Positions 1 to 29,235 of a stretch of DNA of 29,235 nt are shown in pieces; position 1 is the stretch's first letter, and every line of letters starts with the position of its first letter. The DNA is taken from positions 1 to 29,235 of the forward strand of contig NW_021836627.1 in NCBI RefSeq assembly GCF_006345805.1, given 5' to 3'. A model generated the notes under the pieces. The model was not told the DNA's origin. It was given only the letters and a program-made list of their open reading frames with translations, and searched no databases. The position numbers and the translations under genes were made by a program. The DNA comes from Octopus sinensis (taxonomy: Eukaryota).

Positions 1-7
1 TGGGTAT

Positions 8-26
8 GTAGGTAGGTAGGTGGATG

Positions 27-111
<85 letters not shown>

Positions 112-188
112 GATAGGTAGGTAGGTAGGTAGATAGGTAGGTGGATGGATGAATAGATAGACAGACAGATAGACAGACAGATGGATGA

Positions 189-233
<45 letters not shown>

Positions 234-265
234 TGGATGAATGGATGGGCGGACAGACAGACAGG
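8..265. repeat. Compound tetranucleotide microsatellite (GATA)n/(GGTA)n/(GACA)n/(GGAT)n
   Basis: Directly visible tandem tetramers. Confidence 0.97.
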
Positions 266-515
266 TAGAAAAAGAGTGAGATGCATACATGCATATATAC
301 ATATATCGAAATCCCAAGATGCTACCGCAAATGTCGATTATTTCCCTCTTCTGCGGAGAACATAACACATGTAATCAGTGGCCCAAAAATGTCATCGAGG
401 TATAAACCTCCCGCTGCGACATGATGTTGTTGTTGACACAGTAAACAATGCCATCGCAGAAAAGGCTGCCTTCGGATAAATATAAACAGCAGCTCTACTA
501 TAGAATATATACATA

Positions 516-680
516 GGCGTAGGAGTGGCTGTGTGGTAAGTAGCTTGCTTACGAACCAATTGGTTCCGGGTTCAGTCCCACTGCGTGGCACCTTGGGCAA
601 GTGTCTTCTACTATAGCCTCGGGCCGACCAAAGTCTTGTGAGTGGATTTGGTAGACGGAAACTGAAAGAAGAACGTCGTA

Positions 681-723
<43 letters not shown>

Positions 724-936
724 TTGTGTGTCTGTGTTTGTCCTCCCAACATCGCTTGACAGCTGATGCTGGTGTGTTTACGTAACTTAGCGGTTCGGCA
801 AAAAAAGACCGATAGAATAAGTACTAGGCTTACAAAGAATAAGTCCTGGGGTCGATTTGCTCGACTAAAGGCGGTGCTTCAGTATGGCCACAGTCAAATG
901 ACTGAAACAAATAAAAGAATAAAAGAAATAAAAGAA
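516..936 (+). mobile_element. tRNA-derived SINE, family A (full length, internal TA/TG microsatellite)
   Basis: A-box-like TGGCTGTGTGG, B-box-like GGTTCAGTCCC, (AATAAAAG)n tail, probable TSD AGAATATATA; homologous to 15960-16500. Confidence 0.9.
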
Positions 937-1147
937 TATATATCAACTCTAGAAATATTAGTGAAACATTCCATCAAAACTTCTATAAAGTGTATATATA
1001 ACAGACCTGATATAATTGTTTGGAACAGAAAAGACAAATCGTATACAGAAAAGACAAATCCACACAATATCTATGAAAACATATGTTCTTAATGGAGAAA
1101 TTTAATTTCTTGCAGAGTAGTAATGCTTTCTGATATATACAAATATA

Positions 1148-1322
1148 TTTTTAAGCCAAAACAATGTAAATTATAAACAATAACACAAGTCAATGCTCAG
1201 TAGAAGTCAGCTAACAACACCCTTTCTCCAAAGATTTCTTGAAGAAAGGGTCCTAATAAGTACAAACCATCAACCTGTTTTATTATGAATTTTTCATAAC
1301 TTACATTGTTTTGACTTAAAAA
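1148..1322. mobile_element. Foldback/MITE-like insertion
   Basis: 28-bp inverted repeats at 1148-1175 and 1295-1322 (3 mismatches) with an internal CCCTTTCT/AGAAAGGG hairpin; interrupts the LINE reading frame. Confidence 0.55.
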
Positions 1323-1789
1323 TTAATTAAAAACATTTAATTTTCTGTAATCATGTAGACGTGCACATGTCTTCGAAAATCAGTAAGAAGGTGAATATTA
1401 TGGACAACTTTTTTCGAAACCTGCAGTTCCTCTACCCTGATTACAAATTCACATTTATACCAAGAACCATTGGTGTATGTGGTTATGTTAGTAAATGTCT
1501 AAGCGACAATCTGTAGAAGCTTGGATTTTCAAGCAAAGAAAGAATCCGGCTAACATTAACTTTACAGATACGATCTGTGAGCGGAACAGTAAAAATATAC
1601 AAGCCTTTCTTAAGTTTCGAGATGCCAAAGTTATAGTTGTTATCCAAATTCCAATGATGGAACTTTTGTTTCTTTGCTAGAAACCAGCTCCTTCCGTCTC
1701 AGAAGAACACTGAACGACTTTTTCGAATGAACATAATTATACTCTACATTATGTATTGAATACTTCTTCTTGTTCCCTTTGAACAATAC

Positions 1790-1940
1790 GCATGCATGGA
1801 CACACATGCATACACACATACATACAAACATGTATACATACATACACACATATTATATAAACGTGTATATATGCATATATATATATATATATATATATTA
1901 TAATATATATATAATATATGTTGTGTGGGTGTGTATGCAT

Positions 1941-1971
<31 letters not shown>

Positions 1972-2038
1972 CATATATATATACATATAGATATATATAT
2001 ATATACATAGATATACCTACATACAATACATACATATA
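1790..2038. repeat. (TA)n/(CA)n compound microsatellite
   Basis: Visible. Confidence 0.95.
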
Positions 2039-3189
2039 GTGTAACCGGCCGAAACTGCTGGGAAAATCTGGAACTCGACTGAAGATAGAAAACTCCGAAT
2101 GACCCGTCCTTGTTTTTTTCCTGTCCTTTTTTGTATCGTTTAACTGTCCGGATGTTTTGTTGTTGCCTGTTACATTCATGTTCCATTTTTTGCTTTCATT
2201 GCAGCTGTTTCTTACGCATTTTTAAATAGAAGAATGAGAACATTACTTCATTATAAAAAACCGTAATCACCAGATGAAACGCAGTTTTACAAACAAAAGA
2301 ATATCCCAAAAATACAACAGGGATGTGGCTAAAGAACAAAAAGAGGAGGGCAGAGATACACAGAATTTAGGGGTATTCTATGGATATAGGTTGAATGTTG
2401 GGAGAGAGTACGAAGACAATCGAATGGTAAGTTCTAACTGTTAAGGAATTGTAGTGTTTTGTGCGACTGATTTATCTGGTAAAGGAGAAAGATGTAGGGT
2501 GTTGTTTTAGATACGAATATGTTATATGAGATAGTGGTGACCGTTTGTAATATTAGGATATGTTTGTCTGGAGAGTGGCAATAGTCGAGTACTATTTATC
2601 ATTAAGGAGTTCAAAGAAAGAGAGTGTTATATAATAAACTACACCGAGTACCGAGTTGTAGGAAATACCAGATCGGATATCAAAGAAAACCAGCAGTTGG
2701 AAGTAGTCTAATGATTAACAATTTGTAATGTTATACAGGTGACGTTGATATTATTTAATTAGATAGAACAATCACCATTGTGTGAAACAGGTAATGCAGC
2801 TCCGGACAATGGTCACAGGTAAGAGGTTTGGATAGTGTGTTCCATCAATTATTTAACATGCGCAGCACAAATAACTGCATCTAGGTATAAGGATTACTTA
2901 TTGGAATTGGAAAAGAACTGGCTAGGGTGTACAGGCTGCTACTTGTAGGTTAGATATTTTCGCTATCACTAATGCGTAATACTGGGTACCCCACAAAAAG
3001 AATGGTCAGTTCCTTCAATATAGCATACCATGCAAGTATAGTAAGAGTGGTTAGGAAGAAATGGTAAAGAAAAACGAAACTATAAGGACTCAAAACAATT
3101 AAGCAGATCAATCGCCTTTTAGGTCACCAATAGAGGGAGTATATTAGATTGGCCCAAGGTTAGGAGCTATTATGGAGGTTGTTTAATGT

Positions 3190-4030
3190 CCTTAAAATAT
3201 TTAAAGGTACGGGTAGCATCATAAATACAGGAAAGACGACGATCTAGTTTATTATTTATAGGATTTTCACTATTTGATCTCTTTAAAATTTCAAACAGCT
3301 CCATACAACAAAGCCTGCACCCGTATCTGCTGTTTGAGTATGGTTTATCGACCCTAATGATGGCTCAACTCAAATCAAATTTAACATTGTCGTCCTTGAG
3401 TTCCCAAATCTTCGTATCTAGAGAAGCCCTGCTTGCTCATGTCTTAATTTAAAGGAAGAATAATGGTTACGTAAGCGTTGCTTGAGATTTACGGAGCAGC
3501 CGATATAAATATAAATATTGGTCCCTCACAAAATTACGTTTGTAAATTACATTTACTGCTAGACATTGATCAGGAAGTGGACATGACATTTTGCCTGAAT
3601 AATTTCACCCAATATTTTCTAAGATATGAGATTTATTATTACGGGTACGCGATCCCACGTTATTACGGTGTAATAGTTCAAGCTCTCGAGAGTTACTGGT
3701 GTTTGCATGGTTGTTACTGGGATTTATAATACTAGGATCATTACAATTATAATTAGTTGCCGATCCCAGGGTCGGAGAATGTGGGTACTGAACATTGTCG
3801 TAAAAGATTTGGCTTCCAGATAATGACACTAGAGGGTCGAGGGTGGGCAGTATAACGGAAAATTTTTCAGCACAAGTGTTAGTGTTCTGTGCACTGAGAA
3901 TATCGACAACATGAATAAAAGTAGGTGACCAGAGTTAAAGCACTGCTGTATCATCTCGAGTTTTCTCCAAATCTTACAGATATACCGAAGTACTACGCTT
4001 AGTATTTCTCTGGCAAAGAAGGACAAGGAA
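3190..4030 (-). pseudogene. Penelope-like element remnant: linker plus GIY-YIG endonuclease (frameshifted)
   Basis: Minus-strand translation of ~3605-3190: SCPLPDQCLAVNVIYK...IYIGCSVNLKQRLRNHYSSFK...IWELKDDNVKFDLS*AII...PYSNSRYGCRLCCMELFEI...NN. This is the VIY/YIG, R, NH, CxLC, E, N pattern of PLE GIY-YIG domains. No RT seen. Confidence 0.8.
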
Positions 4031-4404
4031 AGACAAAGAGATACAGATTAGAAAAAAAACAACAAAAATAAATTAAGGGAAATTTTTTAAATAACGAATA
4101 AAGAAACAGCATATTCATTCGAATTTAACCACAGGCTTGTCTGAAATTTTAGGAAAATAAAAAAGAACATTTAACGATAAGAATAACGTAAAAGATGAAA
4201 TTTTAACAATTAACTGTCTCTTGTGTCTGTTACCGTTCCACATCAAAGAAAACCCGTAACACATGCTCTCTTCCTTAACACAGAAGGATATCGAAATCTA
4301 TCATCATACAGACTTAATTTCGAATATATTGAATCGCTACGACAGTCTTTATCCCTGTTGCCTCAAGTCATTAAAAAATTCTGGTAAACTAACAAATTTA
4401 CTTG

Positions 4405-4571
4405 CACACACATTTATATACATATACATACACACAACACACCACACAACATCTATATATATATTATATATAATATATTATATAATATATAATATATATA
4501 ATATATATATATATATATATAATATATACATATATATAATATATAGATATATATATATATATATATATATA

Positions 4572-4642
<71 letters not shown>

Positions 4643-4657
4643 TTTATATATATATAT
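4405..4657. repeat. (TA)n microsatellite
   Basis: Visible. Confidence 0.97.
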
Positions 4658-4730
4658 AAAAGGAAATGAAGACAAAAGAAAATGCGACAAAATAATTTAA
4701 GTAATTTAAGTAACTTAATTAGGTGAAAGT

Positions 4731-4769
4731 TCTTTTTACCGGTTGCGCATTGTTATGCTTATCAAAAGA
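4731..4769 (-). ncRNA. Decayed minimal hammerhead-like motif
   Basis: Minus strand: tctt TTGATAA gcat-aaca-atgc GCAA ccgg TA aaaaga; topology is right but there are three core substitutions. Confidence 0.45.
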
Positions 4770-5018
4770 TTAGAGTTCCTTTCTGATAGATTATATATAT
4801 ATATATATACTACACTGATGTACACACATGTGTATATACATGCATATATTTATCCAAACATACATTCCACGCTTTTCATTCTCATGGATGCCTATCCATT
4901 CATATTACTCTACTTATGAAACCTACATTCACGATCATAAATAATGCTTTTTACCTATTTATATCGATTCGTTTGGAATTATGAATTTATGCTTAAAAGG
5001 AAATTTAATACTGCATGA

Positions 5019-5042
5019 CAGTAGTTCCCAACGATTTTATAT

Positions 5043-5116
<74 letters not shown>

Positions 5117-5408
5117 CCCCTTTGATTATTATTTTATTCTGGTGGACGCCCCAAAGCCATTCAATGTTTTAAAAACTAATTTTATAGATACTTCTTTCAA
5201 AATTCCTATTTTGTTTGCCATGCATTCACTTGCGTAGGTTAAACTATACAAAATGGCAGAGAAAGAAGCATAACCGATTCTTGCAATAAATACATTCAAT
5301 GCAAATGTTCTCCACGGGCCAATGAAATACTGCTGAGGATCACCAGCTTACTGTTTTTCTTGTGTGAACCCCACAAAATCTTATACGGACCCCGGTTGAG
5401 AAGCACGG
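5019..5408. mobile_element. hAT-like MITE with internal (TA)n
   Basis: Ends CAGTAGTTCCCAAC ... GTTGAGAAGCACGG resemble CAGTGGTTCTCAAC-type hAT TIRs; TSD not preserved. Confidence 0.55.
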
Positions 5409-5824
5409 CTCCGGAGTAAACTTATAAGGTTTGTTTGTACAGACTTACATCGTTCCACATATCGTGATATGTTTATTCATATAGAACAATACTATTATAG
5501 AAATACATTCAATGTTTATTCTATATATACACCTCGTAAGTGCATATATATATATGCTTTTAAGTCTCTGGGTACATTTTTGCACAATTCCAGAATATTT
5601 GCTGTCTGTCATTGCATATTATGACGCATAGTGTCTCTCTTCCAAGCATAGGCTACACGAATCTGACTATGTATTGTACGGGATGCATTCCATATCACAG
5701 GCAAAGTTACGTTGCGTTGCATCTCTTTCTGTTTAAGGTTCCAGATCAGATCAGCCAGTGATGTGTATTGTCTTATGCAGACATTGTTAAATGATGCAAT
5801 GTGGTTTCTTCAACGATGCTTGAA

Positions 5825-6090
5825 GGCCATTCGGCTCATGATCGTAAGGTCGTGAGTTCAATTCCCAACGACACGTTGTGTCCTTGAGCAAAACACTTCA
5901 TTTCACGTTGCTCTACTCAGCTGGCGAAAATGAGTAGTACCTGTATTTCAAAGGGCCAGCCTTGTCACACTCTGTGTCGCGCTGAATCTCCCTGAGAACG
6001 ACGTTAAGGGCACATGTGTCTGTGGAGTGCTCAGCCACTTGCACGCTAATTTCACGAGCAAACTGTTCCGTTGATCGTATCAGCTGGCCT
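5825..6090 (+). mobile_element. tRNA-derived SINE (head type D plus tail type B)
   Basis: B-box GAGTTCAATTCCC; TGTGTCCTTGAGCAAAACACTT core shared with 27500-27812; 3' half shared with 14638-14830 and 7500-7670. Confidence 0.85.
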
Positions 6091-6349
6091 CAATCAATAA
6101 ATGCATATACATGTGCACTCGTTCTGACAGTACAAATGTATACAGCCATACCAATATATTCTCAAATACATCTAATGATATATTGTCTACGTGTATAACG
6201 ATAGTCATATGCATAGTTACTCCTGTTCCTGGATTAATTACTCCTGTAACGGATGTCCAGTTAAATGTCTATCATTAAAAGGACTCGCTTTTTTTCTGAG
6301 TAAAACTCAAAACGATGCCATGGCCAACAACATCCAATATTTGTTGCCA

Positions 6350-6558
6350 ACAATATGGCCTGGATTGGCAGCAAATAACGGATGTAATGCACACAACAGA
6401 TGGATCGGTGCAGTTGTTGTGTGGTGTCTAAAACATCAGAAGAGACCAGCTGGAAATCTTCCAATATAATGAGAAGACAATAGAGTTAAACAACTCGGTC
6501 CTAATTAGTCTAGCATTTAGGCAACAAGCAAATTCAAAAGACGTTGATTGATAGATAG
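6350..6558 (+). mobile_element. RTE-type LINE 3' fragment
   Basis: HNRWIGAVVVWCLKHQKRPAGNLPI**EDNRVKQLGPN resembles the RTE C-terminal DNRW..V..W.P...KR..GRP..RW.D motif; ends in GATT/GATA repeats. Confidence 0.6.
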
Positions 6559-6559
6559 T

Positions 6560-7170
6560 TTAAAGGACTGAATATGAGAAACCAGAAGAAAAGATGATGG
6601 TGATGATCTCCGGAGAAAATCAGTCCGAGGAAAGAAGAAGAGAGCTAACACGAAGCTCAACAATGAAGCTACGCGCCTGAGAAGAGAAGCGGGTGGTACA
6701 GTTAAAGGTCTTGACAGAGCATACAAGATCTCTATCTATAAAATTCATCAGAATGATCATGTAAAGTTTAACAGAGAAAAGGCAATGGAATTATTTATAG
6801 AAAAGACACAGAGGAGATACATTACGACGATGAGCTTAAGACTCCAACTCAGTGGAAAGAAGAGGACATATCATGTTAAAGACTGGATTCCGAATTCAAT
6901 CAACACTTTTTGACACACAGAAGTCACACCAGCCTAAATATGACAGCAGTATTCAATACAAGGTCGAATGGTGGCCTTTTAGAGATACAAAATACTCTTA
7001 GATATAAGAATTTTGCGAACACAGAAAGGATTCCAAGCTTCTTGGCAGCCAATTTGGCAATGAGCTGAACATATTTGTTCTAAGAGAGATTATTGATCAA
7101 AATCAAACGAAGTCAGATAGATTCTAGAAGATCAAACTCGTCCATAGTAATGGATGGAAGGAATGGCTGC
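6560..7170 (-). mobile_element. CR1-group LINE ORF2 C-terminal fragment
   Basis: Minus translation KYVQLIAKLAAKKLGIL...ATIRPCIEYCCHI*AG...LES*AHRRNVSPLCLFYK; the IRP.LEY and HRR motifs follow the RT in CR1/L2/jockey-group LINEs. Confidence 0.75.
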
Positions 7171-7279
7171 CTATAACGAGCGATTAATTGACAAAAGCTT
7201 TGCCTTGCCAACATTACCTTGCCATTACCCCACTCGACGACTCCACGAAGATCATCCTCAAGAAACGCAGACTGTTAGG

Positions 7280-7477
7280 TTGTTGCTGGGAATAGACATT
7301 TTGTCTAGCAACCATAGGCATCTGTAGGTGTAAATATAAATTGGCCAACCAACAACTAACACCTGTTGCTAGAAATACTTTTGGGCTTAGTAACAGCAAG
7401 CATCTCGAACAGAAATATACCTTGGCCTAGCAACAGTAACATCACTTACTAGAAATGCAGTTTGGCATAACAACAGT
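7280..7477. repeat. 41-bp palindromic satellite, block 1 (~5 degenerate units)
   Basis: Units resemble CTAGCAACAGcagacatCTGTTGCTAGaaatatagtttggc. Confidence 0.8.
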
Positions 7478-7499
7478 GCATATATATATATATATATAG

Positions 7500-7699
7500 T
7501 GGTTGGCACTCCGTCGGTTAAGACGACGAGGGTTCCAGTTGATCCGATCAACGGAACAGCCTGCTCGTGAAATTAACGTGCAACTGGTTGAGCATTCCAC
7601 AGACACGTGTATCAGATTTAGCGTGACACAGAGTGTGATAAGGCTGGCAATTTGAAACACAGGTACAACAGAAGCAGGAAGAAAGAGTAAGAGAAAGTT
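7500..7699 (-). mobile_element. 5'-truncated SINE (tail type B)
   Basis: Near-identical to 14645-14862 with a short internal deletion. Confidence 0.9.
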
Positions 7700-7878
7700 A
7701 TATATATATAACTTTTGTCTTCTCTCCTGGTGCTGTATGAACATTTAATGTGATTTTAGAGTCAAGTTTTGGCTGCTATTTCCAGCGTGGAGGTATCTCT
7801 TAGATACCCTGAATTATAATTTTAATAATAATGCTAGCCACTTGATAAGATCGATATTTAAATTAACGCTCTTATCCT

Positions 7879-7933
<55 letters not shown>

Positions 7934-7937
7934 CCAA

Positions 7938-8586
7938 CAAAAGGGTGAAATATAATTAATTTAATAAAATTAATAAATTTCACCTAGTAGTTTTATCGGT
8001 ATGGAAAAGACCATATTTGGTAAGGATTATATTAATTACAATAAAGGGTTAATTGCAACAAGTTGCTCAAAACCACATACCGAAAATATTAGAAATGGCA
8101 GCCAAATAGATCACCATTTCCCCTACTAGTAAAAAAGTCTCCACAAACAATCAGAATTTGCAACCCATATATGGTAAAGAGAAAGAAAATAACGAAAACA
8201 CAGCCTATTTGGATTAATTATAGACGAAAATTCATTTCTGGATTAGAATCAGCGGTTCATTTCCTTGTCAATATAATATTTCCTATAAATCTAGAAATGC
8301 TAGGGGAAAAAAGACTCACCTACTATACCGGCTCGATCAGGCGACACCGAACGATATAGTGGTCTGCCAGCATCACTACATTTATATAGACAAGCGAAAT
8401 CGTATCTCCCTCCAAAATTACCACGTGAGTTGCAAAAACATTATCAACGAAACGAAGTTCCGCAGATTTATTGTATGGGAGTAATAGCGTACAATATACA
8501 AAAAGAGTGAAATATAATTAATTTAATAAAATTAATAAATTTCACCTAGTAGTTTTATCGGTATGGAAAAGACCATATTTGGTAAG
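7938..8586. mobile_element. Unclassified non-coding element: 562-bp unit with an identical 80-bp terminal direct repeat
   Basis: 7945-8024 equals 8507-8586 (80/80); flanked by (TA)n; no TG..CA ends. Confidence 0.75.
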
Positions 8587-8589
8587 ATA

Positions 8590-8886
8590 TCGTTATATAT
8601 AAAACTCTAGTTGTGTGGTGTCTGTCTCCTACGATTTAGATTCCTAACTACTCCCACATTTTGCGGTGCAGTTTAACCAAAACCGGGTATTTTATAGCCG
8701 TGATTCATATCGAGCCCTTCTGGGTATTAGCGCGCGTCTACGATGAGTCTACGATTTAAAAAAAATTTACCATCATTTTTTTCCACTTTTAATGCATTTT
8801 TTGCTATTTTTTGGCTATAACTCTCTAAAAATGCTTATATGTTATTTCCCTTACAAACCCGGACAACGCCGGGCGGATACTGCTAG
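8590..8886 (+). mobile_element. Non-autonomous Helitron
   Basis: 5' TC after A8589, subterminal hairpin CCCGG-acaacg-CCGGG (8858-8873), 3' CTAG followed by T8887, no TSD. Confidence 0.85.
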
Positions 8887-8894
8887 TATATATA

Positions 8895-8926
<32 letters not shown>

Positions 8927-8944
8927 ATAATATATATACGCGCG

Positions 8945-9418
8945 GAGTTTTGTCTAGCAACAACTGAAAACTATTGTCAGAAATAAAGTTTTGACCGGCA
9001 GCAATTTAACCTCTGTTGTCAGAAATATAGTTTCATGTCGCAAAGAACAAATCTTATTCTGAGAGTATTATTCGGTCGAGCAGACAAAGACATCTGTTGC
9101 GAGACGCATTCTTTGGTTTGGCAACAACTTGTATCTGCCACTAAAAATATAACTTGCCCTACCAACAGCATACATCTATTTGGAATATAGTTCAGTTTAG
9201 AAATAGTAGAAACCTGTTGCTAGAAATATTGTTTAAGCTACCAACAGCATACATTCGTTGCTAGAAATTGAGCCTTGTCAAGTAATATCTAACATCCGTT
9301 GCGAGGGAAATAGTTTGGTCTTCCAATAATACACATCACTTTCTAGGAATATAGTTTGGCTAAACTAAACAGGTATCTCATTTGGGCTTGGGATAGTGTA
9401 CACATGTTACTAGGAATA
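8945..9418. repeat. 41-bp palindromic satellite, block 2 (~11 units)
   Basis: Recurring AGCAACA..CTGTTGCTAGAAATATAGTTTGG. Confidence 0.85.
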
Positions 9419-9492
9419 CACACACACACACACACACACACACGCACGCATACATACACATACACACACACGCACATTCACACATAGCTATA

Positions 9493-9785
9493 GTTTATTC
9501 CTACTTGAGCCATGCCTGACTCATAAGGGCCGGTTTCCAGGTTTCCTTGGCGTATAGGTTCCCCACCTGGACGGGACGCCGGTCCGTCGCAGGTGAGCTG
9601 CTAGATGCAGGAGGAAAGAGTGAGAGAAAGTTGTGGCGAAAGAGTCAGCAGAAGTTCGCCATTACCTTCTGGCGGAGCCGCGTGGAGCTTATGTGTTTTA
9701 CTCATAAACACACACATCGCCAGGTCTGAGATTCGAACCCGCATCCCTCGACCGCGAGTCCGCTGCTCTAACCACTAGGCCATGT
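9493..9785 (-). mobile_element. tRNA-derived SINE (head B, V-domain-like body)
   Basis: Minus-strand head TGGCCTAGTGGTTAGAGC..GGGTTCGAATCTC; body CCTGCGACGGACCGGCGTCCCGTCCAGG; homologous to 23893-24194. Confidence 0.9.
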
Positions 9786-9796
9786 ACTACAATATA

Positions 9797-10252
9797 TACC
9801 TCTGTTAACAGAAATTGAGTTTTGTCTGTAAATTTGACATCTGTTGTTACAAATACACCTTGGCCCAGCCGACATCTGTCGCCAAAACTATATTTTGGCT
9901 CAGTAACTGTGGACGTTTGTTGCAAAGAATATAGTTAGTATTAGCAACAGTAGATATCTGTTGCTAATAATATGGTTTGGGTTAGCAACAGCAGGCATCT
10001 GTAGTTAAGAATGTGGCCCGGACTAGCAACATCGGACAACTGTTTCTAAGAATATAGTTTAAGCCCACAACAGCAGACATCTGTTGCTAAGAATGTAGTA
10101 TGGGTTAGCAACAACTAACATCTGTTGCTAGAAATATAACTTGGCGTAGGAACAACTGACATCCGTTGCTAGTTATACAGTTTGGTCTAACAACGGCTGA
10201 CATTTGTTGCAACAGTTATAGTTTGGCCTAGCAACAGCAGGCATCTATTGCT
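9797..10252. repeat. 41-bp palindromic satellite, block 3 (~11 units)
   Basis: Registers at 10078, 10119, 10160, 10201 and 10242 give an exact 41-bp period. Confidence 0.9.
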
Positions 10253-10379
10253 GTATAAACGTATGTGTATCACAATGTTAAGAAGATGTAATTTGTCAAA
10301 ATAATTAATAAAGCATTTATCTTCTTAACTCCAGTCTTTTAATTTGAACTGTATTCCGAGTAGAAGGAACATTGTGGTG

Positions 10380-10541
10380 TGTGTTGAGTGAGTGTGTATG
10401 TGTGTGCTTGAGTATGCCTTATACACATACATACGTCAGTGCGTTTCTGCGTGTCGTATTTTCATATACTACCTCAACGCATACACACGCGGACACAAAT
10501 ACATACACACACATACATGCGTGAGTATGCACACACACACA

Positions 10542-10589
<48 letters not shown>

Positions 10590-11087
10590 TCTGCATGTGT
10601 GTACAGCAAATGTACGTAGGTGTGACACAAGTATGAGAATGTATGTGTAGGTGAGTGTGTGCGTGTCTGCGTACGTGTGTGTATGTGTGGCGGGATAGCT
10701 GTGTTTGTTTGAGCGGGTGTGTGATTGTGTGTGTGTGTGTGTGTGTGCGTGTGCACGCGTGTATATATGTATATATGTATATATATTATATGCTTGGATG
10801 TGCGTGAGGTATAGGCGATAAGAAACGTAGCAATCAATAAGTAATGCGTGTACATATTCATATAAATATTCACACGTATATATGTACATATGTGTATGCA
10901 TATGTGTGTATATAATACATATATATATATATATAATATTATATATAGGTCTGTGCTTGTGTGTGTATATATTTACATACATGCATACATACATATATAT
11001 AATATATATATACATGTATATATAAACACACAAGTTCATATATATACATATACATATATGTATGAATGTATATATATAATATATATA

Positions 11088-11129
<42 letters not shown>

Positions 11130-11296
11130 TGTTTCATATATGTTATGTGTATGTTATATATATGTATGTATGTATATTATATATTATATATATACATGTA
11201 TATATCTGAATGTATGTATGTATGTATGTTATATATATATATAATATATATATATATTATATATATATATATATATCTTATATATATATATGTATG

Positions 11297-11348
<52 letters not shown>

Positions 11349-11824
11349 TGTGTGGTGTGTGTGGTGTGTGTATACACGATATATGCATGTACGTATGTGA
11401 GGGTGTATATATATTTCTCAATAATATTTATGTGTTATTTACCGCTTCGATGTATAAAATTGTGTGTAGATATGTACGTATGTATATGTATAGTGGTGTG
11501 AGGAATATGTATGTGTGTGTGTGTGTGTGTGTATGATCTTAGATGTAACTGACAACATGAAAGGTCCACCAGAAGATGATAAATACATTTTGAATATCTC
11601 TGGCTTGCCGTGCATTAAATATCCAAACATATCATTCAAATAAACTTACATATGTATACACATACATACACATGTACAAACATCTGAATATGTACAGATA
11701 TAAATATTATTTGTACACACCACATATACACACACATACATGCATATATAATAAATGTAGGTGTATACAAATATATGTACATACATGTGGGCATCTATAT
11801 ATATTATATATAGATATATATATA

Positions 11825-11869
<45 letters not shown>

Positions 11870-12013
11870 TATACATATATATGTATGTAGATATATGTGT
11901 TTGTGTGTATTTATATATCACATGTATATTGTATACGTATGTATTCATATATGGTCATATATGTACCTAGAGGCGTATATCTCAATAGTAATGAGGTGCG
12001 AGTTAAGCATATG

Positions 12014-12064
<51 letters not shown>

Positions 12065-12067
12065 TAT

Positions 12068-12099
<32 letters not shown>

Positions 12100-12173
12100 C
12101 ATATGTACATATATATATAATATATATATGTACATATGTACATTATATATATATATACATATGTATAGATATT

Positions 12174-12215
<42 letters not shown>

Positions 12216-12216
12216 G

Positions 12217-12266
<50 letters not shown>

Positions 12267-12565
12267 TATATATATAATATATATATATAGGTGTGTATGT
12301 GTGTTTGTATATGTGTGTGTCATAAATACATATATACAAATATGCATATGTGTGTGTGAGGGAGAGAAAGGAGAGAGAGAGGGGAGAGTGGGGGGTAGTA
12401 TGTGTGAGAATTTCGATATTCATGTGTGTATATGGAAGGGTACCAAAACTAAAGTCATTAGAAGATGCGTTATTACAACTGTTTCTCAAATGAACAGGTG
12501 TGTGTGAGTAAGTAATAATGTACGTGAGTATGCGTGCGTGCGTGTGTAAGCGTTTGTGTGTTTGC

Positions 12566-12599
<34 letters not shown>

Positions 12600-13101
12600 A
12601 TGATAGTCTGTAATATACTGTCTACTAATTTTTCGCTTAGGTACGTGGGTGTTTGCTTCAAATGTCCTGTATGTATACACACATACACACGCACACACAC
12701 ACGCACATACACACACATACACACACACACATACACATACACACACCACACACACACACACACATCATATATATGAATGTACATATGTATGTATAATGCA
12801 TTTATGTGTGTTTATGAAATTAGGAGGTATGTGCACGTTTTGGGGTATATGTGCATGTCTGTGTGTGCCCGTGTGTGAGTGTGTGTGTGTGTGCCCGTGT
12901 GTGTGTGTGTGCCCGTGTGTGTGTGTGTGCCCCTGTGTGTGTGTGTGCCCGTGTGTGTGTGTGTGCCCGTGTGTGTGCGTGCGTGGGTATGTGTGTGTGT
13001 GTGTGTGAACTTGCGTCTGTCTGTTCCAATGTATATACTGTCTACTAATTCAACGCTTATGTACGTGGGTGTTTGTTTCGGATGTGTTGGGATGTGTTTT
13101 G

Positions 13102-13146
<45 letters not shown>

Positions 13147-13540
13147 ATATATATATAATATATATATATGATTACATATGTATGTATAATGCATTTATGT
13201 GTGTTCATGAAATTAGCAGGTATGTGCACGTTTTGGGGTATATGTGCATGTCTCTGTGTGTCCGTGTGTGTGTGTGTGGACTTGCGTCTGTCTGTTCCAA
13301 TGTATAAATAGGTGTTATGACACTGAGTGAAACATCATGTTTCATTACATATGTATGTATATGTATTTGCGTGGGTTTATTGCTGCGTATATGAATTCAT
13401 CTATGGGTGATATATATATATACATGTTAATATACATACATACATACATACAAACTCACGTACATACATACATACATACATACATACATACATACATACA
13501 TACATACATACATACATACATACATACATACATACATACA
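10380..13540. repeat. ~3-kb compound simple-repeat field (CA/TG/TA/CATA) including an 18-bp GTGCCC(GT)n minisatellite and a tandem duplication
   Basis: Visible. Confidence 0.93.
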
Positions 13541-13559
13541 TGTTATGTTATTTGTCAAC

Positions 13560-14090
13560 TCATCGTCAATTATGACAACTTGGAACTTTTTTCTTGAGTC
13601 TCTTTCCTTACATGGTTTCGTAAATGTTTCTTCATGCCAGCTTTCGTCTTCATCCCTTTGCTGCACATGTTGTACTTGAAACCAAGTTTCTGGGGTCATT
13701 ACCCCTGCTTCATATCATCATGCCCTCTCGGGTGGCTCTTGGAACCAGCAAGAGAAAGACAAAAGTTTTATGACAAAAGTTTCCAACAGCTTAGTATCTG
13801 CGACAAATCTCCTGATGTTAAACAATCTTCTCGTGGATCTGAATTTGATGTAGGTCCCTTAGTCTTACTTTTAAATGCTACCGTGAATACAGCTGCAAAG
13901 TAACGAGCGAATAACATTTGTGCAAGAATGTTTCCTTGCCTTACTCCACCAAGGAAAGTTGCAGATAAATTACACTTAAGGAACACGCTATTCTTCATGT
14001 TGTCATGCAATGATTGTATTATGTCTGGAAACTTGTAATGACAACCAAACTTCTTCTTTAACACATTTCACAGCTTTGATCTGTTACCCC
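13560..14090 (-). mobile_element. Internally deleted RTE LINE (RT segment joined to C-terminal zinc finger)
   Basis: KFGCHYKFPDIIQSLHDNM...GGVRQGNILAQMLFARYF (RT QG motif), then after a deletion FKYNMCSKGMKTKAGMKKHLRNH (decayed C2H2). Confidence 0.8.
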
Positions 14091-14637
14091 TACATACTCC
14101 GACACTCTCATATACACACATACACGCATACACACACGAGGTCAAAGCAACATCACTCTCCACGAAAATCTGGAAATTAAAAAACAAATATGTTGGTTTC
14201 CATTTAACGTGGAGCGTTATGAGACACACTAAACCTTTTGTTAGTGATAGATATAGCTGTAATTTCTACTGTTTGGAATTGTGAGATCGTTGATAGATCG
14301 GATGAACTAAGGATCAAATTGCTGTACTCTATACGAATTTTTTTTTTATACTTTAAACCGATAGCATAGGTTTTTCTTGAATGGTGTATATGTATTTATG
14401 GACCGATAGCATAGCCCTTAATTACTTAATAATAAGATTTTTTTAATATCTTTATGGAGCTCAGCGTACCTTTCAACCATTATCGTGGTAACAGATCATA
14501 TTCAAACAACCCTTGCCAATCCTTGCACTAAGAACTGCTACAGATGACTGTAGGCTATTTGGCAACTTTTTCTGCCTTGTAATGGTAATAATACCCAATT
14601 TTTCTGCTGTTTTAACGGCGATTCTGCGTTCAAAATA

Positions 14638-15024
14638 AAGGGAAGGAAGCACTCCGTCGGTTACGACGACGAGGGTTCAGGTTGATCCGAATCAACGGAA
14701 CAGTCTGCTCGTTAAATTAACGTGTAAGTGGCTGAGCACTCCACAGACACGTGTACCCTTAACGTAGTTCTCGGGGATATTCAGCGTGACACAGAGAGTG
14801 ACAAGGCTGGCCCTTTGAAATACAGGTACAACAGAAACAGGAAGTAAGAGTGAGAGAAAGTTGTGGTGAAAGAGTACAGCAAGGATCACCACCACCTACC
14901 GGAGCCTCGTGGAGCTTTAGGTGTTTTCGCTCAATAAACACTCACAACGCCCGGCCTGGGAATTGAAACCGCGATCCTATGACCGCGAGTCCGCTGCCCT
15001 AACCACTGGGCCATTGCGCCTCCA
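14638..15024 (-). mobile_element. Full-length tRNA-derived SINE (head B plus tail B)
   Basis: A/B boxes on the minus strand; perfect 14-bp TSD CTGCGTTCAAAATA at 14624-14637 and 15025-15038. Confidence 0.95.
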
Positions 15025-15634
15025 CTGCGTTCAAAATATCACTTTCTTGTCTGTATCGTGCGATTCACTTTCAACGCGTCTAAAAAAAACCAACAACAAA
15101 TATAAGTTTGTTGCTATACACACTTGGTTGTTATGTTTTATACCATTTATAATTTCAATGTTAATTCTAGCATTGCGATATATTTTATAATAACTGCATC
15201 ATCATCTTTAACCACTGACATTATAATGCTTTTTAAAGTTTTATAATACTATATAAACTTTCTGAACACTGATCCCTTTTAGTTCCTATAAACTCTGTTA
15301 AGATTTATTTATTTATTACCCACCCAAGGAAATTTTTTAATCATTAGATAATTGGACCTGTATTGGTTTAATTGATTTATTCTGTTTTAAGTAATATTGT
15401 GGCAATTGTGGCCGATATAAATATTTGGTTAACGTTTTTCTTCCTATTTATTGAGTTATTGGTTTTATTTTTCTTTCTCAAGAAGCGTGACCTTTCAATT
15501 GATAGACTCTTTGCAAATAATTAACAGATAGCGACACATTCTGCCAAACAACATACATATATTCATATATTCATCAATTCACAAATTTATTAATTCATTA
15601 AATTAACACGGTATATGAAATATGCAAATTTTAA

Positions 15635-15852
15635 GGCGGCAATTTGACAGAATCATTAGCACAGCGGTCTAAATTCTTATTGGAATTTCGTCCATCTTCA
15701 TATTTTGAGTTCAAATTTCGCCATGGTTGGCTTTGCCTTTCATCCTTTCGGGGTCGATAAAATAAGTACCAGTTGTGCACTGGTGTCGATGTAATCGACT
15801 AGCCTCCTCCCCAAAAATTTTCAGGCCTTGTTCCTAGAGCAGAAAGGATTAT
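15635..15852 (+). mobile_element. tRNA-derived SINE, family C
   Basis: GAGTTCAAAT B-box; core GCCTTTCATCCTTTCGGGGTCGATAAA shared with 17670-17903. Confidence 0.85.
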
Positions 15853-15959
15853 TTTTGGGCGGAAGTGTATTTATTTATTTGTCTATGCCGATCAGTCTTC
15901 CAGCCATCGTATGGACCAATTCTCTCTCTATATTTTCCTCTCAATTTTTCCTTTCTCTA

Positions 15960-16500
15960 AGCGCATGCGTGGTTGTGTGGTGAGAAGTTTGCTTCCCAGC
16001 CACATGGTTCCCGGTTCAGTCCCACAGCGTGGCACCTCGGGCATGTGTCTTCTACAGCAGCCACGGGCTGACCAAAGTCTTGTGAGTGGATTTGGTAGAG
16101 AAAACTGAAAGAAGCCCGTTGTATGTGTGTGTTTGTGTGTTTGTGTATTTGTGTGTGTGTGTTTGTGTGTTTGTGTATTTGTGTGTGTGTGTGTGTGTGT
16201 GTGTTTGTGCGCGTGTGTGTGTTTGTGTTTGTACGTATGTGTCGTGTGTGCTTGTGTGTGTATGTGAGCGCGCATGTGTGTGTCTGTGTTTGTCCCCCAC
16301 CCCACCCGCCATCACTTGACAACCGGTGCGGGTGAGTTTATGTCCCCGTAACCTAGCAGTTCGGCGAAAGAGACCGATAAAACAAGTACTAGGCTTACAA
16401 AGAATAAATCCAGGGGGTCGATTTTTTCCGACTAAAACCCTTCAAGGCGGTGCTCCAGCATGGCCGCAGTCAAATGACTGTAACAAATAAAAGAGCAAAA
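15960..16500 (+). mobile_element. tRNA-derived SINE, family A
   Basis: Colinear with 516-936; expanded internal (TG)n. Confidence 0.9.
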
Positions 16501-17060
16501 AAAATCAAAGAATATATTTTCCTCGCTTTTTTCCTTTCTTTTTTCCTCTCTTTACTTCATTCATCTCCTTGTCCTATTATTTTCCCCCCCTTTCTCCATC
16601 TCTCCTTTCATCATCATTAATTAAGAAAATAATAAACTAACGCCGATTAAAAATAATATTGTTCAATAAATATCATTTTAGGGCATTGTCAGCGACTGCC
16701 TTTGAACTCGTCTCGATAAGGTTAAATGTTCGATTGGCACTTACTATCTGTTGTATTTAGATAAATTCTGCCACTACTGGCCTCTCTGGAAGAGACAACG
16801 AAGTTTAATGACCTCTTATAGATCTCAATACCACTAGCTGTCTTATTTACGATCTTAATCCACGATCTACTCCTCTTCATTGACAATTTAGACACACTCA
16901 CCTTAAATTTCTTAATTGTTGTTATTCTGATTAGAAATTTCACATGTTGATAATCTACTAATTAACCAACAAGTCATTGGTCACCTGTTTACCTAATTGC
17001 CTGATGAGTTGGGAATTATGTAACGTATTACATAATCTAATTTTATTTGGAAAACCCGTC

Positions 17061-17116
<56 letters not shown>

Positions 17117-17469
17117 GAAATAGTGAACGCCCTGAGAAACATTTTTTGAAAAGGGAAAAGATAGAAAAAAAACCACTCCACTCTTTTGAACGTCCATGCA
17201 GGAAAAGAAAGATGGTAACGTGAGGAAAAGAAAGATGGACGATGGTCACATGCGAGGAAAGGAAGAGAAAGAGAGAGAGAAAAAGAGAAAGGGGAGGAGA
17301 GAGAGACAGATAGAAAACAGGGAAGGAGGGTGAGAGAGAGGAAGGGAACTAGAGAAGGATGGAGGAAGAAAACAGTATAGAGTAAAGAGTCGCATCAAAA
17401 AGGTGAAGAAAACTTACTTGGAAACGGATGCGTCACATTCAATTAAATAATAAATAGTAAATAATATTA

Positions 17470-18018
<549 letters not shown>

Positions 18019-18374
18019 TGGTATCTTATCTGTTTCTTTATTGGATTATTGAATAAATATGTGTAACTATATAGCGATATATCACAATACTATGTATTGT
18101 GCGCGTAAGATAAGAAACAATATGATGGAGTTGATAGAATTAAGTAAGAGCTCACACACTCTCAGTAATAATGATTTTGTCGATCGCCAGAACAACGTAA
18201 CCCTGCGAGAAAATGCTGGTCTGGATTGAACTGTATGAACTAAAATAACGTTCTTTTGACACAGACAGTATTTTCCAATAAGGAGAGGTCATTGTTTAAC
18301 AAAATATGTGAAGAGTCTGGAAACACAGGTTGGTGGTGGGGAGGGGTACTTGTGCTGTGAGGGTGCTGCTGATG

Positions 18375-18789
18375 CTGTTGCTGTTGCTGTTGATCTGTTG
18401 CTGTTGAGCGAAGCGGTCTTCGTCCCAGAACTCGCAAGATCGCGCCTCTGTAGTGGGAGAAGTCCGAAACGTGGTCCTTTGCTATTCGTAAGACCCGCAG
18501 AAGAGAAAGCAGGTCAACCCCCGACACCGAGAGCATCGACGGATGGATGAATGCGCATCCAGGCTCAGCTGTTGTGTAGAAGTCGGGGACAAGAAACAGG
18601 AAGAAAGAGTGAGAGAAAGTTGAGGCGAAAGAATACAACAGGGGTCGCCATTACCCCCTGCCGGAGCCTCGTGGAGCTTTAGGTGTTTTCGCTCAATAAA
18701 CACACACAACGCCCGGTCTGGGAATCGAAACCGCGATCCTCCGACCGCGAGTTCGCTGCTCTAACCATTGGGCCATTACACCTCCACAA
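18375..18789 (-). mobile_element. tRNA-derived SINE (head B plus a distinct tail ending in CAACAG repeats)
   Basis: Head colinear with 14830-15024; TSD GCTGCTGATG at 18365-18374 and 18790-18799. Confidence 0.9.
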
Positions 18790-19014
18790 GCTGCTGATGT
18801 TGGGTTCTCCGTCAGACAGGGGACGATTATTTATCTGACTGATTTTCCCATCTTCAAATTAATTATAGGGATTCCACAAACAATGTAATTCTCAGGTTTC
18901 GAATCAGCGTGACACAATGTGACTAAGAACTTAGCGTTTTAAGTACATTCTATAGAATGAAAAATGTAAGGGAGAGAGAGAGAAGTGGGGAGAGATTCCC
19001 CCACGGCTTTGACA

Positions 19015-19297
19015 AAAGTAATTTAAACCATAGATGAGACCCTTTTGGCATCTGACGAGATTGTGACTCCTAGGTAGGTGAACTAGTTGACTCCCTTTAG
19101 TTCAGTCATCCCGATAGTGATGTGATGGGGATAGTATTCTTGCTGTGGTGTGGGTTTATGGAGCACTACTACCGTTCAGGGTCAGAACAGGCCTGGGAGT
19201 AATAGTAGATAAGGGGTCACTCCTTGCTCCCAACAACACCAGAACTCCCGAACTGAAGCCTCACCAATGGATGCAGTTTCATGTCATACTCGGGACA
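19015..19297. mobile_element. Interspersed (SINE-like) repeat fragment interrupted by an RTE piece
   Basis: ATTTAAACCATAGATGAGACCCT...ACTACTACCGTTCAGGGTCAG matches the contiguous sequence at 23583-23635. Confidence 0.55.
19045..19165 (-). mobile_element. RTE LINE internal fragment
   Basis: VLHKPTPQQEYYPHHITIGMTELKGVN*FTYLGVTISSDAK; DNA homologous to 25366-25428. Confidence 0.85.
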
Positions 19298-19299
19298 TA

Positions 19300-19688
19300 C
19301 GTACCATCATAGGGGTCAACCGTCCTGCTGATGTGAATATCTCTTTGAAAATCAAAGAGAAAGAGGATAACGATGGACAGCTGTTTCGAAACCTCCAGTT
19401 TCTATATCCGGATTATACATTCACGTTTATTCCAATAATAATCAGAGCACTTGGTTTTGCGAGGAAATGCTTAACAGTCAGTCTGGATAATCTAAGGTCT
19501 TTAGAAATAAGAAACTCGAACATTACAAATACAATCTGCAAGTGGAGCAACAAAAATAGGCGATACTTTTCTTAAATCCAAACGTGACATTGCTTTCGTT
19601 ATCTACTATAAAAACGATGGAACTTTGTGTCTTTGTTAGAAACCAGCTCCTGCCTCGGAGGAAGAATTTAAATAAAAACAGAAGAGAG
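19300..19688 (+). mobile_element. 3' end of REL-endonuclease LINE, copy 2
   Basis: PADVNISLKIKEKEDNDGQLFRNLQFLYPDYTFTFIPIII; homologous to 1350-1707; followed directly by (CATA)n. Confidence 0.8.
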
Positions 19689-20422
19689 CATACATACATA
19701 CATACATACATTCATAAATACATATATACATATATACATATATACATACATACATGCATGCATACATACATACATGCATACATGCATGCATGCATACATA
19801 CATACATGCATGCATTCATACATACATACATACATACATACATACATACATACATACATACATGCATGCATGCATACATACATACATACATACATACATG
19901 CATACATATCTACATACATACATGCGTACGTACGTACGTACATACATACATGCATACATACATACATACATACATACATACATACATGCATACATACATG
20001 CATACACATACACACATGCATATATATATACATACATATATTCATACCTGCATACATACATTCATACCTTCATACACACATATATACATACATACAAACA
20101 TATATACATACATGCATTCATACATACATACGTACATACATACATACATGAATACATAACTTCATACACACACATATATATATATACATACATACAAACA
20201 TACATACATAATACATGCATACATACATGCATACATTCATACATACATACATACATACATACATACATACATAATACATGCATACATACATACATACATA
20301 CATACATACATGCATACATACATACCTTCATACACACATATATATATTTATACATACATACAAACATATATACATACATGCATGCATATACACATACATA
20401 CATTCATACATACATACATACA

Positions 20423-20454
<32 letters not shown>

Positions 20455-20632
20455 CACATACATACACACACACATACATACATGCACACACACACATATA
20501 TACATACATACATACATACATACATACACATACATACATATACACATACACACACACACACACATACATACATACATACATACATACATACATACATACT
20601 ACATACATATATACATACATACATACATACAT
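19689..20632. repeat. ~940-bp degenerate (CATA)n array
   Basis: Visible. Confidence 0.97.
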
Positions 20633-20813
20633 ATTAGTAGTGACTTCGAAATTTCGGCCAGCTAAGCCCTATTCGCGGTCAGTGTAAATACTGGTGTTGC
20701 AATCTTCATATCATAATTTTGTACTCAGCAATATTATATTGAGTAATCGCTCAGTTTGATATAAAATTGATTTATTATAACATAAAACCAAACATAAATA
20801 CATTATATATAAA

Positions 20814-20814
<1 letters not shown>

Positions 20815-20895
<81 letters not shown>

Positions 20896-20944
20896 TATAT
20901 ATATATTATATATATGTATGTATGTAAGTGAGAAAGTTGGTGTG

Positions 20945-20975
<31 letters not shown>

Positions 20976-21110
20976 TCCATGTTAAAAAGAAATATATATG
21001 TGTATGTATGTATGTATGTATGTATGTATGTATGTATGTATGTATGTATGTATGTATGTATGTATGTATTACATACATTAATATGTATGTATGCATTTTA
21101 TGCATGTATA
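20815..21110. repeat. (TA)n and (TATG)n microsatellites
   Basis: Visible. Confidence 0.95.
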
Positions 21111-21429
21111 TAATACTACCAAAGATGTTCCGATATTAGTATAGTTATGAATATACGATCACCATGGCGGAATGGCGTATGTACGTGTGTGTTTGTGGTT
21201 GAGAAAAAGTGTGTTCCTCTATAATTATTCCAATAAATCATAAACTGTGACTCATTTCACGTGATATCAATGATACCAATTTAGAAGAGGTTCTTCATAA
21301 ATATTGGCATTGCTGCTTCGCTTGGAACTGTCTTAGATTTCGGATATGGCCGCTGAAGTTATTAGCATTTAGCGTAGCAGTACTGACCTACATGTAGGTC
21401 GCTGGTAATACAGCTAATCCTTCATGTTT

Positions 21430-21451
21430 GTGCGTATGCGTGCGTGTGTAT

Positions 21452-21496
<45 letters not shown>

Positions 21497-21802
21497 CGTG
21501 TGTGCGTGCGTGTGTGTGTGTGTGTGCTGGTGTGAGTGTGCTTGTGTGTGTGTGTGTGTAGACGGATGTACAGATGTGTAAGTCTATGTTCTATATATAT
21601 ATATATATATACATACATTCACACACATATATATATACATACGTAAATATAGAAATACATATATACACACATATATATATGTATATACATATTATACATA
21701 TATACACACATTACATATATATATATATGTGTGTGTGTGTGTGTACGTATACATACATACATGTATCTACGCACACACTTTCATGTATGTACACACACAT
21801 TC

Positions 21803-21873
<71 letters not shown>

Positions 21874-22160
21874 GAAGTTCTACAGTCTGTTGCAGTACAC
21901 TGTCATATCAAGTTCTACACTAAATTTATGCATTAATTAGCATTAAAAATAATCAAATTAAGTACTTGTAATTAAAATAAGCATAATAAAACATATATAC
22001 GTGTTTGTGTGTATGTTTATGCTTGTGTGTGTGTGTAAACATGTTTAAGGTGTAGACATACACACAGACTTACAAAACTACATACATGCACGCAAACACA
22101 CACACACATACACGCATACACACATACACGCATGTGCACACATGCACACAGATACGCAAG
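21430..22160. repeat. (TG)n/(TA)n/(CA)n compound repeats
   Basis: Visible. Confidence 0.9.
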
Positions 22161-22304
22161 GTATTAGTGGAATTAGAACAAACTAGAATGATAACTTTAA
22201 TTTGCACTAATATTTAAAAAGATATATACTTATTAATCTGTTTGTGTATGTGGGAGTGTGTCTGCGAGTGTGAGCGAGTGTGCGCGCGCGTCTTTGGAGC
22301 TATA

Positions 22305-22460
22305 TACAGAAGCAACGGACCTCGAAACGCAAGCCACGTGGTTTATGAAGTTCTGTCCTGCTGCGTGGGGCTTTTGGCAGGTACCCTGTCCTGCAGCTCC
22401 GAGCTGACCGATGCCCTATAGGTGATTTTTGTGAATGGAGATTGTGCAGAAACCCGGCAA
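22305..22460 (+). mobile_element. Old, diverged family-A-like SINE head
   Basis: CCACGTGGTT..GTTCTGTCCTGCTGCGTGG..TTGGCAGGT resembles 558-603. Confidence 0.5.
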
Positions 22461-22575
22461 ACATACATACAACTATATATATATAGTTCAAATTTATAGA
22501 AGAACAAAAGACGAAGACAGGTGTAGGAACAACAAGCAAATGTATTAGTCTGACCCTCGGGAAGAATGGAAAAGT

Positions 22576-22611
22576 CTTTTACGTTTCGTGCCTTCGCTCT
22601 TCGACAGAAAG
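22576..22611 (-). ncRNA. Variant minimal hammerhead-like motif in a PLE terminal-repeat-like island (22485-22650)
   Basis: Minus strand: cttt CTGTCGA a gagc-gaag-gcac GAAA cg TA aaag; A6 to T deviation; island related to 27094-27278. Confidence 0.45.
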
Positions 22612-22667
22612 GAATAAGGGGAAATAGATAGAGAGAGAATGAAAATAACGCATTGAGTTCAGTGGTC

Positions 22668-22822
22668 ACGGCGAGTTTCTTTCAGTTTCCGTTAACCAAA
22701 TCCACTCACAAGGTCCGATCGGCCCTAGGTTATAGAAGAAGACATTTGATCAAGGTTCCACTCAGTGGAATTGAACATGGAATCATGTGGTTGGGAACCA
22801 AACTTCTTACCACACAGCCACA
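22668..22822 (-). mobile_element. Family A SINE 5' portion
   Basis: Reverse complement of 525-677. Confidence 0.85.
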
Positions 22823-22827
22823 CTAGG

Positions 22828-24235
22828 GTACGAGAAGCAACAGCAGCCTTCAGTGAAACTACAGTGTAGTGAGGATGTCGTTTAGTGATCCTTTCAACAC
22901 GTTCATGGGATTTACATCCCATCGACAGCTACGTTTGTTTCAAGGCCAAAAGTTTCGTGTTACATTATCGTAAAGATTGTCTGACAGCTATTCTTGAGTT
23001 ACGTGGGTTTTGTGAGAAGGCGCTGAGTCCTGTTGAAATTTGTACAGCCTTCCGTTGCGTACTTCATCCATCTAGAACCTACCACAACTATCTCAACGTA
23101 TCCGGTTGCATTAGTTCTAAGACCTTGTGCGAAGATGTCAGGTGGCATGACACGACCTTATTTACTTACTACTGGAAACTTGGCGTAAATCATCCCGAGG
23201 ACATCAGAAAGATCCGCACATAACCATTTATTAAATCTCTTCTCAGACTTTTGGCCTTGGTCGAAGATTTTCTTATCAGAGGAGAATCAAGGCCTACCAT
23301 ATTCATAAGGTTTTTAAACTTCCTTCACTAACGACTGAATACGGATTAAACGGTTTTCCTGTCTCTTTACAGACATGAATTCGCTTCTCTTCAATATATA
23401 CATGTATCGAATATCCTCGAACACCGAAATACTGATAGTTCATTCCAACAGCAGAAACTTTTTTGGTGAAACCGTTCACTAATGTACAGGTCATCATTGA
23501 TAATGTTTTGAACGCGTTGGGTGAATCGCGGTATAGGCATACACACACAAATAATGAGACCCTCCTCTGCCTCTGAAAAATCTATTTAACCCATAGATGG
23601 AACCCTGACAGCTACTACTGTTCCGGTTCAGCAGGAATGTCCGAACGTTTAGGATGTTTTTTCTCTTTGATACATTTAAAACAATTCCATCAGAAGCTTC
23701 AAATTCCACCCCGAACTTTGTGTACAAAAGATCTTGCAACATTTAGAAAGCCGGTAACTTCTAAATCACTGTGTTCCGAACATACCACAACAATGACTGC
23801 ATGTCTTTTCATTTCTTGTGTAAGCATTTTATCTACGATATGGGATCTAAAAACCTTTTAACTGGTCTGAAAAGAGTAATATACTGATAACTTCTTCTTA
23901 ATCCTTTTTGCCCCTTGTGGAGCATAGGACCGGTTTCCCGGTTTCCTTGGCGTATAGGTTCCCCACCTGGACGGGACGCCGGTCCGTCGAAGGTGAGCTG
24001 CAAGATGCAGGAGGAAAGAGTGAGAGAAAGTTGTGGCGACAGAGTCAGCAGAAGTTCGCCAATACCTTCTGCCGGAGCCGCGTGGCGCTTAGGTGTTTCG
24101 CTCATAAACACACACATCGCCCGGTCTGAGATTCGAACCCGCGATCCCTCGACCGCGAATCCGCAGTTCTAACTACTAGGTCATGTGCCTTCACTATACT
24201 GATCACTAATAGTTTCAAATACCCCTCCTCCCCTG
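22828..24235 (-). mobile_element. Tc1/mariner-superfamily (maT/DD37D-like) DNA transposon with transposase pseudogene
   Basis: Terminus TA|CAGGG at 24237-24231. From 23827: MLTQEMKRHAVIV...HSDLEVTGFLNVARSFVHKVR; then FSSDKKIFDQ, VMPPDIFAQGLR, YKFQQDSAPSHKTHVTQE, NFWP, VERITKRHPHYTVVSLKAAV. Many frameshifts and two insertions. Confidence 0.88.
23893..24194 (-). mobile_element. tRNA-derived SINE (head B, V-domain-like body, RTE-like tail) inserted in the transposon 5' region
   Basis: TSD TATACTGAT(A/C)ACT at 23880-23892 and 24195-24207; tail CCTATGCTCCACAAGGGGCAAAAAGGATTAAGAAG. Confidence 0.92.
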
Positions 24236-24251
24236 TATCTGTATATGCATT

Positions 24252-24282
<31 letters not shown>

Positions 24283-24397
24283 TATATATATATAATATAT
24301 ATTATTAGAGACAAAACCACTATTATGCAAATCAAACAAAGAAAGACTTAAACCAATACATAAAAAATTTTATATAAATTAAATATAATTAAGATAT

Positions 24398-24443
24398 CCA
24401 CTACGATCGTTTCTTGTCACTTCTATTGACATTCATCAGGTGG
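24398..24443 (-). ncRNA. Type I hammerhead ribozyme motif
   Basis: Minus strand: ccac CTGATGA a tgtca-atagaag-tgaca a GAAA cgatcg TA gtgg; intact core, stem I 4 bp, stem II 5 bp (A.A at base), palindromic stem III. Confidence 0.8.
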
Positions 24444-24736
24444 TTTCAAGACCTAAAATATAATCAATATTTTTAAGATATAAATTAGAAATGACTAATA
24501 TATATAAAAATAAAATTATCAATGAAAAAATATATATATATATGTATGTATATATGTTATGTATGTATGTATGTATGTATGTATGTATGTATGTATGTAT
24601 GTATGTATGTATGTATGCTAGTATATTCTGAGTCACATTAGTAGCAACATGGACTTTCTCCCTCTTCTTGCTCTATTAGAGAATTTGAGTAAAATTATAT
24701 TAATGTGTCCAGCTGACTAAAACATTCTATTTATTT

Positions 24737-24824
24737 ATGCAGCTGAGGATAGCTCTGCATTTAAATTAATGTAATGATTGCATTGTTCAATTAAATGGAG
24801 CCGCATGAAACGATCGTACTGCAT
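24737..24824 (+). ncRNA. Type I hammerhead ribozyme motif (long, imperfect stem II)
   Basis: atgcag CTGAGGA ta gctc..catttaa...ttaaatg gagc cgcat GAAA cgatcg TA ctgcat; 6-bp stem I. Confidence 0.75.
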
Positions 24825-24948
24825 CAGCTCTTGTTATCCAGTTGCTTATTTTGCTTTTATTCACCTTACTTCGAGCTGTGCAAATAATACCGCACTAACT
24901 TGGTGCTTCAACTTAAATACCTAATTCAACTGAATCTCAATTATTTCT

Positions 24949-24980
<32 letters not shown>

Positions 24981-25009
24981 TGTATGTATGTATGGGATAT
25001 ATGTTCGGT

Positions 25010-25330
25010 ATCGATCTTCTGGCCGTCTTTTCAACCGCGTCGATTAGCTGCCAGTTCAAAAACTTTCCAGTCTCTTATTCGTGACCTCCTTTATACGGAT
25101 GACTGTGACTTAGGCACTCATACAGCGGATGATATGCAAATACTTGTGAATCCTATTTCTGCTTCTTGCATGGTATTTGGACTCAGCCTTAGCCTGGACA
25201 AGACTGCTGCAATGTTCCAGCCTGCACTAGGAAATCCATATGTGGAACCAGCTATCTTGGTTGAAGGAACAATACTGAAAGTGGTAGATATCACTATCTA
25301 CGGTGAATAAGCAACTGGATATCAAGAGAT
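25010..25330 (+). mobile_element. RTE LINE RT fragment (copy 1)
   Basis: RRLAASSK...IRDLLYTDDC...DMQ...FGLSLSLDKTAAMFQPA (YADD-type motif). Confidence 0.9.
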
Positions 25331-25365
25331 GATGCAGTACGACCGTTTCAAGCGGCTCCATTTAA

Positions 25366-26132
25366 TTGAACTAAAGAGAGTCAACTAGTTCGGCTATATG
25401 GGGGTCACAATCTCGTCAGATGCTAAAATTGACAAAGAAGTTGATAAGAGACTGCTCAAAGCAATCAGAGCATTCGGAAAACTGTACAAAAGAGTCTGGA
25501 ATAATAACCATCCGAAGAAAGAGACCAAGATCAATGTATACAGAGCTGTCGTTCTGACCACCCACTTGTAGGCTCCGCCTACGACTTCTTGAGCGATTCT
25601 ATCAGCGCTGCCTCTGCATCGTCCTCAGCATCCACTGGAGTGACTTTGTCTCTAACATCGCGGTCCTAGTGCAGGCGAAGGTCACCAACATCGAAGCAAC
25701 TCTGCTGGAGATGCAGCTTGGTTGGACAGGGCACGTCACCAAGTCAGAGTATCCGCGATTTTCCAAGATCTCGCTGTATAGTAAACTCTCCTCTAGTCAT
25801 CGTGATGGAGGAGCACCAAGGAAGAGGAACAAAGAGTATCAAAAGGAATCCTTTATTGCCTACCACATTGATCACCACCAGTGTTCTGTTTCTTACCGTG
25901 AAGTCTGGCGTCTCACTAATCACCTAGCAACGGCCTCGTTTGAAGACAACCGCAGGACCATTCTTGCAGATATGAAAAAAAGGAGGAAGCACAAGGACTT
26001 TTCCACCAACATGATCAGACTACCTTTCCATGCAACCTCTACGGTCGTTCCTATTTTTCTGAATAAGACTCGTCTGGTATCAGCAAACTTGTAACAGACG
26101 TGGACATCCACTTTCGTAAATCTTCGCTCGCC
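25366..26132 (+). mobile_element. RTE LINE 3' part (copy 2), ending at (GATA)n
   Basis: FGYMGVTISSDAKIDKEVDKRL.KA..AFGKLYKRVW...TKINVYRAVVLT...LERFYQRCL..ILSIHW-like...QLGWTGHV...LYSKL...GAPRKR. Confidence 0.92.
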
Positions 26133-26233
<101 letters not shown>

Positions 26234-26354
26234 AGACAATTATGGCCGGTTGAAAGGATTACCCAGGGTTTCGCATCCATACCATATATTTATTTATATG
26301 TATGTATATGTGTGTGTATTTATATTTATAACGTAACCTTATGTACTTTCTAAA

Positions 26355-26478
26355 ATCTCTGACGAAGCCTAGAGAAACACCCAAGTACCTCAATTTCATC
26401 TACTAATTACTTCAGTCTACTGGAGAGATAAAGGTAGAATGAAGTATTTTTGCCTCTTGGCTGAAACAGCTGTAAGAT
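26355..26478 (+). ncRNA. Type I hammerhead ribozyme motif with a large stem II insertion
   Basis: atct CTGACGA agcc t agag ... ctct t ggct GAAA cagctg TA agat; all core bases canonical; predicted cleavage after GUA at 26474. Confidence 0.85.
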
Positions 26479-26679
26479 ATTTTCTCAATTTCTATTCCTG
26501 TATGTTATATATTTTAATATTTACTGATATCTTTGTATATTATATATGTAAAGCATAATGTTATACATGTATGTATATTGTTGTAATTGTCATTTTAGTA
26601 AATAAATAAATAAATTGACATAATATAATGTCGAAAAGTTGATGAATACCACCTATTGATCCAGTCCATTTTCTTATTG

Positions 26680-26754
<75 letters not shown>
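26680..26754. repeat. (CT)n
   Basis: Visible. Confidence 0.98.
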
Positions 26755-26755
<1 letters not shown>

Positions 26756-26801
26756 AAGAAAAAATAGAGTGAAGAAACAACAGAAGACTTGTGTTATATG
26801 T

Positions 26802-26976
26802 TTAAAAAATATATTTAAATTGCCATGTTAGAAAAATGTTATAAAATTTTATCTGTAAAAAAATTTGTGTAATTTGAAAAGAAAACGCGAAGCCGGTTAT
26901 TTCTCCCCAAATAATGTCACTACACACAAAATTTTATAACATTTTTCTAACATGACGATTTAAATATATTCTTTAA
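26802..26976. mobile_element. MITE flanked by TTAA (Kolobok-like termini)
   Basis: 49-bp inverted repeats at 26802-26850 and 26928-26976, 3 mismatches, both beginning TTAA. Confidence 0.75.
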
Positions 26977-27054
26977 CCTTCTACAGTTTTTTCACTCTAT
27001 TTTTTTCTTTTATACATCCAACCACATAATTTCACATACCAATTCTCTCACCCC

Positions 27055-27094
<40 letters not shown>

Positions 27095-27135
27095 TTTCCT
27101 CTGTCTTCCCTTCTCGGGATCTTTCCTTCTCCTTT

Positions 27136-27170
27136 GTTTCCGACGAAGAGCTCTACTCGAAACGTTAAGC
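27136..27170 (+). ncRNA. Variant minimal hammerhead-like motif in a PLE terminal-repeat-like island (27094-27278)
   Basis: gttt CCGACGA a gag-ctcta-ctc GAAA cgt TA agc; U4 to C deviation; island flanked by (TA)n. Confidence 0.45.
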
Positions 27171-27284
27171 CTCCTTCCCTTCTTTCCTGAGCGTCAAATA
27201 ATACTTTAATTGTTCCACGTCCTCGCGTTGCTGTATTTTTTTCTGTGTTTTTCTGTGTTTTCTTGTTTGGATTAACTTTATATG

Positions 27285-27323
<39 letters not shown>

Positions 27324-27391
27324 TATATATAAACATACATATATGTATGTATATATATATGTGTGTGTGTTGTATATATAATATATATATA

Positions 27392-27444
<53 letters not shown>

Positions 27445-27499
27445 TACAAAGGTGAGGACAGACAGAGAGAACTGTAACGCTTCTTTATATGTATAGTAA

Positions 27500-27812
27500 C
27501 AGGGAATGACCACGAGTTAGCTCTTGGAAAGTTACCTCGCAAAGCACAAGTCTGGGCAAGGTTGTTTATGGAAGACCAGCAGCCACCCATGCATACCAGC
27601 CTCCTCTATCCACGCTACTGATGTTATCCAAGGGAAAGGCAAAAGGGCCGATACAGCTTGGCACCTGTGACGTCGCAACTCATTTGTACAGCTGAGAGAA
27701 CTGGAGCAACGTGAAAAAGAGTGTCTTGCTGAAGAACACAACACGCAGCCCTGTCAAGGAATCGAACTCAGTACCTCATGATTGTGATCCCAACGCTCTA
27801 ACCACTAAGCCA
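27500..27812 (-). mobile_element. tRNA-derived SINE (head D, own tail)
   Basis: Minus strand TGGCTTAGTGGTTAGAGC..GAGTTCGATTCC; core shared with 5875-5930. Confidence 0.85.
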
Positions 27813-28029
27813 AGTAACTTATAAACGATGGGAACACTTTCAGTCAGCAGGAAAGGCCGTGTAGTTGGCAGTTTTACAGGACCTCCGAGACTAGTGACAT
27901 TGAGGCAGGAATATAACCTCAAAACAGGGACCTTGACCAAATGTCTGCAAGAAGCAACTTAATGCTAAAAGCACCCAAGGCCCATATGATGCTACTAAAC
28001 CGGACGAGGGGTTAAGTTTACCCAAATAA

Positions 28030-28221
28030 GGCGCGGTGGGATTTGAACTCAGAGGGCAAAGATCCGGAACAAACATCGCAGGATAACTGGTCTAATGCTC
28101 TACCGATTCTGCCAGCCCATTGCGCTGGACTCGTACTTTATTTAATGCCTCCATAAAGAATCGGGAACAAATGCTGTGAAGCATTTCGTCCGATTCCCTA
28201 ACGACTCTGCCAATTCGTCAC
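28030..28221 (-). mobile_element. Two decayed family-C-like SINE heads
   Basis: GATTTGAACTCAGA and two ACGA(T/C)TCTGCCA-like motifs are reverse complements of the family C head. Confidence 0.55.
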
Positions 28222-28223
28222 TA

Positions 28224-28525
28224 GTGTGTGTGTGTGTGTGCGTGTGTGTGTGTATGTGTATGTATGTGTGTGTGTATGTGTGTGCGTGCGTGTGTGCACG
28301 TGCGTATGTGCACGTGTGTGCACGTGCGTGCTTGTGTATGTGTATGTGTGCTTGAATACCTGCGCATGTGTGCGTGGCGTGTGTGTGTGTGTATGTGTGT
28401 GCATGTGAGCACGTCTGTGTTTGTGTGTGTGTGTGTGCGTGCATGCGTGCCTGCATGTGTGTGTGTGTGTGTGTGCGTGCACGTGCGTGCTCATGTATGT
28501 GTATGCGTGCCTGAATATCTGCGCA

Positions 28526-28565
<40 letters not shown>

Positions 28566-28636
28566 TATGCACGGCTCTGTGTGTGCGCGTGTGTGTGTGT
28601 ACGTGTGCGTGTGTTCGTGTATCTATGTGTGTGTGC
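28224..28636. repeat. (TG)n/(TGCG)n compound repeat with an internal duplication
   Basis: Visible; GTGC(T/C)TGAATA(C/T)CTGCGCATG occurs twice. Confidence 0.93.
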
Positions 28637-29029
28637 TCACATTTTACTCAGGAGAGGAAATATAGTCGTGACCTTCGCAGACCCCTCTCCCACAGGGATC
28701 GTTGAGACCTATGCGGATATAATCTCAACTTAAAAATCTAAAGGTCGACGCATGTTAAAACAGACAGACATGGACATGGGCACTTAGCTAGAGTTTATCT
28801 AGAGTTGAATATATTCCCAAGCTTGACAGAAACAGTTTCGTTCAGTCATACTGAAAATTATAAAATTGTGTTTATTTAAGTTGGAAGTGAACGAAAATGA
28901 CGACAGATAATTCAAGGGAGGTAACTTTATCAAGGGACATTATCAAGATTTATCTTCCATCGTCTTTCTCAATAGTGTGTGTGTGTGTGTGTCTGTGTGT
29001 GTCTGTGTGTGTGCGTGTGCGTGTGTGTT

Positions 29030-29106
29030 ATTAATTGATTGGTTCCAAATTTTGGCACACGGCCAGCCATTTCGGGGGAGGGGGATATGTCGATTATATT
29101 GACCCC
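29030..29106 (-). mobile_element. Family C SINE 3' tail
   Basis: Reverse complement resembles 15782-15852. Confidence 0.6.
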
Positions 29107-29109
29107 TTT

Positions 29110-29235
29110 CACTAGCGTAGCTAGAGTGTGTGCCGCCCGGGGTGGCCCTTCCGTTTTTCGCTCCCCTCCCCCATGGAGCCCACAGAAAATAAATATTGCC
29201 TACAACAGACCCAAAAGTGGTGCCCCTTTAAAAGT
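29110..29235. mobile_element. Left end of a probable hAT-like non-autonomous element (runs off the window)
   Basis: Starts CACTAGCGTAGCTAG with GC-rich subterminal GCCGCCCGGGG/GTGCCCC motifs. Confidence 0.4.

Follow-up and report, generated by a model that had tools for sequence, protein, structure and literature searches.

The window analysed here (29,235 nt, the entire 29-kb contig, from the 2.72-Gb, microsatellite-rich genome of Octopus sinensis) carries a hammerhead motif that, on sequence comparison, lies in the pLTR of a Hydra-clade Penelope-like retrotransposon (PLE), the window copy being a solo end. The insert between the two halves of its core is, as modelled, one irregular rod extending stem II. 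Taking the evidence together, we think it fairly probable that this is a type I hammerhead of a Hydra-clade pLTR, that its 97-nt insert is a rod closing stem II, and that it would self-cleave only as a double hammerhead, through ACAGCUGU pairing of two copies. Such long-stem motifs are a large overlooked radiation in this genome; the class is interesting, and the window copy is an ordinary member of it. The features are collected in Table 1.

Table 1. Features of the hammerhead motif and of the repeat that carries it (window coordinates)
Feature	Position	Strand	Basis
Solo pLTR (3' end-repeat), 5'-truncated, Hydra-clade Penelope-like element, subfamily A	26285-26679	+	BLAST, shared 3' end, extension alignment
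Stem I, 5' strand, AUCU	26355-26358	+	sequence
Catalytic core C3-A9, CUGACGA	26359-26365	+	sequence
Stem II base pairs, AGCC/GGCU and AGAG/CUCU	26366-69/26459-62 and 26371-74/26454-57	+	sequence
Stem II domain, single irregular rod, 97 nt	26366-26462	+	folding and pair counts, 34 copies in 9 subfamilies
Rod base	26366-74/26454-62	+	
Rod middle helix	26385-92/26440-47	+	
Rod upper helix	26399-403/26434-38	+	
Rod apical hairpin	26410-15/26420-25	+	
Rare G-to-A change	26443	+	G in 27/29 close copies
Catalytic core G12-A15.1, GAAA	26463-26466	+	sequence
Stem III, loopless palindrome ACAGCUGU, predicted dimerisation helix	26466-26473	+	folding, self-duplex energy
GUA triplet, predicted cut 26474/26475	26472-26474	+	position from hammerhead numbering
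Stem I, 3' strand, AGAU	26475-26478	+	sequence
(CT)n microsatellite at element 3' junction	26680-26754	+	

The motif reads CUGANGA...GAAA...N-U-H, with stems I and II flanking the core and the ends in stem I, as in a type I hammerhead, and the A9-to-G12 distance is 97 nt. A sequence check of 26355-26478 found every core and stem letter named in the first-pass annotation in place. The cut position and pair names such as 10.1-11.1 follow standard hammerhead numbering. A strict descriptor (stem I at least 4, stem II at least 4, stem III at least 3, spacer up to 150) had this site as its single match on both strands of the whole window, and none of 200 block-wise dinucleotide shuffles of the window gave any match, which upholds the earlier view that the hammerhead motif is genuine. 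Its description as fully canonical is true of the 11 core letters and fails at two points, since pair 10.1-11.1, usually G-C, is A-U in the window copy and stem III has no loop. Over 34 family rows the inner pairs of stem I were kept in 32/34 and 34/34 and the outer pairs in 16/34 and 23/34; stem I was paired in 77% of cells, with two pairs firm, and the base of stem II in 90%. As a monomer fold the ACAGCUGU stem III had an energy of 0.0 kcal/mol and a probability of 0.00; as an 8-bp intermolecular self-duplex it reached -11.1 kcal/mol. No hammerhead family was among the 8 Rfam covariance-model matches at E<=10 for the motif region, nor among the 150 of 164 whole-window matches listed, which included microsatellite-driven hits to miRNA and snoRNA models. 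With no Rfam match and a published descriptor that stops at 25 nt, the first-pass annotation was right that standard searches would miss the motif. By itself, the 146-nt region folded modestly better than its shuffles (z -1.59, with 12/200 shuffles as good).

That stem II is an enlarged structured domain, as had been proposed, was borne out by folding and by pair counts over 34 copies, which were picked from 104 so as to balance nine subfamilies that are just 50-80% alike in stem II. Single-copy folds gave one irregular hairpin in most copies, and over the 34 copies 80.6% of cells in the rod structure were paired, versus 33-43% when the structure was slid along the alignment. Covariation among copies was found by one measure and not by the other: in a test whose rows are related to one another and whose structure was drawn from the same sequences, 56 cells were changed on both sides versus 32.6 in shuffles (0/500 as high), while pairs with any both-side change numbered 13 versus 14.9 in shuffles (469/500), hence no excess. 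Swaps were seen beside the core at the rod base (A-U/G-U/G-C), in the middle helix (A-U/G-C and C-G/U-A, with U-A/U-G/C-G adjoining) and in the upper helix (A-U/G-C). The apical hairpin was paired in 60% of cells, a low value because its register shifts among copies. Run on a sequence-only alignment, RNAalifold recovered the base alone (8 pairs, -1.5 kcal/mol) and not the rod, and no conserved loop motif was present in the copy alignment (A1).

The strands of the middle helix are GUACCUCA and UGAGGUAU. In the window copy A26443 breaks one of its C-G pairs and shifts the register, the middle-helix pair probabilities being 0.07-0.09 there versus 0.85-0.91 in copy A14. Either 26386-92 or 26408-14 can pair with 26440-46 (83% versus 76% of cells paired); the second register, with 26408-14, had a probability of 0.00 in the six copies computed and 15 both-side changes versus 11.4 in shuffles (65/500). 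Within the rod, 26386-403 is repeated at 26408-20; this points to duplication as its mode of growth and accounts for the alternative register of the first-pass annotation. The inner hairpin proposed there, read literally as 26408-14/26416-20 with 26434-38/26440-46, is in the wrong register: its pair probabilities were 0.00, and the corresponding fold, at -26.2 versus a minimum of -30.1, lies 3.9 kcal/mol too high. It looks good only because of A26443. The segment 26386-92 reads UACCUCA and, if it was the one meant, had been misread as UACUUCA.

The setting of the motif at the end of a Penelope-like element had been missed. BLAST with the window copy gave 862 candidates, of which the 40 scored were 90-100% identical, with homology starting from about 26285. 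The copies share a common 3' end, ...TTCTTATTG at 26679, followed in many by (CT)n or (TA)n; some have a second 3' end about 190 nt further downstream, the 5' truncation point varies among copies, and an opposite-strand piece is present at 5/29 loci. A family pattern gave 187 exact matches, versus 0 for its control, and revealed diverged subfamilies with 96-110-nt spacers. The downstream extension of the window subfamily aligned to an intact sister element over its pLTR/5' UTR, with 134 identities and 42 mismatches (score 152 versus a shuffle maximum of 57); the AT-rich 3' part of the window copy alone, compared with the sister pLTR, scored 72 versus a shuffle maximum of 78, which is not significant. 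The core and palindrome are equally intact in 18/29 close copies, so the window copy is not special. Departures in the close copies amounted to 8/319 (2.5%) in the core, 118/2,813 (4.2%) in stem II and 93/1,885 (4.9%) in the flanks; because core departures are only modestly rarer than the others, decay is near neutral. The window copy is likely a decaying, non-autonomous insertion without a role of its own. Within the window it has no tandem unit or tandem partner, and a Pfam scan of 20 out of its 91 stop-to-stop ORFs recognised no host exon, the best match, at E 0.007, falling below the cut-off.

Several other features of the window were noted. On the minus strand, 24398-24443 holds a second type I hammerhead with an intact core, stem I CCAC/GUGG, a GUA triplet, a 19-nt stem II (5 bp plus a 7-nt loop) and palindromic stem III ACGAUCGU; another locus (L059) has a similar motif whose stem II is 39 nt long. 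On the plus strand, 27136-27170 resembles a minimal hammerhead, with CCGACGA (a U4C change), a 3-bp stem II and GAAACGUU, inside a short repeat-like element. Broken LINE-type reverse transcriptase (RT) fragments, presumably RTE-like, occur at 24888-26094 on the plus strand, just upstream of the hammerhead, and at 13768-14067 on the minus strand, with Pfam giving RVT_1 at E 0.09 only. A pair of 142-nt inverted repeats (5934-6075 and 14691-14832; 92% complementary, 8.6 kb apart) are probably two copies of a dispersed repeat, and 9866-10252 is a 41-bp minisatellite (9.4 copies, 68% matches).

The tie to Penelope-like elements was traced through the RTs beside related copies. In the window subfamily group RT sequence lies within or abuts four copies (L113, L095, L187 and L195): at L113 an inverted copy of the element 3' end is joined straight to an RT fragment, and at L095 the hammerhead adjoins an inverted RT. 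At L098 the 3' part of a family element continues into an ORF start. The L113 RT, used as a query, led to a young family whose frames are open over 960 codons (947 aa when counted from the ATG; 76% identical) and whose flanks carry the identical core type and a homologous 85-nt stem II; this family was thus reached by RT search, the hammerhead pattern playing no part. The sister-family locus L198 is a 5,509-bp pLTR-ORF-pLTR unit in which hammerheads precede the ATG by 608 nt and follow the stop by about 2 kb. Direct repeats flanking an RT-endonuclease ORF, as expected of pLTRs, were found at the sister loci L198 and L192; inverted 5'-truncated copies, variable 5' truncation and alternative 3' ends, likewise expected, were seen among the family copies; in sister families both direct pLTR-ORF-pLTR and inverted arrangements stand beside RT/endonuclease ORFs. 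Fifteen larger regions around RT matches gave a co-oriented long-stem hammerhead in 9, none in 5 and an unrelated motif in 1. An RT match lay within about 2 kb in only 1/60 regions around 71-100-nt pattern matches, so the PLE linkage was shown for eight families and is presumed for the others, most being solo ends.

Pfam returned nothing significant in the element ORFs, leaving the protein unrecognised. That of L146 has RWR, SDKT and YRDD motifs and a C-terminal VYIGAT endonuclease-like region; Hydra-clade features (an RWK-type motif, DKT, a C-terminal endonuclease and microsatellite targets) were thus present, the protein having been compared by eye with published Hydra proteins. In a midpoint-rooted tree of 19 RT pieces, all from this genome, which gives no order of stem II growth, the RTs beside 97-112-nt hammerheads formed one 9-row clade (100/99) that includes 3 rows in which no hammerhead was seen. 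This clade nests with the 85-nt family in a 13-row clade (98/99), and the 55-nt and 10-nt families fall outside. Two RT fragments lying beside family copies were dropped as partners: that of L040 groups with a different Hydra-type family, one with a 10-nt stem II, and that of L136 likewise falls elsewhere, so that both are probably chance neighbours. Assignment to the Naiad clade, with its N-terminal endonuclease, was rejected, the endonuclease here being C-terminal and the shown ends of published Naiad sequences dissimilar, as was identity with a non-LTR retrozyme, the window having no head-to-tail tandem units and the fetched copies being dispersed.

Three further families were encountered. 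A young Hydra-type PLE family (L061, L068, L077) has intact 727-codon frames and a stem II of 2 bp with a GCAA loop. A very abundant young PLE family (L296-L300) has a 55-nt stem II, a ACACGUGU stem III and mostly inverted pairs, and its ORF is Hydra-type with a long low-complexity linker. An older family (L171-L186), with a 54-nt stem II, has the AGC/GCU base and ACAGCUGU stem III in common, and no ORF of at least 250 aa lies within about 1.5 kb of it.

The size of the class was gauged from exact genomic matches to CUGANGA-spacer-GAAACASSUGUH, which count patterns and hence candidate ribozymes. There were 2,561 matches with spacers of 10-40 nt, 7,182 with 41-70 nt, 2,934 with 71-100 nt and 739 with 101-130 nt, versus 23, 15, 10 and 18 for reversed-pattern controls; spacers of 41-130 nt together gave 10,855 versus 43. 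Among the first 100 matches listed in the 41-70-nt class one young 55-nt family, tied to a Hydra-type ORF, dominates. From 60 regions taken in genomic order 62 matches of the 71-100-nt class were sampled, one of them nested; nesting is commoner in the longest class. A stem I of at least 2 and a stem II of at least 3 bp were found in 35/62 of these versus 1/80 metagenome pattern matches, and the median fold z was -2.5 versus -0.1; stem I reached 3 bp in 29/62. The metagenome scan with the same pattern listed 80 of at least 118 loci, and since 1/80 of those listed passed the stem test they look like chance matches, so that no homologue outside this genome was found there. Rod length and sequence vary widely, and stem II looks unrelated in several long-stem families. 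At four loci (L206, L208, L212, L217) the rod has taken in (TA)n expansions (up to 128 nt) and keeps its closing base helix. The 3'-half pattern GAAACASSTGTHAG alone gave 16,859 genomic matches versus 200 controls, which indicates that further copies, decayed or with longer spacers, escape the paired patterns.

The context, a PLE pLTR that likely acts as a dimer, is already known, and the stem II is several-fold longer than in the published PLE tables available to us. Hydra-clade PLE hammerheads (Craig et al. 2021, PMC8557442) are alike in having their type I core within the pLTR, close to the element 3' end, a short near-palindromic stem III (e.g. ACAG-nn-CUGU) and a short stem I, and their elements in having microsatellite-associated ends, an RT with RW[K/R] and DKT, and a C-terminal endonuclease region. 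They differ in the spacer, at most 26 nt in 26 Hydra rows of File S2 of PMC8557442 versus 97 nt here and up to about 110 nt in homologous subfamilies, and in the tandem unit, generally <3 kb versus 5.5 kb here with a longer ORF (947 aa). The minimal dimer-acting PLE hammerheads of Cervera and De la Pena 2014 (PMC4209133) share the palindromic stem III, the mostly solo copies, the inverted pairs and the lack of evident contact between stems I and II through their loops, whereas the RNAmotif descriptor used there allows a stem II of 3-7 bp and a 3-10-nt loop, at most 25 nt between cores, versus 97 nt here, and the G10.1-C11.1 pair described there is here preceded by a covarying R-Y pair (A-U, G-U, G-C). 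Enlarged core spacing has precedents in spike-moss PLE-X1 (about 54 and about 48 nt in two rows) and in the 'half cores' 35-50 nt apart of eight Naiads (PMC8557442). In the portions of that paper available, these cases are isolated, flagged as deviant and about half the length found here, and are accompanied by no covariation analysis or genome-wide radiation. Two published Naiad consensus 3' ends in its supplement have CUGUUGA, a CACC/GGUG-closed hairpin and, about 33 nt later, GAAAC; they resemble a core that has a longer stem and an A6U change. Canonical hammerheads are reported to be lacking in that clade (PMC8557442). Non-LTR retrozymes (PMC7229834; bioRxiv 10.64898/2026.07.22.740005) also carry type I hammerheads related to PLE pLTRs, in head-to-tail tandem arrays, whereas the window copy is a solitary pLTR. 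Viral 'long helix II' hammerheads have 6-8 bp (PMC13725137), and the searches of PMC8557442 limited the core spacer to 7-17 nt. In the largely open-access literature covered, we found no account of PLE hammerheads whose stem II rods span 50-130 nt. The mammalian Clec2 hammerhead of Martick et al. 2008 is reportedly discontinuous, with core halves split by a long insert as here; it is said to be a type III motif, present once, that lies in a 3' UTR and not in a transposon end-repeat, and its insert is said to occupy a different stem.

Under the dimer model, the CUGANGA/stem II/GAAA arm of each copy in a tandem pLTR-ORF-pLTR transcript would cut the GUA of its partner, and the cutting of tandem transcripts would release unit-length element RNA; cleavage would probably be slow, or helped by an element protein. 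The rod likely grew through internal duplication, and its pairing would be retained because the two halves of the core depend on it to meet. By nearest-neighbour energies, which ignore tertiary structure, the active monomer of the window copy is at -25.2 versus a minimum of -30.1 kcal/mol, a gap of about 5 kcal/mol, and in the inactive minimum fold the palindrome is paired to C3-G5. The value for the double hammerhead is -66.3, for two monomers -60.2 and for the best cofold -67.5 kcal/mol; as computed, the dimer is thus favoured over an active monomer. A related 55-nt family has an alternative stem III palindrome, ACACGUGU. Dimer dependence and low activity have been described for PLE hammerheads (PMC4209133), and a review passage covers their dimer behaviour and low rates (PMC6765202). 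Cleavage by the Anolis PLE hammerhead depends on protein; mutants of this hammerhead show unaffected insertion in vitro, and no reads end at the cut site (PMC11167929), results that, as we interpret them, count against a settled processing role. The weakness of stem I, with only 2 pairs well kept, speaks against the dimer-cleavage model.

A chance meeting of CUGANGA and GAAA can be given next to no weight: the single-copy fold z-score of -1.59 is weak, as chance would have it, but 0/200 shuffles matched, the genome has 2,934 matches versus 10 controls in the 71-100-nt class, and the core is conserved across diverged subfamilies. The first-pass annotation had singled out the motif as the best candidate for an active ribozyme here, one that could cut pre-mRNA from a plus-strand intron. 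With 11/11 core letters intact and stems I and II able to form, a monomer-active window copy cutting host pre-mRNA can be imagined, yet it is very improbable, as stem III is loopless, the active monomer lies about 5 kcal/mol above the minimum, 18/29 close copies are equally intact, core departures are near neutral decay and the 20/91 ORFs scanned show no host exon. Nor is there support for this solo pLTR as the best candidate in the window, given its costly monomer fold and the second intact-core hammerhead on the minus strand.

Two other alternatives deserve more weight, each being unlikely all the same. The rod might be a gained functional domain, an RT/endonuclease binding handle or a two-register cleavage switch, beyond a fold-back spacer, and this we hold to be the stronger of the two: compensatory changes between subfamilies preserve the pairing of the middle helix, rod length follows RT lineage (10, 55, 85, 97-112 nt), both 26386-92 and 26408-14 can pair with 26440-46, and the Anolis hammerhead is protein-dependent (PMC11167929), but length and sequence are very variable, several long-stem families look unrelated in stem II, there is no conserved loop motif in the copy alignment, and the second register has a probability of 0.00 and no compensatory excess. 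Slightly less credible is that the core is a hammerhead by descent which has lost cleavage and persists because retrotransposition uses it as a signal, structural or for dimerisation; a stem I of merely 2-3 bp in the youngest long-stem family, and hammerhead mutants without reduced in vitro insertion (PMC11167929), would fit this, whereas the families reached through their RTs keep all core letters and the N-U-H triplet while stem II is about 54% alike.

By itself the window copy is of little weight. If the motifs cleave, ribozyme censuses overlook the majority of this genome's hammerheads with such a stem III, given 10,855 matches with 41-130-nt spacers versus 2,561 with 10-40 nt. It is a tentative and rather doubtful proposal that, in a PLE lineage, stem II has become an accessory domain of 40-130 nt, docking the element's own protein or flipping registers to time cleavage; some 10,000 such ribozymes would then make up a hidden class in this genome, and they may explain PLE clades reported without hammerheads. 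The report of PLE clades without hammerheads rests in part on length-limited searches (PMC8557442) and can now be re-tested. The graded series of 10, 55, 85 and 97-112 nt, placed on a single RT tree and including members that are young and intact, lends itself to asking what PLE hammerheads do and whether new domains can be acquired by a ribozyme.
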